From: Patescibacteria group bacterium
GTDB lineage: Bacteria; Patescibacteriota; Minisyncoccia; Phycocordibacterales; Phycocordibacteraceae
Length of the DNA stretch: 64,000 bases
Reading direction: 5' to 3'
Assembly (NCBI GenBank): GCA_019752595.1
Contig: JAIELV010000001.1
Coordinates: 312,486 to 376,485 of the forward strand
The translations under genes were made by a program, and so were the position numbers. The notes under the pieces were generated by a model that saw nothing but the letters and a program-made list of their open reading frames with translations, searched no databases and had not been told where the DNA came from. Positions 1 to 64,000 of the stretch are shown piece by piece (within the stretch, counting starts at the first letter, position 1; each line of letters starts with the position of its first letter).

Positions 1-1
1 C

Positions 2-1204
2 GTAGCAGTCGTTCTTGGTGTTATTTTTTATCTTCAAAATTTTAATGCACAAGAAGTTGCATGTAATGCAATAGGCGAAGCGCGTGCCGAACTGCAGGCA
101 CAGTACGAAGCAGGGGTAAACGCAAGTGTGCAAGTTTTTGCCGAAGAAAAAGCAGTGACTGATGAACGCTTAAACCAGTGTTTGCATGCAAAACCAACCG
201 ACCCGTGTGCGGACGCGCAAAAAGCACGAGATGCAGCGGTAGAGAAGTACAACGGAATCGCATCGCCTGCAGATAACGCTCCGTACGCTGAATTTCAAAC
301 ATACTTCAACAAACGCGAAGACGCGTATCAAAACTACAAAAAAGCAAAAGATGCCCTCGACCAATGCAGGAGTGTGAATCCGCCGAAAGCCGAGGTCCCG
401 TACGAACAGTCAGACACCAAAGCATGTTTTGACGCGTACGATGCATCAGTTCAAGTAGCTCGAGACACATTCGATCGCGACACCCGTACCATGCGAACTG
501 CACTCACCTCTGCCCTTTCCGCTCTCGATGCACGTGAGAAAGCATGCAACCCTCCGAAAGGCAAAGAAAAATTTACGGATCCCCCGCCGACAGACGGTGG
601 TGAAGGACAGACAGACGGCCCTGTTCCAGTTGAGATTGCAAACTGCAAAATGATTAACGAAAGTCTTGATACAGAGCTTTTTATGCTTCGTAAAAGAGCT
701 GCCACCATTCCCGTGGAAATCCAAGGAGTTGAAGACAGTATAGAAAACATCCAGAAGCGTATGAGTCCACTACGACGCGACCTCGCGGACGTGGATACAT
801 ACATCCCACCAGAGAGCGCGAAGACGCAGTTTGAAGGTGCGTTGAATGCGCTCCGCGCTGAACGGAAAGTAGCTATCGAGGCTTCGCTTGATTTTTACAA
901 CAAATTGCTCGCTCGACGAGAAGCAGAAAAAACTGCGCTCCAGGAAGAACTTGCTGACGTAAATGCAAAAATTCAGGCACGCCTAGAGCAGATTAGAAAA
1001 GAAAATGAAGCTCGCCAGCGTGCATTCCCTACGTCTTTGCGCCTTGCAAAACCTGATGAATGCGAGTACTACCACTGCCACGGACTCTTGTGTGGAAAGC
1101 CCGACCCTGCGCCCAACAAGTGTGGTCATGGCTCTACGGAAGAAAGTGACATTGATTGCAAGAAATTCTTTGACTCGTACTTACAATCGGCGGGAGGAAA
1201 TTAG
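2..1204 (+). CDS. Secreted/membrane-anchored coiled-coil protein with Cys-rich C-terminus; 5' end runs off the window (frame open to position 2, N-terminal TM-like VAVVLGVIFYL)
   Basis: Open frame from the window edge. Long charged coiled-coil-like region and C-terminal CxxC-rich tail. No family recognised. Confidence 0.5.
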   Translation, partial: VAVVLGVIFYLQNFNAQEVACNAIGEARAELQAQYEAGVNASVQVFAEEKAVTDERLNQCLHAKPTDPCADAQKARDAAVEKYNGIASPADNAPYAEFQTYFNKREDAYQNYKKAKDALDQCRSVNPPKAEVPYEQSDTKACFDAYDASVQVARDTFDRDTRTMRTALTSALSALDAREKACNPPKGKEKFTDPPPTDGGEGQTDGPVPVEIANCKMINESLDTELFMLRKRAATIPVEIQGVEDSIENIQKRMSPLRRDLADVDTYIPPESAKTQFEGALNALRAERKVAIEASLDFYNKLLARREAEKTALQEELADVNAKIQARLEQIRKENEARQRAFPTSLRLAKPDECEYYHCHGLLCGKPDPAPNKCGHGSTEESDIDCKKFFDSYLQSAGGN

Positions 1205-1593
1205 CCAGTTTCCGATTTTTGGTCGACGAGTTTGAGGCGAGAAGCGACAAATTTCCGAATTAAGGGTAACGGCAGCGGCTCATCGTGTGGGAACTGAAAG
1301 GTACCCTTGCCTACTCGATATTTTGAAAGTAGTTTTTGTACCTCTGCGCTTCCCGCTGACGCAGGATACATGCCAATGCGTTTCTCAAACGCTGCAAAAT
1401 ACACCAGCCTTCCCGAAAGTTTGGTGCCGAATCTGTACGCAGGAATGTTGTAGTTTATAGTTTCTTCCGCTTTCGGCGCAACTTTCTTTATCAAGCTTCG
1501 AAGCGCGCGAAGTCGCGTCTGCACGTCTTTTGGAAATCCTTGAATGTATTCGCTAACCGTCTCTACTTTTCTGCCGTATCTATCATTTTTCAT
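1201..1593 (-). CDS. DUF1801 (YdhG-like) domain protein
   Basis: Start taken at the internal MKNDRYGRKV. Motifs ETVSEYIQGFPKDVQTRLRALRSLI...YNIPAYRF are typical of DUF1801. Confidence 0.55.
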   Translation of the reverse strand: MKNDRYGRKVETVSEYIQGFPKDVQTRLRALRSLIKKVAPKAEETINYNIPAYRFGTKLSGRLVYFAAFEKRIGMYPASAGSAEVQKLLSKYRVGKGTFQFPHDEPLPLPLIRKFVASRLKLVDQKSETG

Positions 1594-1612
1594 ATAGGCA
1601 GTGTAACGAATA

Positions 1613-1873
1613 TTACTCGCCAGGCAAAGGAATTCGTTTATACGAACCCCAGGACTTCGTCCACGCGTCGGTTTTCCATCGGAAAATAAAATGGACCGCA
1701 ATTGCTACTACCGTAAGAACAAAGAGTAATGCTCCTGCTCCGCCCCAACCGCTGAAAAAATACGTGACGGCAAAAATTACCGCCAACACGAGATATTTTT
1801 TTACTCGAAACTTCGCTGATTGCGCGTGCACCGCAACATGCAATTCCCTCTTCCAAAATTCCTTGAAAGTCAT
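1613..1873 (-). CDS. Small 2-TM membrane protein
   Basis: Start at the internal M (MTFKEFWK). Two hydrophobic helices. Confidence 0.35.
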   Translation of the reverse strand: MTFKEFWKRELHVAVHAQSAKFRVKKYLVLAVIFAVTYFFSGWGGAGALLFVLTVVAIAVHFIFRWKTDAWTKSWGSYKRIPLPGE

Positions 1874-2169
1874 TTGTCGTCTTTTTTTGGTGGTCCCCAC
1901 TGCCAGCGAGGTTTCTCGCCTTTTGCGTAGCAAATTCGTATGAGGGTAAACGTGAGTAGTGTAATCGGCAAAAGGAACGTAAACACAACTTCCCGTACGG
2001 GAGAACTTTCATCGATAGTAAATGCGAAGCATGAGACCGCTGCGATATACACCGCAATCACCGCCCACCCTTGCCACTTCACAGGAACCCAGCCCCAGCC
2101 GTAAAGCTTGGCTTTGAACCAGTACCCCTTTGGATTGTCTTTCAGGTACGCAATGTGTTCTTCAAACAT
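1870..2169 (-). CDS. Small membrane protein (W-rich, 2-3 TM)
   Basis: Hydrophobic helices and Trp-rich loops. No homolog recognised. Confidence 0.4.
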   Translation of the reverse strand: MFEEHIAYLKDNPKGYWFKAKLYGWGWVPVKWQGWAVIAVYIAAVSCFAFTIDESSPVREVVFTFLLPITLLTFTLIRICYAKGEKPRWQWGPPKKDDK

Positions 2170-2203
2170 CTATCAATTGTACCAAGAAGCACGCGAGCGC
2201 GGG

Positions 2204-2776
2204 TTAAATCGCCGCGCCGTCGCCAAGACCCATCTGCAGTTTGTACTGCTCAATGACTTCAGGATGTTTACCCTCCTTGCAGTCTGCGACAAACGCATGC
2301 GCGCTCGCACCGTCCGTGAATGTCATATAGGCTAGCGCGCCCTCGCATACAGCGTTTATGTTCAGTTTGCCTTGTACAGCGGGACCAGATTCGAGCATTT
2401 TCGTGACGGTAAAAATTCCTTTCATGTTGTAATTTGCCCACTGGTCGGTGCTCAGCGCTTCTTTAATCACTACAAAACCTTCTGCGGTTATGTGCTCACC
2501 ACTTTGGAACTGATTCATGGCATCGGCAGACGCACCAAAATTCACCGCATACCAATCGCCGTTATCGGTCTGAATACCGAATGCGCATTCCATAGTTTGC
2601 GGACCCGAAGTGTCCATATGCGGAAGACAGCCGTACGTGCCTGAAAGTGTAACGTTTTGCGGAGTGGCATCTAAATCCGTAACAGGTGCCTGCACAAACG
2701 TACCTGCAAATATAAAATATGCGCCGACAAGGACGGCAAGAATTCCTATAGGAATTAGTGTGTTTTTTAGAGTCAT
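2204..2776 (-). CDS. Secreted hypothetical protein (N-terminal signal anchor)
   Basis: N-terminal TM/signal LIPIGILAVLVGAYFIFAG, four Cys. Confidence 0.5.
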   Translation of the reverse strand: MTLKNTLIPIGILAVLVGAYFIFAGTFVQAPVTDLDATPQNVTLSGTYGCLPHMDTSGPQTMECAFGIQTDNGDWYAVNFGASADAMNQFQSGEHITAEGFVVIKEALSTDQWANYNMKGIFTVTKMLESGPAVQGKLNINAVCEGALAYMTFTDGASAHAFVADCKEGKHPEVIEQYKLQMGLGDGAAI

Positions 2777-2876
2777 ATATGCGAATACAACAAAAAATTA
2801 TTTTATATCGTCTAAGACGGGCTCTTGCTCAGTTTCTTACATTATCGGACGAAACCGAACATCCTTGAAGAGACCG

Positions 2877-3503
2877 CTAGCGTGTGCCCGTTTCTGTCAC
2901 TGCGCCAGCGGAACCATTCGTACCTGCACCTGCATCAGTCTTAGCTACAACTTCCACAGCCCAAATGAAGTCGCACAAATATGGAGGCTTGCAGGGGCCC
3001 GTGTATATTCCGCTCACCGTTGCTTCGGTAACATTATCTACGTCTTTGGTTACGATAGGTTGATTTGTTTTCATTGCAGTTGTTCCATTTTGCCCTTGCA
3101 TCAACTGCCACACCTTCAGGCGATACGTGACTGGCTCCTGAGGCTTCGGAACAACAGGGGTCCATCGAAACGTAACCGACTGTACTGCATCGAGTTTGAA
3201 TTCTTTTTGCGAGTCCGTCAAAACCTTTGCTTGATATATGGGTTCCGACTTCACAACTGTATCGCCCGCCGTGTATTCCTTTGTTGGAGTATATTCTTTT
3301 TTTCCTGCAGGTGCGGCATCCCCGTCATCATTCATGTTAAGTGCAGAATCAATGGTGTCGCTAAATTGCGCTTCCGTGGGCTTATCTCCAGTTTGAAAAA
3401 AATCTTTTAAGATAGTGCGCGGTAAAACTGCATACAGGGCTCCGCCTACAACTGCAACAATTAGAATAATAACTAACGGGGCAATTCCTCTAGTGGATTT
3501 CAT
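2877..3503 (-). CDS. Membrane-anchored extracellular hypothetical protein
   Basis: Signal anchor IAPLVIILIVAVVGGALYAV, then a Thr/Gly-rich tail. Confidence 0.5.
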   Translation of the reverse strand: MKSTRGIAPLVIILIVAVVGGALYAVLPRTILKDFFQTGDKPTEAQFSDTIDSALNMNDDGDAAPAGKKEYTPTKEYTAGDTVVKSEPIYQAKVLTDSQKEFKLDAVQSVTFRWTPVVPKPQEPVTYRLKVWQLMQGQNGTTAMKTNQPIVTKDVDNVTEATVSGIYTGPCKPPYLCDFIWAVEVVAKTDAGAGTNGSAGAVTETGTR

Positions 3504-3534
3504 CTATTCACTATAATACTAAAAAGGCGCACCC

Positions 3535-3789
3535 CTATGCCCTGTGCGGGCACCCCGCCCAACAACACGGACGGCGCATTCCCCCTTTCATTTTTGAAAG
3601 CGCCTTTTGAATACGGATATTCCTCGTCTCGGCTTTCTTGCCTGAAATCACCCAGCAAATCCACTCATTCCGCGCCAAAGGCGTGATGTCTTCCCAAAGC
3701 GTTTTCACTTTCGGCAAAGAAACGACCGCTTTCTCTAGATCGCTCGGTATTTTGTGTATCGTACCTGAAGATATGCCCCTTTTAACCAT
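3535..3789 (-). CDS. YdeI/OmpD-associated family protein
   Basis: C-terminal motif ARNEWICWVISGKKAETRNIRIQKALSKM matches the YdeI_or_OmpD family signature. Confidence 0.55.
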   Translation of the reverse strand: MVKRGISSGTIHKIPSDLEKAVVSLPKVKTLWEDITPLARNEWICWVISGKKAETRNIRIQKALSKMKGGMRRPCCWAGCPHRA

Positions 3790-3849
3790 AGAGATTTATT
3801 CTAGCAAATTGGATATGCTACCCCACTTGGTACAAATTCGGAATCTTTC

Positions 3850-4407
3850 TCAAAGATACGGCGTAATGTCTCTGAGAAATGTAGGAAAGTCTGAATACAC
3901 AAAACCCTTGAATCCAGCAACTTTAGCGACATCTATATTCTTTTGCCCGTCATCAATGAAAAGAATTTCCCTCGGTTGAACGCCGCAACGTCGGACTGCT
4001 TCCTCAAATATTTCCTTGCTTGGCTTAATGAGTTTTAAGTCCGACGAAATCAGAAGAGGATTGAAAAGAGAAAATTTATCCGCCGCAATTCGTTCAAGTA
4101 AAGAGCGCGGGATATTGGTCAGTAGTCCTATTGTATATTTTCCTTTTAGTTTCTCTTCAATAAAACTGAAAAGTTCAGTATTGCGAACGGGCGCTGCATC
4201 TACGGCTCTGCGTATTTCAGTCTCAGCGACTTCTGCGTGTTCAGCAAGCTGTCGCACGAGTTCATCTTCCGACAAATCCCCTGAGTCCAGAAGGTCTAAT
4301 TTTTTCATCCACTGAGGTCTTTCGGACTCCGAAATATACGTATCTATCACTTTCTTATAGACGGGCGTGGAGAGAACACCAAAAAAATCAAATAGAATGA
4401 CTTTCAT
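3850..4407 (-). CDS. HAD-superfamily hydrolase (subfamily IA-like)
   Basis: Motif I ILFDFFGVL (DxDGVL-like). Motif IV LFIDDGQKNI. Confidence 0.75.
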   Translation of the reverse strand: MKVILFDFFGVLSTPVYKKVIDTYISESERPQWMKKLDLLDSGDLSEDELVRQLAEHAEVAETEIRRAVDAAPVRNTELFSFIEEKLKGKYTIGLLTNIPRSLLERIAADKFSLFNPLLISSDLKLIKPSKEIFEEAVRRCGVQPREILFIDDGQKNIDVAKVAGFKGFVYSDFPTFLRDITPYL

Positions 4408-4458
4408 ACACTCAGTATAACCGAGCCGCTGGAGGAAGTTTTTTGAAAGTATTATTAA

Positions 4459-4848
4459 TTATTTGATGCGAACCAACTTCCCCTTTCGCTTCACGATGTT
4501 TTTGTAGTCCCACTGAATAAGCGTGGCCTTTTTAAGCCAACGCTTAACATCCTTTCCTACTACCTCTTTGGCATTCGTGTACATGATAGCGGAATCCTTG
4601 AACCTGCCTTTGCCAGGGGTCAGGTGAGGTTCGTCAAAACCTCTTCCGCTCCAAAACATGAGTTGCATTCCCGCTTTGAGTTTTGAATATCCGACAATAG
4701 GATTCCCGTCTAGAAACCACACAGGGTGGCGGTGCCATACTTTACTTTCTGCTTTTTTAAGACCTTTACTAATTTCCTTCATCAGAAGAACGGCAATTTT
4801 TTTGTCCTCTTTAGAAAGCTTTGAGTTGTAGAGAATTATGTCTTTCAT
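4459..4848 (-). CDS. DUF1801-like domain protein (second copy)
   Basis: HPVWFLDGNPIVGYSKLKAGMQLMFWSG resembles the DUF1801 core. Confidence 0.45.
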   Translation of the reverse strand: MKDIILYNSKLSKEDKKIAVLLMKEISKGLKKAESKVWHRHPVWFLDGNPIVGYSKLKAGMQLMFWSGRGFDEPHLTPGKGRFKDSAIMYTNAKEVVGKDVKRWLKKATLIQWDYKNIVKRKGKLVRIK

Positions 4849-4874
4849 ACAGGAACTATAGCAAGAATGCGGAC

Positions 4875-5180
4875 TTAGGCTTTTATAGAAATTGAGTAGT
4901 CGACGGTGTCTTCATGGTCAATTCCCTCCCTTCTTCGCACTTCTGCCTTCAACGGCAATAGATACGTTCCTGATTTCTTGTCGGGGAAAATTGAAGTTTT
5001 CCAAACCATTTTGCCAAGCTTGACCTCAACGGGGAGCGAGCCCCATCCGCGCGCTTTCTTTGCAAACGTTTCCTTTATTTCTTCCGAATGCTTTTTGGGA
5101 ATCGTCAGAAAATGCCACCCTGCCATGCCAGGGTATAACCACACTTTCGAACGAATCTTGTATTGCGTTTTTGCTTTCAC
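4875..5180 (-). CDS. DUF1905 domain protein
   Basis: GWHFLTIPKK...LPVEVKLG...KAEVRRREGI pattern typical of DUF1905. Confidence 0.6.
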   Translation of the reverse strand: MKAKTQYKIRSKVWLYPGMAGWHFLTIPKKHSEEIKETFAKKARGWGSLPVEVKLGKMVWKTSIFPDKKSGTYLLPLKAEVRRREGIDHEDTVDYSISIKA

Positions 5181-5222
5181 AGCACTATTCTTGGCTGCCC
5201 GTCTTTACGAGGTTTATCTTTT

Positions 5223-5558
5223 TTATATATCCCGAGTAGTTGCCCATTCCGTTAACTTCTCACGAAGCCCTTGCTCCATGGCTATTCTGTTGTCAGGAAA
5301 ATTCCGCTCCATTTCAATATGATTATTCCTTCCAAGAACAATATGCCCAAGGGCAAGTGCGTCTTCTAGTTTGGTGCCTGACTCCATTGCAAGGCTTATA
5401 TGGTAAAGCTCTCCAAGAATTATTCTACAGTCTCCTGTCACTAGAAACGCTAATTCGCGTCGTTTATCTTTTATTTCCCTTAGATTCGGTTTGCCCCACA
5501 CCTTTATTAGAAATATATCCTTAAGAGATGCTTTAAGAATTTTCGGCTCACCGTCCAT
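5223..5558 (-). CDS. Hypothetical protein
   Basis: 111-aa ORF with no recognised motif. Last gene of the minus-strand accessory cluster. Confidence 0.4.
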   Translation of the reverse strand: MDGEPKILKASLKDIFLIKVWGKPNLREIKDKRRELAFLVTGDCRIILGELYHISLAMESGTKLEDALALGHIVLGRNNHIEMERNFPDNRIAMEQGLREKLTEWATTRDI

Positions 5559-5736
5559 GTGCGTCAGTATACCTGTTGCCCGTTTGGTACCTGCCTACCG
5601 GCAGGCAGGCAGGCAGGCGAAGTTGGAACCTCAGGGTAAAGGGGGCTGACCCCATTTTCGGTCTTCTATACTTTGTATAATTCTGCGCTTGATTACCAAA
5701 TTTATTCTTATGCTGGTCTATTTTCATAAAGTGCTG

Positions 5737-5755
5737 GCTGGGGAGCAGGGATTCG
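5737..5755 (-). repeat. Direct duplicate of the 19-nt 3' end of tRNA-Gln (gctggggagcagggattcg)
   Basis: Identical 19-mer at 5737-5755 and 5915-5933; the latter is the tRNA T-loop/acceptor 3' half. Confidence 0.8.
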
Positions 5756-5915
5756 GTCACGAATCACTAAGTATTTTACTCCTAGTGCTCCTAAAATACT
5801 AAGTGTTCTCGACCCCGCCTCGCCTGCCTTTCGGCATGGCTCCGGCTTTCGAATCCTGACGGAAGCAAAACTATTTGCTTCCTCTCCCAGCAAAAAATCG
5901 CTCTACTATTTTTTG

Positions 5916-5986
5916 CTGGGGAGCAGGGATTCGAACCCCAATTAAAGGCTTCAAAGGCCTCTGTCCTACCATTAGACGACTCCCCA
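5916..5986 (-). tRNA. tRNA-Gln (anticodon UUG), no encoded CCA
   Basis: Read by eye: acceptor UGGGGAG/CUCCCCA, anticodon arm GAGGC-CUUUGAA-GCCUU, T-loop TTCGAAT, discriminator G. Confidence 0.8.
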
Positions 5987-6109
5987 ATTACGTGAGGTAA
6001 TGTAACACGAAATACGTTTTCCGTGTTCAAATGCGAACGACAACGCCACCCAAAAAAAATTCCTTTAATGTCAGCGCGGTAATATGCTGAAATTAGAAAC
6101 GCGGACGCA

Positions 6110-7051
6110 TCAACCCACCTCTTCCTGGCTCAAAAGATATTTCAAGCCGCCTACAACCGCGGCTATCTGAGCATCAATGCAGACCTCAGGGCTAACCCTT
6201 GGACTATCGGGATACACCTCTGTGGTTGTGGTATATGCAGCGTTTGAAAAGCCTGCACACAGCTTGAGTTTCTTCACAGGATAGTTGACCACTCCTTCTT
6301 GCTCGAGTGCGGTTCCGATAAGATGGCCATGTTCATCAGGTTGAGCAATGTGAGTTACCTCGTTCACCGACTCTATGATAGCCCTCTGAAAATCTGCTTG
6401 CGGATTTTCAGAATCGCCGACAGCATAAAATCCATCGGGGATCTCCGACCACTCTTCGGCGACTCCATCTCGGTCGGCTTTTGCCGGTCGGAAAATGGTG
6501 TTGTCGGTATCGGTCGTTTCGTGAAGGTCAAAATGCGCGAAGGGCTGAACTTCTTTCATCGCATCCAAGAAAAGCCTGCACTCCTCCACCGGACTTTCCT
6601 CAGTAAACCAACGATTCGGGTCAAACGCACGTGAATTCCAACGGTTAACCGTCTCGTACGCCCATGGACTGATGCACGGCACGCACACAATATTAAACTT
6701 ATCTTCAAACTGTGCAGCTGCGCGTTCCATAAAACCGAGTGCGCCTTGGACACCACTGGTTTCATAACCATGCACACCACCTGTGATTAAAACCGTTTTT
6801 TTGTCAGGAGAAAAATTCGGAGATGTTAATGCATAGAGGGGGTAACGCTCCGGATCTTGAGAGAGTGCTCCGTATTGCTGAACGTGGAACCTCTCACCAA
6901 GTTCTTTAATCTTACTGACGACTTCCTCGTCATAAGAGCGTTTGATAATTTGCTCTTTGGACCAGCGGTCGACGTCTTCCTCTCGCCACTTCCAATCTTC
7001 CATTCCAGTCAAATTGGATGCGGTGGCTTCCTTGGAAAATTGTGTTGCCAT
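6110..7051 (-). CDS. Zn-dependent carboxypeptidase-like protein (M14 / succinylglutamate desuccinylase-aspartoacylase family)
   Basis: HGYETSG and FDLHE zinc-ligand motifs. Confidence 0.65.
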   Translation of the reverse strand: MATQFSKEATASNLTGMEDWKWREEDVDRWSKEQIIKRSYDEEVVSKIKELGERFHVQQYGALSQDPERYPLYALTSPNFSPDKKTVLITGGVHGYETSGVQGALGFMERAAAQFEDKFNIVCVPCISPWAYETVNRWNSRAFDPNRWFTEESPVEECRLFLDAMKEVQPFAHFDLHETTDTDNTIFRPAKADRDGVAEEWSEIPDGFYAVGDSENPQADFQRAIIESVNEVTHIAQPDEHGHLIGTALEQEGVVNYPVKKLKLCAGFSNAAYTTTTEVYPDSPRVSPEVCIDAQIAAVVGGLKYLLSQEEVG

Positions 7052-7187
7052 ACTTACTCCAACCTACCATCTAGGCAGTTCTCAATCAAATTCCGTAATA
7101 TTGGACTTCACGGCTTTGAATTATCCGAATGCAACCAAAGCCAGCAATCGAACGCAAGACATCCCCAGCTCATCCGTCTATACTGGT

Positions 7188-8528
7188 ATGCATATGAGGC
7201 CGCTCCTTGCCATACTCCTGTTGGCACTATTCCCTTTTACATTCGCGTACGCTGAAACGCGTTCTATTTTGTTCCCCATCGACGGCGAATACAGTTTTCG
7301 AAACGACTTCTCCGAACCGCGGGACGGGGGTGCGCGCCAGCACTTAGGTATCGATATCATTGCAAGCAAAATGACTCCACTCGTTGCAGTTGCGGACGGC
7401 ACGATTACATTCATCGCAATCCCGCAGGCTTCGTGGGGCTACGCCATCACCCTTGAAGACGCAGATGGTTATTCCTACCGTTACCTGCACATCAACAACG
7501 ACACCCCTGGCACCGACGACGGTGTGGGGGGAACGCAATACGCATACGCGCCGAACCTCTACCGCGGAACGCGTGTGGTAAAAGGACAACTCTTAGGCTG
7601 GGTTGGAGATTCAGGAAATGCGGAATCCACAACGCCACACCTTCACTTTGAAATGCGCGATTCTTCGCGAACAGTATTCAATCCGTACGATTCTCTGTAC
7701 GCAGCTTCAGGCGGAATCACTTCAGGAAAATTTGAAGGTCTCACCACAAACCCCGGGCCCGAGGCAACACCCGAGGAAGAAGCCCAGTTCATTGCCACCC
7801 GCCAGCTACAGGAAGGACTGGTGGATAGACAGGTAGGTGAACTGCATACCAGACTCAAAATATTGAAATACTACACTGGCGAAATAACGGAAACGTATAC
7901 TGCAGCAACACGTGAAGCGGTTCGCAAATTCCAAAACACTGAAGGACTGGCGGCAACAGGTATTGCAGATTCTCTGACACAAAAACGCCTAGAAGAACGC
8001 GCGAAAGCAATCGCTCCTGTGCCCACACAGACCGCAACGAAAACAAGCACTGAGATGTCTCAAGGCTCATCAGGCGATGCAGTGAAAGCAGTTCAGGAAC
8101 AACTGATTGCGCTTGGCTACTTAAAATCAACTGCAACAGGATATTTCGGCCCTTTGACGCACGACGCCGTGATTGCGTTTCAAAAAGCAATGGGTATAGA
8201 CCCTATTGGCATCGTGGGACCAAAAACAAAAGCGGCACTTACAACCACTACTCCATCTACCGCTACTACCTCGGCAACTTCGGCTACGCCCGACCCGACA
8301 ACCGCGTCCACATTTACATTTACAAAACGACTTGAAGTCGGCGTTGCTAACAGCGAAGTAAAAGAGCTTCAGAAATTACTTTCAACTCTTGGATATTTTA
8401 AAGAAGAAGCCACAGGCTATTTCGGTAACATCACAAAAACAGCGGTGATTGCATTCCAGAAAGCAGAAGGTATAGAACCTTTAGGATTTGTGGGGCCCGC
8501 CACCCGCGCTGCCCTCAACGCAAAATAA
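7188..8528 (+). CDS. M23 family metallopeptidase with three C-terminal peptidoglycan-binding (PG_binding_1) repeats
   Basis: Start at MHMRPLL plus signal peptide. HLGIDII...PHLHFEM M23 motifs. Three GYFGPLT-DAVIAFQK repeats. Confidence 0.85.
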   Translation: MHMRPLLAILLLALFPFTFAYAETRSILFPIDGEYSFRNDFSEPRDGGARQHLGIDIIASKMTPLVAVADGTITFIAIPQASWGYAITLEDADGYSYRYLHINNDTPGTDDGVGGTQYAYAPNLYRGTRVVKGQLLGWVGDSGNAESTTPHLHFEMRDSSRTVFNPYDSLYAASGGITSGKFEGLTTNPGPEATPEEEAQFIATRQLQEGLVDRQVGELHTRLKILKYYTGEITETYTAATREAVRKFQNTEGLAATGIADSLTQKRLEERAKAIAPVPTQTATKTSTEMSQGSSGDAVKAVQEQLIALGYLKSTATGYFGPLTHDAVIAFQKAMGIDPIGIVGPKTKAALTTTTPSTATTSATSATPDPTTASTFTFTKRLEVGVANSEVKELQKLLSTLGYFKEEATGYFGNITKTAVIAFQKAEGIEPLGFVGPATRAALNAK

Positions 8529-8555
8529 AAAGTGCTATACTAAGTATAGCACTTT
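8529..8555. terminator. Perfect 12-bp-stem hairpin between convergent M23 peptidase and dnaX
   Basis: aaagtgctatac-taa-gtatagcacttt. Confidence 0.6.
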
Positions 8556-9588
8556 AGGTGGTTGAGGAGAGCTCCATGACCGCGAGTTCAAGCGGAAGTT
8601 CGGGAATTGGGGAACGTACAGTTTCTATAGAAGCAAGGATAATTTTGCGAAGTGCGTCGGAGTTAATTTTTGAAGCGGTTTCTTTTGAAAGCGATGCCAA
8701 GAAGTCACGGTCGACGTCGGGTAAATCCGCGGAAAGCTCTTCTCCGAACGCAGGCGCGTAGCGCATGAGAAGCAAAATGCGCAACCGTTGAAGAAGAAGC
8801 ATGGCAAACACATTCATGTCCACGTTTGCTTTGACCGCTTCCCCTATTGCGGAAAGGGCGCCATCAGCTTTTCCTTCATGAAGACCCGAAATTACGCGTT
8901 GAATGAGTTCGACTCTCGGCGCACCAGTGACTGAGGCGACTTCTTCGAGGGATACTTTTTTGTCGGATGAGGACGCAAGAATTTTTTGCAATATAGAAAG
9001 CGCATCGCGGAACGAGCCATCAGCAAGGAACGCAATCAATTCCCCCGACGCTTTCTCAAGGGTAAAACCCTCAGCCTTCGCCACTTTCGTCACCATTTCA
9101 GAAAGTACTTTTTGTGTTGGCTTCTTAAACGTGAACACCTGACAGCGCGACTGAATAGTGTCGGGTACTTTTTCCAATTCTGTGGTCGCCAAAATAAACG
9201 CGACATGCGAAGGCGGTTCTTCCAGTAATTTCAAAAAAGCATTAAAAGCGCCTTTCGAAAGCATGTGTACTTCGTCAATAATGTAGACCTTCCTCTTTGA
9301 TTCGAACGGCATCACCGCAGCTTCTTCGCGAAGCTGGCGCATATTGTCGACACCTGTGTTTGAAGCGGCATCTATTTCATGAATATCGGCGTCTGACGCT
9401 TCAAGCTCGCGCGCCAGAATGCGCGCGATTGAAGTTTTCCCTGTACCGCGCGAACCAACAAACAAATACGCGTGTCCTGAATGTTTTTCCTTTAACGCTC
9501 CCTCAAGCGCTTTGATGATATGGTCCTGCCCCAAAACTTCTTTAAAAGAAGAAGGTCGGTATTTCTGATAGAGCGAAGACCCTTGCAT
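8554..9588 (-). CDS. dnaX: DNA polymerase III subunit gamma/tau (short form)
   Basis: Start at internal MQGSSLYQKYRP. Walker A GSRGTGKTS. Box VYIIDEVHMLS and sensor motifs. Confidence 0.85.
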   Translation of the reverse strand: MQGSSLYQKYRPSSFKEVLGQDHIIKALEGALKEKHSGHAYLFVGSRGTGKTSIARILARELEASDADIHEIDAASNTGVDNMRQLREEAAVMPFESKRKVYIIDEVHMLSKGAFNAFLKLLEEPPSHVAFILATTELEKVPDTIQSRCQVFTFKKPTQKVLSEMVTKVAKAEGFTLEKASGELIAFLADGSFRDALSILQKILASSSDKKVSLEEVASVTGAPRVELIQRVISGLHEGKADGALSAIGEAVKANVDMNVFAMLLLQRLRILLLMRYAPAFGEELSADLPDVDRDFLASLSKETASKINSDALRKIILASIETVRSPIPELPLELAVMELSSTT

Positions 9589-9619
9589 GGGGCTAGTATA
9601 GCAGGCAGTTAAAAACTGC

Positions 9620-9856
9620 CTAAAAATTGGGATTCCTCGTGCGTGCATCCGCAAGCCACGCCTCGACCGCAGATTTTGCCTGTACAGGTTCACCTTCATC
9701 CATATCTCGTAAATCCCCACCAGAGTAGGCAAACCTACCCAAAGAGCTCAGTGTTTTATCTTCCTCAAGAAAGAACACATGTTCGCCTCCTGGCGCGTCA
9801 ACTCGAAATTGCTTTCCACGATACACAACGCCAAAATTTCTTTCTGATTCTTGCAT
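9620..9856 (-). CDS. Hypothetical small protein
   Basis: 78-aa ORF with no motif. Locally higher GC. Confidence 0.3.
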   Translation of the reverse strand: MQESERNFGVVYRGKQFRVDAPGGEHVFFLEEDKTLSSLGRFAYSGGDLRDMDEGEPVQAKSAVEAWLADARTRNPNF

Positions 9857-9859
9857 AGA

Positions 9860-10285
9860 CTATTCTGCCTCCCGTGGTGCATCGGGGTGAGCGGCAAGCT
9901 CATGTTTGCGTCGATGGAGCGCACTTACTGCAAGATCGAGGTCTGTTGTTCCGCGCCCGCCACCCGCAAGTGGAGAAACGGTGTGCACATGATGTTCAGC
10001 CATTCGTACCGCTCGTTCATGCACGGCAAGCGGGCGGAAGTTTGTGGTGGGGTCATTACTTGTTGGAGAGTGAGTGGTGACAGGTGGCTCAAGCTCTCGC
10101 ACTCTTCGGGAAAGCGCATAACTTTCAGCAATCAAAACCTCTGTTGCCCATCGGTCAGGATTATTACTACCTCGTGCGCGAATTTTTCTTTGCACCTCAT
10201 CGCGACGCGCGCGTAATTTTTCTACATCACCCCACTCATCCACTGAAATTTCATTCGGTCGGACAAGAGGTTTTTCTATGTGCAT
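9860..10285 (-). CDS. Hypothetical protein (Arg/His-rich)
   Basis: 141-aa ORF in GC-richer DNA (~55%). Confidence 0.35.
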   Translation of the reverse strand: MHIEKPLVRPNEISVDEWGDVEKLRARRDEVQRKIRARGSNNPDRWATEVLIAESYALSRRVRELEPPVTTHSPTSNDPTTNFRPLAVHERAVRMAEHHVHTVSPLAGGGRGTTDLDLAVSALHRRKHELAAHPDAPREAE

Positions 10286-10328
10286 ACTCCCTTACTATAT
10301 TCCCGTCCACCCCGTTGGCAAGGGTTGC

Positions 10329-11183
10329 CTATGCGGATATGAGGCCTGCCAATTTCATGGCTCGAATCATGCGCGTCACGCCGATGCCACCACCAAAGCG
10401 TGGAATGAACTTGTGCTTGAGAAATGCTTCTAACTCCGCCTCCACCCGTTCTTTTCCAAACTGGGCATACAGCGTGTTTGCATACCCGCCGTTTGAAATC
10501 GTATGGAACAAATCACGCATTTCCTCGGGGTTCGTACTGCGCTCCGCGGAACCAATCGTTTCGATGCCGTAGAGAATAACGTCAATTTTTCTTGCAATCG
10601 CTTCATTTCCTTTGCCCTCTTTTTTCATGTTCCAGAACGGTGAGGTGTACTGAGGAAAGTTTTTGAGCAGAGTGACGTTCCCATAATCCTCTCGCATCAT
10701 TGCTTCCTCTTTTGCTTTTATCTCAGGAACACCGTACTTTTCCGCTGCCTCTTTGTAATTCACTTCCTTAAACGTTGCTATATCTCCGAATCCCATGTAG
10801 TGCAGAAGTTCTGTTTCTAACTTTTGCAAATCATCGAGTCCGCCGTGCGTTTCAAATTCAAACATCGGGAAGATGAGATTGTGTCTTCCCGCAATCGGAT
10901 TGGCTTCGTTTCTGTAACTCGTGGTGATGCAGTAATACCCTTTTGCTTCGGGCTTCGTGAGAAGTTCATACTCGAGCCACATCTGGCCTGTTTGTGGTAA
11001 GGGCCACAACTGCCCTGCGTAGTTAAATGTCCCAATAGTGGTTGGATCTTCGCACGCTGCAAGAATGGATAGGCGGTGCTGAGTGGGTGTTTCTAAAAAA
11101 CCTTTTGAGCGGAAAAATTCCCGCATTTTTGTAACCGCTGCGTCGTACTCTTTTGGTTCAATGAGATCTATTGTTGGAGGCAT
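10329..11183 (-). CDS. Class II aaRS-like catalytic-core protein, archaeal-type asparagine synthetase A (AsnA)-like
   Basis: Motif 2 TSYRNE and motif 3 FGGGIGVTRMIRAM. 284 aa with no anticodon-binding domain. Confidence 0.5.
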   Translation of the reverse strand: MPPTIDLIEPKEYDAAVTKMREFFRSKGFLETPTQHRLSILAACEDPTTIGTFNYAGQLWPLPQTGQMWLEYELLTKPEAKGYYCITTSYRNEANPIAGRHNLIFPMFEFETHGGLDDLQKLETELLHYMGFGDIATFKEVNYKEAAEKYGVPEIKAKEEAMMREDYGNVTLLKNFPQYTSPFWNMKKEGKGNEAIARKIDVILYGIETIGSAERSTNPEEMRDLFHTISNGGYANTLYAQFGKERVEAELEAFLKHKFIPRFGGGIGVTRMIRAMKLAGLISA

Positions 11184-11215
11184 ATGTTTTTTATTATTTT
11201 TTTAATATTAATAAG

Positions 11216-11244
11216 CAAAAAAAAAGCCCCTCTAGAGGGGCTTT
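11216..11244 (-). terminator. Hairpin plus T-run overlapping argH stop
   Basis: gcccctctagaggggc, followed by a T-run on the minus strand. Confidence 0.5.
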
Positions 11245-12518
11245 GAAATCTTGTACTGACCGAGGCGGAGATTCCCCGGACCTCCGATAGAGGTCACTTC
11301 CTTAAGCGCGGCAACCAGATCTGGCACTTTCAAGTCAGCCAGGTTTTCCTTTACCTTTTGGTACGCATCTCTGAACGGCATGCCTTTCTTAACGAGTTTG
11401 TTTGCCTCCGAGGTTGCGAACAATTCAGGAGAAAGCGATTTCATCAAAACGTCCTTTTTCGGCGTTACTTCTGCCATAACCAAAGACATTATTTCCAAGG
11501 AGCGGCGTGCAATGCCCATTCCCTTTATCAGTGGTTCCTTTGTAAGCTGTGTATCACGGTTATAGCCTGAAATGACCCCCTTGCAGACCTCTTTTACCTG
11601 AGTTTGGAGGGCGATGATGACGCCTACGTTTCCGCGAACGATTTCGAACACATCCGGGTTTCTCTTTTGGGGCATGATGCTCGAGCCTGTTGTGAACTGA
11701 TACGGAAGATCAAAGAAATCAAATTCGGGTGTCGTAAACCAAATCATTTCTGATGCAAGGCGACCCAACGTCATGGTGATTTTGGTCAATACCGAAAGAA
11801 TGTAGGATTCCGTTGGTCCGCGGGAATTCACAGCGTAGAGTGAGTTGACCTGCAGGCGGTCAAATTTCAAAAGTTTTGTGGTCAATTCTCGATCCAACGG
11901 AAGGTTTACACCGAAACCTGCAGCGGCGCCCAAAGGATTCTGATCGTTCAGCTTGTATGCTGATTCCAAAATCATGTGGTCGTTAATCAATTCTTCAAGA
12001 TACGCTGCGGCCCAGTGCCCGACTGACGATGGCATTGCGCGCCTGGTGTGCGTATAGCCTGGCATCGGCACAAATTCGTATTTCTTCGCCATCGCGAGAA
12101 ACACTTTCTGCAATGCGATTAGTTCCTCGCTGATTTGTTTCAGCTTCTTTCTTGTATAGAGCCTAGTAGCAACCAACACTTGGTCATTCCTACTTCTTCC
12201 GGTGTGGATTTTCTTGCCGAGCGCACCGTATTTTTCAACCAAGTAATTTTCAATCGCGGTATGGCAGTCTTCGTCCGACTGCTTGATGACAAACTTCCCT
12301 GCCTTATGAAGAGTAAGAATGTCGTTCAATCCTTTGGTTAATTTCACAAGCTCGGCCTTCGTGATTATTTTTGCCTTGAGAAGTGCCTGTGCGTGTGCCT
12401 TGGATGCCTCAATGTCGTACGGCAACAGGCGCATGTCGAGAATATAGTCGTTCCCCACTGTGTATTGTTCCGCAAGCGGGTGAAGTGAGGTTGATTTTGT
12501 CTGCCAGAGTTTTGCCAT
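11232..12518 (-). CDS. argH: Argininosuccinate lyase
   Basis: HTGRSRNDQV and GSSIMPQKRNPD fumarate-lyase signatures. Confidence 0.85.
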   Translation of the reverse strand: MAKLWQTKSTSLHPLAEQYTVGNDYILDMRLLPYDIEASKAHAQALLKAKIITKAELVKLTKGLNDILTLHKAGKFVIKQSDEDCHTAIENYLVEKYGALGKKIHTGRSRNDQVLVATRLYTRKKLKQISEELIALQKVFLAMAKKYEFVPMPGYTHTRRAMPSSVGHWAAAYLEELINDHMILESAYKLNDQNPLGAAAGFGVNLPLDRELTTKLLKFDRLQVNSLYAVNSRGPTESYILSVLTKITMTLGRLASEMIWFTTPEFDFFDLPYQFTTGSSIMPQKRNPDVFEIVRGNVGVIIALQTQVKEVCKGVISGYNRDTQLTKEPLIKGMGIARRSLEIMSLVMAEVTPKKDVLMKSLSPELFATSEANKLVKKGMPFRDAYQKVKENLADLKVPDLVAALKEVTSIGGPGNLRLGQYKISKPL

Positions 12519-12551
12519 GTTAGTTAGTGTTTAGTGTTTAGCGGTTAGCGG

Positions 12552-13532
12552 TTAGGAATAATTTAGTAATTTTTGCCCATTCGATGACGCGATGTTTACC
12601 AGTGCGTCAAAATCGTAAAATCTGCACGCTTCCATCAAGAACCGCAATTCCGTCCACATATCGCCGTCGACAAACGGTTCATAGAAGTCACACACGTTGT
12701 CGACGCCGAGGCCCACCGTCACTCCAGCCGCAAGCATTTCAGGAACATTGGCAATCGAGTTGTGAACGTTTGAGACTTTGTCATCCAACTGGCGCATGGA
12801 AAGTGCTGCCGTGGGGCACACCGCAACGGCAATTCCTAAGTCTGCGAATTTCTTATAGATTTCTGAACGGTACGCTTTTGGTTGTGCGGAAGTTGAGATT
12901 GCGTGAATCGCCACTGCCCTGCCTTCGTAGCCATGCTTTTTGACCGCATTCGCCAATTTTTCGGAATCGCGCTCATCGGGATTGTTTTCCTGATCGATGT
13001 GCACATGCACAGGCTTATTCAAATTTTTTGCGATTGCAAACAGGATGTCGAGGTTTTCATCATCATTTGGGCGGTCCTTTGATGGCAAGCCCCCTGCGAT
13101 GTCCGCCTTTGCGGTAATTGCTTCATACAACTCACGAGCTTCAGGATTCACCAAGCCACCAAGTGGCTGAGTGATTATTTTGACCTCAATCTTTCCTTTA
13201 TATTCAGCTTTCACTTTCACCGCAGCATCGATGGCTTTATGACCCACGGCGTCGTACGCGTCCACGAACGTGCAGGTGTACGTACACCCCTGTGCAATCA
13301 ACATGTCCAAACCACGGCGAAGCCTTTCTTCAATCTGTTCCTGACTTGAGTTTCTCTTGATGTCGTCTGACATGAGCCACTTTTGCTCCATGTCGAGCAT
13401 TGATTTATCCAAACCTTCCTTGGTGATGTAGTACGCTTTATCAAAGTGCGCGTGACAGTTTGCAAACCCGCCTTTCTCTTTGATGGCCGCGAGCATCTGC
13501 GTTTTCAAATCCCACGGGTTACCAGTGTTCAT
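12552..13532 (-). CDS. Amidohydrolase-superfamily protein (cytosine deaminase/dihydroorotase-like metal hydrolase)
   Basis: N-terminal CHAHFD metal-binding motif and HVHIDQ. Precise substrate not assignable. Confidence 0.6.
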   Translation of the reverse strand: MNTGNPWDLKTQMLAAIKEKGGFANCHAHFDKAYYITKEGLDKSMLDMEQKWLMSDDIKRNSSQEQIEERLRRGLDMLIAQGCTYTCTFVDAYDAVGHKAIDAAVKVKAEYKGKIEVKIITQPLGGLVNPEARELYEAITAKADIAGGLPSKDRPNDDENLDILFAIAKNLNKPVHVHIDQENNPDERDSEKLANAVKKHGYEGRAVAIHAISTSAQPKAYRSEIYKKFADLGIAVAVCPTAALSMRQLDDKVSNVHNSIANVPEMLAAGVTVGLGVDNVCDFYEPFVDGDMWTELRFLMEACRFYDFDALVNIASSNGQKLLNYS

Positions 13533-14158
13533 ATATTTTGAGGATGTTCTTGTAAATATTTTGCTCCATGTCCAACATCTGTGCGTATGGGCATCGCTTT
13601 AAGCCAGTCTGGAACTTCGTCTTCTGCAAAACTCGGCATGGGAATAACGGCAAGCGAATTCAACGGGCATCCGAAGGTTTTTTCGTTCACATTGTCAGGG
13701 TCGCGGTTTACCAGAATTGAAACTTGTACCACTTCACCTCCTGCGGCGCGAACAGTATCAATTACTTTTTTTACCGAACCTCCCGTCGCGACCGTATCTT
13801 CAACAACAAGAACGCGTTTACCTTTTACCAACTGGTCGTACCCGCGTTTAAATATTTGCCCGTTTTCAGGCGTCTTTTCGGTAAATAGACCTAGAACTTC
13901 TTTACCCGTTATGAGAGACAAGTGGTATGAAGTCCACTGAGAAAAAGGAATTCCAGCGACTGCTGGAGAAACAACCACTTCTATATTTTTGTCTTTATTT
14001 AACTCCGCAAACATTCGTGAAAATTCGGAAACAATTTTTGCATGCGGAAGGAATTTGTCTTTATTCATGTAGCCGTGAAGGTGTCGACCTGATGTGCCGA
14101 TAAAGTGCCCCTCAAGTACTGCACCAGTTTCCTTTAGTATTTTTACGACGTCATCCAT
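13529..14158 (-). CDS. pyrE: Phosphoribosyltransferase, probable orotate phosphoribosyltransferase
   Basis: PRPP-binding VLVVEDTVATGGS. Other pyrimidine genes lie nearby in the window. Confidence 0.6.
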   Translation of the reverse strand: MDDVVKILKETGAVLEGHFIGTSGRHLHGYMNKDKFLPHAKIVSEFSRMFAELNKDKNIEVVVSPAVAGIPFSQWTSYHLSLITGKEVLGLFTEKTPENGQIFKRGYDQLVKGKRVLVVEDTVATGGSVKKVIDTVRAAGGEVVQVSILVNRDPDNVNEKTFGCPLNSLAVIPMPSFAEDEVPDWLKAMPIRTDVGHGAKYLQEHPQNI

Positions 14159-14194
14159 AGAGTTCTGACGTCACTGCAGTTTTCTTAAAAAAAT

Positions 14195-14222
14195 ACACCC
14201 TGGGACGGGTGTTCGTTTTTTT
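14195..14222 (-). terminator. Hairpin acaccc-tgggac-gggtgt flanked by an A-run and a T-run, after dus
   Basis: Read directly from the sequence. Confidence 0.45.
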
Positions 14223-14266
14223 AATAACCGCGTTGGTCATTAAAGTCCTAGTATATAGCACCATTC

Positions 14267-15274
14267 TTACTTTGTCAAAGCATCAAGGTATTTTTCCACA
14301 ATGCCTGCCACTTCTTCGGCTGAATTGGTAGCCATAAGTTGCGCTCGCAATTCGGCAGCTCCGTCAAAACCGTTCACATAAGCCTTGTAGTGTTTCTTCA
14401 TAATCGCAAAGCTCTTATGCGGAAGGAGCTCCTCGTAGAGCTCTGTGTGCTCCACCAATACCCTCAATTTCTCCTCAGTCGATATGGTCGACTTACGAAG
14501 TCGACCATTCTGTAATTCTTGAGAATTTGAGAATAACCACGGGTTGCCGAAAATCGCTTTACCGAGCATTGCGCCGTCCGCGCCTGTAGCCGCGACCCGC
14601 TCACGCGCGTCATCCATATTCTGAATATCGCCGTTGCCCATGATGAACACATTCGGATTTACCGCATCACGTATTTCAACCGCCCGCTTCACCCTCTCCC
14701 AGCGTGCAGGCACCAGAGACATTTCTTTTCTAGTTCGTGCGTGCAAGGTAATAACCGCGGGGTTGGCGGATAAAAGCTGCGGAAGCCACTCTTCCAATTC
14801 ATCTTTGTTGTACCCGAGGCGGGTTTTCACTGACACAGGAAGTTCTTTTGCTCCAGCTTTTGCTGCAAAGATAATTTCTTTCGCCAATGCTGGGTCTTTT
14901 ATCATCGCGGCGCCTGCTTTTTGTTTCTCAATTGATTTGTCAGGACATCCCATGTTTATGTCGATACCATCAAATCCAAGCTCACGCGCAAGCGCTGCAG
15001 CTTTCTCCATTGTTTCAGGGCGCGAGGTGAAAAATTGCGCAACTATCGGCCGTTCCGCTTCGGTGAATATCAAATCTGCGAGCAATTTCTTTCTCCCCTC
15101 CTCAGGTGCAAACGCCAGGCCATCGGCGGAGACGAACTCCGTCCACATCACCGAGGGGCCGTCGGGCTTAGAATATTTTGCAATCAGCCTTCGAAACGAA
15201 GCGTCGGTAACATCCGCCATCGGCGCCAACACAAAAAATGGTTTGGGGAGCGTGTCCCAGAATCCTCTATTCAT
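14267..15274 (-). CDS. dus: tRNA-dihydrouridine synthase
   Basis: FVLAPMADVTD N-terminal motif and TIM-barrel FMN-binding pattern. Confidence 0.85.
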   Translation of the reverse strand: MNRGFWDTLPKPFFVLAPMADVTDASFRRLIAKYSKPDGPSVMWTEFVSADGLAFAPEEGRKKLLADLIFTEAERPIVAQFFTSRPETMEKAAALARELGFDGIDINMGCPDKSIEKQKAGAAMIKDPALAKEIIFAAKAGAKELPVSVKTRLGYNKDELEEWLPQLLSANPAVITLHARTRKEMSLVPARWERVKRAVEIRDAVNPNVFIMGNGDIQNMDDARERVAATGADGAMLGKAIFGNPWLFSNSQELQNGRLRKSTISTEEKLRVLVEHTELYEELLPHKSFAIMKKHYKAYVNGFDGAAELRAQLMATNSAEEVAGIVEKYLDALTK

Positions 15275-15292
15275 GAGTCGTTACTATAGCAA

Positions 15293-15313
15293 AAACCCGC
15301 CACTGGCGGGTTT
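15293..15313. terminator. Hairpin aaacccgcc-actg-gcgggttt
   Basis: Perfect 8-bp GC-rich stem between dus and a small ORF. Confidence 0.45.
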
Positions 15314-15318
15314 AAAAA

Positions 15319-15516
15319 TTATTCACCACGTAACATTTCTCGACGTGCAGGACCGTCTCTGTGTATGTCCCACACTGCAATTCGAAGCCTCGTTATTGCG
15401 GCCCAAATGCGAGTATCACTCTCTTCTTGCCCATCACGCACAAATTCAGCGCGCGGAACGGTGTGTGCCGTCGCGGCGTACTGCTGCTGCTCGGGGGTCC
15501 ACTTAAAATGATCCAT
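15319..15516 (-). CDS. Small hypothetical ORF
   Basis: 65 aa with no support beyond the open frame. Confidence 0.2.
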   Translation of the reverse strand: MDHFKWTPEQQQYAATAHTVPRAEFVRDGQEESDTRIWAAITRLRIAVWDIHRDGPARREMLRGE

Positions 15517-15558
15517 GCATCTATGGTAACACAGGATGGGTAATTGTCAATATCCTCA

Positions 15559-16380
15559 TTATTCCTTAAATTTCACGTATACCTTGTTCCCAAAGCGGAA
15601 ATCAGCATACTCGAAATCGGTCCTTCCCTTGAGCTTTTGTGAGGCAAAAACAGAGGCAATATTCTCCAAGGTGCTGGTCGCGTCTTCGGTCATAACAAAC
15701 TTTAACTCCCCGCCCCCGACAAACGAAAGCGCGACATCTGAATTCGGTTCTACAAAAACTGCGTCTGCCGTTCTGCCAAGAGTTTTGGCGGTCTCCGCCA
15801 CAAACGCGTGGAGAGCAGGAAATTTTCCTGACAAGAATGATGAGCCTACTGGTTCAGACTCAATCCTGCCACTATAGCGAACATACGCGTCAGCGGAATC
15901 TGCAACCATATATATAAATCCTGTTTCATCGGCAAAGTAACAGGTACTAGAAATTTCTTCCGTACCCTGTGCACACCAGAGCGCCACGGGAGTTCTTTCC
16001 GAAACAGTAACGGAAATTGAAGTCAGACTGGTATGAGAAACTTTTGCCCCTTTCACGATCGGGAATGTGCCTGTTATCGCGCGCGCGATGTCACTGTTCG
16101 GCACGAACAGCGTATTGCGCTTTGGAATCACCAGCCCATACGAACCTGAAATTTCTTCCTCAACAATTCGCTGTATCAAAGAGGCATCGGCGACTGACGT
16201 GCCGATTACTTCTATTTTTGAAATCGTGACCTCAGAGAGGCGCACTACAAAAAACAAACCTCCGAGAAAAAGGAGTACTACAATAACTCCAGCGGCTATT
16301 TTAATCTGCAACATTTTCCTCCGTCTATCGCGTAGGCGGAGTTTTGGCTGAATCGGCTCTGGGCGCTTTCGAGCTTTCAC
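15559..16380 (-). CDS. ftsQ: Cell division protein FtsQ-like (TM plus POTRA)
   Basis: Basic N-terminus, single TM, POTRA-like region. Common CPR division-protein architecture. Confidence 0.6.
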   Translation of the reverse strand: MKARKRPEPIQPKLRLRDRRRKMLQIKIAAGVIVVLLFLGGLFFVVRLSEVTISKIEVIGTSVADASLIQRIVEEEISGSYGLVIPKRNTLFVPNSDIARAITGTFPIVKGAKVSHTSLTSISVTVSERTPVALWCAQGTEEISSTCYFADETGFIYMVADSADAYVRYSGRIESEPVGSSFLSGKFPALHAFVAETAKTLGRTADAVFVEPNSDVALSFVGGGELKFVMTEDATSTLENIASVFASQKLKGRTDFEYADFRFGNKVYVKFKE

Positions 16381-17639
16381 TTCTTGATTATATCGCTGCC
16401 AAAATAAGGCTGGAGTGCGGGAGGTATTTTTACGGAACCGTCTTCCTGCTGATAGTTTTCAATAAGCGTAACCAAAATACGCGGCGTAGCGATTGCGGTG
16501 TTGTTTAAGGAGTGCGCGAAATGCATCTTCCCCTCTTTATCCTTGTAACGGATGTTCATGCGACGCGTTTGGAAATCATGGAAGTACGACGCGGAGCTGA
16601 CTTCACGATACGTTTCTTCTCCTGGCACCCATGCTTCGATGTCGTATTTCTTTACCTGCCCAAGCCCGATGTCACCACCACAGTTCACGACAGTACGATA
16701 CGGTATTCCCAATGACTCAATAAATTCTTCCGTGTTTCGAGTAAGCCACTCGTGCCACTTCACCGATTCTTCGTGCGAGGCTTCACACAAAAGCACCTGT
16801 TCCCATTTATAAAATTCGTGCACGCGGATCAACCCTTTTACGTCTTTGCTGTGGCTTCCCGCTTCGCGCCTAAAGCACGGAGAGAATCCTAAATATTTGA
16901 GCGGTAGTTCATCCATGTTGAGTACATCGTTCATGTGGTAGCCCATGAGTCCCACTTCTGCCGTACCTGCAAGGTAATCACCGTCCTGTGTCTTATATAA
17001 GTCATCCTCGCCCTGAGGTATGTAGCCCGTACCTAAAAAGTTCACACGACGCAACAAGGACGGCACGATAATCGGATTGAAACCTTTCTCTGTGAAAAAA
17101 CGCTGGGCGTGCTGCCACACTGCCATGTTCAATAGCGCACCAGGGCCTTTGAGGAAATACCCGCGGAAGCCAGCCACTTTCGTACCCCGCTCGAAATCAA
17201 CCATTTTCAGGTTTTCCATTATTTCGATATGGGATTTTGGTGTGAAAGAGAATTTTGTTTTCTCACCCCAATTCCGCACCTCTTTGTTGTCTTTGTCAGA
17301 CTCGCCTTCAGGAACTGAAATATCGGGGATGTTCGGAACCTGCACCATCAGGGTCTGCCACTCCACCATCACACCTTTCAGCTCCTCCTCGCGCTCTGAG
17401 GAAGCGTCTTTCAAAATCTTCATCTCACGCAAAAGCTGTTCGCGCTCAACAGGGCTGGCGCCTGGGATTTTCTCGCTTGCCTGATTCTGCTTGGCGCGCG
17501 CGGCTTCAACCGCCGTCATGAGTTCACGGCGTTTGTCGTCAACGACCAAAAGTCGATCGAGGTCGACGGAGATATGCTTTTTTACAGCGCCCGCTTTGAC
17601 GAGCTCCAGGTTGTCGCGGATAAATTTAATATCCAGCAT
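16377..17639 (-). CDS. serS: Seryl-tRNA synthetase
   Basis: MLDIKFIRDNLE N-terminus, coiled-coil arm, class II motifs. Confidence 0.9.
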   Translation of the reverse strand: MLDIKFIRDNLELVKAGAVKKHISVDLDRLLVVDDKRRELMTAVEAARAKQNQASEKIPGASPVEREQLLREMKILKDASSEREEELKGVMVEWQTLMVQVPNIPDISVPEGESDKDNKEVRNWGEKTKFSFTPKSHIEIMENLKMVDFERGTKVAGFRGYFLKGPGALLNMAVWQHAQRFFTEKGFNPIIVPSLLRRVNFLGTGYIPQGEDDLYKTQDGDYLAGTAEVGLMGYHMNDVLNMDELPLKYLGFSPCFRREAGSHSKDVKGLIRVHEFYKWEQVLLCEASHEESVKWHEWLTRNTEEFIESLGIPYRTVVNCGGDIGLGQVKKYDIEAWVPGEETYREVSSASYFHDFQTRRMNIRYKDKEGKMHFAHSLNNTAIATPRILVTLIENYQQEDGSVKIPPALQPYFGSDIIKK

Positions 17640-17662
17640 AGTGGTACATTAGATACTAGCAT

Positions 17663-18526
17663 ATGGGCATTATCAGAACGCTTGCTCAGAATGAATATCC
17701 TGCGCTCCTTCGGGAAATCCCTTCGCCACCAAAGGAACTTTACGTGCGAGGCGCACTTCCGCCTCCCGAAACAAAACTTTTAACCGTAGTCGGCTCTAGA
17801 GCAATGAGCAGATACGGCAAAGACGCTTGTGAGGCACTCATTGCGGGACTTTCGGGTTACCCCGTTGCCATCGTCTCAGGACTTGCGCTCGGCATCGACA
17901 CCATTGCTCACAAAGCTGCACTTTCGGCAGGACTTCCTACCATTGCGGTCCCAGGCTCAGGACTTGATGATTCGGTTCTCTACCCGCGAGCGAATTTTGC
18001 ACTTGCGAAAGAAATTGAAAATAAAGGAGGCGCGCTGTTGTCCGAATTCGACCCACTATGGAAACCCCGACCTGAAAGTTTTCCGCAGAGAAACCGCATT
18101 ATGGCAGGTATGAGTCATGCAACACTCGTCATTGAAGCAGGAGAAAAATCAGGAACACTGATTACCGCGCGTATGGCATCAGACTACGGCCGCGAGCTTT
18201 TGATTGTCCCGCATTCAATATTCGCGGACGGCGGTGCGGGCGGACATATATTTATGAAAATCGGCGCGACGCCCATTCGAACATCCGCCGATATTTTGGA
18301 AGCACTTGGTATTGAAGCGGGTGCGCCAACCGTCATGCCTGATTTAAATGAGGACGAAAAAATAGTTATCAACATGCTTATAGAACCTACTCCGCGGGAC
18401 GAGCTCATCCGTTCACTTACATCAGATTTCTCCTTCGATGTCAGTCGTGCAAACGTGCTTTTAGCGTCGATGGAACTCAGAGGTTTGATTGCAGAATCGA
18501 TGGGTGAAATTAGGAAAGGGATTTGA
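17663..18526 (+). CDS. dprA: DNA-processing protein DprA
   Basis: VVGSRAMSRYGK...IVSGLALGIDTIAHKAAL Rossmann-like DprA core. Confidence 0.85.
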   Translation: MGIIRTLAQNEYPALLREIPSPPKELYVRGALPPPETKLLTVVGSRAMSRYGKDACEALIAGLSGYPVAIVSGLALGIDTIAHKAALSAGLPTIAVPGSGLDDSVLYPRANFALAKEIENKGGALLSEFDPLWKPRPESFPQRNRIMAGMSHATLVIEAGEKSGTLITARMASDYGRELLIVPHSIFADGGAGGHIFMKIGATPIRTSADILEALGIEAGAPTVMPDLNEDEKIVINMLIEPTPRDELIRSLTSDFSFDVSRANVLLASMELRGLIAESMGEIRKGI

Positions 18527-18703
18527 CCCGTACACTACACTTTGGCATCACTGCTTCTTGTTTTTACTATTTTTTTATACAAACAAATACAGAAACTTAA
18601 AAATTATTTTTTGACAAACTAGTGAACGTTTTGCAACAAAAACATCATGCCAAAGTTAGTGTCAGGGTTGACACTATTCAATTCTTACCTTAGTACTGTC
18701 GGA

Positions 18704-21067
18704 ATGATACTCGTTATCGTAGAGTCGCCCGCAAAGGCGAAGACAATAGAAAAATACCTTGGAAAAGAGTACAAGGTGCTTGCATCTGTGGGTCACATCC
18801 GCGACCTTCCGAAATCAAACAAAGACGCTGTAGATATAGAGGACGGCTTTACCCCTCGCTACGTGGTATCCCCTGGCAAGGCAGAGGTTATACATAGAAT
18901 AGAAGAAGCAGCAAAAAAGGCCGACGAGGTACTCTTGGCAACAGACCCCGACCGCGAAGGCGAGGCTATCGCGTGGCACTTGGTAGAAGCTGCAGGCCTT
19001 AAAAAAGCAAAGCGCGTGGTCTTTAATGAAATCACCAAAGAAGCAGTTATTGAAGCTATCGGAAACCCGAGAAAAATTGACCAAGATTTGCGCAAGGCAC
19101 AGGAAGCGAGGCGCGTGTTGGACCGCCTTGTCGGCTACGACCTTTCGGGTCTTATTTGGAAGAAAGTACGCTACGGGCTTTCTGCGGGTCGTGTGCAATC
19201 CCCTGCGCTTCGTATATTAGTGGAGAAGGAGCGCGAGATACGCGCATTTCAGCCAGATGAGTACTACGTTATTACGGCGGACTTCACCACACCACTTGGA
19301 GACCAGTTCACTGCCACGTGTTCCGTGGAACCAAAAACTGCGGGCGAAGCAAAAGAAATTGTCGACATTGGGAAAAAAGGAACGTGGAGAGTGGGTGACG
19401 TCACCACCTCCCCTGTAAAGCGCTCGCCGAAGGCCCCCTTCTCAACATCAACACTTCAGCAGGCTGCATCCACGCGTCTTGGTTTTTCTCCGTCGCGCAC
19501 CATGCGTACTGCGCAGAAATTGTATGAAGCGGGATTGATTACCTACATGCGAACCGACTCCACAAACCTTGCTGCTGTGGCGGTTTCTGCAATCGCTGGC
19601 TACGTGAAAAAAGAATACGGTGAGAAGTATTTAGAGTTGCGCACCTACAAAACGAAATCAAAAAACGCGCAGGAAGCGCACGAAGCAGTCCGTCCCACTG
19701 ATGTCACCAAAAAACGCGCTGGTTCGACTGATGAGGAAGAAAAACTCTATGAGCTTATTCATGCGCGCACCGTGGCAAGCCAAATGACAGACGCAATCAT
19801 GACCCGTTCAAAAATCACTGCCGTCACCGAAGGTGCTCCTGAATTTTCAGTGACGGGTTCTGTAATCGCGTTTGACGGTTGGCTTGCGGCAGACCCAGAT
19901 GCGAAAGGCGAAGAAACAATTCTTCCTGTTGCAACAAAGGACGACATTCTAGATTTGAAACAGATTGAGTCGTTCCAGAAATTCACTCAACCACCAGGGC
20001 GCTACACCGAAGCAGGTTTGATTAAAGAATTGGAGAAGCGCGGTATTGGTCGCCCGTCTACGTTCGCTTCAACCATCAAAACACTCGTCGACCGTGAGTA
20101 CGTCCTCAAAGAAGGAAGAACACTTATCCCAACAGTGACTGGCGAAACGGTGTCTTCATTTTTGGAAGAAAATTTTGCTACCTACATCAGCGACTCATTC
20201 ACCGCTGAAATGGAGAACGAGCTGGACCAAATTGCCTCGGGCGAACGCGAATACGCACAGACCCTGAAAGAATTTTATGGGCCGTTTTCAAAAGACGTAG
20301 CCTCGAAAGCAGATATTGCAAAACTAACCACACTTGGGGATGCACCAAAAGAATTTCCTTGCCCTGACTGTGGTGCTGCGATGGTTATGAAGCTCTCTCG
20401 CATGGGCGTTTTCATGAGCTGTTCGCGCTTCCCTGACTGCAAAGGATCGCGCACTGAGAAAGGAGAAATTATAAAAGAGGGCGACCCTATTGGAGAACAT
20501 CCCAACACGGGGCATCCTATTTATGTAAAGTCAGGACGTTTTGGTCCATACGTTGAAATGCGCCCGCACGAAACCGCAGAAGAAAAAGAGGCTAAAAAAA
20601 TAAAGAAGGGCAAGAAGAAAGTAATAGCGGATATGCGCCGCGCATCCATACCTGCAGGCGTTGAGCCTGCTTCGGTTACGGTTGAGATGGCAACGAAATA
20701 TCTCTCTATCCCCCGCGAAACAGGTACTCACCCAGACACGGGCATGCCAATAACCGCAGGTACGGGTAGATTTGGACCATTCATTGTGCACAACGGCGAT
20801 TTCCGTTCACTAAAGGGCGCAGACAGTCCGTACGACATCACGCATGAACGTGCGCTTGAGATACTCAAAGAACCTAAGAAAGGTCGTCCAGGAGTATCAA
20901 TCGTTCGCGAGGTGGGCGAACACCCGAAAACGAAGAAGAAGATCTATCTCTATAAATCAAAGAGCGGATTCTTTTTGAAAAAGGGATTCAAGCACATTAC
21001 GGTGGCTGAGAGCAAAGCAGACACGCTCACGCCAGCTGAAGCAGTAGAGCTTTTGAAGGGCCGTTAA
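18704..21067 (+). CDS. topA: DNA topoisomerase I
   Basis: Start at MILVIVESPAKAKTIEKYLG (TOPRIM). Active-site region and C-terminal Zn ribbon CPDCGAAM...CSRFPDC. Confidence 0.9.
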   Translation: MILVIVESPAKAKTIEKYLGKEYKVLASVGHIRDLPKSNKDAVDIEDGFTPRYVVSPGKAEVIHRIEEAAKKADEVLLATDPDREGEAIAWHLVEAAGLKKAKRVVFNEITKEAVIEAIGNPRKIDQDLRKAQEARRVLDRLVGYDLSGLIWKKVRYGLSAGRVQSPALRILVEKEREIRAFQPDEYYVITADFTTPLGDQFTATCSVEPKTAGEAKEIVDIGKKGTWRVGDVTTSPVKRSPKAPFSTSTLQQAASTRLGFSPSRTMRTAQKLYEAGLITYMRTDSTNLAAVAVSAIAGYVKKEYGEKYLELRTYKTKSKNAQEAHEAVRPTDVTKKRAGSTDEEEKLYELIHARTVASQMTDAIMTRSKITAVTEGAPEFSVTGSVIAFDGWLAADPDAKGEETILPVATKDDILDLKQIESFQKFTQPPGRYTEAGLIKELEKRGIGRPSTFASTIKTLVDREYVLKEGRTLIPTVTGETVSSFLEENFATYISDSFTAEMENELDQIASGEREYAQTLKEFYGPFSKDVASKADIAKLTTLGDAPKEFPCPDCGAAMVMKLSRMGVFMSCSRFPDCKGSRTEKGEIIKEGDPIGEHPNTGHPIYVKSGRFGPYVEMRPHETAEEKEAKKIKKGKKKVIADMRRASIPAGVEPASVTVEMATKYLSIPRETGTHPDTGMPITAGTGRFGPFIVHNGDFRSLKGADSPYDITHERALEILKEPKKGRPGVSIVREVGEHPKTKKKIYLYKSKSGFFLKKGFKHITVAESKADTLTPAEAVELLKGR

Positions 21068-21285
21068 TTCTCCTCTCGGCTGTTTGATTGTTGCGAATAC
21101 GCGAGGAGTGCAAGATGTCGTGCGAATAATGATTCTGTCTCATCTGTAGTGACTTGCGCAGTAGTGTCTACTTCGCTCGCGAGCGCAAGCCTCTCAACTA
21201 CGTAATCCATCGCCTCCTGAAGTCCGCCGTGCGGACCCCCTCTTTTTTCATCTGCCATAGTGAAAGAGATTCTAGCACTACTCAT
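21064..21285 (-). CDS. Small hypothetical ORF
   Basis: 73-aa ORF abutting the topA stop. No motif. Confidence 0.2.
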   Translation of the reverse strand: MSSARISFTMADEKRGGPHGGLQEAMDYVVERLALASEVDTTAQVTTDETESLFARHLALLAYSQQSNSREEN

Positions 21286-21389
21286 TTCGTAGCGCTAGAC
21301 CTGCGCTGACACGCGCTATACACTGAGGGTAATGGTCGGCACTAAATGCCACTTCTTGTTTTCTAATTCGCTTCCCTCATAATAAAACA

Positions 21390-22910
21390 ATGGCGCACCC
21401 CACAGACGAAATAATTCGCGCGATGCATTCGCCAACAGCGAAAGATACAGAAATAATTCGTGACGCGTATGATTTTGCGGAAAAAGCGCATGGGGAGGAA
21501 AAACGAAAATCAGGCGAGCCGTACATCATCCACCCACGTGCAATCGCTATAACACTTGCAAAGCTCGGAATGGACCGTGACACTATTGTCGCTGGGATCC
21601 TGCACGACACCATAGAAGACACACCTGTAAAACTTGAAGAGATTGAGAAGCGCTACGGCACAAACGTCGCCACGATGGTTGAGGGCGTTACGAAACTTTC
21701 AAAGTTGAAATACCGCGGTGTTGAACGACACGTGGAGAGTATGCGTCGACTGTTGGTCGCGACCGCAAACGACGTGCGCGTCATCATCATCAAGCTTGCC
21801 GACCGCTTGCATAACATGGAAACACTGCAGTATGTTTCTGAAGAAAAAAGAGCACGTATTGCACTTGAAACTCGTGAGGTGTATGTACCAATTGCTGAGC
21901 GGTTGGGTATGGGACTTCTAAAAGCGCAGCTTGAAGATTTGGCATTTAAAAATCTTGAACCAGAAAAATACAAGGAAACGGCAACATTTCTCGAGGAACA
22001 GGGGCAGAAAGCAAAAGGAGCTCTTGATGAAAGTGTGAAAGATTTGCGAAAGGCGCTTGCGGAAACGGGAATAAAAAACTTCAGAACCGAATCTCGTATT
22101 AAAAACGTTCACAGCTTCTCAGCAAAACTTGAACGCAAAGACAACGATATCGACAAGGTGTACGACATATTTGCTGTCCGTATTATCGTGCCGACTTCAG
22201 ACGACTGTTACAAAACCCTCGGCGTTGTGCATTCACTGTGGCGCCCTATCCCAGGACGTGTGAAAGACTACATAGCAAACCCAAAACCGAATGGCTATCG
22301 TTCAATTCACACCACTATTCTCACCCCGCAAAAGATTATCCTCGAGGTGCAGATTCGCTCGGAAGACATGCAGAAAGAAAGCAAGTTCGGCATTGCTTCT
22401 CACTTTGCATACAAGGACCAAAATGTGACAGAAAAAGCGGCTTCTCTTGGTTGGGCATTGCAGTTTATTCCTTCCCTGATGCGTGTCGTTCGCGGTGCTG
22501 GCGCTCAAACCGCAGCGCCCTTGCCTCGCTGGCTATCCGAGTTAAACGAGGCGGCAAATGTGTTTCGTGAACAAAAAAGTTTTCAGAAGGCACTGAAGGA
22601 AGATTTTTTTGCAGAGCGCATGTTCGTCTTTACCCCAAAAGGAGACGTCATTGACCTCCCTGTCGGTGCAACGCCTGTAGATTTTGCCTATGCCATTCAC
22701 TCGGATATCGGCAACACGATGGTGGGCGCAAAAGTGAACAGTAAACTAGTACAACTCTCAACTCCGCTCAAAAATGGTGACATTGTAGAAATAAACACGA
22801 AGAAAAATGCGCATCCAAACAAGAAATGGATAGACTTCGCGAAAACATCTTCCGCAAAACATCACATCAGAAATACGATAAGTAGAATCGAATCGGGTCA
22901 GAAACCGTAA
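21390..22910 (+). CDS. Bifunctional (p)ppGpp synthetase/hydrolase, short RelA/SpoT homolog (HD + synthetase + TGS, no ACT)
   Basis: HD motif ILHDTIEDT, synthetase YRSIHTTI, TGS FVFTPKGDVIDLP. Confidence 0.85.
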   Translation: MAHPTDEIIRAMHSPTAKDTEIIRDAYDFAEKAHGEEKRKSGEPYIIHPRAIAITLAKLGMDRDTIVAGILHDTIEDTPVKLEEIEKRYGTNVATMVEGVTKLSKLKYRGVERHVESMRRLLVATANDVRVIIIKLADRLHNMETLQYVSEEKRARIALETREVYVPIAERLGMGLLKAQLEDLAFKNLEPEKYKETATFLEEQGQKAKGALDESVKDLRKALAETGIKNFRTESRIKNVHSFSAKLERKDNDIDKVYDIFAVRIIVPTSDDCYKTLGVVHSLWRPIPGRVKDYIANPKPNGYRSIHTTILTPQKIILEVQIRSEDMQKESKFGIASHFAYKDQNVTEKAASLGWALQFIPSLMRVVRGAGAQTAAPLPRWLSELNEAANVFREQKSFQKALKEDFFAERMFVFTPKGDVIDLPVGATPVDFAYAIHSDIGNTMVGAKVNSKLVQLSTPLKNGDIVEINTKKNAHPNKKWIDFAKTSSAKHHIRNTISRIESGQKP

Positions 22911-22930
22911 CTCTGCGTACGACCACCTCA

Positions 22931-22964
22931 CACTCCCTGATATGATATATCATATCAGGGAGTG
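22931..22964. repeat. 34-bp perfect palindrome; core CTGATATGATATATCATATCAG shared with 28737-28764
   Basis: cactccctgatatgatatatcatatcagggagtg between convergent relA and parB. Confidence 0.7.
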
Positions 22965-22976
22965 GTGCGGGTACGT

Positions 22977-23909
22977 TTATATAGAGAATTTCTCAACGGA
23001 AAACGTATCGTCATCCTCTTTTGGTAACGGCGCAGGGGCTTGCAGTTCTTCAGGTACAGAAAGTGAATTTTCGGTTTTTTCAGCTTCAGGAGCGTTTGAA
23101 ACGCGCGCGAGTATTGCTTCCAAATCTTCAGGCGAGAAGAAGTTAATAATCAATTTTCCTCCTTTTGCATCTTCCCTAATTTCCACTTGTGTCCCCAAAG
23201 ATTCTGCGAGTGCTTTCTCCATCGCCTGTATTTCAGGTTTTACTTCCTTCTTTCGAGCGCGATCCCAGGCAATTTCCCTGGTCAGTTTTTCAACTTCACG
23301 AACGGAAAGCTTTCTGGTTTGGATATCGCGAAACAAGGTCATCATCTCATCTTTGCGGTCCTCGAGCATAAGAAGCGCTCGTGCGTGCCCCTCGTAAATC
23401 AAGCCTGATTTCAACGCTCCCTGAATTTCGTCTGGCAATGAGAGGAGGCGCAAACTGTTTGAAACGTATTCACGGCTTTTACCTACTTTTTTTCCTATCT
23501 CAACGTTATTGAGATTAAATTCTTTTGCCAAACGTTCAAACGCACGCGCTCTGTCGATTGCATTCAGGTCTTCACGTTGCAAGTTTTCAATAATCGCAAT
23601 TTCAAGCTTGGTACGCTCGTTTTCTTCAGCAGAACGAATAATGACGGGAACCTGCGAAAGGCCTGCCATTTTCGATGCGCGCAATCGGCGTTCACCCGCA
23701 ATCAGTTCGTAGTACGTAGCAATTCCGCCGTCTTCCTTGGTTTCTTCATGACGCGTAACCGTCATTGGTTGCAAAACACCGTACTGGCGAATAGATTCCG
23801 AAAGATCCTTGAGACGTGCCTCATCGAACTCGGTTCTGGGCTGGTACGGGTTCGGGCGGACTTTTTCAACCTCTACCCAGAAAATTGCATCGCTTTGAAA
23901 CTGGCTCAT
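22977..23909 (-). CDS. parB: Chromosome partitioning protein ParB/Spo0J
   Basis: GERRLRASKMAGL ParB box and HTH. Confidence 0.85.
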   Translation of the reverse strand: MSQFQSDAIFWVEVEKVRPNPYQPRTEFDEARLKDLSESIRQYGVLQPMTVTRHEETKEDGGIATYYELIAGERRLRASKMAGLSQVPVIIRSAEENERTKLEIAIIENLQREDLNAIDRARAFERLAKEFNLNNVEIGKKVGKSREYVSNSLRLLSLPDEIQGALKSGLIYEGHARALLMLEDRKDEMMTLFRDIQTRKLSVREVEKLTREIAWDRARKKEVKPEIQAMEKALAESLGTQVEIREDAKGGKLIINFFSPEDLEAILARVSNAPEAEKTENSLSVPEELQAPAPLPKEDDDTFSVEKFSI

Positions 23910-23976
23910 TGCAAGATTTTAGCATGGAGATTTTTTACGAAATGCGCTACGATAACCGAACGCAAAAGCGTACCCT

Positions 23977-24058
23977 GCCCGGGTGGCGGAATTGGTAGAC
24001 GCGCACGACTCAAAATCGTGTTACGAAAGTAGTGTGGGTTCGATTCCCACCCCGGGCA
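23977..24058 (+). tRNA. tRNA-Leu (anticodon CAA), long variable arm, no encoded CCA
   Basis: Acceptor GCCCGGG/CCCGGGC, anticodon arm CACGA-CUCAAAA-UCGUG, T-loop TTCGATT. Confidence 0.85.
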
Positions 24059-24143
24059 CTGAAACGAAGACCGCGACAACGCTTGCTTTGGCAACGGTTG
24101 AGTGAATTGAACGAGTATGTACTCATACCACGGGCACACAATC

Positions 24144-24170
24144 AAAAAAGCTCCCTAGGGAGCTTTTTTG
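24144..24170. terminator. Bidirectional hairpin aagctcccta/tagggagctt with flanking A/T runs
   Basis: Perfect palindrome overlapping the stop of the 24155-24736 gene. Confidence 0.5.
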
Positions 24171-24736
24171 ATTGTTTTCTCGTAAGGTCGGTTTTCAATT
24201 ATTCTGCGAGCGGTTTCGTTACTGAGTATGAATGTTGTAACACCATCAGTCAGCTTTACTTGTTCTCTATCGCCAAACTGACCGTAATATAAAGACTGCG
24301 CTTTATCACAAAGAGCACGGTCGTACGCTGACATATTCGTTCCTGAGCCTCGTAAATCTTTTGCAAAATATCGTATGTCGTTCACATGTAGCCCTGATGC
24401 AACCCCTCTAATTACATCAATCTGCACTCCTATATCAGAAATAGGAAAGCCAGAAAGTTCAGGATTCAAAGAAACGATTTCTTCATATAATGCTTTTATT
24501 CTTTCGTGACTGTCGACGGGAGGCTGTTCTCCCTTTATAGGGTAAAAATAATTTGCGAGATAATTAAGTTCAGCTGGGGAAAGACCTCCTAGATTCCACG
24601 ACTGACCGAATAGACGATCGATCATGTAGTTGTCCCTCTCTACCCTGCCTTTCATGGCAACCGATAACTCTGTAACAAAACGACCACGCAAAGAATCACT
24701 TGGAACTGCTGATTCAAGCGAAGAATCTCTTCTCAT
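24155..24736 (-). CDS. Hypothetical protein
   Basis: 193-aa ORF with no motif. tRNA-proximal. Confidence 0.4.
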   Translation of the reverse strand: MRRDSSLESAVPSDSLRGRFVTELSVAMKGRVERDNYMIDRLFGQSWNLGGLSPAELNYLANYFYPIKGEQPPVDSHERIKALYEEIVSLNPELSGFPISDIGVQIDVIRGVASGLHVNDIRYFAKDLRGSGTNMSAYDRALCDKAQSLYYGQFGDREQVKLTDGVTTFILSNETARRIIENRPYEKTIKKAP

Positions 24737-25806
24737 GACGACTTATTTTTTCCCACGGCTTCGGAAATGCTTTTATATCCGTCTCGTTTCAGAAACACCG
24801 CAAGCCCCTCGTTTATCGCTCGTGCAATCAAAGGGCCTTCGTAAATAAAGCCTGTATAGACCTGCAGAAGCGACGCTCCTGCCTTTATTTTTTCGTACGC
24901 ATCTTCAGCGGTGAAAATACCCCCCACCCCAATAATCGGCATATTCGGTTTCTTCGAGTGAATGTACGAAATAATTTCAGTTGCCCGTTTCTTAATCGGT
25001 TCTCCTGAAAGCCCGCCTGCGGTTTCTGTTGCAGCGCGCGAAACACCAAGGCGTGCCACAGTAGTGTTGACTGCAATAATCCCGTCAATCTTTCCGTCTT
25101 CGCATACTTTGAGCACTTCATCTATTGCTTCATAGGAAAGATCGGGTGCGATTTTGACGAGCAACGGTTTTCGCACTTTCTGTGCATCGCGAAATTCGTT
25201 CATCATAGACACAATCTCAACAAGAAATTTTTTATCCTGTAACTCGCGTAACCCTGGGGTGTTGGGAGAACTGACATTAATTGCAAAGTAATCCCCGTGA
25301 TCGTACAAACGCTCGAGTGAAAAGCGATAGTCTGCCGCGGCGTCCTCCAGCTCTGTTCGTTTTGATTTGCCTATTGAAATACCTACCGGAATATTCATTT
25401 TGAGATGTGCCAAACGTCGGGACAGCGCCCCCGCCCCCTTGTTATTAAACCCCATTCGGTTCACTAGTGCGCGGTCACTGTCGAAACGGAAAATTCGCTG
25501 TCGTGGGTTGCCGTCTTGAGGATATTTTGTCACCGTCCCCAGTTCAAGAAAACCGAATCCTAAAGATTCCAAGCCTTTCGCAGAGCCGCCGTCTTTGTCG
25601 AGCCCTGCAGCAAGACCTACAGGATTTGGAAAATTAACCCCAAAAACCCTCTGTTGCAGTTCAAGCTTTTGTGTTTTTGCAACAAACGCAGTGAGTTGGG
25701 AAAACGGGAAAAGGCCTACAATTTTCAAAAAGAAAAGCGCGAGTTTGTGGGCCGTTTCAGGGTCTTTAATAAATAGAAACAATACCGATACAAAAAAGCG
25801 GTACAT
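24733..25806 (-). CDS. pyrD: Dihydroorotate dehydrogenase (quinone), class 2
   Basis: N-terminal membrane-association helix and FMN/orotate-binding motifs. Confidence 0.85.
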   Translation of the reverse strand: MYRFFVSVLFLFIKDPETAHKLALFFLKIVGLFPFSQLTAFVAKTQKLELQQRVFGVNFPNPVGLAAGLDKDGGSAKGLESLGFGFLELGTVTKYPQDGNPRQRIFRFDSDRALVNRMGFNNKGAGALSRRLAHLKMNIPVGISIGKSKRTELEDAAADYRFSLERLYDHGDYFAINVSSPNTPGLRELQDKKFLVEIVSMMNEFRDAQKVRKPLLVKIAPDLSYEAIDEVLKVCEDGKIDGIIAVNTTVARLGVSRAATETAGGLSGEPIKKRATEIISYIHSKKPNMPIIGVGGIFTAEDAYEKIKAGASLLQVYTGFIYEGPLIARAINEGLAVFLKRDGYKSISEAVGKNKSS

Positions 25807-26609
25807 TAGCGATACAAGTTAATCTCGTCCCGTAATTTCTTTGCCTCGCGCGCAGGACTATCAGAAAAAATAATCGCCTTCGTGGAATTGATTATAAGCC
25901 CCATACCTTTACTGTTTTTGCCCGCCTGCATCACTGCCTGCACACTTCCGCCTTGCGTTCCGATACCAGGCACCAAAAGCGTCATGTCGCCCACTACAGA
26001 ACGGATGATTTTCATCTCTTCAGGGTATGTTGCGCCGACAACCAACATGCAGTTTCCGTTTTCGTTCCAGCCCGAAGCGACTTTCTCTGCAACTATCTGC
26101 CACATTTTTTTCCCGTTTGATTCGACATCTTGGAATTCTCCTGCCCCAGGATTTGATGTCCTACAGAGAACAATGGAGACTTTGTCTTTGCGCGAAAGAA
26201 ACGGCTGTACGCCGTCTTTGCCTAAGTACGGGTGGAGTGTGATTGCGTCAAAGCCAAGCACATCAAGTATGGCGCGCGCATACAGCTCGCTTGAGTAGCC
26301 TATATCTGCGCGCTTTGCATCACAGATGGTAAGGACGTCGGGAAATGCCTTCTCCAGATAATTTATGGTCATCTCCAACTCCAGCATCCCCTGCGCGCCA
26401 GCACCCTCATAAGACGCCATGTTTGGCTTAAACGCAGCTGCAAACTCTGCGGTCTGATCAATAATGTATTTATTGAACTCAAACTGCGGAAATTTCTGCG
26501 ACCTAAATGCCGAAGGAATTTTTTCGAGATCAGGATCAAGCCCAACGGATACTAATGAGCCTACTTTTTGAGCGCGTGTTTCGTACTTCAAAAGTGCGTT
26601 CATAGGCAA
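25806..26609 (-). CDS. pyrF: Orotidine 5'-phosphate decarboxylase (type 2)
   Basis: DAKRADIG catalytic motif. About 267 aa. Confidence 0.8.
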   Translation of the reverse strand: MPMNALLKYETRAQKVGSLVSVGLDPDLEKIPSAFRSQKFPQFEFNKYIIDQTAEFAAAFKPNMASYEGAGAQGMLELEMTINYLEKAFPDVLTICDAKRADIGYSSELYARAILDVLGFDAITLHPYLGKDGVQPFLSRKDKVSIVLCRTSNPGAGEFQDVESNGKKMWQIVAEKVASGWNENGNCMLVVGATYPEEMKIIRSVVGDMTLLVPGIGTQGGSVQAVMQAGKNSKGMGLIINSTKAIIFSDSPAREAKKLRDEINLYR

Positions 26610-26669
26610 ATCACTCTAACTACGTAGACTGTAACACACTGGGGCGCACCCCAGGAGTACTTCCAATTT

Positions 26670-27128
26670 CTAATCGCTGTGCTCAAGAAATTTAGGGCGA
26701 GCGCCCGTTTCTATGACTTCAAAACCGTTCGGGCGCTTCACCAAAAGCACGTCGACAGGCTGATCCCATGCCTTTCTCACGAGAGGTTCAGCAGAAAGTA
26801 AGTCTGGCGAAAGCACTCCTACTCGAAGCCACGTTTCAGGTACATGTGTCAGTAGCCTGTCGTACCATCCATGACCTCTGCCATGACGAGTACCTGAGAG
26901 GTCGAACTGACGGCCAGGCATGAATACCGCAACATCATTCTGTGGGTATGTGTCACGCAGTTCTTGTCCTACGTCCTCAGGTAATATTTCTTTTGAAGCG
27001 GGAATTAGAAATTCAGTGGGAGCAAGTCCGTGTGCGGAAAGAAATGATTCATAGGAAGGCTCATCCTGCATCGGCTCAAAACCGACCACAGACGCGTTTC
27101 GTAAGTATGATTCGAAAGTCGAGCTCAT
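26670..27128 (-). CDS. 5-formyltetrahydrofolate cyclo-ligase family protein (short)
   Basis: GRGHGWYDR signature. Confidence 0.6.
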   Translation of the reverse strand: MSSTFESYLRNASVVGFEPMQDEPSYESFLSAHGLAPTEFLIPASKEILPEDVGQELRDTYPQNDVAVFMPGRQFDLSGTRHGRGHGWYDRLLTHVPETWLRVGVLSPDLLSAEPLVRKAWDQPVDVLLVKRPNGFEVIETGARPKFLEHSD

Positions 27129-27149
27129 ACTGCTACACCCTTTCAGGTT

Positions 27150-27788
27150 CTATATTTTACCAACGAGGTTCATGTCCCCGCCTTTCAAAGTGTCGTCGCC
27201 TGGATTCCATTCTGCAGGACATACCTGACCACCGTGTGCGCGCACAAACTGCGCCGCCTGAAGTTTTCTCAAAAGTTCTTTTGCCGAGCGGCCAATTGCG
27301 TTGTCGTGAATTTCCATCGTGCGCAATATGCCGTCGGGGTCCATGACAAACGTCCCGCGAAGCGCGAGGCCTTCGTCTTCTACATGATCAAGCCCGCCTG
27401 GTGCGATGTAGACACCGAATGCTTTTGCCAGTCTTCCTGCAGGGTCTGCAGCCATCGGGTACTGAATTTTTTTGATTGCGGGCGAGGTGTCGTGCCATGC
27501 CTTGTGTGTGAACACCGTATCTGCGGAAACGCTAATTACTTCTGCCTCAAGCTCCTGGAAACCTTTGTAGTGAACTGCAAGCTCTTCAAGCTCAGTGGGG
27601 CATACGAACGTAAAATCTGCAGGATAAAAAACCAAAATCACCCATTTGCCACGGTAATCCGAAAAACGAACTTCTTTTACTTTCTCATCATGAAATACCT
27701 CAAACTCGTAGTCGGGCACCACATGCCCTACTTTTACCTGGCTTACGAAGCCCGCAGAATCATTCAAATCAGCTGGTTCTTTAGACAT
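27150..27788 (-). CDS. Peroxiredoxin (AhpC/Prx1-type, 2-Cys)
   Basis: FTFVCPTE peroxidatic Cys and C-terminal VCPAEW resolving Cys. Confidence 0.85.
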   Translation of the reverse strand: MSKEPADLNDSAGFVSQVKVGHVVPDYEFEVFHDEKVKEVRFSDYRGKWVILVFYPADFTFVCPTELEELAVHYKGFQELEAEVISVSADTVFTHKAWHDTSPAIKKIQYPMAADPAGRLAKAFGVYIAPGGLDHVEDEGLALRGTFVMDPDGILRTMEIHDNAIGRSAKELLRKLQAAQFVRAHGGQVCPAEWNPGDDTLKGGDMNLVGKI

Positions 27789-27833
27789 AGCTTTAATTAC
27801 AGTAGTAACTCACGTAGTATAACATTATCGTCT

Positions 27834-28739
27834 ATGCAGAAAATTATTGTCATTGTAGGTCCGACCGCGTCAGGAAAGACCGCGCTTTCTATAGAGCTCG
27901 CACGCGCACTTGGACGCCTGCCTGCCGGTAGGCAGGGCGAGGTTATTTCAGCTGATTCGCGACAGGTGTACCGAGGGCTTGATGTGGGAAGTGGCAAAGT
28001 GACAAAGAAGGAAATGCGAGGTGTCCCCCACCACCTCTTGGATGTCGCGAACCCGAAAAAAGTGTACAGCGCATCAGATTTTGTCCGTGACGGGCGGGCC
28101 GCGATTTCTGAAATCGCGGCCCGTGGAAAAATTCCGATTATCGCGGGCGGAACTGGTTTTTACATCGACGCACTTCTCGGCACTATCCCGCTCACTGACG
28201 TCCCACCAAACCCTGCCTTGCGAAAAAAACTTGCGAAGTACTCATTGAAACAGTTGCAAACGAGGTTGAAAAAAGTAGACCCAAAACGCTTTAAAACGAT
28301 AGATACGAATAACCCTGTCCGCCTCGTGCGTGCGATAGAGATAGCCGCCGCGCTTGGAAAAGTACCAACGACGACTGGCAAAAAAATATATGACGCTTTT
28401 TTTATAGGCATTGGCATTTCTCATGAAAAACTAAAGGAAAAAATCCGTATTCGTCTATTCGCACGAATAAGGGGTATAGAGAAGGAGGCAAAAAAACTGC
28501 ACACACAGGGATTAAGCTGGAAGCGCATGGAAGAATTGGGGCTTGAGTATCGATACATGGCGCGGTATCTGCAAAAGAAAATATCGCGTGATGAACTGAT
28601 GGTGGAACTTGAAAAAGGAATTGTGAAGTACGCAAAACGCCAAATGACGTGGTTCAAGCGGAATACAGGTATTGTGTGGCTCAAACCACAAGATACAAAG
28701 CGCGCAATTCGAATGTCCCGTCAATTTCTGAACACATAA
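27834..28739 (+). CDS. miaA: tRNA dimethylallyltransferase
   Basis: Start at MQKIIVIVGPTASGKT (P-loop). SADSRQVYRGLDVGSGK. Confidence 0.85.
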   Translation: MQKIIVIVGPTASGKTALSIELARALGRLPAGRQGEVISADSRQVYRGLDVGSGKVTKKEMRGVPHHLLDVANPKKVYSASDFVRDGRAAISEIAARGKIPIIAGGTGFYIDALLGTIPLTDVPPNPALRKKLAKYSLKQLQTRLKKVDPKRFKTIDTNNPVRLVRAIEIAAALGKVPTTTGKKIYDAFFIGIGISHEKLKEKIRIRLFARIRGIEKEAKKLHTQGLSWKRMEELGLEYRYMARYLQKKISRDELMVELEKGIVKYAKRQMTWFKRNTGIVWLKPQDTKRAIRMSRQFLNT

Positions 28740-28764
28740 CTGATATGATATATCATATCAGTTA
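28737..28764. repeat. 28-bp perfect palindrome taactgatatgatatatcatatcagtta (same 22-bp core as 22931-22964)
   Basis: Overlaps the miaA stop codon, just upstream of tRNA-Trp. Confidence 0.7.
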
Positions 28765-28839
28765 TTACGTATTAGGTTACTCTTCTTTAGAGCACGGTGG
28801 TTGCGAAACGACACTGTATAATGCAGAATTCGCAAGAAC

Positions 28840-28910
28840 GGGCGATTAGTTTAATGGTAGAACGGAGGTCTCCAAAACCTCTGGCGGGGGTTCGATTCCC
28901 TCATCGCCCG
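28840..28910 (+). tRNA. tRNA-Trp (anticodon CCA), no encoded CCA
   Basis: Acceptor GGGCGAU/AUCGCCC, anticodon arm GAGGU-CUCCAAA-ACCUC, discriminator G. Confidence 0.85.
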
Positions 28911-29040
28911 CAATGATTCATGAGCACAGCTGGGGGCTGTGTGAATGAAACATCATTGCGAGGATGATGCGGAATCGAAGCCCGGAGCGCTGGCGCGAGG
29001 GCGGGCTGTCTGATTTTTCAGCAGGAAAATACAGATAGCC

Positions 29041-29059
29041 GATTCCCTCATCGCCCGCA
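29041..29059 (+). repeat. Direct duplicate of the 19-nt 3' end of tRNA-Trp (gattccctcatcgcccgca)
   Basis: Identical to 28894-28912. 128-bp hairpin-rich spacer between the copies. Confidence 0.8.
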
Positions 29060-29069
29060 TTCGAGTTTT

Positions 29070-29095
29070 AAAAAAGCCCCTCTTCGGGGCTTTTT
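29070..29095. terminator. Bidirectional terminator hairpin gcccc-tcttc-ggggc with A/T runs
   Basis: Lies between tRNA-Trp (+) and rpmG (-). Confidence 0.55.
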
Positions 29096-29096
29096 G

Positions 29097-29252
29097 TTAT
29101 TTCTTCGTTTCTTTGAAGACTTCGCGTTTCCGAGTCTTCGGATTGTATTTCTTGAGAGAAAGTTTCGCATTCGCAAGCTTCTTCTTATTCTTTCTCGACC
29201 ACACAATATGGCCCGAGGCAGACTTCAGTTTTACGAGATTATCCTGTGACAT
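29097..29252 (-). CDS. rpmG: 50S ribosomal protein L33
   Basis: 51-aa ORF below the ORF-track cutoff: MSQDNLVKLKSASGHIVWSRKNKKKLANAKLSLKKYNPKTRKREVFKETKK. Aligns with the L33 consensus ([14 protein letters not shown]..KNKR...KLELKKFDP..R.HV.YKEAK). Confidence 0.8.
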   Translation of the reverse strand: MSQDNLVKLKSASGHIVWSRKNKKKLANAKLSLKKYNPKTRKREVFKETKK

Positions 29253-29285
29253 AGTGAATGACTATAGCTGAAAACGTGAATAGGG

Positions 29286-29837
29286 TCAAATCTCTCGTAA
29301 TACAACACTTCCAGTGCAAAAACTAAACCCAAGATTTTGACCAAAATAATCTGCATCAACACTCATCGGCACCGTAACGGAATATATAAGGTCGCACGCC
29401 TCTTCCTTGCTGATTTTAAAGCGCGCAAGTAAGTCATCTTCAGCCATACGCCTCGTTTTTCCTATAGGCTGTTCAAACAGTGTGACGGTCAAACTCTTGT
29501 CGGTGTCGAGGTAATACATGCTGTACGGCGTAGAACTGCCGACGTCCCCATTTTGCGTAAGCTCATAATATCCAGGAGCGACGCTCGTATCGACAGATGC
29601 AACCTTGCGCACTTCGCCAGAGAACTTCTTCATCGCTTCGTTTTCTACAACCGCAACTGGCTTTGTTCCTCCTCCGCCTGATGTACCTGAAGTTCCGAAC
29701 GGGTCAACAATAGTAGAAGGTGTTTGCCCTTCTCCTCCGCTATCGCTACTCAAAAGCGGTAAAAAGAAATAGAGGAAAACGCCACCACCTACTATGAGGG
29801 CGATAACGATTCCGAGCATGGTGTATCTTAAATCCAT
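29286..29837 (-). CDS. Membrane-anchored hypothetical protein
   Basis: N-terminal TM, Gly/Ser/Thr-rich linker. Confidence 0.45.
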   Translation of the reverse strand: MDLRYTMLGIVIALIVGGGVFLYFFLPLLSSDSGGEGQTPSTIVDPFGTSGTSGGGGTKPVAVVENEAMKKFSGEVRKVASVDTSVAPGYYELTQNGDVGSSTPYSMYYLDTDKSLTVTLFEQPIGKTRRMAEDDLLARFKISKEEACDLIYSVTVPMSVDADYFGQNLGFSFCTGSVVLREI

Positions 29838-29849
29838 ATTTTTATTTTA

Positions 29850-30803
29850 CTATCGAATACCGCATGTTCGAGCTGCAGTCCAATCGGTGCTGAAGTTTCT
29901 ACCTGCTGCGCCCCAAATCTGCTGGGCGGTTGCGATGTTGCATGCAGCAACTTCAAGTGACTGTTTACACCTATTGTACACATCTTCGTTAACAATTAAC
30001 TTTTGGTTCGAATTGCACCTCTCGGCATTGTTCGGGCATGCAAACGCACTTGGGCATTCATGAACTCCTCGGCCGCTCGGCGTACATTCGGGTGCAGTTA
30101 AGCGGTGCACTGTTGCATTTATCTGAAATAACCCAAAGCTAAATAGTCTTCTTTGTGGGTCATTCACGAGTATGTCAGTACGGCGCGTTGGTCTATTCGC
30201 AGCACCGCTTTCTGCCAAACAAACCGCAGCCGCTTGGTTTGCTTGGTCTCCGAAACCACCCATACTGCTTACGCTGCAAAGCCCATTTGTTGGTGAATTG
30301 CATTGGCGTGTTCCCGTCCCAGTTGCTCCAGCCCCTCCCTGTACGGGCCTCGGCGGAAGACTGGCACCTCGCGGATAGCTCAGACACTGAATATCCCTGG
30401 ATAATGCCCACGTACCTCCTGTAATGGTTTGCATCAAAATATCAACCACGAGCCACGCTGCAAGAATAAGCACAATACCGCCCAAAGTTTTAGTGAAAAT
30501 GCCGTGCGCTTTCTTTATGTTTTCAGGCGAAGAGGCTGCGGTGTAATACATGAACCCCGCATACGCAAACAGAAGTGTTGCCGCTATGACGGAGAAGGCA
30601 ATCGAGAAGTTTATAAGGTTCCTTGCGAGCGACACCAAATCGCATAACTGACACGCACCAATAAAGCCGCCGTTCTGAGAGGCAAAACATGTAGGAACTA
30701 ACGGCCCATCTAAAGGTCCTGCGAGCGCGGGCTCTGGAAGTGCGAAGCTGAAAACAAAGGCGAGAAACAGCGCGGAGAGAACCGCCACCTGTACTAACTT
30801 CAT
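29850..30803 (-). CDS. TrbC/VirB2-like pilin N-terminal region fused to a lysozyme-like (SLT lytic transglycosylase-like) C-terminal domain
   Basis: Start at internal MKLVQVAVLSALFL (signal peptide). Two TM helices as in the VirB2-like paralogs. C-terminal CLAESG...FGLFQIN resembles the SLT catalytic E-S and GLMQ motifs. Confidence 0.5.
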   Translation of the reverse strand: MKLVQVAVLSALFLAFVFSFALPEPALAGPLDGPLVPTCFASQNGGFIGACQLCDLVSLARNLINFSIAFSVIAATLLFAYAGFMYYTAASSPENIKKAHGIFTKTLGGIVLILAAWLVVDILMQTITGGTWALSRDIQCLSYPRGASLPPRPVQGGAGATGTGTRQCNSPTNGLCSVSSMGGFGDQANQAAAVCLAESGAANRPTRRTDILVNDPQRRLFSFGLFQINATVHRLTAPECTPSGRGVHECPSAFACPNNAERCNSNQKLIVNEDVYNRCKQSLEVAACNIATAQQIWGAAGRNFSTDWTAARTCGIR

Positions 30804-30861
30804 TCCTGGATTATACCCTAGCGAAATGTTGGGCGTGTGCAAAGCGGGGTATATTTGATAG

Positions 30862-31677
30862 ATGTCTGAGCAGTACGACGACCTTACCCCAGAAGAACGG
30901 GGAGCAAAACGCCGAGAAATAGCGGACAACCGCCAGGCAAGAGCCCAGGGTGGGAATGAACTAGCGCACCTAGCACCGCGCTCTTCTGATGTTACATACC
31001 GCGTGGATGATTCAAGTGGTGTTTCGATACTCCTGTTGGCAGCCTTCTTTGATATTCTCTCGTTTTTGCCAGTTTTGAACATGGTTGTAACTCCCGTCTC
31101 GCAGATTTTTATTTTTCCTCTTGTTTTCTTTTTTCACAATATTTCCGTCGTCGGGAAAAAAAATTGGATATGGTATTTGCTCGCCTGGGTGATTGAAATG
31201 ATTCCGTTTGTCAGCATGTTCCCTACCATTACTCTTATGGCATTTCGCATCATCGCGATCTCGCGTATAGAGGACAAGCTCGGAGCATTAAACCTCGTCG
31301 CAAATACTCGGCAAGCAAAAGCAGCTGCACGGCTAACGATGCAAAAAGGAAGGCAAGCAATTGCAGATCAAGAAAGGCGTGCAGTTGAAAAAGCTGGGCA
31401 AAGAAAAGATGGTACGAAAGATGCAGATAAATCTAAAGAAAAACAAGGAAGGATTACCGACCGACGAGCTGATTTGAACAAATCACTCTCAGGAATGAAA
31501 TCAGGTAAGAATGATGAGTATATGAACTACGCAACAGGAGAAGATGCGAAAAAACCAAGGTGGCAAGGCACGCCTGGCAACAGAGGAATGTTTCAAGGTG
31601 ATCAAAAAATGCGCGGAGCACCACCGCAAAGCGCTCCCGCGAGCGACAATTTTTCAGGCGTCGACAGAGACGAGTAA
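30862..31677 (+). CDS. Polytopic membrane protein with Lys/Arg/Asp-rich C-terminal tail
   Basis: Three to four hydrophobic helices and a low-complexity charged tail. Confidence 0.45.
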   Translation: MSEQYDDLTPEERGAKRREIADNRQARAQGGNELAHLAPRSSDVTYRVDDSSGVSILLLAAFFDILSFLPVLNMVVTPVSQIFIFPLVFFFHNISVVGKKNWIWYLLAWVIEMIPFVSMFPTITLMAFRIIAISRIEDKLGALNLVANTRQAKAAARLTMQKGRQAIADQERRAVEKAGQRKDGTKDADKSKEKQGRITDRRADLNKSLSGMKSGKNDEYMNYATGEDAKKPRWQGTPGNRGMFQGDQKMRGAPPQSAPASDNFSGVDRDE

Positions 31678-31693
31678 GGTAGCTGTCTATTTT

Positions 31694-32455
31694 CTAGGCA
31701 GGCTCTACTAAGAACGTACGTGATTTGCGGTTGTACGACGGAATGGGCTCTGCCTTCAGATGCGGATTCGCTCTCAAGAATTCATTAAACGACTTGTATT
31801 CGCCTTCGCCCTGCAAGTCGAGATCGTTCAACTTCCAATCGTCAAAACAGATAATGGTCGGCTTGGTTATAAATGGACCCACGAAATCCAATACGCTTTT
31901 GGATGAGCTGTATGTGTCACAATCCACGAATACGATTCCAGGATTGTCGATTCCGCACACCTCTGCCGTTTCGGGCGTTAATGTTTCTTGGAAAAGCCCT
32001 TTTACCCACTGAATTTTGTGCGGGTCAATGCCGCGCCGTATAAGACTTTGTTCCATTTCCTCGAACGAACACTTATAGTCTCCGCGCCTCCACACACCAC
32101 CATCCTCGTTTTCTGAACCTTCAGGAAGGCCTTCAAAAGAATCGAAGCCAATAAGAGGCATGCCGACGCCAGCCTTCTCCCGCGCAAGATACATGCTTCC
32201 TATAGAACTTCCGTTAAAAACTCCAAACTCCAGATATTGACCTACATCGCCATCGCGCAAAGCACCCAGAGTTTCGATGCAGTTTCCAAAGAAAGAGATA
32301 AGTTTCTCGGGCGGAACAAGATGCACCTCTGAAACACTTTCAACAGGCAGAGGCCCTTGCGTCCACGGTGAGCGCGGTACGGGACGCACAGCTCGATAGA
32401 CTTTCTTCAATGCTCTTTGAATCGGACTATATTCAAACGGTGATTTTTCTCTCAT
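31694..32455 (-). CDS. Class I SAM-dependent O-methyltransferase (TylF/MycF-like)
   Basis: LEFGVFNGSS SAM-binding motif and acidic downstream motifs. Confidence 0.6.
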   Translation of the reverse strand: MREKSPFEYSPIQRALKKVYRAVRPVPRSPWTQGPLPVESVSEVHLVPPEKLISFFGNCIETLGALRDGDVGQYLEFGVFNGSSIGSMYLAREKAGVGMPLIGFDSFEGLPEGSENEDGGVWRRGDYKCSFEEMEQSLIRRGIDPHKIQWVKGLFQETLTPETAEVCGIDNPGIVFVDCDTYSSSKSVLDFVGPFITKPTIICFDDWKLNDLDLQGEGEYKSFNEFLRANPHLKAEPIPSYNRKSRTFLVEPA

Positions 32456-32458
32456 AAT

Positions 32459-33331
32459 TTATTCGGGCTTTCTCGACATTGATGCTTCGTTTACGTGGTC
32501 CCAGACACCATCTTGCTGAAGGTCGGTAAATAAATCGCCTATAGCGATCCCGTGTTCTTTGAGTACAGAATTTGAGTGGAAACGTATTTGCTTTCTGGTC
32601 TGCATATGTAACCTCACGAAATCAGCTTCTTTTGTAATCACCACGTCAACCGAGGGACTATAACGACCGAAAGCTTCAGGGAAAAATGGACTTCGTACGA
32701 TACCAAAAGAGTTTCGGTTTCCTCTTGTTTTTAAGACCTCTGGACGACGGTCTGCGTAAAATATTGCACTCCCCGCAGTCAATTTCACAAGCGGTACTAT
32801 TTCAGTTGGAGAAATAGGATGCACCAACATTATTTGTGGGCTTTTTGCACCTGCTTTTTTGAATGTACGAATACTTTTTTCTATCCATTCGGCTACATGC
32901 GTAGCCTCACGAGGAAAGGAAGTTCCGCTCTCTTCCATTGAAGCAGCCAAACTTTTACCCGTTAACAGACTCCCAGCATTTTCACCTGTCATTTCATCAA
33001 TCATTGCCGCTCGTTGTTCTGGCTTGAGACGAGCAAAATTGTATGGCATGAAACTGCCCAGACGAAACTCCAATTCGCCCGTAAGAATATCCGCCTGATA
33101 CGGAATCATTAGGTCCTTCAAATCTTTGTTGGACTTCGCTTTCTTGAGGACTTCGGGAGGCATGCGCAACTCGAGCGCGGTCGCTCTGCTGTCGGCGTGA
33201 AAATCTGCAAAACCATTTTTTATAAGCCGAATCCTCTCTCGGCGGTCTTTTGGCAAATCAATATGCAAAATAGAACCCTCTTTACGGCCTTTGGTCTCAA
33301 ATGGACATCTAAAGCGTTTCTCGTCAGCCAC
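32459..33331 (-). CDS. Hypothetical protein
   Basis: 290 aa with no recognised motif. Confidence 0.45.
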   Translation of the reverse strand: MADEKRFRCPFETKGRKEGSILHIDLPKDRRERIRLIKNGFADFHADSRATALELRMPPEVLKKAKSNKDLKDLMIPYQADILTGELEFRLGSFMPYNFARLKPEQRAAMIDEMTGENAGSLLTGKSLAASMEESGTSFPREATHVAEWIEKSIRTFKKAGAKSPQIMLVHPISPTEIVPLVKLTAGSAIFYADRRPEVLKTRGNRNSFGIVRSPFFPEAFGRYSPSVDVVITKEADFVRLHMQTRKQIRFHSNSVLKEHGIAIGDLFTDLQQDGVWDHVNEASMSRKPE

Positions 33332-33430
33332 AGAAAGTGAAAATACAACAGAAAATTGACCTTGTCAAAATTGGGTGCGCCCCGCCCGCCGCGAAAGGCC
33401 AAAAGGATTCGCGGCGGGACTCCCGCAAAA

Positions 33431-33892
33431 TCAAATCTTCTGATACTTCACGGACTTTCCAGTTTTTCCGACTTGCACAATTTTTCCTTCTTTCTCTAAC
33501 TGCGATAGATATCGCGTTGCTGTGGCATCCGAAACGCGGAGCAACTTTTCAACTTGGTTATTCGTTATAGAGCCCTTCTTCGTGATTTCAGTGAGAATCT
33601 TGTCTAGTTTTACTCGCTTGCGGTTTTGTATCACCACCCGCGCCCTCAGTGCCAAATCCCGCGCAAGGTTTACTATTGGCGTGATGATTGAAACTGGAGG
33701 CGGCGGAGCAGTTTGTGGCATCGGCTCAGGAGCGGGAGTCGACTTGTCCTGAGCGGAGTCGAAGGGCCCATTTGCTGGTATTTGAGCCGTTAGTGGTTCT
33801 GGCTGAGCCGTTTGGACTCCTGCAGGAATAGGGATCGGTTCAGATACAGGCGCGGAAGAACTTGAATCTGAAACGGGTGAATCGTCAGGCAT
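33431..33892 (-). CDS. Winged-helix DNA-binding protein with Pro/Ser-rich N-terminus
   Basis: C-terminal ITNNQVEKLLRVSDATATRYLSQLEKEGKIV HTH. Confidence 0.5.
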   Translation of the reverse strand: MPDDSPVSDSSSSAPVSEPIPIPAGVQTAQPEPLTAQIPANGPFDSAQDKSTPAPEPMPQTAPPPPVSIITPIVNLARDLALRARVVIQNRKRVKLDKILTEITKKGSITNNQVEKLLRVSDATATRYLSQLEKEGKIVQVGKTGKSVKYQKI

Positions 33893-33975
33893 GGCTCAAT
33901 TCTAATATGCCAAACGGCTCACATAGTCAGTGCATATATTCTTGCAAAAACTTGACAGATGTGGTATACTAGAAA

Positions 33976-34368
33976 CTAGTTGAACTTTAGGGAAAAATTG
34001 TACATTCCCATCGCGCATAACCCTTGTACTGTTGCGCCTACTTTTTGAGGAGGAATTTCTATATCGGTTGTTCCTGACGGAGGCAGGTTTTCTCTATAGC
34101 CGACAGCAGGAATAGTAAGTGCAGATGAACAGTCAAATGTTCCGTTTGTAGCTACACGAAGGATAGTTGGAATCCCCGCTTTCGCTTGTGTTTGTTGCGG
34201 TGCGTAACCGCCTTTCGCATCAATCTCAATAACCTGTTTCCCATTCTCCATGGTGACGTTGTTGTTTGAGAGTGGTTGGTTTGAAGCAGGACTGTTAGAC
34301 AGGAAAACTGCTCCGGCTATCAAAATTCCTGCAAAAACAATAGAAATAACTGTGGCATTCATTTTCAT
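33976..34368 (-). CDS. Secreted cupredoxin-like domain protein (putative)
   Basis: Signal anchor. C-terminal CAMGMYNF resembles the cupredoxin_1 C-x-MGM motif. Weak. Confidence 0.35.
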   Translation of the reverse strand: MKMNATVISIVFAGILIAGAVFLSNSPASNQPLSNNNVTMENGKQVIEIDAKGGYAPQQTQAKAGIPTILRVATNGTFDCSSALTIPAVGYRENLPPSGTTDIEIPPQKVGATVQGLCAMGMYNFSLKFN

Positions 34369-34374
34369 ACTGTA

Positions 34375-35394
34375 CTAGAAATTAAACATAGGTGGGATTA
34401 AACCAATAATTACAAGGCTGTTTATGAGATTAAACAGAGCGAAGAAGATGACGACAAGCCCCGCGGTTTTGAAGAAAACGCCAGACTTTGCTTTATTCTG
34501 AATGCCGAGTGAGCTAAAACTAAGAAGCGCGAGTACGGGCAACGTGCCGAGAGCGAACACGAACATAGTCGTTGCGCCTCCCCAGAAGCTTCCCGTTGTG
34601 AGCGAATAAATCTGCATGGACTGCGTAAATCCGCATGGAAGAAAGAAGGTCAAAACTCCCAAAAGAACCGGGGTGAGCGTATGGTTAAGTTTTTTTACTT
34701 CAAGCAAATGGTTTGATATGAATTTGGGCAAGGTTGGTTGCAGTTTTTTCGCCCACGGAAATACATCGAGAAGATTAATACCTAAGATAAGCATCACAAA
34801 CGCAACAACGAAGCTCATCACAAAGGTTCCAGTTGCTCCAAGCTGAAATGCAGACCCAAGAGTGCCGATCAGGCCTCCAAGGATAAAGAACGAAACAAGC
34901 CGTCCGATATGGAACAAGATTTGCGGCTTCACTGCGTCGCCTTCCTTCGCGAAATTCGCTGACACCGAAAGCACCAAACTTCCTACAACAGCCATGCATG
35001 TAGATACTGATGCAATTGCTCCTATCAAAAATGCTGTTCCGTAACTAACGTTCCCGCTTGAAATTAGATTCACAAGTCCCAATTTTTGAAGAATCACAAA
35101 AAGCGCCATGAAGCCCAGAGCGACGGGAAGTGCGATTTTAAAGTCCGACCATTGCACGCCCTTTTGTTCTTTTACAGTGGAAAGCTTATAGCCATGTGGC
35201 TCCATTACTTTTGAAAGCTCGGCGGCTACGTCCTCTGCCTCTCTTTCGCCAAAGTTCCCCTGTACCTCAACGCAACAGGTTTTTAAATCGGCGGCCGCAC
35301 TCTCCACAAGAGCGTGATCCTTGAGTTCAGTTTCAGTTAAAACCACACATGCGTTGCAGTGCATCCCGTGGACATGAAATGTGTATGTTTTCAT
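34375..35394 (-). CDS. Heavy-metal-associated (HMA) domain fused to a DsbD_2/TauE-like polytopic membrane permease
   Basis: N-terminal GMHCNACV HMA motif. Membrane domain with conserved Cys pairs (STCMAVVG, FLPCGFT). Confidence 0.6.
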   Translation of the reverse strand: MKTYTFHVHGMHCNACVVLTETELKDHALVESAAADLKTCCVEVQGNFGEREAEDVAAELSKVMEPHGYKLSTVKEQKGVQWSDFKIALPVALGFMALFVILQKLGLVNLISSGNVSYGTAFLIGAIASVSTCMAVVGSLVLSVSANFAKEGDAVKPQILFHIGRLVSFFILGGLIGTLGSAFQLGATGTFVMSFVVAFVMLILGINLLDVFPWAKKLQPTLPKFISNHLLEVKKLNHTLTPVLLGVLTFFLPCGFTQSMQIYSLTTGSFWGGATTMFVFALGTLPVLALLSFSSLGIQNKAKSGVFFKTAGLVVIFFALFNLINSLVIIGLIPPMFNF

Positions 35395-35397
35395 ATG

Positions 35398-36096
35398 CTA
35401 TGTCGTTTTTATGGAAATCGTCTGCCAAGATTGCCATGCGATTCTCATGATAAGCGCCGTGATTATTAAACCAATAAATGGGTCTGCGATAGATATACCT
35501 AAAGCCACGAGAATAGCACTCGCGACGACACCGAGGCTCGTAAGCGCATCAACGCGCGCGTGACTGCCGTCTGCGATAAGTGCGGGACTATTTAATTTTT
35601 TACCTGCTCTGGTGCGGATAATGGCAGCCAACTCATTCCCCAGAAAACCAATAACCCCTGCAACGCCAAGCACCCACAAATGCGTCGGAGTTTCAGGAAG
35701 AAAAAACCGCTGGATAGATTCATAGCCTGCAACGAGTGCGCTCACGAGTACCAAAAATACAACAAAGTACCCAGCCCACTTTTCCCCTCGTACACTTCGG
35801 AAGAAAAATGCCAACCCCAGGGGAATGGCAGTCAATGCATCACCAAAGTTATGAATTAAGTCCGCCAGAAGCGCGACACTATTGCTATACATAAAAATGC
35901 CGAACTGGAGTCCTGCCGTTATGAAAAGTACGAGCAAGCTCAGGGCCACCGCCCTTACTCCCTCTTGCGACCGAACAATACTTGCGTCAACGAGACCATG
36001 CGTGTGACCGTGCCCCTCCACATGTTCGTGATGATGATGTTCTGCTTCAGGTTTGTGATTGTGCATACTTATTTTGATTTCATCAACTTCAGCCAT
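35398..36096 (-). CDS. Cation diffusion facilitator (CDF) family transporter, membrane domain only, His-rich N-terminus
   Basis: HHHHEHVEGHGHTHG tract. ALLADLIHNFGDALT and TALIMRIA CDF motifs. Confidence 0.7.
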   Translation of the reverse strand: MAEVDEIKISMHNHKPEAEHHHHEHVEGHGHTHGLVDASIVRSQEGVRAVALSLLVLFITAGLQFGIFMYSNSVALLADLIHNFGDALTAIPLGLAFFFRSVRGEKWAGYFVVFLVLVSALVAGYESIQRFFLPETPTHLWVLGVAGVIGFLGNELAAIIRTRAGKKLNSPALIADGSHARVDALTSLGVVASAILVALGISIADPFIGLIITALIMRIAWQSWQTISIKTT

Positions 36097-36473
36097 TCTT
36101 TCCAGAAAAAGAATCCGAGTATGTAAAGGGGTATCGCCGTAACCAAACCGGGGTAATAACCGCCCATTGCGATTGCTTTATATGCATGATGCAACTCGTA
36201 CACAAATATAATTCCAGGAATGAGCATTAAACGAAACTGCCATTTTGGTCCTAGCAAAAGTAAATAACTGATTATGAGCGTCAGCCATAACATAATCTGA
36301 AAAAGTACGAACAAACCTTGCAGGGTTGGGAGATTCGCGAGCCATCCAAAGGCAAATGCGACATGCGAATCAATGGCATAGAAGCCGGTATATATTTCTT
36401 CCAAGCCGTGAGCTATAAAGAGTGGGGCTGAGAAAACGAAAAGTATCTTTAACCTATTTGAAATCATACTCAA
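36069..36473 (-). CDS. HXXEE domain-containing membrane protein
   Basis: HGLEEI (H-x-x-E-E) near the N-terminus and four TM helices. Overlaps the CDF gene by 28 nt. Confidence 0.55.
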   Translation of the reverse strand: MSMISNRLKILFVFSAPLFIAHGLEEIYTGFYAIDSHVAFAFGWLANLPTLQGLFVLFQIMLWLTLIISYLLLLGPKWQFRLMLIPGIIFVYELHHAYKAIAMGGYYPGLVTAIPLYILGFFFWKEWLKLMKSK

Positions 36474-38785
36474 AGTTTTGCATTCTTTAGTCTCAATGAG
36501 TTAAGAACTACCGTGATACTTTCAAATGCCATGATTGACCCAGCGATAGCAGGGCTCAACATCCATCCAAACCATGGAAACAGGACACCTGCAGCAATCG
36601 GAATACCAACCGAATTGTAGCCGAAGGACCAAATCAGGTTTTGCCACACCGTTCTATTTGTTTTTTTGGCAAGGTTTACTGCTTCAGCCACTTTTCCGAT
36701 ATCCCCCTTCAAGAGCACGATGTCAGAGCTTTCAATCGCTATGTCAGACCCGTCGCTCATGGAAATTGCAACATCAGCCTGAGCAAGCGCGGGGGCGTCA
36801 TTGACTCCATCACCAATCATCGCAACTATAAGACCTTCTTTTTGCAAGGACGTGATTATGGCAAGTTTGTCTCCCGGCTGTACATCCGTAAATACTTCAC
36901 TAATACCAAGACTCTTCGCGACTGCTTCTCCGGTTTTTTTATGATCTCCAGTAGCCATGATTACCCGCAGTCCAAGTGACTTCAGTTTTGCAATTTCTTT
37001 ACCAGCAGTTTGCTTTATCGTGTCATGAATCTTTATGAGCGAGAGCACATTTTGTGAATCAGCAAGGTACAGTTCTCGTCCATCCGTAAAACGCATCTCA
37101 TCAAAATGACTTCTAATGACTTCAGAGGAACGGTTTAAAACTTCTCCGATGTAATCAATTGAGCCGAGATAATATTTATTCTCTCCGATGCGTGCGGAAA
37201 TGCCCTTACCGGGTATTTCTCGTATGTCTGACATAGAAAGTTCTTCAGCGTTTAACTCTTTGAGCCACCTCGCTACGCTTTCCGACACGGGGTGTTTGGA
37301 GGACTTGGTCATTGAATACGCAACGGATCTTTTGAAAGCTGTATCTGCGTCGTTGCACGTATGATTCTTATCCTCACAAAAGATGCCCTCAATAGAAAGT
37401 TTGTTTTCAGTAAGCGTGCCTGTCTTGTCAAAAACGATTGCTTGAACTTTTGAGAGTTTCTCAAGGCTCTCTGCGTTCTTTATGAGAATGCCGCGGCGCG
37501 CACCCACACCAACGCCGGTAATGATCGCTGTTGGGGTTGCAAGACCCAAGGCGCAAGGACACGCAACTACGAGAACTGCCATGGTAGTTGAGAGCGCGAA
37601 CGCAAAGGCTTGCGTAAGCCCCAAGGAGCCAGATGCGAATATAAGCCATGAGGCAAAGGTAACGACCGATACTCCAATCACGACATAGACGAATATCCCC
37701 GAAATCTTGTCGGCGGCGCGTTCTATAGGAGCCTTCGAGTTCTGCGCGTTTTCAACAATACTAATGATGTGGGCGAGCGCTGTGTCTTTGCTGTCTTTTT
37801 CTACACTGATTTTAATCAAACCCTGGAAATTTTGTGTTCCAGAAAATACCATATCCCCGACACCTTTATCGACGGGGATTGATTCTCCTGTTAAATTCGA
37901 CTCGTCAATACTCGAGCCTCCGGCCGTGATTCTCCCGTCAATCGGTATGCGCTCGTTCGGTTTCACAACAACAATATCGCCGACCCTTACCTCGCCGACG
38001 GGTATTTCAATTTCCTTACCATCTCGCTCCACCAATGCAAATTTGCTCGCCAGTTCTGCAAGTTTTGTCAGAGCTTCATTTGTTTTTCGTTTCGCTCGTT
38101 GCTCTAAAAATTGACCAAGTGCAATGAGGCCAATGACCACAATAACTACATCGTAATAATTTGAACTCACATCAATGAATGCCGAGAGTGGCTTTTCGAA
38201 TGCTGTTACCGCAAAGGAATACAGAAACGCCACAATGGTCGAAATACCGACAAGGGTATCCATGCTTGCAACGCCCGTTCTTAAAAAGACCCACGTCGCA
38301 CGGATGTACCTGCGTCCAATACCAAAAAGGACAATAGTGGCAAAAACCGGCATCAAATGGTGAGCAACCTCGTACAGCGTTTCCGACAGTGGAGGCACAA
38401 TGCCGCTACTTTGAAGTACATCCCAGAGCATCATTGCAAACGAGAAAACAACCATCGGAATGACAAACATTAATTCAAACGAGGTATTTTTTTCGCTCTC
38501 ACCAGTGCCTGTGCTCATATTCATGTGGTCGTGTTCCTTCTGTGGCATACCCATTTCAGCAGCCGTCTTCGGGACATCGACAAATGAATAGCCGAAAGGC
38601 ACTATCGTTGAATTCAGCGTTTCAACAGAGAGAGGTTCTTTTGAAAAATTTACCTTTACCTTTTCAGTAGAAAGATTCACCGAGACTGCGTCAACGCCGG
38701 AGACTTTGGAAACGGTATTTTGAATGAGAGACACGCAACTCGCGCAGTGCATTCCCTGAACTTTGTATACGCGTTCTGTTGCCAT
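36470..38785 (-). CDS. copA: Copper-translocating P-type ATPase (P1B)
   Basis: N-terminal HMA GMHCASCV, TM CPC motif VVACPCALGLATP, DKTGTLT phosphorylation site, GDGVNDAP. Confidence 0.9.
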   Translation of the reverse strand: MATERVYKVQGMHCASCVSLIQNTVSKVSGVDAVSVNLSTEKVKVNFSKEPLSVETLNSTIVPFGYSFVDVPKTAAEMGMPQKEHDHMNMSTGTGESEKNTSFELMFVIPMVVFSFAMMLWDVLQSSGIVPPLSETLYEVAHHLMPVFATIVLFGIGRRYIRATWVFLRTGVASMDTLVGISTIVAFLYSFAVTAFEKPLSAFIDVSSNYYDVVIVVIGLIALGQFLEQRAKRKTNEALTKLAELASKFALVERDGKEIEIPVGEVRVGDIVVVKPNERIPIDGRITAGGSSIDESNLTGESIPVDKGVGDMVFSGTQNFQGLIKISVEKDSKDTALAHIISIVENAQNSKAPIERAADKISGIFVYVVIGVSVVTFASWLIFASGSLGLTQAFAFALSTTMAVLVVACPCALGLATPTAIITGVGVGARRGILIKNAESLEKLSKVQAIVFDKTGTLTENKLSIEGIFCEDKNHTCNDADTAFKRSVAYSMTKSSKHPVSESVARWLKELNAEELSMSDIREIPGKGISARIGENKYYLGSIDYIGEVLNRSSEVIRSHFDEMRFTDGRELYLADSQNVLSLIKIHDTIKQTAGKEIAKLKSLGLRVIMATGDHKKTGEAVAKSLGISEVFTDVQPGDKLAIITSLQKEGLIVAMIGDGVNDAPALAQADVAISMSDGSDIAIESSDIVLLKGDIGKVAEAVNLAKKTNRTVWQNLIWSFGYNSVGIPIAAGVLFPWFGWMLSPAIAGSIMAFESITVVLNSLRLKNAKL

Positions 38786-38788
38786 GAA

Positions 38789-39064
38789 TTATTTTCGTTT
38801 TAGTTTATAGACTTTAAGGATTTCACTCTTCGCCTTTGCGGTTTCTCCGGAATGCATCTGATGATGCACGCAATGGTCGAGGTGATTTTCAAGGAGTATG
38901 TCCTCGACATTTGAGAGTCCCTGTTTGACTGCAGATGTTTGCGTAATCACGTCAATGCAATAGGTGTCGCTTTCAACCATTCTTTGCAGGCCACGTATTT
39001 GTCCTTCAATGAGTTTGAGTCGACGAATAACCTTTGCCTTGCCCTTGGCATCCATGTACTTCAT
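38789..39064 (-). CDS. csoR: CsoR/RcnR-family metal-sensing transcriptional repressor
   Basis: Start at MKYMDAKGKAKV. The upstream ORF-track extension is a translation of the operator palindrome. DUF156 pattern with the Cys/His triad (C..H..C). Confidence 0.75.
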   Translation of the reverse strand: MKYMDAKGKAKVIRRLKLIEGQIRGLQRMVESDTYCIDVITQTSAVKQGLSNVEDILLENHLDHCVHHQMHSGETAKAKSEILKVYKLKRK

Positions 39065-39072
39065 ATGGATGT

Positions 39073-39100
39073 AGTATATACCCCCTAGGGGGTATATACT
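39073..39100. promoter_or_regulatory. Perfect 28-bp palindrome AGTATATACCCCCTAGGGGGTATATACT: candidate CsoR operator overlapping the csoR-copA promoter
   Basis: AT-flanked G/C-tract pseudo-palindrome of the ATACCC..GGGTAT type described for CsoR operators. Ends 9 bp upstream of the csoR start. Confidence 0.65.
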
Positions 39101-39130
39101 AAAACACAGCATGAGAACCGCCTTGTCTTT

Positions 39131-39706
39131 TTATATTTCGTCCCTTCTTTTGAGCATCAGTGGCAATCCAACAACCACAAGAGCAAACGTCCCCCCTAAC
39201 AACCCGACCCAAAACTCCACGCCGAAAGTAAACTGCTCCTCGTCTGAACTCCGCAAAACATTGAGCTCAAATTCTGCTTCTCCTGCGTTAGTGGCCATCA
39301 ACTCGTTCTTACTCGCATCATTAAATCGCACACTTAACGTATAAGCACCTCCCTCAGGAAATACATACGCGAACCTATTCCCGCCAAATTCCTGCTTTGC
39401 AATAGGTCCCGCAAAAAGTGTCTCACCACTTTTATTTTCGTTCTTGAGTGTTATACGAACCCATATGTCGCTAAAATTAACCGACTTATTTCGTGCTTCG
39501 TCAGTAAAAAGATCCATAATAAATACCCCCATACGTCCGGCTTCAATATAGGCATCTCCATAATCCACGTCCACAATATGTCCTTCGGTTGTTGTGCTGG
39601 TAAACGTCATGCCTACTTCTCCGTGTGCGTACGCAACTCCCGGTGTCACACATAACACTGTTGTCAAAAATAAAATGAAAACTGACTTTCGTGTAAAGTT
39701 TTTCAT
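39131..39706 (-). CDS. Secreted hypothetical protein with C-terminal TM anchor
   Basis: Signal peptide ...PGVAYAHGE and a C-terminal hydrophobic helix. Confidence 0.45.
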   Translation of the reverse strand: MKNFTRKSVFILFLTTVLCVTPGVAYAHGEVGMTFTSTTTEGHIVDVDYGDAYIEAGRMGVFIMDLFTDEARNKSVNFSDIWVRITLKNENKSGETLFAGPIAKQEFGGNRFAYVFPEGGAYTLSVRFNDASKNELMATNAGEAEFELNVLRSSDEEQFTFGVEFWVGLLGGTFALVVVGLPLMLKRRDEI

Positions 39707-39707
39707 A

Positions 39708-41129
39708 TTATCCGGCGGCTACAATAGGTTGTGCCATGATCCACAAACTTAAAACGCTGTAGAAAATCATAAGAATAAGCATCGGGTATTGACTGATAAG
39801 TGTTTTGCGACTGTCTTTGAAATACCGCTCCGCTAGTGCATGAGAGATAATAACTGCAATTACATGCCCTATAACAATAAGCCCCACCTGCACATTCCAT
39901 AGCATCTTGAGATTCAGCACGGTGTAGCTGATTTCATAATTCGCAGTGCCGAAAAGATTCCATCCTCTCCCGAAAGGGTCAGAGACAAGATACAGAATAC
40001 GTTGGCCTTCAACGACGAGAATGGAGAGGTAGTGCGCAATCTCGTAAGCGATGGATATTGGCAGAAGCGAGTAGATAAAGCGTCGAGCCACCTCCAGTGT
40101 TGCCGAACCGTCTGAAGAAATCCACTTGGTAAGAAAAGAAAAGATTGCGTAGACGGAAGCGAAAACAACAAAGAGTCCCGCAAGGCCAACTGTTCCTACA
40201 ATTGCCCACGGCAAGCCGAGGGCAAGCAAAGATGAAAATAGATTCTGAAAGAACGGAGTTCCCAGCATACCGTCGGCCGCGACACTTGAGAGCATGAGGA
40301 GCACAAAGGCCGTTTGCGATACATTCGCTTCACCTTGCAATAACCCCACTGCCGGTGGACGCAAATGGACTTCGATTTTTTCACCAACCTTTTTTGTTTC
40401 GGTTATTGAAAACCGTGAAAGAAAGGAAAAGAAAACCGAGAACGGATCACCGTGTTTAAGCCAGACTTCTTTCCCGAAGAATGCCATTCCTGTGAACGTA
40501 ACGACTGCGTACAAAAGTACGAGCATCGCAAGCGGTTGTGGTGTCGCTGAATCGAGGAAAACATTTTCAACCCAGCGAAACGCAAAGAAGAGAGCAAATG
40601 CAGGCCATACGCCCCAAGCGATTGGCCACGGGTGCTCATTAACAGTCACGCGCCCGCGTCTTAGTAGGGCTTCTACATACTCAAACAGCGTTCTGAAGGG
40701 ATTGATAACCCGCCATATATTTCCGACAGCAGCACTTGCGAACGGCACCCCGACCGCAAACAAAACCCACACGACTGTCGGTAGCATATTGAATGCCGGG
40801 TTCTGGTCGCCCCAAATACCGCTCGCCACAGCGGTGAACAGCACGAGAATGAAGAAGAGCTTTAGCGACTGGACCACCCACGACGACGAAAGTATTTTAA
40901 ACCAACCTCTGCGAGAAAGGCTGATATTGGGGTATTCATAAAGCGCCTTCGTAAATTTTTTAGGAACAACCGAGAGAAGAATAAACGAGAGCGCGACCAC
41001 CACACCTGCACCAAAAAGATACAAGTAGAGCGGGACAGGCAAGTCAATGCGCTGGCCAAATCCGTGCGCAAAGGCGAGCCCGGGAACGAGCGTAAAGACG
41101 AGGACAGCAAGTGTGAGGGCGCTTTTCAT
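39708..41129 (-). CDS. Polytopic membrane protein (10 or more TM), hypothetical
   Basis: Signal peptide followed by many hydrophobic helices. Confidence 0.5.
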   Translation of the reverse strand: MKSALTLAVLVFTLVPGLAFAHGFGQRIDLPVPLYLYLFGAGVVVALSFILLSVVPKKFTKALYEYPNISLSRRGWFKILSSSWVVQSLKLFFILVLFTAVASGIWGDQNPAFNMLPTVVWVLFAVGVPFASAAVGNIWRVINPFRTLFEYVEALLRRGRVTVNEHPWPIAWGVWPAFALFFAFRWVENVFLDSATPQPLAMLVLLYAVVTFTGMAFFGKEVWLKHGDPFSVFFSFLSRFSITETKKVGEKIEVHLRPPAVGLLQGEANVSQTAFVLLMLSSVAADGMLGTPFFQNLFSSLLALGLPWAIVGTVGLAGLFVVFASVYAIFSFLTKWISSDGSATLEVARRFIYSLLPISIAYEIAHYLSILVVEGQRILYLVSDPFGRGWNLFGTANYEISYTVLNLKMLWNVQVGLIVIGHVIAVIISHALAERYFKDSRKTLISQYPMLILMIFYSVLSLWIMAQPIVAAG

Positions 41130-41134
41130 ACTAG

Positions 41135-41581
41135 TTAACGCGGATTGACGACAAACGCGCCGATCACAATATCTTCTTCGGCTTCCGCCGCAGGCGTGTC
41201 CTCTGTTGTCTCAGTTGCCTCGTGTTCTTCGTCGGCACCTGCCGCTTTCGGGTGCAATTCAAAATTGTATCGTCCTGCCTTGTCTGCAGTAAACGAAAAC
41301 GACAGCTCTGTCCCTACTGTCATATCGTTCTCAATTTCATATCCCGATATGTGGAATTCTCCCGATTCGTCAGACATGACCCGTATGGTCACTTTCTCGC
41401 CTTCCGTAACTGTCACAATTTCAGGAGAGAGTTTACGATTCGTCACCTGAACGGTAAGTGTTTGCTCTTTTTGAGCTTGCACTTGTTGGGTTGGTGTTTG
41501 CTCTTTCGACCCGGAGGTCAGATATACAATTCCTCCAGCAAGAATAATCACACCGACGATTAACAAAATTATTTTCTGCAT
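41135..41581 (-). CDS. Cupredoxin-like (EfeO-type) domain protein with acidic C-terminal tail
   Basis: IVTVTEGEKVTIRV...ELSFSFTADKAGRYNFELH resembles the cupredoxin_1 fold pattern. Confidence 0.5.
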   Translation of the reverse strand: MQKIILLIVGVIILAGGIVYLTSGSKEQTPTQQVQAQKEQTLTVQVTNRKLSPEIVTVTEGEKVTIRVMSDESGEFHISGYEIENDMTVGTELSFSFTADKAGRYNFELHPKAAGADEEHEATETTEDTPAAEAEEDIVIGAFVVNPR

Positions 41582-41613
41582 ATTTTATTATTATCTAATA
41601 ATCATTAGTAACG

Positions 41614-42153
41614 CTAACTCATCCCGCCAGGAACAGAACTGCAGGTTGCTCCTGGTTCGGGTGTCTGCGGTCCTTGGCGGAATTTATTTATGAAGAGATC
41701 AATGCGCGGGTCTTTTTCTGATTCTAGAAAAAGTTGGTTATTCCACGCAGTAAGCACGATGGGAGTATTTTGCTCGGCAAGCGGACTCAAGAAAGTGTAC
41801 CCACGTACTTTCTTCTTGAGCATCTCAATCTGCTCTGTCGAAAGTGTGGGTTGGTATGTAATCCACACTGCACCATGCTCAAGTGCATGTACCGCTTGTT
41901 CTTTAATTACCGGTTTGTCATATACGTTGCCATTGCACGCCACCCATACTTGCGCATGTTTACCACCTACTGGTGGATTTTCCGCATACGCAACTTCACC
42001 CTGTACATGTTCTCGTTCCGTTAGGGTGTATTGTTTGAGACCTTCTATAACTCCTGAGGTCTGCTCCTTTTTAAAGCCGTTCGACAACCATATCCCCCCG
42101 ACGAGCAATACGAATACCGCGATGATAGCGTAGGACGTTTTGATATTTTTCAT
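41614..42153 (-). CDS. DUF3105 domain protein
   Basis: PPVGGKHAQVWVACNGNVYDKPV...AVHALEHGAVWITYQP matches the DUF3105 core. Confidence 0.6.
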   Translation of the reverse strand: MKNIKTSYAIIAVFVLLVGGIWLSNGFKKEQTSGVIEGLKQYTLTEREHVQGEVAYAENPPVGGKHAQVWVACNGNVYDKPVIKEQAVHALEHGAVWITYQPTLSTEQIEMLKKKVRGYTFLSPLAEQNTPIVLTAWNNQLFLESEKDPRIDLFINKFRQGPQTPEPGATCSSVPGGMS

Positions 42154-42683
42154 ATCGTTATTTCACATACTGTTTTACTAATTTGTTTTGACAAGAGATA
42201 CGTTGAATATCCCAAGAGAAGAACGCCTAAAATCCCGAATTCTTCACCTCCAAGTGGGAAGAGAGCGAGCGCGCTCGTCCCGAATACTGTTCCCGCAAGA
42301 GCGGTCAGTATCAATGAGCCACATGCCGCACATCCGATGCCGAGTGCTCCTGCCACTATTCCCGATGCGCTTATTGTCGCGCTTCCTGCAAACATCTGCC
42401 TTGCACGAATAAGCTCGATGATAAGCGCCACATTTATGCCCACGAGAATTGCTATTGCAATCGTATAGAGAGCCGAAAGCGGGGTGAAGTTCGTCGTGAT
42501 TGAGAGAAGTAGATTTGTAGGCAAAATGATTTTGTCTCCAAGCGATACTGCTGTATCCGTCCATACCGAGAGCAGGAGGCGCAGATTCGGAAGCCACAAC
42601 GCAAACGCAAATACAAGTACACTAACGCCAATCGAGATCAGCTTGGAGTGTGTCGATTTCAACGTGTTGAGGATGGCCTGCAT
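42150..42683 (-). CDS. Membrane protein, hypothetical
   Basis: Five or so TM helices. Confidence 0.45.
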   Translation of the reverse strand: MQAILNTLKSTHSKLISIGVSVLVFAFALWLPNLRLLLSVWTDTAVSLGDKIILPTNLLLSITTNFTPLSALYTIAIAILVGINVALIIELIRARQMFAGSATISASGIVAGALGIGCAACGSLILTALAGTVFGTSALALFPLGGEEFGILGVLLLGYSTYLLSKQISKTVCEITI

Positions 42684-42689
42684 AATCGG

Positions 42690-43409
42690 TTATTTCTCTT
42701 TCAGGGCAAGTTCAATGAGTTGCTTCACTGCCTCATACGGCTGAGCGCCGGATAACGGGTATTTCTTTCCATTCTTTGCAACTACAATGCTCCACGGCGT
42801 GCCGTTGCCGCCAGTTGCGACGGCATTCTGCACGTGTTCTTCAATTTTTTGAGCATATTTACCACTTGTCAGGCAGATGTTAAATTTATTTTCATCAAGT
42901 CCAACATACCCTGCAATTTTGGGAAGTTCTGCGGGGTCGAGGCCGTTGTTGGCAGGAGTGACTTCCATAAGGCGATCCAAATACGCCCAGAATTTGTCGT
43001 TGCCCCCTAACTCTGCAGCGCATTCTGTAGCTTCCGCTTCTTTCCGTGCCCTCGAGTGTAGTTGATCAAGAGGAAAATGCCGATAAACCCACGCTACTTT
43101 ATCGCTGTCGCCGTATTCGGTCATAATCTGTTGCATAGTGGAGTGGAATCGCTTGCAGAACGGACATTCGGTATCCGAGTATTCAACGATTTTCACTGCA
43201 GCATTCGCATCACCTCGAATATGGTCTTCCCTCCCAACTGATTTCATTGCTTCAAGGTTGCCTGTCGGTTGTTGTACATCTTGCGGCTGTGGCACCACTG
43301 CAGCCCCTGCTCCATTACCGCCAAAGTAGAGCGCGAGAGCAATGAAAGCTCCTGCAATGACAATCGCGATAGGTGTTGATAGATTGTTTTGTTTTGATTC
43401 AGTTTCCAT
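42690..43409 (-). CDS. DsbA-family thioredoxin-fold oxidoreductase (membrane-anchored)
   Basis: Start at internal METESKQNN. CPFC active site and the DsbA fold pattern. Confidence 0.7.
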   Translation of the reverse strand: METESKQNNLSTPIAIVIAGAFIALALYFGGNGAGAAVVPQPQDVQQPTGNLEAMKSVGREDHIRGDANAAVKIVEYSDTECPFCKRFHSTMQQIMTEYGDSDKVAWVYRHFPLDQLHSRARKEAEATECAAELGGNDKFWAYLDRLMEVTPANNGLDPAELPKIAGYVGLDENKFNICLTSGKYAQKIEEHVQNAVATGGNGTPWSIVVAKNGKKYPLSGAQPYEAVKQLIELALKEK

Positions 43410-43480
43410 GTAATGACACTTACCAATTAAAGTAATAAACACTGCACGACTGAGTCGTGCAGCCGTTAGGAAAGCCGCCG

Positions 43481-43903
43481 TTAGAAAACCTTTCGATTTA
43501 AAATACCATTTGAAAAAAGCTCTTGTAGCAGTGTGGGCGGCAGATAATTTTCTCTGCGTGCAACACAGAAGATAGGTACGAGTGTCCTCCTCGGCTTTGG
43601 CCACCGCGCTTTAGTTCGAATCAACACAAGTGCGAACATGGCCAAAAGTAACAAAATCAAGGCCAAACCATCCTGCTGAGACATAGTCGTAAACATGCTC
43701 TGCCAGGCGGCAATATGCTGCAGTGGGGTCATGTTGCACACGACAGTTTTGCTGGTCATAAAAAGACAAGGCGACATGGTCATATCTCCGTCCGGGCCCA
43801 TCGTCACACTCAAGTGTTGCACTCCAAAAAACCCGAGAATAAGAAAGGCTATGAAGCCTAGAACGAGAGCCGTTTTCGCAATTTTTGCAATCAGGACGAC
43901 CAT
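43481..43903 (-). CDS. Membrane protein, hypothetical
   Basis: Three TM helices with conserved Cys. Confidence 0.4.
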   Translation of the reverse strand: MVVLIAKIAKTALVLGFIAFLILGFFGVQHLSVTMGPDGDMTMSPCLFMTSKTVVCNMTPLQHIAAWQSMFTTMSQQDGLALILLLLAMFALVLIRTKARWPKPRRTLVPIFCVARRENYLPPTLLQELFSNGILNRKVF

Positions 43904-44316
43904 TTAGTTTATTATAGCTTGTTTCGGACTATAGAAAAAACTATACTTCAAACGAGGCCGACGACCGAAACGATGCTAAACCACAACATAAGGATTTTTA
44001 AATTCATAAATTCATCATATCAAAGCCACTTTTTGCACTCATTTTTTGCAATCACGCATGAATCTCTGCTGAGATTCTGCGCGACCCCGCCTCAGTCGCC
44101 TCCGCTCCTTCCGGCTTTCCGAAGCTCCATGCATTCTCTTCGGAACCCCCGCGAAAAAAGAAAGGATGGGCAGGGCGAGGAAGCGCCGAGCGACTTTGTT
44201 TTGTTATGAGCAAAGCGAATTAAAAAACAAGAAGTGCCCTTTGTGGTGCGGAGCGAGGCGCGAATGGGCTTCCTAACAATTTTGCTTGAAATAGGTTCGG
44301 ACTTTTTCGTAAAGAA

Positions 44317-44464
44317 GCACCACAGGAAGACTTCCAAAATTTCGGGCTTCGCCCGTAGTTTGTGTGTGGAGATAAGACCAAGGAGTTAAGGCATTTCCGC
44401 GCGCAAGGCGCGCGGTGAGGGTGAGGTTGGAGCCGAAGATTTTCTGGAGGGAGGATTTTTGCAC
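44317..44464 (-). repeat. Left copy of a 148-bp imperfect inverted repeat (partner 48463-48610); contains a truncated copy of the recombinase 3' tail
   Basis: Reverse complement aligns with 48463-48610 over the same length. The terminal ~41 nt and ~45 nt are near-identical and the middle has diverged. Confidence 0.75.
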
Positions 44465-44557
44465 TAATTAGTTAAGAGTGCTTGCCCCACCCACCCAGTG
44501 CGCGCACAACATCCCTTCGCTAAAAACTAAGTAATTAGCGAAGGCTCCCGATATATT

Positions 44558-45334
44558 TTATTCACCAAAATATCTACCACCGTTTATGTGGAATGTTTGC
44601 CCCGTTATAAAATCAGCACTTGAGGATGCAAGATAAGAAACAAGGCGTCCAACCTCTTCGGATTTACCAAACCTGCCTAACATTGTACGTGATTTCCTTG
44701 CTTCGTTTTCTTCATCAGAAGCTTCCCCAAGTAGCATATCTGTTTCGATATAGGCAGGAGCGACGGAGTTAACAAGTATTTTTGGCGCAAGCTCTGTTGC
44801 AAGTCCGCGCGTAACGCCTCCAAGAGCTGCTTTTGAAACTGCGTAAGAGAATATCTCACTTTCTTTCGTGTAGTTATGCGCACTTGCTGAAGAAACGAAT
44901 ATAACTTTTCCTTTCGGGGCACGTTCGAGTAATGGTAATACTTTTCGCGTTACCATAACGGCTCCTTTAAGATTTGTAGCAATATGGTCGTCAAAATTTT
45001 TCTCGGTCAATTTTCTGAATGGCTGTTTGACAAGTATGCCCGCATTATTGACCAAGACATCCACGCGCCCGTGACGTTCTTTGACAATGCGAACCATTCT
45101 TTCTATTGCGGCTCGTTTTGTAACATCAGCGCGAATAAAAAGTGCCGAAACACCGCACGTATCAGCTTCATCTTTGAGTCGATCAACCTCTTCCTTGGAG
45201 GTTTCCTTATAGTTAATTACTAAGTCGCATCCATCGCGAGCCAGACTTCTTGCGATTGCCTGACCTATACCCCGTGTACCGCCGGTAATTAGAGCGACTC
45301 GACGAGTTTTTTCCTTCTCTTGAGCGACTGCCAT
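44558..45334 (-). CDS. SDR-family oxidoreductase (FabG-like)
   Basis: TGGTRGIGQAIA Rossmann motif and the YxxxK catalytic region. Confidence 0.8.
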   Translation of the reverse strand: MAVAQEKEKTRRVALITGGTRGIGQAIARSLARDGCDLVINYKETSKEEVDRLKDEADTCGVSALFIRADVTKRAAIERMVRIVKERHGRVDVLVNNAGILVKQPFRKLTEKNFDDHIATNLKGAVMVTRKVLPLLERAPKGKVIFVSSASAHNYTKESEIFSYAVSKAALGGVTRGLATELAPKILVNSVAPAYIETDMLLGEASDEENEARKSRTMLGRFGKSEEVGRLVSYLASSSADFITGQTFHINGGRYFGE

Positions 45335-45344
45335 AAACAGGTAG

Positions 45345-46280
45345 TTAAGATACTATAGGTTCAATGTTTTGGTCAAATAGCTTCGAAGCTCGTGCGCAAT
45401 ACTCGGCAATATGTTCTTTGAAGTATGGCGGATGCTGCTTTTGAATCTCGCCAATCAGAAAGTAGCTGATTGCTACTAATAATCCGTACCCTGCATCATC
45501 AGGAAGAGGGATAGTGAGATTTCTATCAAGTGGGGCAACTGGTGTTGGTTTGCCAAAGGAAATGAAAAACTCAGTCGGACTTGGAACAACTGTGGTTGCG
45601 TGTTTGGCTTGCTCATGCGTATATGTACGCCCCGATACGCGCGATCCGAAAAGCTCATCAAACTTTGTTAGTAGCATCGGCGCAATGAGACGCAAAGAGG
45701 TGGGGATAGTAATAAAAAAAGCATCAAACTTTTCAAAATCTTTTCTTACTTTCGGGATAACCGCGTTTTCGATAAAAGTGCGGATTTGTAGGGGACTTTC
45801 TTGAGTAACCGAAAGAATAATCCCTAAATATGTGGATGTATTGTATGTGTACGGCTCTCGGTTTTTAGGAAGCAGGAATATATCTTTTTTCTCAACATAT
45901 TCTCCAGCAAGAGGGGCGGGGTTGTGGGTTACGAGTATTGTTCGTAGCTTAAGTTTTTGAAAATCTTGGGCAATTCGTACCGCATGTTTCCCGCCGGAAG
46001 CAGAAATTAAAAGCGCCAGAATAATGTCTGGGTTTTCGGATACGACTTTTTCATAGTCGCTTTCATCTGCACAAACTGCGTTTTTCAAATACGTTGCCAA
46101 GATTCTGCCTGTGGCAGCCGCATTTACGCTTCCAACAATCAGTATTTTGCCCGAGGAGAGTTGCGGCAACTTAGGGATTCCATCACGTTCAAAACGCTCA
46201 AGAGTGGCAAGAACGCACACGTCAAGGGTTGGTAGTGTGTCTAAGCCGAACGCTTCAAGAATTTGCAGATAAGATTGCAT
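45345..46280 (-). CDS. SIS-like domain protein (putative sugar-phosphate isomerase)
   Basis: ILIVGSVNAAATGRIL and LISASGGKHAV segments resemble SIS-domain motifs. Weak. Confidence 0.3.
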   Translation of the reverse strand: MQSYLQILEAFGLDTLPTLDVCVLATLERFERDGIPKLPQLSSGKILIVGSVNAAATGRILATYLKNAVCADESDYEKVVSENPDIILALLISASGGKHAVRIAQDFQKLKLRTILVTHNPAPLAGEYVEKKDIFLLPKNREPYTYNTSTYLGIILSVTQESPLQIRTFIENAVIPKVRKDFEKFDAFFITIPTSLRLIAPMLLTKFDELFGSRVSGRTYTHEQAKHATTVVPSPTEFFISFGKPTPVAPLDRNLTIPLPDDAGYGLLVAISYFLIGEIQKQHPPYFKEHIAEYCARASKLFDQNIEPIVS

Positions 46281-46285
46281 GAGAT

Positions 46286-47029
46286 TTATTTTTGGGGACG
46301 TAGTGTGTGCATAGCAGCTAATAAGATACTCGTTTCTTTTACGCAATTACCACGAAAGTTGTCTTTCTCGAAAAACAGTGCCATGCGAGTCAAAAAATGC
46401 TCAAATACGCGAGGTTTAACCCAGTCCGGATTTAGAGCGAGAATTTTAGCTATGGTTGGCAGTGCTCGGTAACGGCCTGCGCATAGCGTATGATACACCA
46501 CACCCGCAAGTTCAAATTCTTTCGTGAATTTTCCGTAAATTTCTAAATCGAAGTCGATGTGTACCAGCCCTGTTTCGGGAGCAATCAACATGTTTGGCGT
46601 CCAGCGGTCGCCGTAGACGATACTTTTTTTGTGCGCAGAACGAAGGTCAGAGAAAAGGTCGTACACAGTTCTGTCGATATCCGCATCTGATGCCTCTTGC
46701 ATAAATTTATCTATGGTTTTTGCATTGTTTAAAAACCGATAGTACGGAACATCTTTTTCATCCACATATGCCGGCGGGATCACTCGCAGACCTTGACGTG
46801 CCGCATTGGTTGCGAATTGAACTTGCTCGGCGGAAGTACGTCTCCGGAAGCGGCCACCTAAGTCGGTAAAACCAATAAAGTGGTATTCGTGAGCGTTTTT
46901 GCGAATAATCTCTTTTGTAGTGTCTTTTGGGTTTCTCGTTAAAAACTCTCGTCCTAATTCATCGACTACAAACTCGTGCACGTTGAGCGCACCTTCCAAA
47001 GGTTCCCTAAATAGCTTTCTGAATTCCAT
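46286..47029 (-). CDS. Protein-kinase-like phosphotransferase (APH/choline kinase/Kdo kinase superfamily)
   Basis: VYGDRWTPNMLI catalytic-loop-like and LVHIDFDLE DFG-like motifs. Confidence 0.5.
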   Translation of the reverse strand: MEFRKLFREPLEGALNVHEFVVDELGREFLTRNPKDTTKEIIRKNAHEYHFIGFTDLGGRFRRRTSAEQVQFATNAARQGLRVIPPAYVDEKDVPYYRFLNNAKTIDKFMQEASDADIDRTVYDLFSDLRSAHKKSIVYGDRWTPNMLIAPETGLVHIDFDLEIYGKFTKEFELAGVVYHTLCAGRYRALPTIAKILALNPDWVKPRVFEHFLTRMALFFEKDNFRGNCVKETSILLAAMHTLRPQK

Positions 47030-47061
47030 TGTTGACTAATGACCATAGCAAGGAATAATTT

Positions 47062-48672
47062 TTGAGTCAAAAGCGGAGTTACAATATACCTATGTTGTAT
47101 TTCCTCTACGCCCGCAAAAGCACCGACAACGAAGACATGCAGGTGTTATCCATCGAGGCACAACTTTCAGAGTTGCGCTCACTCGCCAAAAAGGAAGGAC
47201 TAGAAATTGCTGCCGAATTCATAGAAAAACAATCCGCCAAAATGCCCGGGCGTCCACACTTCAACGAAATGATTGAACGTGTTCGCAAAGGCGAAGCAGA
47301 AGGAATCCTGTGTTGGAAATTAGATCGTCTTGCAAGGAATCCCGTTGATAGCGGGCAAGTGTCGTGGCTTTTGCAGAGTGAAATTTTGAAACACATCCGC
47401 ACACCAGAACGCTCCTATTTTTCAGAAGATAGCGTTTTGCTTATGTCTGTTGAATTCGGCATGGCAAACCAGTACATTCGTGATTTGGCATACAACACCA
47501 AGCGTGGACTAAGAGAAAAAGCACGTCGTGGTGAGTTTCCAAGCGTTGCGCCTCTTGGGTATCAAAATAATCCGCGAACGAAAAGAATTTATGTTGATAA
47601 AAAGAAATCACTTCTCATTCGGAAAGCGTTTGAGTTGTATGCCGAAGGCAACAAACGATTAGAAGATATTTCACAATTCCTTTTTGAGAACGGCATCAAA
47701 ACCAAGGCGCAAAAACATTGGGGCAAGAGCGCGGGCGGAAAGCGCCTTGCCAAAGACGGGGCTAAGAAAATCCTCACCACAACCTTTTACTACGGCGATT
47801 TCTACTATTCCGGCGAGTGGTACAAGGGTACGCACACACCGATAATCACGAAACAGCTTTTTGACCAAGTGCAAAAAGTCATTGAGGCGCGCGGACATGT
47901 GCGCAAGAGCGCAAAGAACGACCCGCAAGCATTGTGTGGGTTACTGCGTTGCGGTTCGTGCGGCTGTTCCATAACCGCCGAAGTCATAACCAAGAAAAAG
48001 CAGAAGAATGGAATCGTACATCGGTACACCTATTACCGGTGTACGAAAAAGAGAGGTGCATGCGCCGAACCATACATCCGTGAGGAAGAACTGACGGCTC
48101 AACTTTCTCTAACACTTTCCAGTTTTGCTTTGCCCGAAAAATGGGCAAAGGAGATGTTTGCCTTGGCTGAAAAAGACGAGAGGGATTCGGGCATTTCCGC
48201 GACGGGCGCCCTGCAGGGACTGCGCGACCGAATTAGCGACATAGATTCCAAACTCGCCCGCCTTACCGACCTCTATGTTGAACAGGATATTGAGCGCGAT
48301 GCATACCTTGAACGCAAACGCTCTCTGATGTCGGAAAGGCGGTCATTGGACGAGCAAATCGTGCGTTTAGAGAAGGACGCGACAGCGTGGCTCCAACCAC
48401 TCCGTATGTGGATAAAAGACGCTGAAAACCTTAACCAAATTGCAAAATCCACGGACAAAGCCGTGCAAAAATCCTCCCTCCAAAAAATCTTCGGCTCCAA
48501 CCTGCATCTTTCCGCGCGCGAAGTTTCAGGAAATGCCTTAATGCCTTGGTCATATCTGCACGGGGGAACAGCGGGCGAAGCCCGAAATTTTGGAAGTCTT
48601 CCTGTGGTGCGCCGGGTTGGATTCGAACCAACGGAGACCGAAGTCAGCAGATTTACAGTCTGCCCTCGTTGA
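47062..48672 (+). CDS. Large serine recombinase (resolvase/invertase catalytic domain + recombinase domain + Zn ribbon + coiled coil); true 3' end uncertain
   Basis: YARKSTDNEDMQ...SIEAQ serine-nucleophile motif and LDRLAR. CGLLRCGSCGC...YYRCTKKRGAC zinc ribbon. The open frame runs into tRNA-Tyr. Confidence 0.85.
   Translation: MSQKRSYNIPMLYFLYARKSTDNEDMQVLSIEAQLSELRSLAKKEGLEIAAEFIEKQSAKMPGRPHFNEMIERVRKGEAEGILCWKLDRLARNPVDSGQVSWLLQSEILKHIRTPERSYFSEDSVLLMSVEFGMANQYIRDLAYNTKRGLREKARRGEFPSVAPLGYQNNPRTKRIYVDKKKSLLIRKAFELYAEGNKRLEDISQFLFENGIKTKAQKHWGKSAGGKRLAKDGAKKILTTTFYYGDFYYSGEWYKGTHTPIITKQLFDQVQKVIEARGHVRKSAKNDPQALCGLLRCGSCGCSITAEVITKKKQKNGIVHRYTYYRCTKKRGACAEPYIREEELTAQLSLTLSSFALPEKWAKEMFALAEKDERDSGISATGALQGLRDRISDIDSKLARLTDLYVEQDIERDAYLERKRSLMSERRSLDEQIVRLEKDATAWLQPLRMWIKDAENLNQIAKSTDKAVQKSSLQKIFGSNLHLSAREVSGNALMPWSYLHGGTAGEARNFGSLPVVRRVGFEPTETEVSRFTVCPR
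48463..48610 (+). repeat. Right copy of the 148-bp inverted repeat; its last 6 nt are the 3' terminus of tRNA-Tyr
   Basis: Alignment with 44317-44464 as above. The repeat ends ...cttcctgtggtgc, and tggtgc is the reverse complement of tRNA-Tyr ...GCACCA. Confidence 0.75.
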
Positions 48673-48690
48673 CCACTTGAGTACCGACGC
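48605..48690 (-). tRNA. tRNA-Tyr (anticodon GUA), long variable arm, CCA encoded
   Basis: Acceptor GCGUCGG/CCGGCGC (one G-U pair), anticodon loop CUGUAAA, T-loop TTCGAAT, 3' ACCA. Confidence 0.85.
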
Positions 48691-48738
48691 AAACGGGTAT
48701 GCAGGAGCATACCCGTTTCGGGAGTGTATCACTTTTAT

Positions 48739-51432
48739 CTAGTTTTTTGAACCCGAAGCAATAGTCGCTCTGTGTGCCTTGGTCGCACGAGCGCTCTTCT
48801 TTACATCAAACACAAACTCCTTGCCCTTGAGCCCCACCGTCACTGTTCCCCCTTCCATAACGCCCTGAGACACCATAAAAGATGCAACGGGGGTCAGAAT
48901 CTTTGACTGAATCAGGCGCTTCAATGGTCGTGCACCATACTGCGGGTTATAGCCTTCCGTAGAAAGAAATTCATACACCTCGGGCTTAATCTCAAGTGTG
49001 ATGTCTTTTGTTTTCAAGCGTTCCTCCACAATCTTGACCTGCATGTCTACGATATTCTTGATAGCAGCAGGCGAAAGAATATCGAAGATAATAATTTCGT
49101 CCAAGCGGTTCAGGAACTCTGGTCGGAAGAAATCCTTCAGGCGCTCCGTCACTTTATCCTTAATCAATCCATACTGGCCTTTATCGTCGCCCTGTGTTTT
49201 CGAGAATCCGAATGTCGACATTTTGTCGATAAATTCCGCTCCGATGTTTGAAGTCAGAATAACAATCGTGTTCTTGAAGTTCACCTTTCTTCCCTTTGCA
49301 TCCGTCAGGTGTCCGTTGTCTAAAACCTGCAGAAGAATGTTAAACACCTCAGGGTGTGCTTTCTCAATTTCGTCGAACAAAACAACCGCATACGGACGGT
49401 GACGCACTTTCTCAGTCAGCGTGCCTCCTTCTTCGTGACCCACATACCCTGGCGGAGAACCAATGATTTTCGAGACGGAATGCTTCTCCATGAACTCAGA
49501 CATGTCGACACGGATAATCGCACCATCATCGTCGAACATAAATTTCGCAAGTGCTTTTGAAAGTTCTGTTTTACCAACACCTGTTGGACCTAAGAATAGG
49601 AATGAGCCTATCGGGCGGTTCGGGTCTGCAATACCCACACGTGAGCGTTTTACCGCATCTGACACGGATCTCACTGCGTCGTCCTGCCCTACCACCTGAC
49701 CTTTCAATTCTTCTTCCATTCGCGCGAGCTTTTTCGCTTCCGCTTCGAGCATGCGCGACACAGGAACTCCCGTCCACTTCGAAACCACCTGAGCAATATC
49801 AACGTCAGTTACTTCTTCTTTCAACACACGACGCGAACGCTGGAAGCGTTTCAGCTTGTTCATTTCATTCTCAAGCTCTTTCGCCAACGACGGAAGTTTG
49901 CCGTAGCGAATTTCTGCCGCGCGACCCAAATCTGCACGCGCTTCTGCTGATTCTGCTTCGCTCTTCAGCTGGTCTACCTCTTTCTTTATCTTACCGATTG
50001 CGGCAAGCACTTCTTTCTCATTCTTCCACTTCACCTCCAAATCAGCGGTCGTTTCGCGCAATTCTGCTACATCTTTTTCAATCGCCTTGATGCGCGTTTT
50101 GGTGTTTTTGCCTACGTTATCCGCTTCGTCTTTTTTGAGTGCCGCAAGTTCAATCTCAAGACGGCGAATCTTTCTGTCAGTCTCTTCGAGAAGTGGGGGC
50201 TTATTCTCAAGTGCGATTTTCATCGCAGACGCCGCCTCATCGATGAGGTCAACGGCTTTGTCAGGCAAGAAGCGGTCGGTGATGTAACGGCTGGAAAGTT
50301 CTACCGCCGCAACGATAGCGTCGTCAGTGATGCGCACGCCGTGATACAGCTCGTACTTATCGCGCAGACCGCGCAAAATAGCAACCGCATCTTCCGTTGA
50401 CGGCTCATTTACATACACAGGCTGAAAGCGGCGCGTAAGTGCGGGGTCACGTTCAATGTGTTGCTGGTACTCCTTCAGGGTCGTGGCACCGATGATGCGC
50501 ATGTCGCCGCGAGCCAAGGCGGGCTTCAGCATGTTGCTAGCGTCCATTGCACCTTCTGCGGCTCCTGCGCCCACGAGCGTGTGAATTTCGTCGACGAAGA
50601 GAATAACTTTCCCTTCGGCCTTCTCCACTTCTTTCATGATTGTCTTCAATCGCTCCTCAAACTCTCCGCGGTATTTCGTGCCCGCAATCAGAAGTCCAAG
50701 GTCGAGTGTCAAAAGTTCTTTATTTTTCAGAGATTCAGGAACGTCGCTCACCGCCATTCTCTGCGCGAGCCCTTCCGCAATTGCGGTTTTACCCACGCCC
50801 GCTTCACCGATTAAAATCGGGTTGTTTTTTGTACGACGGGAAAGTATCTGAATCACGCGGCTGATTTCTGAATCGCGACCAATGACAGGGTCCAGCTTGT
50901 TGTCCTGCGCGAGCTTGGTGAGGTTTCTGGTGTATTTGGTAAGTGTGCGCATTTTTTTCGGTTCTTGTGGCTGTGTGTCCCTGCCCTGCTTGAATTCTTG
51001 AATGACCGATACCACCGCGTTTCTGTCGACGCGAAAACGATTGAAAATTTCCGCTGACGGTCCTGGGTGCTGAAGCACGCCGAGGAACAAATGTTCAACA
51101 GACACAAATGACTCACCGAATGTGCCTGCAATTTTGACTGCCGCTTCAAGTGCCTGTGCCAAATCTGGCGTGAGGTACAACTGGTAGCTTGCTGAAAGCA
51201 CTGAACCCGCAGGAGGTGCTTCAAGTAAATCAATAACGGAATCGGTGAAAAGAACGGTGTCGACATCCAAACGCTCGAGTATCGCAACCACGGGCGATTC
51301 TTCCTGCATCAAAAGAGCGGCAATCAGGTGCAATGAAGAAACGTGATTCTGTCCACGTTCGATCGCAAGCTCGTGCGCTTTACGCACTGCTTCTTTTGCC
51401 TTCGTTGTGAAATTTCCAAATGGAGGTGGCAT
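48739..51432 (-). CDS. clpB: ATP-dependent chaperone ClpB
   Basis: Two AAA+ modules ([16 protein letters not shown]), M-domain coiled coil, Clp N-domain. Confidence 0.9.
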
Positions 51433-51488
51433 ACCTCTAGTATACCAAAAAGCCTGAAAAAAGTTTCAAGTGCAGATATACGTACAAA

Positions 51489-52307
51489 CTACCGTGCAGG
51501 AGTTGATGTCGCCGCGGGCGCTGTAAACAGAAGGGCTATGTCGGAAGCGGATACAAAAGAGCCTGCGGGAGTCATGTATGTTGAAATACCGATAAAATCC
51601 CCAAAGATATTTACGAGGGGTGTACCAGGAACTAGTGTTCCAGCGATATTGGTATCAATAGTCCGCACACCTACAACTGTTTTGTCTTTCTTTGTAACAT
51701 CCACAAGCGGGGTTCGAGAAGAGACCGCACCTATTTGCACACGCTCATTTGTCACCGACAAAAGCCCTATAGCCGTCTGCCCCAGCTTCAGAGAATCAGT
51801 TGCCCCAACCATAAAGCCACCTTTCAAAGATTCTTTTGTGTCTTTCGGTACCAAAAGCGCAACACCAATTTCAGGATACTCCGCTTGTACCGAATAGACA
51901 GCAGAAACGCCACCGACAGTTATCAAGTGATCGCCGTCAACCACCGAAGAATCTGAAATGACACCCAGCGAAGTTACCGCGGCAAGACCAACGATTGAGG
52001 AAGATGTTGCGACACCGCCATATACTCGAGCCGTTTTTGCAAACGATTCAGAAATCGACTTCGTGATAAGGTCTTCTTCTTTTACCACCACGGTCGTTTC
52101 TTTAATCGTGACGGACGGCTTGGAATCGGTAGCTGGCAATACCGTTTCTACGGTTCTTTCAACAATCTGATTCACCGTGTTCGTAACCGAAGCAGGCGCC
52201 TGCGCCAAGAGTGAGACCGTCACAATACCTGTTGCAATAGATGTGACGAACGACACCAAGAGCGCCAACAGAATGATTTGCGTTGTCGAGAGATCCTCTA
52301 TATCCAT
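51489..52307 (-). CDS. Membrane-anchored trypsin-like (HtrA-like) domain protein; catalytic Ser not evident
   Basis: VVDGDHLITVGG and TPLVNIFGDFIGIST resemble HtrA His and Ser-region motifs, but GNSGG is replaced by AGTLVPG. Confidence 0.4.
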   Translation of the reverse strand: MDIEDLSTTQIILLALLVSFVTSIATGIVTVSLLAQAPASVTNTVNQIVERTVETVLPATDSKPSVTIKETTVVVKEEDLITKSISESFAKTARVYGGVATSSSIVGLAAVTSLGVISDSSVVDGDHLITVGGVSAVYSVQAEYPEIGVALLVPKDTKESLKGGFMVGATDSLKLGQTAIGLLSVTNERVQIGAVSSRTPLVDVTKKDKTVVGVRTIDTNIAGTLVPGTPLVNIFGDFIGISTYMTPAGSFVSASDIALLFTAPAATSTPAR

Positions 52308-52528
52308 GCAGGAATTGTACACCTTCCGTGAACGTGCGCCATGCATGCCGTTCATATAATAAAAAACGCGCACCACGCGCGCGCAAAAACACTTTCAAGA
52401 ACACATTTTAAAATTGAACCGTCCTAATTTCTTACTTTAAAAACGCGAGTATCAAAAATAGGACGATTGCACTTTGTATTACAGTTGGAATCGTCATATC
52501 GGAATGGTACCACGCTTGTCAAGTCCTG

Positions 52529-53737
52529 TCAACCAGCACCCTGTGAATTTCGAAGGACTTTCTTCAAGGCCCTAACCGCCTCAGCCAATTCCCACTCTTC
52601 GGTTTCGGGTCCTAGAGAAAATCGTATAGTTCCCTTCGAAAGCCCTGAATCCCCCGTCAATTCTTGCACCACATGTGAATATCCGCCCCCCGAGCCACCA
52701 CACGCCGAGCGGGGTGTTACTGAAATGCCCTCCTTATCCATAAGGACGGCGAGGTATTCCCCATCAACATTGGGAATAGTAAACAACGCGTTGTTGGCAA
52801 TTCTCCGTTTTGGATGCCCAACCAGTTTTGCCTCAGGAATTTCTTTCAAAAGCTTTTCAATAAACCAGTCACGAAGCGCTCGCACGCGCTCCTCACGTCG
52901 CACCCGATGTTCTTTTGCAGTTTTAAACGCAAGCGCGGCGCCAATAATCCCAGGCACGTTTTCCGTGCCTGGGCGCACACCCCGCTCCTGAGTACCTCCG
53001 CCCATAATCGCTGCAATCGGAACTGAAAAATCTCGATATAACACACCAATTCCTTTCGGTCCTTGTATTTTCTGTGCATCATACGAAACTAAATCCGCAT
53101 GAAGTGTGTGAGGAGCAGCGTCGAGGTAGAGCGGTGATTGTGCGGCGTCAGTGTGCAAAACGGGCAAAGAAAATTCGGGCACGCTTTCTTTGTGTTTCGA
53201 GACGTTGCGGTCTTTGTACCTTTGCAGTGTATGTGCGATTTCTCCTATGGGTGACACTGAACCTGTTTCAGAATTCACATGCGCGATACTGACGAGTACT
53301 GTTTCGGGCGTGAGAACATCAAGTACTGAATCAGGTGTAATGATTCCGTCGAACGCAGGCTTGATATAGGTCGCACGAACTCCTAATTCCTCTGCAAGTG
53401 CACAGGCTTCAAGAATAGATGCGTGCTCAATAGTTGATGTCACGATGTGCATATCAGCGTATGCAATTCCCCGATTTTTAAGTGCACGCAACACGCCACG
53501 GATGGCAAGGTTATTTGATTCAGTTCCGCCAGAAGTAAACACCAGCTCTTCAGGTTTTACAGAAAGCGCGCGGGCGGTTTCTGTACGTGCGCTTTGAAGT
53601 GCGTCATGCGCGCGCCGCCCCTCTTCATGGGTTGCACTCGGATTTCCACTCACTTCTTCAAGTGCGGTATAGACGGCGCGCGCCACAGCGGGCAGAACGG
53701 GCGTTGCGGACGCAAAATCTAAATAAATTCTCCTCAT
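52529..53737 (-). CDS. Cysteine desulfurase (class V aminotransferase, IscS/NifS-like)
   Basis: Start at MRRIYLDFASATP. PLP-lysine motif SYDAQKIQGPKGIG. Confidence 0.85.
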   Translation of the reverse strand: MRRIYLDFASATPVLPAVARAVYTALEEVSGNPSATHEEGRRAHDALQSARTETARALSVKPEELVFTSGGTESNNLAIRGVLRALKNRGIAYADMHIVTSTIEHASILEACALAEELGVRATYIKPAFDGIITPDSVLDVLTPETVLVSIAHVNSETGSVSPIGEIAHTLQRYKDRNVSKHKESVPEFSLPVLHTDAAQSPLYLDAAPHTLHADLVSYDAQKIQGPKGIGVLYRDFSVPIAAIMGGGTQERGVRPGTENVPGIIGAALAFKTAKEHRVRREERVRALRDWFIEKLLKEIPEAKLVGHPKRRIANNALFTIPNVDGEYLAVLMDKEGISVTPRSACGGSGGGYSHVVQELTGDSGLSKGTIRFSLGPETEEWELAEAVRALKKVLRNSQGAG

Positions 53738-53780
53738 GTACCTGTGGAGTACATTGAAACACACTTGCTATACTTCAGCG

Positions 53781-54275
53781 ATGGAGAACATCGGGTTTAT
53801 TCAGTTTTTTCTTGCAGATGTCGTCGCACATCCACTTACCACCATACTCGCAGTCTTTTCATTTATTTTACTTATTGCTGTTGTATGGCTCGCCCACCGC
53901 ATAGATGTACTTACTCGCGGTGGCGATGGAAAATCAATTGAAAGCACGCTTACTGCACTTTCTCTACGCGTAGAAAAATTAGAGCGCCATGCGAGCGCAG
54001 CAACTGAGGGTTTGAAAAATCACGAAGAGCGAATACAGCGCGCAGTCTCGGGCGTTTCAGTAAAACGCTTTGATCCATTCCAAAATGCAGGTGGCCAGCA
54101 GAGCTTCGCATCTGCACTTTTGAACGAAAACGGCGACGGTGTGGTGTTGTCTGGTATCCATTCAAGAGACGGCGTCCGTGTGTACGCAAAGGAAGTGAAA
54201 AAGTTTGCGTCTGAACGCGAACTTTCGGAAGAAGAAACTGGTGCAATCGCCGACACGAAAGCAAAACTCGGCTAA
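53781..54275 (+). CDS. DUF4446 family protein
   Basis: N-terminal TM. RFDPFQNAGGQQSFASALLNENGDGVVLSGIHSRDGVRVYAK matches the DUF4446 core. Confidence 0.6.
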   Translation: MENIGFIQFFLADVVAHPLTTILAVFSFILLIAVVWLAHRIDVLTRGGDGKSIESTLTALSLRVEKLERHASAATEGLKNHEERIQRAVSGVSVKRFDPFQNAGGQQSFASALLNENGDGVVLSGIHSRDGVRVYAKEVKKFASERELSEEETGAIADTKAKLG

Positions 54276-54886
54276 TCTTCACGAGATTGACGGGGAGCGG
54301 ATTTCTTTTTGCGCGATCGATAGAGACGCATATAATCCCGATGCCCTTCAGGTCCGAGTGTTGAGACTTTCCCTGGACTCAAATCTCCCCATTTTTCACG
54401 AAACGCTTCCTCCTCTCTCCCTTCCCACGGGTTCCTAATTACTTTAGGCATAACCTCCTCAATGCCGTGGTAGCGACAATAATTTACAAAGTTCGGATCA
54501 ACTCTCTGCACCTGACCTATTGTTTTACCGTTATGTACAAGCCGATAATATTCCTCAGGATCTCCATACGGTCGGTAATGCTCCACAATTGAGAGAAGGC
54601 CGTTTTTCTTAAAAAAATTGTACATTTCTCTTTCTTCCTGATCTCCATATCGAAGTTGTTTAGGAGTTGGCCGTTTTCCAGACTCTAATGCGTTGTATGC
54701 GCGAACTAATCGGACAATCTCCTTCAACTCTCCGTAGACACCCCCTTCGCGTGCGGTTGCAATAAGTCTTGGATTTATTCTCTCGAGTGTAGCTATGTCC
54801 ATACCTAAGTATTTCCGTTTGTAGACACCGAGAACTTGAGTCCCAGACTTTCTCGTATTTAACTCGCGTGTTCCTCTTTCAACCAT
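54272..54886 (-). CDS. Hypothetical protein
   Basis: 205 aa from the internal M. No motif recognised. Confidence 0.4.
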   Translation of the reverse strand: MVERGTRELNTRKSGTQVLGVYKRKYLGMDIATLERINPRLIATAREGGVYGELKEIVRLVRAYNALESGKRPTPKQLRYGDQEEREMYNFFKKNGLLSIVEHYRPYGDPEEYYRLVHNGKTIGQVQRVDPNFVNYCRYHGIEEVMPKVIRNPWEGREEEAFREKWGDLSPGKVSTLGPEGHRDYMRLYRSRKKKSAPRQSRED

Positions 54887-54952
54887 TCTTTTAGTATAGG
54901 GTCTTGAAAAATTATTTGCTAACAACGTCAATTCGTGGTTTTCTGCTGTGTA

Positions 54953-56446
54953 ATGGCTGAAAACGGCAACATCTGCAAACAACCTGTAGTCGCTATCGTT
55001 GGACACATTGACCACGGCAAGACGACGTTGTTGGACTACATCAGAAAATCATCTGTAGCCGCAAAAGAAACAGGCGGTATTACTCAGCGCGTATCTGCAT
55101 ACGAAGTCACTCACACAGGTGCTGAAGGCACTCGCATGATGACCTTTATAGACACTCCAGGCCACGAAGCGTTCCAAAAGATGCGAGTGCGCGCAGGCTC
55201 TGCGGCTGATATCGCCATTCTTATAGTTGCAGCTGACGACGGTGTAAAACCACAGACACAGGAAGCATACAAAGCAATTCAGAATGCAAAGATTCCTTTT
55301 ATTGTCGCTTTCACAAAAATAGACAAAGACACCGCAAACGTCGAGAAGGCAAAAGAATCGGTCATGCGCGAGGGAATTTACCTTGAAGGCTTGGGTGGCG
55401 AAATTCCTTTTGCACAAATCTCAGGTAAGACAGGCGCAGGCGTACCAGAACTCCTCGACCTCATCGCACTTGTTTCAGATGTGAACGCGATAACCTGCGA
55501 CTCTGAAAAACCCGTAGAAGCAATTGTTATTGAGTCATCACGTGATCCGAAAATCGGCATTGCCGCAACGGTTATTATCCGCCAAGGAACTATTGAAACA
55601 GGCGGATTTGCCGTTACTGGAAAAGCATTCGCCCCACTTCGTGTTCTTGAAGATTTCGCAGGTAACAAAGTAACTTCTATCCGTTGCGGAAAACCTGCAC
55701 GCATCACTGGTTTTACAGAAGAGCCGAAAGTGGGTTCCTTGGTCACAACGGTGAAGACAAAGAAAGACGCAGAAAATGCAGTTTCGGATGCACTGAGAAA
55801 TGCTTCGGTAAAACAAGGGGCGTACGCAGATGAATCAAAATTCGTAGTGCGGTTAATTCTAAAAGCAGATACCGCGGGCTCGCTTGAAGCACTTGAACAT
55901 GAAGTGGCGAAAATATCTCACGAACGTGTTTCAATTCTCACCGTCCTCTCTGGTGTTGGTTCAATTACCGAAAGCGACATAAAACCCGTCATCGGTTTTT
56001 CTCCTTCCCTGATTTTAGGCTTCAACGTGAAAGCTGAAGGAAGCGCGAAAGACCTTGCAGAACGTCAGCACATCACTCTTGAAACCCGCTCTATCATTTA
56101 CGAACTTGCTGACTGGCTCAAAGAAAAAATACTCGAACTCGCACCACCTGAAGAAACAAAACCTGGAGTAGCGCAAATTATTAAGCACTTCTCAACCTCG
56201 GGCTCAAAGCAGGTCATCGGCGGTCGCGTAACGGAAGGAATACTTTACCGCGACGACCGCGTAACAATTATGAGAAGAGGTATCGAGGTGGGCCCAGGAA
56301 AAATAATTAACCTCCAATCGCACAAAGCGGATGTGGGAAGCGTACCTGAAGGAGAAGAATTTGGTGCACAGATAGAAACGAAAGCAGACATTATCGCCAA
56401 CGACGTAATTGTCGCCCAGAAGAAAAACATCAATGATAAAAGATGA
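54953..56446 (+). CDS. infB: Translation initiation factor IF-2 (N-terminally short form)
   Basis: G domain [29 protein letters not shown], and the C-terminal beta-barrels. Confidence 0.85.
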
Positions 56447-56744
56447 TCGCATTCTCTCGGCTATTCATACCGCCGCAGCGGAGTTTATAAACCGCGAGTC
56501 AAATCGCCGTTCATTAGTCACCGTAACGAGAGTTGGTTTCCTCGATGAGAAAAACGTACAGATTTTTATTTCTGTATTTCCCCAGAAAGACTTACATGCC
56601 GTGATGGATTTTCTAGGGAGACAGGAAAAAGAATTCCTCGTGTATCTGAAAAAAACCGTCAAACTGCATTTTGTGCCCAGAATGCGCTTTCTCCCTGACC
56701 CTGACATGGGACTACCACCCCCAGCGCCCGTTGAGGAAAAGTAG
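56433..56744 (+). CDS. rbfA: Ribosome-binding factor A
   Basis: Start [13 protein letters not shown]-like RbfA pattern. Overlaps the infB stop by 14 nt. Confidence 0.75.
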   Translation: MIKDDRILSAIHTAAAEFINRESNRRSLVTVTRVGFLDEKNVQIFISVFPQKDLHAVMDFLGRQEKEFLVYLKKTVKLHFVPRMRFLPDPDMGLPPPAPVEEK

Positions 56745-56837
56745 TTTCACCTGCAATCTAGATCTGATAAGGATTTAATACGTCATCCGTACCCTTGAGA
56801 AATTGCAGTACACATTGTTACCACCTATAATTTTAGC

Positions 56838-57566
56838 GTGGGTGTACGCTATTCATTCAATGAGCATTTCTTTGATAATTGGAATAAAGAAATGGCATAC
56901 GTATTAGGATATATCTTCGCAGACGGAAGCCTTGAATGCTCGCCGCGTATACGAGCACACTACCTACGGATTACCAGTATTGATTTAGAAAGAATTGTTG
57001 CCTTTAAGAAACTCCTTGCGTCTAGCCACACCATTACCAAAACGAAACCTCCCGTTGGGGAAACACAATACATGCTCCGCATTGGTAGTAAGAGGCTGTA
57101 TAAAAGCCTTCTTAGGTATAGACTCCGCCCTAGAAAATCCTTATCCGTAAAAATGCCTGAGATACCCAATCGGTTTCTGAATGATTTTGTAAGGGGATAT
57201 TTTGATGGCGATGGTTGTGTATATATTGAAAAAGCGAGGGGTGAAAAAGGAGGTAAAATTTTGAAAGGAATGCGTGTAATTTTTACAAGTGGAAGTAAAA
57301 AATTTCTTGAAGCTTTGGAGAAAAAAATTTGTGAACGGGCGGGTATAAAAAAGAAAAAAGTCACAGTAGCGCGAAGAAGTTTTCAGTTACGATACAGCAC
57401 CGACGACGGAGTTACGTTATTCAAGTTTTTATATAGAGATGTTAGTGGTATGTGCTATATGAAAAGGAAGTTGGCAAAGTTTAATGAATACTTTAAGCTT
57501 CGCCCAAAGCGCATTGATTCCGAAGTGAAATACGTATTAGAATGCGTAAACGGCACGGTACATTAA
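56838..57566 (+). CDS. Free-standing LAGLIDADG homing endonuclease (two-motif, monomeric type)
   Basis: Motifs LGYIFADGS and VRGYFDGDGCV, each followed by the expected basic-rich DNA-binding saddle regions. Confidence 0.8.
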   Translation: MGVRYSFNEHFFDNWNKEMAYVLGYIFADGSLECSPRIRAHYLRITSIDLERIVAFKKLLASSHTITKTKPPVGETQYMLRIGSKRLYKSLLRYRLRPRKSLSVKMPEIPNRFLNDFVRGYFDGDGCVYIEKARGEKGGKILKGMRVIFTSGSKKFLEALEKKICERAGIKKKKVTVARRSFQLRYSTDDGVTLFKFLYRDVSGMCYMKRKLAKFNEYFKLRPKRIDSEVKYVLECVNGTVH

Positions 57567-57590
57567 TTTTGTCTTGCCTACTCTGTCCAT

Positions 57591-57666
57591 GGCCTGGTGG
57601 CGAAGAAGCTAACGCGGCGGTCTGCAAAACCGCTATACAGGGGTGCGAATCCCCTCCAGGCCTCCA
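57591..57666 (+). tRNA. tRNA-Cys (anticodon GCA), CCA encoded
   Basis: Acceptor GGCCUGG/CCAGGCC, anticodon arm GCGGU-CUGCAAA-ACCGC, T-arm AGGGG-TGCGAAT-CCCCT, 3' UCCA. Confidence 0.85.
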
Positions 57667-57728
57667 CAAACTTTTTAGAAAGAATAAGGAATGCGTCTAG
57701 AGTTTTTTGGTATAATGCGTGTACCATT

Positions 57729-58265
57729 ATGTCGCGCAAACGTTCTTGGACGGTGGAGGAACTGAAAAAAGCTGCTGCAAGTTCAACTAGTTACCGCCAG
57801 GTCATGAAAAAACTGAATCTGCGTGCTGCGGGTGAAAATTACGCTCAACTTCAAAAGTATTTAAAAGAGAACGACATAGACACTCAACATTTCAAAGGTA
57901 TTGCCTGGAATAAAGGTTTGCGAGGAATCGGCAAACCTCAGATACCACTTGAAAAAATCCTTGTTGAGTACAGTACATATCAAAGTTTTAAACTTAAAAA
58001 GCGTTTATTTAATGCAAAGTTGAAGAAACCATCTTGTGAGGAATGTGGCTGGGCGAAAATTGCCGAAGGAGGTTATTTACCTTTAGAGCTTGACCATATC
58101 AACGGTAACAGACATGATAATCGATTAGAGAACTTGCGAGTTCTTTGCCCGAACTGCCATAGCTTAAAACCTACACATCGTGGCAGAATGGGGAGAGGAA
58201 AAACGAAAAAACCTCTAAGTCGGGATGGTGAAATTGGTAGACACGCAACACTTAAGATGTTGTGA
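57729..58265 (+). CDS. HNH homing endonuclease (phage-type, N-terminal WT..EL helix-turn-helix-like module)
   Basis: LELDHINGNRHDNRLENLRVLCPNCHS HNH motif. The upstream open frame (from 57597) overlaps tRNA-Cys; start taken at the internal ATG. The 3' end overlaps the first 47 nt of tRNA-Leu. Confidence 0.75.
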   Translation: MSRKRSWTVEELKKAAASSTSYRQVMKKLNLRAAGENYAQLQKYLKENDIDTQHFKGIAWNKGLRGIGKPQIPLEKILVEYSTYQSFKLKKRLFNAKLKKPSCEECGWAKIAEGGYLPLELDHINGNRHDNRLENLRVLCPNCHSLKPTHRGRMGRGKTKKPLSRDGEIGRHATLKML

Positions 58266-58305
58266 CCGAAAGGTCGTGTGGGTTCGATTCCCACTCCCGG
58301 CACCA
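58219..58305 (+). tRNA. tRNA-Leu (anticodon UAA), long variable arm, CCA encoded
   Basis: Acceptor GUCGGGA/UCCCGGC, anticodon arm CAACA-CUUAAGA-UGUUG, T-arm GTGGG-TTCGATT-CCCAC, 3' ACCA. Confidence 0.85.
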
Positions 58306-58312
58306 CTATAGA

Positions 58313-59842
58313 TTATCTATCATTCCCTATCCGAAACTGATACAACGTCGGCGGTAAGAAAAAATAGATAGGATTAAATTTTGCCTTAAATGTTGAAAAA
58401 CCTTTCCACGAGGAATCTTCTCCCTGCTTCCAAAAATTTCCAAGATCGATAAAACGTACTCCTGATGCAAAAGATTCCTTAAACCATTTATCAAAAAGCC
58501 CCGTCATCAAAGGCTCGTCGCGCACTTCAGGTAAGAAAAAACCACCTTGATAGTAGGACAGCGGAAGCGCGGATGAGCGTAAATGTGCCACGCCAGCGAG
58601 AATTTTTCCGTCGCGCTTTCGACGAGCGACGAGGAATGTCATTTTGGTTTTTGGGTTTTTGCGTCGAAAATCCATTTCATACAGCATTCCGTCTTTCAGT
58701 GTGAGCGGTAATGTGCTTTTGCTGTAGGCTTTTCTAAATTCGTCAAAATCAGTTTCTTCAAGTGAATACGTATCGGCGCATTCAGATGCAAAACGCTTTC
58801 GGTCTCGCTTTCCTGTTTCTGACCACTCTCGCCAATACTCTGCGGTAAGCGGTATAAACCCAATTTTATACGCAGGCTTATCTGAAAACGCAATCCATTT
58901 TTTCGGAACGTCCAAGCGTCCCATTCTCTGCCACATCACCAGCCGTACGGGCTTTTTTTTGTCGTGAGACAACGGCAGCACCTCGGGCTCATGATCTCCT
59001 TCGTATTGCTCAAAAGAAAACGGCCACAAATTCCAATAACTTCCTCGCGGTTTCTCGCCTATGCGTGCAGGATGAAAATAACGAGGAATGCTTTCAAACG
59101 TGTTCAAGTCAGGCCACTGCCGAAGTGGGCGGTACCCGTCAGTGGCACATTTCTCAACGGTACCCCTTTGAAAGAGACCGACATAATTCCAGCTAAACAG
59201 CCACTCCCTCAGTGAGTGGAAAACAGTTCGTATCGGGATAAATAATTCTTTGTTCTTATAGACGTTTGCCAGCAGATACCCCTGCGGAGAAAGTCTCTGA
59301 TGAACAACAGTAAGAAATTCCACGTCAGCAGACAATAATGATGGTTGCTGTCCGCGAAACAAATCAATAACAATGAGGTCAAATTCTTCTTGTATTTTTT
59401 GTACCGCGTTCTTTGCGTCGTCGCAGATCATCGTGGGAAACGGATACGGCGCATAGAGTTTTAATTCTTTCGCGAGTGCAATCATTTCGGGGTCATGCTC
59501 AACAACAGTAAGCGTGGCTTCGGGAAATACACGCGAAATCATTTTCAATTCCCCACCACCACCAAGGCCGAGAAGCAGTATTTTTTTAATTCGCTGAGTA
59601 CCTCGGTACCGAGTAAGCACCTCAAGCGCATACTTCCACATAGCGTGAACCTCAGACCCCGTCTGCTCAATTCCATCAACACTTACCTGCCACGAACCGA
59701 ATTTTCGAATCGCAGTAATCGTTCCGTTTTTCTCCGACTGTCGGACAATAGATTCTGAAAACCAAGACATTAATGAGCATTGTACCCGAAGCGAGTATCG
59801 ATAAAGCATTGCCTCAAACGAAAAATTAGTTACTATACACAA
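58313..59842 (-). CDS. Fusion protein: spermidine-synthase-like SAM methyltransferase/aminopropyltransferase fold (N-terminal) plus FemAB/GNAT-like acyltransferase-like domain (C-terminal)
   Basis: ILLLGLGGGGE...VVEHDP...ICDDA...DLIVIDLF spermidine-synthase-like motifs. The C-terminal ~250 aa resembles aminoacyl-transferase/FemAB-type folds. Weak. Confidence 0.5.
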   Translation of the reverse strand: MCIVTNFSFEAMLYRYSLRVQCSLMSWFSESIVRQSEKNGTITAIRKFGSWQVSVDGIEQTGSEVHAMWKYALEVLTRYRGTQRIKKILLLGLGGGGELKMISRVFPEATLTVVEHDPEMIALAKELKLYAPYPFPTMICDDAKNAVQKIQEEFDLIVIDLFRGQQPSLLSADVEFLTVVHQRLSPQGYLLANVYKNKELFIPIRTVFHSLREWLFSWNYVGLFQRGTVEKCATDGYRPLRQWPDLNTFESIPRYFHPARIGEKPRGSYWNLWPFSFEQYEGDHEPEVLPLSHDKKKPVRLVMWQRMGRLDVPKKWIAFSDKPAYKIGFIPLTAEYWREWSETGKRDRKRFASECADTYSLEETDFDEFRKAYSKSTLPLTLKDGMLYEMDFRRKNPKTKMTFLVARRKRDGKILAGVAHLRSSALPLSYYQGGFFLPEVRDEPLMTGLFDKWFKESFASGVRFIDLGNFWKQGEDSSWKGFSTFKAKFNPIYFFLPPTLYQFRIGNDR

Positions 59843-59973
59843 ATCCCGCCCACAGCTGCAGTTGGTAAGCCGCCTACGGCGTCTTGCTCCAGCTGCGCTC
59901 GGACGTCATGAGAGCAAGCTCTCGCGACGCTCCTCGCTGGCTGGAGTAGAGCAGTTTTTTAAAGTACAGATAT

Positions 59974-60046
59974 CCGCCCTTAGCTCAGTTGGTAGAGCAG
60001 CTCCCTCTTAAGGAGACGGTCGTAGGTTCGAATCCTACAGGGCGGA
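59974..60046 (+). tRNA. tRNA-Lys (anticodon CUU), no encoded CCA
   Basis: Acceptor CCGCCCU/AGGGCGG, anticodon loop CUCUUAA, T-arm GTAGG-TTCGAAT-CCTAC. Confidence 0.8.
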
Positions 60047-60484
60047 CTCGCGAAGCGAGTCCTGTAAAGAGAGCGCTGGTGGGCGCATCCTTACCCTGAA
60101 AGCCTGCCCGGTGCGCGTAGCGCCAGGCTTACAGGGCGGACTGAAGCGTAGCGTAAGGACGCCCTAGCAAGTTCGGGGAACTTGCGTGTAGGATTCGAAG
60201 ACCTTGTGAGCATTTTTTCAGAGCATGCGAATGAAAAAATCCACAAGGTGTACTGCTCCCGTAGGGAGAGAATCCTTCCCTATGTACAGGGCGGACCATG
60301 ACAAAAACGCCTCCCATGCGGGAGGTTTTTTGCTTGGTCCGCGGGCGCAGGTATATTTTTGTTTACCGAAGGTAAGGCAAAAATACCGAGCCGGGGATCG
60401 CGGAAAATCTCCGTCAGGAGATTTATCCGTGTCCGGACCGCGACGAGAGCTGTGACGACGGAGGTCCTGCCTACAGAGCGGACT
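60036..60484 (+). repeat. Four direct copies of the tRNA-Lys 3' segment TACAG(G/A)GCGGAC(U): 60036-60048 (in the tRNA), 60130-60142, 60285-60297, 60472-60484 (one mismatch), separated by hairpin-rich spacers that include a degenerate T-arm copy
   Basis: Read directly. gtaggattcgaagacc at ~60189 mimics the tRNA-Lys T-arm gtaggttcgaatcctac. Confidence 0.7.
60304..60331 (+). terminator. Hairpin cctccc-atgc-gggagg followed by T6 (intrinsic terminator-like)
   Basis: Lies within the tRNA-Lys to tRNA-Leu spacer. Confidence 0.5.
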
Positions 60485-60594
60485 TATAGTAAAGTTCCTG
60501 ATATTGTATAGAACAGTCGCTGGGGTAAGCAAAGCTTTCCTCAGCTCGTTCGAAGAACATAGAAATGCTAACATCTCTATGTTCCTTCTCACTC

Positions 60595-60675
60595 GCTGGG
60601 GTGGTGAAATTGGTAGACACGCCTGCCTTAGGAGCAGGTCCGCAAGGGTTGGAGGTTCGAGTCCTCTCCCCAGCA
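60595..60675 (+). tRNA. tRNA-Leu (anticodon UAG), long variable arm, no encoded CCA
   Basis: Acceptor GCUGGGG/CCCCAGC, anticodon arm CCUGC-CUUAGGA-GCAGG. Confidence 0.85.
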
Positions 60676-60728
60676 CAAAACAGCTAATTCCCAACAAATG
60701 TGCTACACTTAGTATAGCACAAGGTGGG

Positions 60729-61010
60729 TTAATTCCCTCCTGGAAGCCCGACGCCAGGGAAAATGGTATTCGTCGCGATACGAAGGATGGTAAAGACGGA
60801 GACCATGATAAAGAACCCAATAACTCCCCAAATCATGTGTGTTCTTCCTGTTTCGCGTGCTTTCGGGTCGTCAGATTTACTGATAAACGTAATCATACCG
60901 TTCACGAAATACCACATCGCGAGCGCGAATAACAAAAGAATTATTGGCTGTATTATGAGCCCCGTTACTTTTCCGATAAATACCGTGAGTGCGTCGTTGG
61001 GTGGATTCAT
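60729..61010 (-). CDS. TrbC/VirB2-like pilin-type small membrane protein (paralog 1)
   Basis: Two hydrophobic helices separated by a short polar loop. About 93 aa. Confidence 0.5.
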   Translation of the reverse strand: MNPPNDALTVFIGKVTGLIIQPIILLLFALAMWYFVNGMITFISKSDDPKARETGRTHMIWGVIGFFIMVSVFTILRIATNTIFPGVGLPGGN

Positions 61011-61025
61011 GCAGAAGATGAGGAA

Positions 61026-61469
61026 TTAGCGACCAGGACAACTGAGCCTTGTAGGGCCTGTGGTCATTTCAGCACCTGCAATTCTTGGTGGGTTGATTGC
61101 ACCGCCACCGACGCCAAAAGTAACTTGCAGAACGTTTACAATTCCCCAAATGGAAAGCATAACGAAGAGCACTAAAATACCGTAAATCATTATGGTGCGA
61201 CCCGCATTTTTACTTTGCGGTGTTGCTGGCTGACCGTACGCAGAATGAGCACCAGTGTCTCCACCAGTACTCAAGCTGAACATATACATTGCCAAGCCCC
61301 AGAAGAAACCAAAGAGCGCGAGCGCAACAACAATTGGTGTTGCAAGTCCTACAAGACCTCCCAACGTACACAAAACGTCTATGAGTGTATCAGCCGCAAA
61401 CACAAACTGTGGGGTCAAGAGTAACGCGAGAAGTGAAAACACAAAGCCAGAAGCGAGCGCGTTTTTCAT
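61026..61469 (-). CDS. TrbC/VirB2-like pilin-type protein (paralog 2; signal peptide + two TM)
   Basis: Signal peptide ...QFVFAAD. TM1 GGLVGLATPIVVALALFGFFWGLAMY, loop, TM2. Paralogous to 61945-62322. Confidence 0.55.
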   Translation of the reverse strand: MKNALASGFVFSLLALLLTPQFVFAADTLIDVLCTLGGLVGLATPIVVALALFGFFWGLAMYMFSLSTGGDTGAHSAYGQPATPQSKNAGRTIMIYGILVLFVMLSIWGIVNVLQVTFGVGGGAINPPRIAGAEMTTGPTRLSCPGR

Positions 61470-61505
61470 ATTTTTTAGTATATCATCACAGAAATCGAAG
61501 AAAGA

Positions 61506-61883
61506 TTACCCCTGACATTCTGTAGTGTTCATGTTGTCTACATCAAGACAGGGATCCTGCGCGGGTCTGCTGGGTGTCGGCTCATCAAGAATACTCCTTC
61601 CAGTACCCGCTGGATTTTCTTGTAACTGCTGATTTGTACCTGCACTGCCGAAGAAAGTCATCTGTAGTATCGTCAAGATGCCCGCAAGAGAGAACACGAC
61701 AAACATCCCCACAACAGACCAAAAAACGCGAGCGCGCGCCTGCTTCATTTTTTCTGGATTTGCTGAATCAAACGTCAGCATCGCCAAATTCCAGAAGAAC
61801 ACAAATAACACCAATGCTATTGGTGTACCCACAACCACGACAGAAGTCATGTTGTTAATTATTTGTGTAAGCGTCAGATCCAT
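61506..61883 (-). CDS. TrbC/VirB2-like pilin-type protein (paralog 3)
   Basis: Two TM helices, ...FFWNLAM..F.. pattern shared with the paralogs. Cys pair at the C-terminus. Confidence 0.5.
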   Translation of the reverse strand: MDLTLTQIINNMTSVVVVGTPIALVLFVFFWNLAMLTFDSANPEKMKQARARVFWSVVGMFVVFSLAGILTILQMTFFGSAGTNQQLQENPAGTGRSILDEPTPSRPAQDPCLDVDNMNTTECQG

Positions 61884-61944
61884 ATACTACGCAGTATCGG
61901 AAGCCGGCCCCTTGAAGGGGCCGGCTAGTAAAAACGTCTATACG

Positions 61945-62322
61945 TTATGGTTGCACTTGCGGTACGTCAACTCTTGGAATGTCACTCCCCTGTAGCCGTG
62001 AGTCAGAATCGTTAATGCTGAACGTCTGCTGAAGGATGTTTACGATACCCCATACCGACACCATGACGAAAAGCACCAAAAGACCATACACCATCATGTC
62101 GCGTCCTTTCTTCTTGTCTTTATCTTCACCACTGAAGTTGAGGACGTACATTGCCAAGCCCCAGAAGAACGCCATCAGGGCAAGCGCAACGATAATAGGA
62201 GTGAGTGTGCCAATCAGTTCACCAACTGTAGTGAAAACCTGGGTAAGTGTTTGAGCCGCAAATACAGAAACTGGCAGGGCCAAAAGTGCTGCAATGCTGG
62301 AAACTTTAATAAAATTCTTCAT
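61945..62322 (-). CDS. TrbC/VirB2-like pilin-type protein (paralog 4)
   Basis: Signal peptide ...VSVFAAQT. TM1 IGTLTPIIVALALMAFFWGLAMYV. TM2 MMVYGLLVLFVMVSVWGIVNILQ. Confidence 0.55.
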   Translation of the reverse strand: MKNFIKVSSIAALLALPVSVFAAQTLTQVFTTVGELIGTLTPIIVALALMAFFWGLAMYVLNFSGEDKDKKKGRDMMVYGLLVLFVMVSVWGIVNILQQTFSINDSDSRLQGSDIPRVDVPQVQP

Positions 62323-62432
62323 AGAAATACTATAAATTAAGCTATATAAAACTGATTAAGCTCTGTCTTTCAATTATACCACTTTCGCATCATCGCTGGG
62401 GCACCTGCATGCCCCGTGTGGATAGTACTTTC

Positions 62433-62804
62433 TTAGGGATTTGTTGCACCGAGCTGTTCAACTGTCAGGCGTATCGCTGTAGCAAGCGCACTTGCGCCAA
62501 GGAGTATTACCCCGCCCACAAGTGCCCAAAAAAAGTTTGAACGTACCTGTTTCAATTTATCAGGATTGCCTTCAGCCTGAACGAACTGAAAACCAATATA
62601 GACGATATACACCACAAGAATCGGAAATCCTATCTGTATGGCAAGCTGAAGCACGCGCTCCAAAAGGACGGTGAGTGTCGTGTTTTGACCAAGAGGATTT
62701 TCTAACCTCTCTGCGCCTACGATGAGAGGAACCGCGAGTACCAAAAGTGGAAGCAGGAACGCAAAGGATTTTTTTAAAAGTCGCATGAGTGTGTTGCCTA
62801 GCAC
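62433..62804 (-). CDS. TrbC/VirB2-like pilin-type protein (paralog 5)
   Basis: Signal peptide ...IVGAERL and two TM helices (FFWALVGGVILLGASALATAI). Confidence 0.5.
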   Translation of the reverse strand: MLGNTLMRLLKKSFAFLLPLLVLAVPLIVGAERLENPLGQNTTLTVLLERVLQLAIQIGFPILVVYIVYIGFQFVQAEGNPDKLKQVRSNFFWALVGGVILLGASALATAIRLTVEQLGATNP

Positions 62805-62822
62805 GTGCTAAAAACTTCCCCC

Positions 62823-64000
62823 CTATTGTAACCTAAAGAGAGCGCCGAGCTCTGATGATGCTTGAATAACAGATTGGCTGACCTCAGCTTCACCAGATGC
62901 CACCCGCTCCACCATCCTTTGAAACACTGAATCGGAGTTCGCGGGATCAGGATCGAGAAACACGAACGAGGAAAGCGCGGATTGGCGGAAAATCGATGTA
63001 TACGAATTATCCGAAGCGCTTTGTGCTTGGTCTCTGCGCACCGACGGCGTGCGTAGACTTTGAGTAAGCGCGCGATCGATTTCTGGTGTGGCCAAAGCGC
63101 GTATAACTAACAGTGCGCCGTCAGAATTTCTTGATCCGCGAGGAATGGAGAGTGAGAGCATAGTAGCCTCAGTGGCTTGGGTACCGCCACGCACCGAAGG
63201 AAGTACGCTGACGTCAAAGTTTAGATTCGGATTTGAGGCGCGTATCGGAAAAAGCTCGCTTGCTCTGCCCACATAGAGCGCCAGCCTGCCTGAAACAAAT
63301 GCATTCAATGATTCTGGTTGAGAACTATTCCACGAGTAAGAAGTTTTTACGGGGTCAGCAAAATCCGTATAAAAACGCAACGCGGAAGGCGCGGAAGGTT
63401 GCTGTCCAGCGCCTGCATCTTTCAAGACAGATACATATCCTCCTCTTTCACTTTTTGCGACGACGGGATTTCCTAACTGTCTGATGAGGCTCACCATGAG
63501 TCCTTTCGCGTGAGTAACGTTCTCCCATGTTCCCATTGCTATTCCGCTTCTTGTCAGCGTTCCCCGACTGTCAGATTTTGAAAGTGCTTCGGTTTGTGTA
63601 GTAACCTCGTCCCAATATTTCGGCGCTTGTGCGAGCCCTGCTTCCGTGAAAAACGTGCGGTTCCAGTAGAGCACTAAGGGATCTAAGCTAAACGGGACAC
63701 CGTACATGCCACTACCCGTTAAGAGCACTTCTCCTGCTTCAAGAAACGTATCCTGAAATTCACGGCGACTGTACTCTGAATATGGAATTTGTACTAATTT
63801 ATCTCCCTGAGACAGGAGGTAGGATGTCGGAAACAAGACGACGTCGGGACCGCGCCCAGCTGCAATTGCAGCGACCAATTTCGGAATAAAATCGCTCTCA
63901 CCCATCGGTTGGTACGTAACTCCTGTGTACTCATCTGAACCTCCCTGAAGCACATCGAGTGCAGGTTGCATTTCTTGTGCGGAAAGAGTGCCCCAAATGA
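62823..64000 (-). CDS. Extracellular solute-binding protein (ABC transporter SBP, family-1-like); 5' end beyond the window
   Basis: Frame stays open to the window edge (…IWGTLSAQE precedes the first in-window M). Periplasmic-binding-protein-like composition. Weak family call. Confidence 0.5.
   Translation of the reverse strand, partial: IWGTLSAQEMQPALDVLQGGSDEYTGVTYQPMGESDFIPKLVAAIAAGRGPDVVLFPTSYLLSQGDKLVQIPYSEYSRREFQDTFLEAGEVLLTGSGMYGVPFSLDPLVLYWNRTFFTEAGLAQAPKYWDEVTTQTEALSKSDSRGTLTRSGIAMGTWENVTHAKGLMVSLIRQLGNPVVAKSERGGYVSVLKDAGAGQQPSAPSALRFYTDFADPVKTSYSWNSSQPESLNAFVSGRLALYVGRASELFPIRASNPNLNFDVSVLPSVRGGTQATEATMLSLSIPRGSRNSDGALLVIRALATPEIDRALTQSLRTPSVRRDQAQSASDNSYTSIFRQSALSSFVFLDPDPANSDSVFQRMVERVASGEAEVSQSVIQASSELGALFRLQ

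Follow-up and report, generated by a model that had tools for sequence, protein, structure and literature searches.

An apparently undescribed element, widespread, gene-less and structured, lies behind tRNA and tmRNA genes of several uncultivated bacterial phyla; no published description of it was found in the literature searched. In the window, by which we mean the whole 64-kb stretch of DNA analysed, positions 5737–5914 are one complete copy of this tRNA-tail element, and we give about an even chance to the reading that it is a co-transcribed structured RNA hitch-hiking on tRNA genes. What we observe is a family of units with a common architecture, a strand-specific fold with covariation, a match of each unit to its local gene, and a distribution and dynamics that can be followed across genomes.

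The preliminary description of the locus had reported a duplicated 19-mer, and GCTGGGGAGCAGGGATTCG indeed occurs only at 5737–5755 and 5915–5933, even with up to three mismatches (0 matches in 100 shuffles), with the start-to-start spacing of 178 bp that had been given and 159 nt between the two copies. In the tRNA sense, the repeat comprises C56-G57-A58-A59-U60, the T-stem 3′ strand, the acceptor 3′ strand, G73 and one further C; the distal copy, followed by CA, reads G73-CCA, which the gene copy does not. The three hairpins described in the spacer are real, with one correction of length: the A6/T6 stem is perfect over 13 bp (5886–5898/5908–5920), not 12, while the 9-bp stem is perfect (5861–5869/5874–5882) and the third has 13 of 14 positions paired (5765–5778/5792–5805). 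A GGCA repeat lies outside the unit, at about 5601–5619, as had been noted. The supposed degenerate T-arm-like motif is present as a sequence but is actually the T-loop and T-stem of this very tRNA, copied in antisense (GGATTCGAA). The spacer folds well below shuffled sequences (z = -7.5 for the tRNA-sense strand, -6.4 for the opposite strand) and the 159-nt interval holds no plausible coding ORF, the overlapping listed ORFs (70, 61 and 79 aa) being judged spurious. The locus is identical in L007, an independently assembled contig from another sequencing run, and is therefore not an assembly artefact; exact-protein look-ups around it gave matches only in an identical strain (L007, L008). The features of the window are the following.

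5916..5986, minus strand: tRNA-Gln(UUG), host gene of the element, with no encoded CCA (ARAGORN; Rfam tRNA, 61.6 bits).
5915–5933, minus strand: proximal copy (A-near), the final 19 nt including the tRNA-Gln end (repeat search).
5886..5920, minus strand: hairpin 1, CCCAGCAAAAAAU / AUUUUUUGCUGGG, 13 bp (stem search, folding, family comparison).
5884..5891, minus strand: acceptor half of the inverted copy A′, GCUGGGAG (read from the sequence; position matches the family).
5861..5882, minus strand: accessory hairpin 2, 9 bp with a 4-nt loop (stem search; compensatory change between L036 and L054).
5848..5858, minus strand: T-half of A′, CAGGAUUCGAA (stem search, folding, family comparison).
5814..5847, minus strand: conserved core, helix P2, AGCC-GGA-GCC A UGCC GAAA GGCA GGC-GA-GGC, then GGG (family comparison).
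5756..5813, minus strand: helix P3 (hairpin 4), GUCGAGAAC ACUUAG...CUUAGU GAUUCGUGAC (stem search, folding, covariance model).
5737..5755, minus strand: distal direct copy A of tRNA-Gln positions 56–74 (repeat search).
5737..5862, minus strand: covariance-model match at Gln, 73.1 bits, E about 4e-20.
28912..29058, plus strand: second intact member, behind tRNA-Trp (28840–28911) (repeat comparison, covariance model).
44035..44127, minus strand: orphan degenerate core copy, 35.2 bits (covariance model).
60048..60483, plus strand: three decayed tandem units behind tRNA-Lys(CUU) (59974–60047) (repeat comparison, covariance model).

Within the Gln unit, hairpin 1 pairs the final 6 nt of tRNA-Gln and an A-run with a U-run and the first part of the inverted copy. 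By family comparison it is the counterpart of a terminator-like palindrome occupying the same place in other units; at Gln the U-run lies inside the 13-bp stem and the terminator scan makes no call there. The acceptor half of A′ is an inverted copy of the acceptor 3′ strand plus G73 and C, with one base missing, and accessory hairpin 2 interrupts A′ precisely at the acceptor/T-stem junction. Accessory hairpins stand at the same place in many units, with unrelated stem sequences. The T-half, which repeats the T-stem 3′ strand and the T-loop in inverse orientation as far as U54, pairs with 5746–5755 to form helix P1. Helix P2 has a GGA/GA internal loop and stems that covary between units, and helix P3 is closed by a family-wide GUCG../..GUGAC motif that includes a conserved G.U and whose GUGAC adjoins the distal copy.

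Three of the eight tRNA genes in the window carry a unit. The Trp unit has its A′ at about 28957–28983, its core at 28975–29005 and a 19-nt direct copy at 29040–29058, with a strong intrinsic terminator directly past it and a covariance-model match at 28965–29058 (76.4 bits). Its direct copy begins at the same T-loop base as that of Gln, 128 nt downstream, and the antisense T-loop is offset by +60, against +59 in the Gln unit. The tRNA-Lys array has copies of UACAGGGCGGAC at 60130–60141 and 60285–60296, a 1-mismatch copy at about 60470–60483, and model matches at 60185–60287 (13.6 bits) and 60329–60452 (22.1 bits). The orphan core copy sits in a 650-nt intergenic region with no tRNA nearby and lacks the P1 and A parts.

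The preliminary description had proposed that the Gln repeat is the remnant of an excised or decayed integrative element, i.e., an attL/attR-like scar of an integrase-borne island whose former cargo would be the downstream accessory genes (DUF1801/YdeI/DUF1905/HAD). Integration classically leaves a tRNA 3′ end directly repeated from its T-loop on, and at this locus the 3′ part of the tRNA is indeed repeated, 19/19, one of the two copies belonging to an intact gene. Unrelated viral contigs (L009, L010) also carry a tRNA-Gln 3′-end copy beside an apparent integrase gene, which by eye we take to be of the tyrosine-integrase type. This reading is contradicted by the interior, which is not debris but a complete, conserved, covarying unit common to more than 120 loci and present in like form behind many further tRNAs, Trp and Lys in the window among them. 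No integrase fragment or cargo was found between the Gln repeats, no third repeat copy bounds the accessory genes, and nothing ties that cluster to the repeat; a scar is thus exceedingly improbable. The match of the 19-mer in viruses belongs to an unrelated high-GC phage attP, a classical case unconnected to this element. Islands and prophages of tyrosine integrases that target tRNA and tmRNA genes, and CIMEs (att-only deletion derivatives), likewise show a direct repeat of the tRNA 3′ part from the T-loop, an intact gene on one side with a displaced fragment on the other, use of tmRNA and tandem pile-up. Unlike them, the unit here is 95–200 nt long and gene-less, its interior is a conserved covarying single-strand fold, it holds an inverted target copy too, its arms match the local gene and no integrase is associated with it.

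A core pattern search of metagenome stretches matched at least 120 of them, and 128 matches listed were analysed further. Among the matches listed, 89 of the 128 lie 22–240 nt behind a same-strand tRNA, the hosts comprise 20 isotypes plus one tmRNA, and 46 loci hold an exact copy of at least 16 nt of the tRNA end. The element is present in at least Saccharibacteria, Parcubacteria and Elusimicrobiota; the tRNA-Arg of a Saccharibacteria MAG (L001) shows the same architecture as the Gln unit, and L061 has 5 units within 12 kb. Only some tRNAs are carriers, and relatives differ in which ones. In L016, L027, L049, L051 and L120 the units are preceded by a large conserved sequence. Comparison of tRNA-Gln among relatives, which had been suggested as a check, found no common arrangement in L001, L011 and L012, but did yield a tRNA-Gln(UUG) beside an orthologous M14 gene, in L011, that lacks the unit. 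The M14 peptidase gene upstream shifts position between relatives, and synteny is informative only for that unit-less gene.

Several searches delimit the family from outside. Strict and loose forms of the core pattern gave only chance matches in coding sequence in 2.9 million viral contigs. Rfam 15 recovered only the tRNA itself at Gln (best others E of 4 or more) and nothing at 14 further loci at gathering and permissive E-values. No protein family recurs within 4 kb of units, the best cluster covering 8 loci and being presumably, by eye, a YraN-family housekeeping protein, and no recombinase, HUH, RT, tnpB, cas12 or iscB-like gene was found to recur near units. No long gene-carrying versions, with the distal copy more than 450 nt away, occur among the matches listed, which contain only the truncated L022 and L098 in this respect.

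Units follow one order on the same strand, directly 3′ of the tRNA or tmRNA gene: a variable segment, often an intrinsic-terminator-like palindrome; A′, an inverted copy of host positions 54–74, into which an accessory hairpin is often inserted where acceptor and T-stem meet; a two-hairpin conserved core (consensus RGCCGGAGC-hairpin-GCGAGGCGGG, then GUCGYGG-hairpin-CCYGUGAC); the conserved GUGAC; and A, a direct copy of host positions 56–74, or 56–76 where CCA is encoded. The whole element measures 95–200 nt. The direct copy starts at T-loop C56, after TT, in 39 of the 43 non-redundant units among the matches listed; the conserved GTGAC abuts the distal-copy junction; and the direct repeat, of 19–57 nt or more, has a fixed left end and a variable right end. 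Both arms follow the host gene: behind a tmRNA with T-loop TTCAATT, A′ reads AATTGAA, and a T-stem change in the tRNA-Trp of L047 is mirrored in A and in A′. In L001, L125 and L122, A stays 19/19 while the flanks past the proximal and distal copies are homologous but diverged. Near-identical bodies occur on different isotypes with matched A′ and A (L094 Val vs. L103 Ser, 0.99; L014 Asn vs. L020 Arg, 0.96). The distal copy is followed by CA, i.e., an encoded CCA, where the gene copy is not, in at least nine cases against about two expected by chance.

The main rival, which we regard as rather unlikely, is a mobile DNA element that is site-specific, non-autonomous and recognised in the form of a folded single strand. 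Such an element would insert in the tRNA or tmRNA T-loop between T55 and C56 and supply a replacement 3′ end, the displaced original being the distal copy. The enzyme acting at the GTGAC|C56 junction would be a recombinase or nuclease whose gene lies elsewhere. The near-constant C56 start and the conserved GTGAC suit this idea, and so do the targets, tRNA and tmRNA genes being the classical integrase target set. Tandem arrays, truncated units, orphans, lineage differences and near-identical bodies on different isotypes speak for it too, and CA past the distal copy but not past the gene copy fits a distal copy that is the original gene end. The order gene-A / loop / A′ / body / A would, by inference from the CTX model, be predicted for an integrating hairpin-folded single strand, and the unit forms a T-shaped three-way junction. 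The difficulty is that A′ and A always fit the local gene, odd T-loops included, whereas a transposing unit would bring the arms of its previous host and leave a chimeric dead tRNA; no mismatched young unit was found. Moreover, about 150 matches listed include no autonomous gene-bearing version, the recombinase, HUH and RT genes expected of it do not recur nearby, the viral contigs are devoid of it, and left of C56 GGTT and GTGAC share no core, which conservative recombination needs. Units of GC-rich Elusimicrobiota have GC-rich stems, a sign of long residence, and the conserved G.U and frequent G.U pairs suit RNA better.

Integron attC sites, CTX-phage attP(+), IS200/IS605 ends and PATEs, and the T-shaped terminal repeats of parvoviruses resemble the unit in that stem structure is conserved over sequence and the fold is strand-specific; these sites likewise have inverted target-like copies separated by about 70–110 nt, the order gene-copy / inverted copy / body / direct copy, and a T-shaped junction with a conserved site at the stem base. 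Unlike them, the unit has no GTTRRRY/RYYYAAC cores, no Xer, IntI, TnpA or Rep partner that we could find, no cargo, and arms re-matched to each host gene.

Several known element types were considered and rejected. An integron attC is contradicted by the absence of RYYYAAC/GTTRRRY, by host-tRNA-derived ends (..GGAWTCGAA / GTGAC|CGAWTCC) and by a distal junction without G|TT. In a MITE, the inverted repeats would not be copies of the local target that differ at every locus, and the direct repeat here is not short and of fixed length. For an IS200/IS605 element, PATE or omega RNA, hairpins 2 and 4 ought to resemble each other, which they do not, and long versions, recurrent ORFs and Rfam matches are missing. 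No core dinucleotide common to the junctions was found, as a serine recombinase or IS110-type 2-nt core would require; an LTR-type primer-binding site would predict an antisense copy only; and simple target-primed retrotransposition would make A′ foreign at new sites. A bulge-helix-bulge intron in the T-loop does not fit splice-site flanks that are not complementary. A tandem tRNA pseudogene is set aside as identity stops sharply at C56, with no similarity to the D- or anticodon arm, and the unit carries its T-loop copy in antisense (AATCGAA for TTCGATT; AATTGAA for tmRNA TTCAATT).

The fold itself supports the favoured reading of a co-transcribed structured RNA. RNAalifold returned a T-shaped three-way junction on the tRNA-sense strand, in which A′ pairs with A and 16 of 27 pairs show compensatory changes; over the 128 model matches among those listed, compensatory change reaches 26 of the 27 pairs. 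In the same 128 matches, 91.1% of cells are paired, against 70.7% in shuffled alignments (none of 500 shuffles reaches the observed value) and 32–49% in slid controls. Among the matches listed, G.U/U.G cells number 196 vs. 64 A.C/C.A cells, an excess that favours the tRNA-sense strand; one G.U is nearly invariant (106 of 122 among the matches listed), and without it the excess is modest, about 90 G.U vs. 64 A.C. Covariation of this strength across more than 120 loci is the outcome that the preliminary description had named as favouring a dedicated RNA over an att scar. Its alternative suggestion, a tRNA fragment kept as a structured RNA, came near to these data but overlooked an inverted tRNA-end copy in the spacer, which pairs with the direct one, as well as the recurrence at tRNA-Trp and tRNA-Lys and the mobile-like dynamics (arrays, inversions, presence/absence).

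On the favoured reading, the unit would be transcribed from the tRNA promoter, by read-through or within tRNA operons, and the ordinary tRNA end-processing enzymes would excise it. A stable RNA may then remain, closed by a helix that copies the tRNA acceptor/T helix. The molecule would be a self-neutralised antisense: A may absorb A′, keeping it off the 3′ third of the upstream tRNA, and this need would hold A identical to the tRNA. L132 has its unit within an operon of tRNA genes, Cys-[unit]-Leu-Lys-Leu, where A ends 1 nt ahead of the next tRNA, and terminators are common past A. Structured RNAs behind tRNAs are likewise found in the E. coli leuZ 3′ external transcribed spacer, MALAT1 mascRNA, MHV68 tRNA-miRNA and plant tRNA-snoRNA, with which the unit would share a likely tRNA promoter, RNase P/Z-type cuts and an acceptor/T-like helix; these RNAs differ in having no inverted and direct copies of the host end and in forming no repeated family over several isotypes. 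A three-way junction with a conserved site at its base hints at a self-cleaving ribozyme, a resemblance that is only suggestive: no hammerhead or HDV-like core matches, and Rfam gave no ribozyme match at Gln or at 14 further loci.

Some points weigh against an RNA role. It leaves unexplained the near-identical bodies on different isotypes with correct A′ and A, as well as the spread to 20 isotypes (among the matches listed) and at least two phyla. The sharp C56 left boundary and the adjacent conserved GTGAC resemble a site-specific DNA junction, and folded single-stranded DNA also tolerates G.T pairs. Of 43 units among the matches listed, 16 have a good terminator-like hairpin separating the tRNA from A′, and in these most transcripts may stop before the unit; the other 27 lack it.

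Another explanation, which we consider improbable, is a cis-acting four-segment RNA switch of the tRNA transcription unit. Its segments would be the tRNA 5′ strands (1), the tRNA 3′ third (2), A′ (3) and A (4), pairing either 1:2 with 3:4, as a folded tRNA and a folded module, or 2:3, as a giant hairpin extending the terminator; it could control termination, read-through to downstream genes, or disposal of read-through or misfolded pre-tRNA. In the terminator-bearing L025, L042, L125 and L072, A-near with the left terminator arm and the right arm with A′ do form one continuous long palindrome, the minimum-free-energy fold of the Gln unit shares A′ out between both partners, and A′ can pair equally with either copy, a symmetry that would account for the need of A to match the tRNA exactly. 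A switch neither needs nor explains the strongly conserved P2/P3 core with its invariant junction bases, however, and its first terminator is missing in those 27 units; downstream genes are unrelated between loci, only some tRNAs carry a unit, in sets that differ between relatives, and tandem arrays would make no sense. Four-segment attenuators such as the trp leader likewise have exclusive 1:2 / 3:4 vs. 2:3 pairings around a terminator; unlike them, the unit has no leader peptide or ligand, has a large core unrelated to switching, and sits at the 3′ end of the transcription unit.

The scaffold-like body also recalls a guide-RNA-like molecule, in which a 19–21-nt 3′ "guide" identical to the tRNA gene after 5′ GTT would serve a protein encoded elsewhere. 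A scaffold of about 70–140 nt does have an end hairpin abutting a 19–21-nt segment identical to the non-template strand after GGTT, and locus-specific and conserved segments are interleaved. TnpB omega RNA and Cas12 crRNA are built similarly, with a hairpin-ended scaffold and then a roughly 20-nt 3′ segment equal to DNA beside a short T-rich motif. In the unit, by contrast, the segment finds its pairing partner, A′, in its own molecule, an IS context is missing, tnpB, cas12 or iscB-like nuclease genes do not recur nearby, Rfam matches of omega-RNA or HEARO type are absent, and the guide would be aimed at an essential tRNA gene of the cell itself; we regard this as very unlikely.

A more unusual proposal, tentative and on the doubtful side of possible, is a new class of element or RNA with a conserved catalytic or protein-binding core, whose arms are re-templated from the local tRNA or tmRNA (inverted plus direct, 54/56–74). 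This would be a "programmable" T-loop-targeting hitch-hiker: in one version, a self-processing RNA spreading via an RNA or single-stranded DNA intermediate; in another, a cell-encoded RNA presenting a tRNA 3′ fragment. If true, the re-templated arms would be a target-copying mechanism not described for any mobile element or non-coding RNA.

At the DNA level, units come and go. One unit in L059 corresponds to at least two in its close relative L075, the body is inverted in L054 and L036, and truncated and orphan units are found. The best reading of this behaviour is that of a hitch-hiker that amplifies in tandem, is lost precisely, has its body inverted and decays, all through the direct and inverted repeats it carries itself.

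If our interpretation is true, a large, well-conserved structured element stands unannotated behind tRNA and tmRNA genes, on a substantial share of the tRNA genes seen, and island callers based on duplicated tRNA 3′ ends will misread such loci as att scars. The family would also offer a clean test case for how inverted and direct copies stay matched to a changing host gene, for which concerted evolution, templated copying and selection on alternative pairing are candidate mechanisms. Junction nucleotides that do not vary, together with the conserved G.U, point towards a particular partner or chemistry, for instance a novel ribozyme, a signal for processing or a substrate of recombination, in hosts with very small genomes, where any conserved non-coding element would be notable.

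The 3′ end of tRNA-Gln(UUG) is duplicated downstream of the gene, as the preliminary description reported: the 19-mer GCTGGGGAGCAGGGATTCG occurs in the window at 5737-5755 and 5915-5933 only, with up to three mismatches permitted, and in none of 100 shuffled sequences. In the tRNA sense it runs from C56 of the T-loop through the 3′ strands of the T-stem and acceptor to G73 and one extra C. All three hairpins described for the spacer are present; its tRNA-sense strand folds at z = −7.5 relative to shuffled sequence, and the whole locus is identical in an independently assembled contig from a different sequencing run. A tandem tRNA pseudogene is ruled out by the sharp stop of identity at C56 and by an internal antisense copy of the T-loop. 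The spacer is a gene-less structured unit with a direct (A) and an inverted (A′) copy of the host tRNA 3′ end and predicted helices P1, P2 and P3. For each of the eight tRNAs in the window, the downstream sequence was searched for copies of the gene itself. The window contains the following features.

5916-5986, minus strand: tRNA-Gln(UUG)
5884-5891 and 5848-5858, minus strand: A′ of the Gln unit
5861-5882, minus strand: accessory hairpin of the Gln unit
5814-5847, minus strand: P2 of the Gln unit
5756-5813, minus strand: P3 of the Gln unit
5737-5755, minus strand: A of the Gln unit
5737-5862, minus strand: covariance-model match of the Gln unit, 73 bits
28912-29058, plus strand: second intact unit, behind tRNA-Trp, 76 bits
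60048-60483, plus strand: three decayed tandem units behind tRNA-Lys(CUU), each closed by a repeat of the 3′ end of tRNA-Lys
44035-44127, minus strand: degenerate orphan copy of the core, 35 bits, within 650 nt of gene-free sequence, without tRNA, A′ or A

At tRNA-Trp (28840-28911), a 19-nt copy lies 128 nt downstream and starts at the same T-loop base as in tRNA-Gln, the antisense T-loop 9-mer being offset by +60 as against +59. This unit has a short P2 and a P3 of the UUUUUCAGCAGGAAAA type, and a strong intrinsic terminator stands behind it at about 29064-29100; tRNA-Trp is likewise followed by units in several related contigs (L047, L076, L092, L116, L048 and L106). The final 12 nt of tRNA-Lys (59974-60047) recur at +83 and +238, with a one-mismatch copy near 60470. 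A terminator lies within this array at about 60300-60335, and the body of the middle unit, from antisense T-arm to copy, is a different one. Separately, the last bases of tRNA-Tyr and about 140 nt of trailer (44317-44464, plus strand) are repeated in inverted orientation 4 kb away (48463-48610, minus strand; 82% over 148 nt). The trailer has an antisense-T-arm-like motif, GGUUGGAGCCGAAGA, and this may be an element of the same kind that has diverged.

Near tRNA-Gln, a palindromic 21-nt motif, CCTGCC..GGCAGG, is located at 5590-5610, at the edge of a previously noted (GGCA)4 tract, with one more copy in the window at 27916-27936. The adjoining M14/AstE-like peptidase gene (6110-7051, minus strand) looks horizontally acquired, since its neighbourhoods differ among related Saccharibacteria and its closest relatives (57-70% identity; proteins named from Bdellovibrio-like organisms and Vibrio/Photobacterium) fall outside Patescibacteria.

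The same arrangement was found behind tRNA-Arg in L001, a Candidatus Saccharibacteria MAG, and the core TCGAA-NN-CCGGAGC, hairpin, GCGAGG(N)CGGG is common to the spacers of Gln, Trp and Arg. This pattern matches at least 120 metagenome stretches. Among the 128 matches listed, 89 follow a tRNA gene on the same strand at a distance of 22-240 nt, with 20 isotypes represented, and in 46 the tRNA end recurs 107-200 nt downstream as an exact copy of 16 nt or longer. The copy starts at C56, preceded by TT, in 39 of 43 non-redundant cases, and measures 21 nt with an encoded CCA and 19 nt without. A covariance model built from 34 units gave 128 hits at 100 loci, several on one contig (five within 12 kb in contig L061) and one behind a tmRNA gene (L073). 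The family spans at least two phyla, as judged from its taxonomic anchors: the window itself (Patescibacteria), L001, a protein neighbouring the L061 units (best named relatives Yanofskybacteria and Paceibacteria, both Parcubacteria) and the alanyl-tRNA synthetase of contig L054 (best named relatives Elusimicrobiota). L061 1-12169 holds a single ORF of at least 280 aa under genetic code 11 and 10 ARAGORN tRNAs, two of them overlapping; a non-standard genetic code or a region with exceptionally many RNA genes may be the reason. An Rfam hit to LOOT RNA (58.5 bits) was obtained at L033 1662-1779 (plus strand), roughly 500 nt away from a unit.

Read in the tRNA sense, a unit begins with a variable stretch directly after the gene, which holds a terminator-like palindrome in 16 of 43 units. 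A′ follows as the reverse complement of gene positions 74 to 54, and for many units, among them L025, L042 and L125, it prolongs the terminator palindrome into a single long hairpin that also takes in the tRNA 3′ third. An accessory hairpin often splits A′ precisely at the acceptor/T-stem boundary; its flanks (AGC...GCGU) and loop are conserved while its stem sequences are free, and the near-identical loci L036 and L054 differ by a compensatory G-C to A-T change there. After the antisense T-loop the core consists of P2 (RGCC-GGA-GC[hairpin]GC-GA-GGC), GGG and P3 (GUCGYGG...CCYGUGAC), which A abuts with zero spacer. A′ tracks the local gene closely: behind a tmRNA with the T-loop TTCAATT it reads AATTGAA, and in L047 a compensated change in the tRNA-Trp T-stem is copied in both A and A′. 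One subfamily (L020, L026, L030, L033, L038, L041, L091, L096, L108, L111) has a small additional hairpin that separates CGA from UUCC in the T-loop part of the distal copy; in these units exact repetition begins at UUCC. At five loci (L016 1-218; L027, minus strand, upstream of the unit; L051 2150-2660; L120; L049) the unit follows the 3′ end not of a tRNA but of a conserved, structured-looking sequence of at least 400 nt, with conserved strings such as ..CUAGACAUCUAGGCGC.CGUAGCCCUAGCGGAAA..GUCCGAGGCG.AUGCCGAGG.. and ..GAGCGUGCGA.UUAGUC... This sequence was not recognized by ARAGORN and had no Rfam match even at E up to 1; a 135-nt piece between tRNA-Gln(CUG) and the unit in L112 resembles it at its 3′ end.

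RNAalifold predicts a three-way junction in which A′ and A pair as P1 and P2 and P3 form the arms, with compensatory changes in 16 of 27 pairs. The preliminary description had raised covariation in the hairpins, and it is found: over the 128 model hits, 26 of 27 pairs show two-sided changes and 91.1% of cells pair, against 70.7% when shuffled (reached in 0 of 500 shuffles) and 32-49% with partners slid, figures somewhat inflated by an alignment fitted to the model; the direction is the same in the slid controls and in RNAalifold's independent prediction. A G.U pair in P3 is near-invariant (106 of 122), and G.U/U.G cells outnumber A.C/C.A cells by 196 to 64, which marks the tRNA-sense strand as the one that folds. 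On this modelling, the predicted fold is under selection and strand-specific.

Our preferred reading, held at about even confidence, is that the unit is a putative structured RNA released from tRNA transcripts. We count for it the strand-specific, G.U-rich fold, its constant placement, in the sense direction, right after a gene that is strongly transcribed, and the terminators that often follow A. In L132 the unit lies inside a tRNA operon and A stops one base before the next tRNA, so it must be co-transcribed there, bracketed by tRNA-processing sites. The closing helix of the released RNA would be a copy of the tRNA acceptor/T helix, and A would be kept identical to the tRNA so that it can take up A′ and keep it from pairing with the 3′ third of the tRNA itself. 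Against this stands a terminator before A′ in a third of units; the reading also leaves unexplained how new tRNAs acquire correctly matched arms and what the invariant core does. A four-segment terminator switch and a guide-RNA-like molecule are weaker proposals.

Units vary in number and form. Close relatives differ in copy number (one in L059, at least two in L075), truncated units terminate arrays in L105, L123 and L093, L054 and L036 each have a second unit in which the body, flanked by A′ and A, is inverted, and internally deleted and orphan copies occur (L031, L050, window 44035-44127). No unit stands behind tRNA-Gln(UUG) of L011, beside the orthologous M14 gene. Leu(UAA), Lys(CUU) and Leu(UAG) are followed by units in L078, a relative of the window (75% nucleotide identity over a 2.7-kb gene); neither of the two Leu genes of the window has one. 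From TCGAA to GTGAC, bodies can be near-identical (0.96-0.99) on different isotypes and in different data sets, the nearest neighbour being on the same isotype in only 18 of 74 cases. The flanks that follow the two copies, proximal and distal, are frequently diverged homologues of each other, yet A itself is identical; A is therefore maintained by selection or gene conversion. CA of an encoded CCA follows the distal copy but not the gene copy in at least nine units, with about two expected by chance and the converse in two.

On the preferred reading, the unit's direct and inverted repeats account for amplification, precise loss, body inversion and decay at the DNA level with no transposase needed, and gene conversion between units could have produced the near-identical bodies. 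The main rival, which we regard as rather improbable, is a non-autonomous element that would insert at T55|C56 and be handled in the form of folded single-stranded DNA. Such an element would fit the universal boundary and conserved GTGAC, the target set of tRNA plus tmRNA, the arrays, the CCA asymmetry and the order gene copy, inverted copy, body, direct copy predicted by CTX-phage-type hairpin integration; however, the arms match the local gene in every case, stem composition is adapted to host G+C, and the searches turned up neither a partner enzyme nor an autonomous relative. Within 4 kb of units no recurrent protein family was seen, no ORF lies inside a unit and no long gene-carrying versions were found. 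Across 2.9 million viral contigs the core pattern had no match, and a looser pattern matched coding sequence only. The high-GC phage contigs L009 (2905-3400) and L010 (570-1100) carry a tRNA-Gln(CUG)-like sequence with the same 19-mer directly upstream of a putative gene resembling, by eye, a tyrosine recombinase; this is a classical attP arrangement, unrelated to the element.

The idea that the duplication is the scar of a decayed or excised integrative element, with the downstream DUF1801/YdeI/DUF1905/HAD genes as old cargo, is also weaker and did not hold up: what lies between the repeats is a conserved unit instead of debris, and those genes are not flanked by any further repeat copy. Rfam has no family matching the unit and we found no description of it in the literature searched. 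The element belongs to a large conserved family found in neither, with an architecture unlike every family tested, and the window holds one member at tRNA-Gln and two further loci, a real finding and a more interesting one than was first proposed.

Follow-up and report, generated by a model that had tools for sequence, protein, structure and literature searches.

The genomes of CPR bacteria are tiny, and their tRNA genes are single-copy. The attC sites of integrons and the attP site of the CTX phage consist of imperfect inverted repeats around variable hairpins, fold in a strand-specific manner and carry a conserved extrahelical base. The bridge RNA of IS110 and the omega RNA of TnpB/IscB are structured non-coding modules at the element end, with segments that match the target. 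Elements residing in tRNA genes are recognized by the combination of a tDNA and a displaced fragment, and sites in the T-stem region are the commonest class (PMC4383910). CIMEs are gene-less derivatives that retain both attachment sites, attL and attR (PMC5704250).

Here we describe small structured units at the 3′ ends of tRNA genes in a window of 64,000 nucleotides (the whole stretch of DNA that was analysed) from a Patescibacteria group bacterium, contig JAIELV010000001.1. An earlier interpretation, made from the DNA letters and referred to here as the sequence-only reading, had drawn attention to the tRNA-Trp gene.

The tRNA-Trp locus

The locus comprises the following features.

28840-28911, plus strand: intact tRNA-Trp with CCA anticodon (ARAGORN; Rfam RF00005, 70.2 bits)
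28893-28912, plus strand: DR1, the first repeat copy, inside the functional tRNA-Trp and 100% identical to DR2 (k-mer scan)
28913-28956, plus strand: linker X, a 44-nt imperfect palindrome/hairpin from the tRNA end to the inverted copy (sequence, RNAfold and family comparison)
28957-28977, plus strand: IR-L, TGCGAGGATGATGCGGAATCG, which repeats the tRNA-Trp 3′ half imperfectly and in inverted orientation (RNAfold)
28967-29046, plus strand: type-1 core, a three-way junction (covariance model R1, 86.4 bits, E = 5e-25; consensus structure and covariation)
29040-29059, plus strand: DR2, which copies the tRNA-Trp 3′ end exactly for a second time and bounds the element on the right (repeat and k-mer scans)
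29071-29095, plus strand: intrinsic terminator 3′ of DR2 (terminator search)

The tRNA gene does not encode CCA and its discriminator G is at 28910. Repeat and k-mer scans identify a 20-nt exact direct repeat, CGATTCCCTCATCGCCCGCA, at 28893-28912 and 29040-29059 with a start-to-start spacing of 147. The sequence-only reading had placed a copy of the tRNA-Trp 3′ end 147 bp downstream, and this is borne out with a repeat one base longer than claimed. The repeat spans T-loop C56 to the discriminator G73 (18 nt), plus CA. It is the sole direct-repeat family within 28500-29500 and, by our own arithmetic, the expected number of chance 20-mer repeats per 1 kb is about 1e-9.

IR-L is able to pair with either DR1 or DR2, and RNAfold pairs it with 29040-29059. 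In the core, P1 involves GGAAUC with GAUUCC of DR2 and the junction is GAAG; P2 contains a GGA/GA internal loop, and P3 is a long hairpin with the loop CAGCAG and a bulged A. Beyond the second copy lie the clean terminator and the convergent rpmG that the sequence-only reading had reported. Since the only plus-strand terminator-like site in 28650-29300 is that at 29071-29095, following DR2, tRNA-Trp and the element probably constitute one transcription unit; co-transcription would end at this terminator.

There is no ORF in the 147-bp insert (28913-29059), and the ORFs nearby are those for MiaA (the gene upstream of tRNA-Trp), L33 and unknowns. Domain scans revealed no recombinase gene beside the small elements of the window. 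Among the 40 window ORFs scanned there is no tyrosine recombinase domain, nor is an integron intI integrase with attI found beside the Trp unit.

How does this compare with islands and prophages that use tyrosine integrases at tRNA and tmRNA genes? The sequence-only reading had suggested an element family tied to tRNA 3′ ends, and the repeat geometry is indeed the classical insert-and-restore signature (PMC4383910). As in the Islander collection of such islands, the insert comes after an intact tRNA and ahead of a displaced, direct 3′ fragment that reaches from the T loop to the gene end (PMC4383910). The intact tRNA with a cognate direct 3′ fragment is found at tRNA-Trp (20 nt) and in 43 family members, and tmRNA targets and tandem arrays are also common to Islander-type islands and the small elements. 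However, the integrase carried by an island is lacking from the Trp insert, which has no ORF, and the small elements differ further in that they encode no protein and carry a three-way junction and an inverted tRNA tail. CIMEs and MITE-like elements (PMC5704250) are similar in being gene-less, bounded by att repeats, stackable at one tRNA and dependent on an enzyme in trans. CIMEs are decayed and lack a conserved interior, whereas the interior of the small elements is structurally constrained and common to two phyla.

A shared motif and its distribution

An 18-nt motif, GGAWTCGAARSCCGGAGC, is common to the spacers of the tRNA-Trp and tRNA-Gln loci. The only exact matches in the window are GGAATCGAAGCCCGGAGC (28971-28988, Trp) and GGATTCGAAAGCCGGAGC (5856-5839, minus strand, Gln), in agreement with the sequence-only reading, which had noticed that these spacers share a motif. 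Allowing up to three mismatches there are three matches in the window against 0.32 expected, and none of 100 shuffles reaches three. A chance origin of repeat and motif is ruled out by the repeat statistics together with these motif shuffles. The same reading took the shared block for decayed pieces of the T-arm and acceptor, and here it did not hold. Only GGAWTCG is tRNA-related, being the complement of T-loop/T-stem positions 56-62 that pairs with the second copy. The remainder, AARSCCGGAGC...GCGAGGSGGGG, forms a conserved helix whose GGA/GA internal loop is invariant, and is part of the covarying three-way junction.

A motif scan of one genome per prokaryotic species (596 Gb) returned at least 120 loci, to be set against about 140 chance matches that we calculate for a search of that size. 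The association with tRNA genes is pronounced, with 63 of the 123 exact motif matches listed having a same-strand tRNA 19-105 nt upstream (one at 195 nt). Matches without a nearby tRNA, for example in high-GC Proteobacteria and Actinobacteria, are consistent with chance noise. The genomes with tRNA-linked matches belong to Saccharibacteria, Paceibacteria/Parcubacteria, other Patescibacteria and Elusimicrobia, together with a few MAGs that bear other labels. The host tRNAs among the matches listed represent at least 15 amino-acid identities, and tmRNA genes serve as hosts too (loci L107, L114, L064 and L053).

An exact tail repeat of 13-25 nt is present 105-290 nt downstream in 41 of the tRNA-linked matches which, with two in the window, gives 43 elements. 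Their DR2 nearly always starts with CGAWTCC (C56), directly after a conserved GTGAC, and the repeat ends 1-5 nt beyond the discriminator. Because the repeat usually ends in a conserved CA, which is present after most of these tRNAs, its right boundary is no proof of duplication at the DNA level. The units are small, about 95-290 bp.

The sequence-only reading had argued that the architecture was systematic and not due to chance, and had proposed a search of related CPR genomes for tail duplications with similar spacers. The argument is upheld by the dozens of genomes and loci now identified, involving at least 15 tRNA types plus tmRNA. The elements form a large and apparently undescribed family at tRNA and tmRNA 3′ ends in Patescibacteria (CPR) and Elusimicrobia. 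A covariance model with about 90 members defines the family well, and there is no Rfam entry for it. Searching the whole window with Rfam 15 at gathering thresholds, only tRNAs reach threshold; with E values up to 10 there is nothing credible in 28700-29300 and the tRNA clan does not match the spacer. Our literature search found no description of the family. The attP-like sequences that the sequence-only reading had thought might occur in phages or plasmids did not materialize, there being no element copy or attP-like match in the viral, phage and plasmid collections. Viral contigs gave weak or chance matches only to the element and none to the recombinase discussed below.

The fold of the type-1 core

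In the orientation of the tRNA the order of parts is tRNA (ending in DR1), linker X, IR-L, GGAWUC, GAAR, P2, GG, P3, GUGAC and DR2. IR-L often holds an inserted hairpin, with the loop AACUGCUU, at the acceptor/T-stem boundary. P2 is made up of SCC, GGA, a variable hairpin, GA and GGS, while P3 is a long hairpin with the loop CAGCAG or CGUCAGG and a bulged A. On the tRNA-sense strand the pairing of IR-L with DR2 closes the three-way junction.

A three-way junction with compensatory changes at 17 of 29 pairs emerged from the first alignment, which comprised 16 short cores and was used to build the covariance model R1. This model has 86-87 matches in 80 genome loci. No more than 120 nt separates 65 of 86 matches from a same-strand tRNA or tmRNA upstream, and those outside this distance are mostly second units of arrays or are at locus edges. 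In an alignment of 73 cores, 94.8% of cells are paired and changes on both sides occur at 24 of the 29 pairs. The covariation score of the 73 cores is 0.523 as opposed to 0.139 for column shuffles, none of 500 reaching the observed value, and 0.03-0.09 when partners are slid. The same cores contain 114 GU and UG pairs against 17 AC and CA pairs, and one G-U pair is nearly fixed. This excess of G-U over A-C indicates that it is the tRNA-sense strand that folds, either as RNA or as single-stranded DNA. The unpaired GAA, the GGA/GA loop and the bulged A (67 of 73 cores) are invariant or nearly so.

The part of IR-L that is specific to the tRNA is matched to its own repeat. Over 33 elements the mean duplex energy is -13.0 kcal/mol with the own repeat and -10.2 kcal/mol with the repeats of other tRNAs, the own duplex being better in 23 of 33 (Wilcoxon p = 6e-4). 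Type-1 elements are those in which the R1 fold is closed by the repeated T-loop segment, and this is the case for Trp (86.4 bits) and Gln (58.8 bits). There is one free-standing core, at L098 5650-5719, in which the P1 helix is unrelated to any tRNA.

These properties invite comparison with other structured nucleic acids. In common with attC and the CTX attP, the small elements have a strand-specific fold with an extrahelical base, occur in arrays in which cargo is followed by a site, present the same end repeat and carry no enzyme in each unit; an imperfect hairpin of this type, with extrahelical base(s) and arranged in arrays, is what we observe. The attC boxes RYYYAAC/GTTRRRY are not present, the corresponding sequences of the small elements being GGAWTCG/CGAWTCC. 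Unlike integrons, there is no integron integrase, attI or Pc promoter nearby and the core is conserved in sequence and, unlike attC, the repeat is about 20 nt in length and specific to each tRNA. The guide RNAs of IS110 and TnpB/IscB resemble the small elements as structured end modules that hold matches to the target site. They differ in that no IS110, TnpB or IscB gene is nearby, there is no Rfam match, and the target segment is paired within the fold. In tRNA mimics (the tRNA-like domain of tmRNA, YrlA and viral tRNA-like structures) the 3′ strand likewise corresponds to the acceptor/T-stem and discriminator, but the small element has no T loop or cloverleaf and its junction lies some 16-17 bp away from the end of the helix rather than 12. 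In considering the GGA/GA internal loop we discarded a ribozyme, as there is no hammerhead core in the sequence, and a k-turn, for which the bulge length is wrong.

Other tRNA genes in the window

ARAGORN and Rfam identify eight tRNA genes in the window, with tail repeats at three of them, Trp, Gln and Lys, and no 3′-tail repeat at the remaining five. The sequence-only reading had counted nine tRNAs, four of them affected, and these numbers require correction. The relevant features are as follows.

5915-5986, minus strand: tRNA-Gln (ARAGORN/Rfam)
5737-5914, minus strand: type-1 sister element downstream of tRNA-Gln (repeat; R1, 58.8 bits)
59974-60047, plus strand: tRNA-Lys (ARAGORN/Rfam)
60049-60484, plus strand: tRNA-Lys array of three unlike units, each ending in a copy of TACAGGGCGGACT (repeats)
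60049-60142, plus strand: Lys unit 1 (repeats)
60143-60297, plus strand: Lys unit 2, type-2 family (type-2 alignment)
60298-60484, plus strand: Lys unit 3, a decayed type-1 core (weak R1 match at 60358-60437, 19.9 bits, E = 0.0017)
47062-48672: large serine recombinase with Resolvase, Recombinase and Zn_ribbon domains, in the tRNA-Tyr island (domain scan)
44048-44129, minus strand: degenerate type-1 core near the tRNA-Tyr island (R1, 41.6 bits, E = 1.6e-10; sequence)

The 19-nt 3′ end of tRNA-Gln, CGAATCCCTGCTCCCCAGC, is at 5915-5933 and again at 5737-5755, 178 nt downstream. On this minus strand the core occupies 5860-5749 and DR2 5755-5737. At tRNA-Lys exact copies of the 13-nt tail TACAGGGCGGACT are located at 60036 and 60130, while those at 60285 and 60472 each contain one mismatch. 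The four occurrences, three of them downstream of the tRNA, are spaced by 94, 155 and 187 nt, so that the related behaviour ascribed to this locus by the sequence-only reading is confirmed. The claim was also made for tRNA-Tyr and there it fails. Neither the k-mer scan nor the sequence gives a duplicated 3′ end of tRNA-Tyr; the locus carries instead a serine-recombinase island and a degenerate type-1 core. This core, which lies about 190 nt past the far end of the island, has a broken P1 and is not followed by a Tyr repeat. Alignment of the Tyr far flank with that of L121 hints at presence/absence of a core of about 92 nt, although the flanks are too diverged to settle the matter.

Related families, arrays and patchiness

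Relatives of Lys unit 2 (60143-60297) are units in L003, L130, L143 and L155, and together they define type 2. The layout is IR-L, GAA, P2, GUAC, P3 (with loop GUAA or GUAG) and DR2, compensatory changes are seen at 15 of 19 pairs, and the logic of the three-way junction is the same as in type 1. Additional core types occur at L184, L167 and L138.

To assess patchiness we used a sample of 80 metagenome loci, obtained via MiaA at 48-58% identity, about 60 of which have tRNA-Trp nearby. A downstream tail repeat is present at about nine of these roughly 60 tRNA-Trp loci, always 128-181 nt away. Three of the repeat-bearing loci have type-1 cores (L199, L189 and L165) and the rest are of type 2 or different. 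Among tRNA-Trp elements core identity roughly follows tRNA identity, a correlation compatible with vertical descent as well. Neither MiaA nor L33 had an exact match on record that would reveal a sister strain or a close relative forming a filled and empty pair, and the patchiness is one among distant relatives.

Tandem units are present in L007, L012, L076, L089, L091 and L103, where the flanks after both repeat copies match, and in L003, L027, L061, L064, L066 and L101, where a second R1 match is 150-320 nt from the tRNA. Position X varies in length from 8 nt (L066) to 4.2 kb (L113), and in L002 it is at least 1.1 kb. Fifteen of 43 elements have a terminator-like hairpin in X, the interval between tRNA and core, and 12 of the 43 have one after DR2. 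DR2 is degraded in L013, L046, L111 and L053, and the tRNA (DR1) is intact there. GC skew is negative throughout the window and, because this one-signed skew coexists with elements on both strands, there is no support for a model restricted to the lagging strand.

Serine-recombinase islands

None of the Trp, Gln and Lys units contains the large serine recombinase gene, which in the window is present only at tRNA-Tyr. Systems of this kind are abundant in these genomes, and the family to which the recombinase belongs numbers more than 4,700 homologues at E < 1e-20. At all seven loci where the junction was examined (the window, L113, L121-L124 and L090) the recombinase gene is convergent with, and overlaps, the tRNA 3′ end; at L052 a homologue is about 2.7 kb from the tRNA. 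An initial placement of the L090 recombinase as inserted after DR2 was rejected, the gene belonging to the next tRNA. The islands begin directly after the tRNA tip, and on the other side they abut a pseudo-tRNA 3′ half in inverted orientation. They bear long terminal inverted repeats, which in the window are about 150 bp (44317-44464 and 48463-48610). The large serine recombinase is treated here as a separate occupant of the same tRNA hot spot.

Nature of the elements

Several questions should be addressed in deciding what these units are. Do they move, or did they until recently? Does the fold serve the host, the element or neither? Which enzyme might be responsible?

With roughly even confidence we regard the Trp unit (28913-29059) as a miniature, integrase-less, site-specific tRNA-gene insertion element. 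We observe the architecture, a strand-specific fold, linkage to tRNA and tmRNA genes, patchiness and mixed tandem arrays. Insertion into tRNA genes is the reading we draw from the repeat geometry, use of tmRNA, variable cargo at a fixed position, the arrays, the patchiness and decay of the distal copy. The unit would be, or would recently have been, mobile DNA that inserts site-specifically at T-loop positions 55/56. An incoming unit would supply its own tRNA tail, leaving the gene intact, and the original tail would be displaced to become DR2, in the manner of classical tRNA-gene islands. As the unit encodes no enzyme the recombinase would have to act in trans, and movement would depend on some such protein, with the folded core beside the crossover point perhaps the cis-acting part that the recombination machinery reads. 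The novel aspects are the extreme miniaturization, with no integrase in or near the units, and the strongly conserved, strand-specific fold, whose closing helix takes one of its strands from the repeated tRNA segment. Certain observations sit less comfortably with insertion. Conservative recombination does not easily explain matching IR-L and DR sequences for at least 15 tRNAs, invariant unpaired purines and the G-U bias are what is expected of a functional RNA, so that the core could be a host RNA, and there is no element copy in the viral, phage and plasmid collections, nor was an excision product, a circular form or a partner enzyme found.

A host function deserves the closest attention among the alternatives, even if we judge it somewhat unlikely. 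The core would then be a structured "tRNA-trailer RNA", co-transcribed with the tRNA, in which IR-L and DR2 form a long helix resembling an acceptor/T-stem and ending in the discriminator-CA tail of the tRNA. RNase Z, the CCA-adding enzyme or another RNA-binding protein would act on this helix or, alternatively, DR2 would sequester IR-L and let the tRNA fold; copies would spread by duplication, with frequent loss. Strand-specific covariation, the conserved G-U pair and the invariant unpaired GAA, GGA/GA and A all agree with such a role, as do conservation in two phyla, the position after DR2 of the only terminator at the Trp locus, the free-standing core in L098 and the way core divergence follows tRNA divergence among tRNA-Trp elements. 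The type-2 family, with shared three-way-junction logic and a GUAA-type loop, points the same way. However, in 15 of 43 elements a terminator-like hairpin separates tRNA and core, decay of DR2 in some loci breaks P1, most orthologous tRNA-Trp genes have no element, and there is no tRNA-like or other Rfam match at E values up to 10. In addition, related genomes can have unrelated core families at one and the same tRNA, and arrays are stacks of unlike units, which argues for repeated insertion and not for one conserved gene. Close to the view taken in the sequence-only reading is that the units are inert scars, CIME-like att repeats left by deleted islands or prophages around a functionless, decaying spacer. 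The repeat geometry is of the tRNA-gene island type (PMC4383910), CIMEs with attL and attR but no genes exist (PMC5704250), and some units are degenerate (Lys unit 3, the core at 44048-44129, L046). Neutral remnants would not maintain 24 of 29 pairs by compensation or keep unpaired bases invariant in two phyla though, and a narrow size class of about 105-290 bp would be unexpected; the spread of hosts argues against the covariation being an artefact of very recent descent. We consider a scar very improbable.

Could the large serine recombinase be responsible? Either IR-L with the tRNA tail would be a dyad-symmetric landing pad for that system or the recombinase would move the small elements. 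A tRNA gene adjoins the recombinase at all eight loci with flanks examined, the target of the islands is a tip-to-tip palindrome similar to DR1/IR-L, and a type-1 core lies beyond the island at tRNA-Tyr in the window and in L113. Against this, the crossover is at the tRNA tip and not at C56, four of six islands have no type-1 core with search filters off, and a homologue is nearby at only three of 200 loci with small elements or MiaA neighbours. For these reasons the serine recombinase was downgraded as the mobilizer. A double-strand recombination site also gives no reason for hairpin covariation, and the proposal appears improbable to us. A rather doubtful extension of the insertion reading assigns the fold a guiding role. 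The three-way junction would act as an attachment or guide module made of a folded single strand, either ssDNA, like attC or the CTX attP, or RNA, like a bridge RNA. It would display the tRNA tail as a duplex and steer a host-encoded recombinase to the T loop of the matching tRNA gene. If so, the streamlined genomes of CPR bacteria and Elusimicrobia would possess a cassette system that docks at tRNA genes and can be re-targeted by altering IR-L and DR.

Significance

If mobile, these would be the smallest known tRNA-gene-specific insertion units, and would imply recombination machinery still to be identified and a path along which genes are exchanged in a major uncultured lineage. As RNAs they would make up a new, widespread class linked to tRNA and tmRNA biogenesis. 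Either way the elements will be troublesome for tRNA and genomic-island annotation pipelines, and a sizeable share of tRNA genes, three of eight in the window, carry such a structured appendage.

Serine-recombinase islands at tRNA genes

The tip of tRNA-Tyr is the exact start of a 4.3-kb island in the window, and the reading frame of the large serine recombinase that the island carries enters the tRNA gene. Inverted repeats of approximately 150 bp (82 nt at 87% plus 57 nt at 88%) are found at both island ends. At all seven loci with the junction examined a convergent homologue of this recombinase overlaps the tRNA 3′ end. According to the Islander paper of 2014 (PMC4383910), no serine integrase is known to use tRNA genes as its target.

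Recombinase islands and associated features in the window and in other loci
Window 44317-48610, 4.3-kb island with large serine recombinase, short-chain dehydrogenase and unknown ORFs
Window 47062-48672, plus strand, large serine recombinase gene
Window 48605-48690, minus strand, tRNA-Tyr
Window 44130-44322, minus strand, non-coding module
L121 ~6420-6605, non-coding module
L124 ~7220-7432 and 4220-4390, two copies of the non-coding module
L113 962-2639 and 2631-5175, two elements at tRNA-Ser

On their far side the islands of the window, L121 and L124 have a conserved non-coding module of some 190-200 nt, with an inverted pseudo-tRNA 3′ half (TGGTGC...TCSGAACCTATTTTA) at its start and CGCGGGGGRATYC at its end. 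The two copies in L124 are inverted with respect to each other and enclose a 3-kb segment.

L113 has two elements, nested or serial, between tRNA-Ser and a type-1 core, the three-way-junction module of tRNA-tail elements. Element one consists of a recombinase gene with its own 134-bp repeats on both sides, 99% complementary, and element two of a 2.2-kb cargo segment (deaminase, GrpB) between 164-bp perfect inverted repeats, the outer tips of which mimic the tRNA tail.

Core families and variants

L121, a syntenic relative (tRNA-Tyr, ClpB), lacks at ~6425-6450 the type-1 core of approximately 92 nt that lies in the window (44048-44129) between CGCGGGGG and GATTGCAAAAAATGAG. This difference may represent a presence/absence polymorphism, with the caveat that the flanks are too diverged for certainty.

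Cores of other kinds
Window 60143-60297, and L003, L130, L143 and L155, type-2 tRNA-tail elements
L098 5650-5719, minus strand, free-standing type-1-like core, 33.6 bits

The type-2 elements form a second family, in which GAA is followed by P2, GUAC, P3 (loop of the GUAA type) and finally the repeat; of 19 pairs, 15 show compensatory changes. The closing helix of the free-standing core, directly preceded by a terminator hairpin, pairs TTTCGGGAA with TTCCCGAAA and bears no relation to any tRNA.

Family-wide sequence features

Among 43 family members the post-discriminator bases are CA or CAA in most tRNA genes without an encoded CCA, and it is usually there that the tail repeat ends. The apical sequence AACUGCUU is very frequent throughout the family in the hairpin inserted in IR-L, the inverted copy of the tRNA 3′ half. 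Since it recurs irrespective of tRNA or host phylum, this apex suggests a specific contact.

Other features near tRNA genes of the window

The 5′ end of tRNA-Leu(TAG), with a few preceding bases (CACTCGCTGGGGT), has a copy 76 nt upstream with one mismatch (60514-60526 and 60590-60602). Placed directly after the array of three tail units that follows tRNA-Lys, it is a 5′-side counterpart of the tail repeats. About 25 nt separate tRNA-Cys (57591-57666) from the end of an upstream ORF (56838-57566, plus strand) that has a LAGLIDADG homing-endonuclease-like domain. Several type IV secretion pilin-like genes occupy the minus strand at 29850-31082 and 61506-62804; one is fused to a lysozyme-like domain, and three are consecutive just past the Lys/Leu tRNA cluster.

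Follow-up and report, generated by a model that had tools for sequence, protein, structure and literature searches.

The question raised by this locus is why a large serine recombinase (LSR) gene that runs into a tRNA gene should lie between two long, inverted copies of its own 3' coding end. The locus is part of a 64,000-nucleotide stretch of Patescibacteria DNA, hereafter the window, and the repeat within it very probably marks an LSR integrative element that resides at the end of tRNA-Tyr and carries a second, inverted attP-like site. The initial annotation had offered two readings, an integrative islet at tRNA-Tyr with the left repeat as a border remnant, or an invertible segment.

The left arm (44317..44464, minus strand) and the right arm (48463..48610, plus strand) are each 148 nt long, in the positions originally given, and when the left arm is read as its reverse complement they align without gaps, 122 of 148 positions being identical (82.4%). 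The near-identical ends and diverged centre are borne out by measurement, with 40 of 41 positions matching in the inner section (98%), 44 of 69 in the centre (64%) and all 38 in the outer section (38/38, 100%). Each conserved block is found at exactly two places in the 64-kb window, where shuffled sequences would yield none, and the 148-bp unit is therefore not a dispersed repeat, abundance being a possibility that had been raised. The right arm represents the 3' coding end of the recombinase gene, which would form the P arm of an attR site, and the left arm is an inverted copy of this same P arm. The inner block of the right arm (48463-48503, plus strand) encodes the motif VQKSSLQKIFGSNL, which is under constraint as DNA, its synonymous sites being conserved across the family, and the conserved repeat ends coincide with DNA-level-constrained segments found family-wide, in agreement with their supposed resemblance to recombination sites.

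The recombinase gene (47092..48672, plus strand) encodes 526 aa from its ATG, with an alternative TTG start at 47062, and its product matches the Pfam families Resolvase (PF00239, E=2.5e-20), Recombinase (PF07508, E=5.1e-14) and Zn_ribbon_recom (PF13408, E=1.2e-8), all above the gathering scores, which upholds the large serine recombinase of about 530 aa that had been called. The catalytic residues R8, S10, D12, R79 and R82 are invariant in a 24-sequence alignment that includes the window protein, in which every family-invariant residue is present and the nucleophilic serine lies within a YxRxS motif. Comparison with the recombinase of a related locus (L083) gives dN 0.095, dS 0.81 and dN/dS 0.12, and at the codon level the gene is seen to be under purifying selection. 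Directly upstream, at 47032..47059 (plus strand), a consensus scan picks out a promoter-like site (TTGACT, 16 nt, AATAAT), such sites being no more numerous in the region than expected from shuffling.

The recombinase ORF runs antisense into an intact tRNA-Tyr(GTA) gene (48605..48690, minus strand; ARAGORN, Rfam 54.5 bits), its last 21 codons being antisense tRNA-Tyr sequence. The right arm ends at 48610, inside the 3' terminus of the tRNA as had been noticed, and covers the final 6 nt (GCACCA). Read on the plus strand, these give the core TGGTGC of the putative attR (48605-48610), and GCACCA recurs on the plus strand in the outer 6 nt of the left arm (44317-44322), where it forms a core common to the tRNA 3' end. 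Judged from sequence, the right arm is attR, made up of the P arm, the core TGGTGC and the tRNA, which supplies the B' arm; with this attR at tRNA-Tyr and the LSR domains in place, the earlier proposal of a tRNA-Tyr-associated integrative element driven by an LSR holds.

Immediately outside the left arm, 44273..44316 (minus strand) is the sole significant nhmmer match in the window (E=1e-9) to a profile of the P' arm built from 42 loci. This P' arm, which is kept across loci regardless of host or tRNA, codes for an alternative end of the recombinase, LLYEKVRTYFKQNC and then a stop codon. It is succeeded at 44143..44272 (minus strand, left limit approximate) by a GC-rich tail that is homologous to the same region of L083 and L105 and has a 53-nt insert (44190-44242) in its midst; in most loci P' is likewise followed by a GC-rich hairpin region, and in the attP configuration the recombinase gene has this tail as its native 3' untranslated region or terminator. 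A complete attP-like site, running from P through core and P' to the GC-rich tail, is thus made up by the left arm and 44143-44316; it is inverted and is a hallmark of the family. The non-coding gap to the left of the repeat (43904-44316) is 413 bp long rather than the 650 bp reported, and within it 43914-44040, read directly from the sequence, is possibly a still older fragment.

The two half-sites differ in spacing in a manner that matches known attP/attB geometry, with the P-type motif further from the crossover. A CGAAC box lies at +18 in P' (44295-44299 in the window) and at +14 in the tRNA flank, where it forms the T-loop box of tRNA-Tyr (48624-48628), 4 nt closer to the core, and this arrangement is found in 40 of 45 loci, the window included. 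According to PMC3783163, the same recognition box of phage-type integrases is placed at a greater distance from the crossover in P-type than in B-type half-sites, and the LI integrase model has the zinc-ribbon-domain motif shifted by 5 bp between attP and attB. In the present family the shift comes to 4 nt rather than the 5 bp of that structural model.

How general this anatomy is can be seen from a survey of the LSR family, which is very large in Patescibacteria and numbers 4763 proteins at E<=0.001, with at least 584 confirmed matches among the 600 matching stretches listed from species-representative genomes. The inverted copy is present in 58 of 63 evaluable homologous loci in Patescibacteria genomes, at 100% identity in 19 of them; the window's pair (82%) is among the most diverged, and its left copy may therefore be decaying. 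The copy is absent from five loci for which 3 kb or more of upstream sequence is available, and is hence not indispensable for residence. The repeat reaches 3-6 nt into a convergent tRNA in about 40 loci, with tRNAs for Leu, Val, Ser, Tyr, Glu, Gln, Thr, Arg, Gly, Lys, Phe and Asn as targets, and the terminal pentamer common to repeat and tRNA varies with the type of tRNA (TGGTG, TGGAG, TGGCT, TGGTA). About 85 of 120 homologues have a C-terminus encoded by the antisense strand of a tRNA T arm ('GFEPT'), the LLYEKVRTYFKQNC tail ends 13 of the 120 full-length homologues, and recombinases at least 90% identical to one another carry differing tRNA tails and also the P' tail. Fifteen loci (14 genome loci and a further one, L084) have, 1-7 kb to the left, a third site, attL, composed of host sequence, core and P'; in all of them attL, inverted attP and attR have a common core, the B arms of attL are unrelated host sequence and its P'-tail is identical to that of the inverted attP. 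In relatives, then, a three-site anatomy is shown at the sequence level, with a core that varies with the target tRNA and P- versus B-type CGAAC spacing.

The comparison of tRNA-Tyr sites for presence and absence that had been suggested can be made among 12 metagenome contigs with the same tRNA-Tyr 3' half, none from the window's own species: about 8 of the 12 have unrelated DNA directly after TGGTGC and represent empty sites, and 2-4 of the 12 are occupied. In the 64-kb window itself no attL was detected, so integration there is read from the relatives rather than from a full triad of sites.

A mechanism can be proposed in which attP overlaps the 3' end of the recombinase gene and is composed of a P arm, which takes up roughly the final 140 nt of the coding sequence, then the 5-6-nt core, P' and the GC-rich tail. 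Integration would be a conservative crossover between the attP core and the identical last nucleotides of the tRNA (N72-N73-CCA; GCACCA in tRNA-Tyr), and its product attR would comprise the recombinase 3' end, the core and an intact tRNA, as in the right arm at 48463-48610. Complete relatives run from attL (host, core, P', tail) through cargo A, the inverted attP and an optional cargo B to the recombinase, attR and the tRNA, and of this the window holds only the part from inverted attP through attR, its left side having probably been truncated or rebuilt, given that no attL is detectable. Genes that join the recombinase to P' do exist, in the 13 of 120 full-length homologues mentioned above, and one contig (L085) is compatible with a 9.4-kb circle; no circular overlap that would attest the putative excised circle was found in any contig examined. 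Contigs with a recombinase-P' joint could be assembly-graph chimeras across the repeats. No recombination directionality factor was identified.

The cargo between the arms consists of three genes on the minus strand. The SDR reductase that had been recognised is confirmed as a FabG-like protein (44558..45334; Pfam adh_short_C2, E=1.6e-57), its NCBIfam matches all falling below the equivalog cut-offs. The next gene (45345..46283) encodes 312 aa, or 333 aa from an upstream TTG at 46346, and the label 'SIS-like' finds no confirmation, the protein having no sequence match in Pfam, NCBIfam or PDB. For the 247-aa product of the third gene (46286..47029), 'kinase-like' survives only as a weak similarity to Bud32/RIO-type kinases: all Bud32 matches are sub-threshold, that to NCBIfam Bud32 (E=1.3e-4) lying far under the cut-off, and TP53RK is matched in PDB at E=0.47.

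The alternatives differ in what they predict for the left arm and its flank. If the recombinase or homologous recombination flipped 44465-48462, the exchange of the C-terminal tail of the recombinase would act as a switch; tRNA and recombinase would stay intact in either orientation, the flipped recombinase ending in LLYEKVRTYFKQNC, a tail that does occur in 13 of 120 full-length homologues, among them proteins that fall in the same 90% clusters, and the many repeat pairs of 100% identity are what frequent exchange predicts. Such inversion is nevertheless improbable, as no flipped case is found among the 58 repeat-bearing genome loci (some 45 linked to a tRNA), no recombinase being joined to P' and no tRNA lying at the left arm, where an estimated 7 or so flipped loci would be expected if the 13% of P'-tailed forms were chromosomal (p ~3e-4). 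The P'-tailed genes lie instead on short unbinned contigs with cargo after the tail, as an excised or tandem form predicts, and a site of attP type would here have to pair with one of attR type, a combination that serine integrases do not recombine according to the abstract of PMC3783163. The invertible segment of the initial annotation accordingly finds no flipped counterpart among the tRNA-linked loci. That the arms are the terminal inverted repeats of a 4.3-kb unit (44317-48610) moved whole, as in Tn4451/Tn5397, is very improbable. The arms do stop exactly at the core, and neither the window nor L083 has an attL, their recombinases differing by dS 0.81 against 1.7 to >4 for flanking host genes; from these two observations the inverted attP-attR module seems to have been moved or replaced without a visible attL. 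The repeats are, however, not physical ends, since P' and tail (at least 170 nt of element sequence) continue beyond the left arm in every locus and attL lies still further left in complete relatives, the inverted P'-tRNA joint expected after excision is seen at no tRNA-Tyr site, and homologous replacement via conserved flanks would explain the dS contrast equally well.

It is also extremely improbable that the left arm is a functionless 3' leftover of an older, oppositely oriented recombinase gene. The 82% identity of the window's copy, with 64% in the centre, would suit such a relic, as would the possible older fragment in the gap further left. Against it, the same arrangement recurs in the 58 of 63 loci, whose recombinases are only 46-65% identical to that of the window; the arms are often 100% identical; the left copy has its own 10-nt insertion, common to 12 loci; and the core orientation fixed by the tRNA cannot yield an inverted insertion. 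Of the original view of the left arm, its att-related rather than random origin stands, and its roles as left border and as decayed remnant fall away: the true border in complete elements is attL, 1-7 kb further left, and the arm belongs to a complete inverted attP with its flank.

A reading that is compatible with the second attP-like site rather than an alternative to it makes the repeat chiefly a structured RNA or transcription signal, which is somewhat doubtful. The antisense strand of the P arm would serve as a substitute terminator for the tRNA, whose own would have been displaced to attL, a role that is possible rather than probable; the left copy might, with about the same reservation, insulate the recombinase from outside transcription. 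The folding and covariation check that had been advised is positive, in that all eight pairs of the P-arm hairpin (48572-48584 in the right arm) change on both sides (8/8; covariation score 0.527 against 0.17 in shuffled and slid controls), and A-C mismatches exceed G-T by 8 to 2, which favours the antisense strand. In the left arm a terminator-like hairpin, CGGGCTTCGCCCG (44343-44355), with a T-rich tail is called on the plus strand, and the host B arms at attL include terminator-like hairpins. On the other hand, the repeat matches no Rfam family, the window hairpin beside the tRNA has no T-rich tail, and a terminator role leaves the retention of the core and both half-sites unexplained.

Conserved synonymous sites in the inner-end motif, the covarying P-arm hairpin and the 10-nt insertion of the left copy speak for function in the inverted attP, and for this site we infer a functional module that binds recombinase away from the crossover and insulates; it may control the reaction or the level of recombinase, and its likeness to its partners may be maintained by gene conversion. 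A role in accessory or regulatory binding is put forward tentatively, a mainly bidirectional transcription insulator with more doubt, and a substrate for flipping in the excised form is unlikely. It is rather unlikely that the inverted attP is a cis-acting third site governing the reaction, with recognition of the T-loop and CCA end that all tRNA genes share and specificity reset via a few attP nucleotides. If this were true, the third site could permit attL x attR recombination without a separate directionality factor or, as another option, invert one half of the excised circle against the other in the manner of the 2-micron plasmid, and the enzymes would constitute a new class of tRNA-end-targeting serine integrases.

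In its resolvase, recombinase and zinc-ribbon/coiled-coil architecture the protein resembles the integrases of Listeria A118/LI, Bxb1, phiC31 and SPbeta SprA, and the proposed reaction, attP x attB giving attL and attR with a short common core, is that of phage-type integrases. It differs from these in that tRNA gene 3' ends are the target, the 3' coding end of the integrase gene itself forms part of attP, the conserved P arm spans about 140 nt as against about 25 bp, a second, inverted attP lies inside the element, and the elements are islets of 5-9 kb without phage genes, none of which was found in IMG/VR. Use of tRNA gene 3' ends by a serine integrase was in 2020 called not previously reported (PMC7192596). 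The literature search found no published description of the inverted-attP layout, in line with the initial view that it is not a described system, and an inverted attP inside an LSR element, common to many such elements in Patescibacteria, would seem to be new.

The best NCBIfam neighbours of the window LSR are XisF of Anabaena (E=1.8e-24) and CcrB of SCCmec (E=5.6e-22), although it is an equivalog of neither, with scores of 78-87 against cut-offs of 375-900. For SCCmec too the insertion point is the 3' terminus of a conserved gene of the host, which is left intact; the targets of SCCmec Ccr and XisF are protein genes, unlike the tRNA target here, and we know of no internal inverted att site in their elements. 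Tyrosine-integrase islands have at their far end a direct repeat of a tRNA 3' fragment of tens of nt, whereas here the recombinase is of the serine type, only 5-6 nt of tRNA are shared and the long repeat is inverted, and such an island was rejected. The res site of Tn3/gamma-delta is about 120 bp long and multi-part, its extra parts being accessory and also repressing transcription; the site here may likewise be long and multi-part, with a second CGAACC box at the inner end of the repeat, some 110 nt in from the core, although the Tn3/gamma-delta enzymes are small resolvases acting at directly repeated sites. The excised circle, if formed, would resemble the yeast 2-micron plasmid (FLP/FRT) in having two inverted repeats of about 300 bp, each with a recombinase site, that would split the predicted circle into two unique segments, whereas FLP is a tyrosine recombinase and here no isomers were observed and no replication genes were found in the cargo sampled. 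With Hin, Gin, Cin and Pin the locus shares a serine recombinase gene beside or within a segment between inverted sites. Those enzymes are of about 190 aa with a C-terminal helix-turn-helix and use 26-bp sites and an enhancer, as against 526 aa with integrase-type C-terminal domains and attP- and attR-type sites here, and a Hin/Gin-type switch, for which both orientations would be expected in nature, was rejected, no flipped state occurring among the 58 genome loci that carry the repeat. Several of the homologues are named 'DNA invertase Pin-like' by JGI.

The inverted repeat that encloses the cargo segment is real, with 44317-44464 (reverse complement) matching 48463-48610 without gaps at 122 of 148 positions. 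As the initial annotation had described, conserved ends surround a diverged centre, identity being 98% over the inner 41 nt, 64% over the central 69 nt and 100% over the outer 38 nt, and each of the two conserved blocks occurs twice in the window and not at all in shuffled sequence. The right arm corresponds to the 3′ end of the coding sequence for a 526-aa large serine recombinase (LSR; 47092-48672, plus strand) with Resolvase, Recombinase and Zn_ribbon_recom domains, whose reading frame extends antisense into tRNA-Tyr(GTA). Look-ups for the identical protein, from either of two alternative starts, gave no recorded entry. Because the tRNA gene spans 48605-48690 on the minus strand, the right arm overlaps its last 6 nt (GCACCA). 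Rfam searches of 43800-48750, at the gathering threshold and at E≤1, returned nothing besides the tRNA, and base composition does not set the element apart from its surroundings. Among the cargo genes the SDR reductase has been confirmed, the kinase-like gene retains its similarity to Bud32 but only below threshold, and the two cargo proteins other than the SDR, one of them labelled SIS-like, are without significant sequence match. The gap to the left of the repeat (43904-44316) measures 413 bp and not the 650 bp once assigned to it. Beyond this gap, the DsbA-like ORF as listed (42690-43604, GTG start) overlaps a 140-aa membrane ORF (43481-43903) by 124 nt; an internal ATG (METESKQ..) is more likely to be the true start, giving a protein of about 235 aa as in L083, a homologous contig.

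In the sense of the LSR, the left arm can be read without a stop as VQKSSLQKIFGSNL...GSLPVV, beyond which the frame continues as LLYEKVRTYFKQNC before reaching a stop codon. Of 120 homologues, around 85 have a C-terminus derived from the antisense tRNA T-arm ('..GFEPT') and 13 terminate with an 'LYxxARTYF' tail, which is the same tail as is found in the left-arm flank of the window. A census was taken of 80 loci from species-representative Patescibacteria genomes, with LSRs 46-65% identical to that of the window and drawn from at least 584 confirmed matches. Upstream of the LSR gene, 58 of the 63 evaluable loci carry its 3′ end a second time as an inverted copy of 55-219 nt, which is 100% identical to its partner in 19 of these 58. 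The right copy stops 3-6 nt inside a convergent tRNA in about 40 loci, covering at least 12 tRNA types, and the terminal pentamer common to both copies (TGGTG, TGGAG, TGGCT or TGGTA) tracks the N72-N73-CCA of the tRNA. The outer flank of the left copy, in every locus and regardless of host or tRNA, is conserved as ..CTnTACAAC...GCTCGAACCTATTTTAGCAAAAAT followed by a GC-rich hairpin region. As judged from these alignments, this flank is element sequence and not host DNA, and the left site is evidently a complete attP (P arm, core, P′ arm and tail) in inverted orientation, with the right site representing attR (P arm, core and tRNA).

Among contigs that share the 3′ half of this tRNA-Tyr, some sites are empty and others occupied, with the break exactly at TGGTGC. 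Moreover, LSRs that are at least 90% identical are found beside differing tRNA sequences and also joined to P′, which argues for recent mobility. That the element integrates by recombining the attP at the LSR 3′ end with the tRNA 3′ end, in a conservative crossover within the 5-6-nt core, is strongly supported, as is the outcome, in which the tRNA is restored and the LSR is left reading into it. Across the genome loci of the census, integration always proceeds via the recombinase-attached attP and never via the inverted copy, though the two are often identical. In P′ a CGAAC box is found at +18 from the repeat end, and the T-loop CGAAC of the tRNA is at +14, a 4-nt shift that is seen in 40 of 45 loci including the window. 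In a structural model of a Listeria-phage integrase, the motif for the zinc-ribbon domain is 5 bp nearer the crossover in attB than in attP (PMC3783163). From the box-spacing shift and this model, P′ therefore behaves as a tRNA-mimicking P-type half-site with the T-loop as the B-type motif, and the attP appears to mimic the T-loop at the spacing that the model predicts. The resemblance to a plus-strand tRNA at 44240-44322, where neither ARAGORN nor Rfam reports one, is that of this tRNA-mimicking arm. Within IMG/VR only distant relatives of the LSR (at most 36% identity) were found, and the family is therefore not phage-borne there.

An extra copy of P′ and its tail, in direct orientation, is located 1-7 kb to the left of the inverted attP in 14 genome loci with long upstream sequence, as well as in the homologous locus L084. 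Identity of this copy reaches 100% across some 145 nt, and ahead of it come the same core and, before that, unrelated host DNA (for example terminator hairpins or a neighbouring tRNA gene); with its host arm, this site is attL. Complete elements of 5.4-9.1 kb consist of attL, cargo A, the inverted attP, an optional cargo B, the recombinase, attR and the tRNA. The cargo varies widely, encompassing HaeII-type restriction-modification, type I and III methylases and Shedu SduA together with a diversity-generating retroelement, an M23 peptidase, a class II aminoacyl-tRNA synthetase and a radical-SAM enzyme; the cargo sampled contained no genes for replication or transfer. Stretches of 25-35 nt resembling the P arm are present in the host-side arms of attL at two loci (L033 3900-3930 and L058 4688-4710) and at two otherwise empty-looking tRNA-Tyr sites (L089 and L091), and may be scars of earlier elements or mark a new element integrated into an old attR.

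Several features suggest that the inverted copy is functional. It has been retained in 58 of 63 loci, in a family whose proteins have diverged to about 50% identity, and diverged repeat pairs differ least, by 2-5%, in the 80 nt adjoining the core. The LSR motif SLQKIFGSNL (48472-48503 in the window, and the same motif in loci L001-L080), with the DNA consensus TCCCTCCAAAAAATCTTCGGCTCGAACCTC, falls at the inner end of the repeat; its synonymous positions are much more strongly conserved, at a third-position entropy of 0.42 bits, than those of three other invariant motifs of the gene (1.0-1.27 bits). This DNA holds a second GCTCGAACCT box, the same as that of the P′ arm, and the two conserved ends and diverged centre of the window's repeat match the constrained blocks of the family. 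In many loci a GC-rich palindrome, CGCGCGCGAAGCGCGCG, follows the motif; in the window it is intact only in the left copy (44404-44422) and not in the coding copy. Covariation within the repeat was also borne out, since a P-arm hairpin changes on both sides at 8 of 8 pairs, with a score of 0.527 against 0.17 for controls. The stem-loop corresponds to columns 140-160 of alignment A4 (P arm, L004-L080), within the C-terminal coding region of the LSR, and the peptide encoded there is poorly conserved. The clade of the window has only a short CGGGC-GAA-GCCCG hairpin nearer to the core (48572-48584 and 44343-44355). Mismatch types in the P-arm hairpin slightly favour the antisense strand, and the hairpin would suit a role in terminating tRNA transcription in place of the tRNA's own terminator, which would have been displaced to attL.

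In 12 loci (L005, L010, L011, L012, L014, L020, L022, L023, L033, L035, L039 and L051) the left copy has an insertion of about 10 nt, TTTGAATTTT, that splits the inner GGCTCGAACC box and that the coding right copy lacks. It follows that the left copy is non-coding and evolves under constraints of its own, and the insertion may be a left-copy-specific feature or a promoter element. A small protein made from the left arm was rejected, as the 63-aa ORF at 44273-44464 has no family match and the insertion frameshifts the left copy in those 12 loci. A role for the left arm as an operator of the LSR promoter is unlikely in general, with the distance to the gene ranging from about 80 nt to 9 kb across loci; in the window the promoter-like site is 2.6 kb from the left arm.

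The inverted attP would be a non-crossover, recombinase-binding and insulating module, whose likeness to its partners would be maintained by gene conversion. Tentatively, its role may be accessory or regulatory, either in the reaction or in recombinase dosage. That it is mainly a bidirectional transcription insulator or terminator is more doubtful, and a sequence retained with no function at all is highly improbable. The initial annotation had also considered an invertible segment, a model that finds no support in the survey: in no genome locus is the recombinase joined to P′, and in none does a tRNA lie at the left arm. That the inverted attP serves for flipping in the excised form is unlikely. 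The P′-tailed LSR genes are found on the short unbinned metagenome contigs L081, L082, L085 and L086 with cargo following the tail, a pattern that fits an excised circle, a tandem array or an assembly-graph walk across the repeats. Circular (terminal) overlap was found in none of 17 short contigs, L085 included. Many contigs begin 50-140 nt outside the left arm, which is not evidence of flipping because an inverted repeat of assembler k-mer length suffices. For cargo A, the only related pair (L011 and L012) is collinear, one pair being too small a sample to judge flipping.

Contig L085 (9232 bp) begins inside the inverted P copy and finishes inside the inverted tail, ends that are compatible with a circle of about 9.4 kb bearing two inverted attP sites. 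Among its cargo are an N6/N4 methylase, a DEAD/ResIII helicase and genes for tRNA-Phe and tRNA-Arg. At L084 (11340-11661) the LSR runs into 25 nt of P′, which are followed by the 5′ portion of a tRNA-Leu pseudogene and, directly after it, by an intact tRNA-Leu. This joint has the appearance of a gene conversion that began in the inverted attP and passed over the core as far as the shared CGAAC, with rescue by the duplicate tRNA.

In the window itself, element-derived sequence extends from about 44143 to 48610, the left limit being set by homology with L083 and a second relative, L105. BLAST of the gap and left arm, together with a P′ profile search (best extra E=0.59), found no attL or direct-orientation P′ in the 64 kb. 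L105 is at the same tRNA-Tyr with the window's ClpB right flank, and its repeat, intact as is that of locus L075, is 146 nt long with 99.3% identity. L083, also at this tRNA-Tyr, shares the DsbA-cluster left flank, has no visible attL and ends inside the tRNA. Between the inverted attP and the LSR, the window carries the SDR gene and the two genes without a match, L083 a single 212-aa gene and L105 Shedu. The LSRs of the window and L083 differ with dN 0.095 and dS 0.81, and in the neighbouring DsbA-like and membrane genes synonymous sites have reached saturation (dS 1.7 to >4). Purifying selection thus acts on the LSR, and the module is more recent than the DNA around it. We infer that, once the hosts had diverged, the module was exchanged or replaced, most plausibly by homologous recombination through conserved sequence on both of its sides, that of the tRNA and recombinase and that of the inverted attP; this would explain the swapping of cargo too. 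Movement of the repeat-bracketed unit itself is very unlikely. The window (57591-60676) and L105 (18927-19674) share synteny over a tRNA-Cys, Leu, Lys, Leu cluster and in the ClpB/tRNA-Tyr neighbourhood, and the window's host is therefore a relative of the metagenomic Patescibacteria genome to which L105 belongs.

Serine integrases are valued tools for genome engineering and, to our knowledge, have been thought to avoid tRNA genes. The family described here shares their enzyme and their attL/attR logic, but is unusual in its tRNA 3′-end target, in an attP lying partly within the coding end of the integrase itself, in a conserved P arm of about 140 nt with an inner box and hairpins, and in its internal inverted attP. 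A 2020 paper described the use of t(m)RNA genes by serine integrases as 'not reported previously' (PMC7192596), and the present family represents a very large natural LSR clade with precise insertion at the 3′ ends of at least 12 tRNA types. No description of the inverted-attP arrangement was found in the literature searched, to which this absence is limited. The second attP is conserved, often perfectly identical, and has flanks that are constrained as DNA even within coding sequence, and we know of no explanation for it in current models of serine-integrase directionality. The mobile elements of Patescibacteria are poorly known, and since these islets bear restriction-modification, Shedu, diversity-generating retroelement and metabolic genes they may be a main route of accessory-gene exchange.

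Several smaller features surround the left site of the window. The GC-rich tail contains a 53-nt insert (44190-44242), absent at this position in L083 and L105, that is 85% identical to 21344-21396 on the minus strand. The latter copy lies just upstream of an ORF starting at 21390 and resembles a promoter or 5′ leader (..CTCATAATAAAACAATG), and the segment may be a small promoter module, either mobile or duplicated. At 43914-44040 there may be a second inverted attP of like orientation, older and decayed, on a sequence similarity that is weak and below BLAST significance. Here, GCTTG..TTCGGACT at 43915-43932 resembles the P′ arm (44284-44303), and the sequence at the left arm's inner end (44455-44464) recurs as TTTTTGCACT at 44030-44039. 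Finally, TGTGGTGCG forms a 9-nt direct repeat between 48602-48610, spanning the core and the tRNA end, and 44242-44250 in the tail at the edge of the 53-nt insert, which may be due to chance or be the trace of an old junction.
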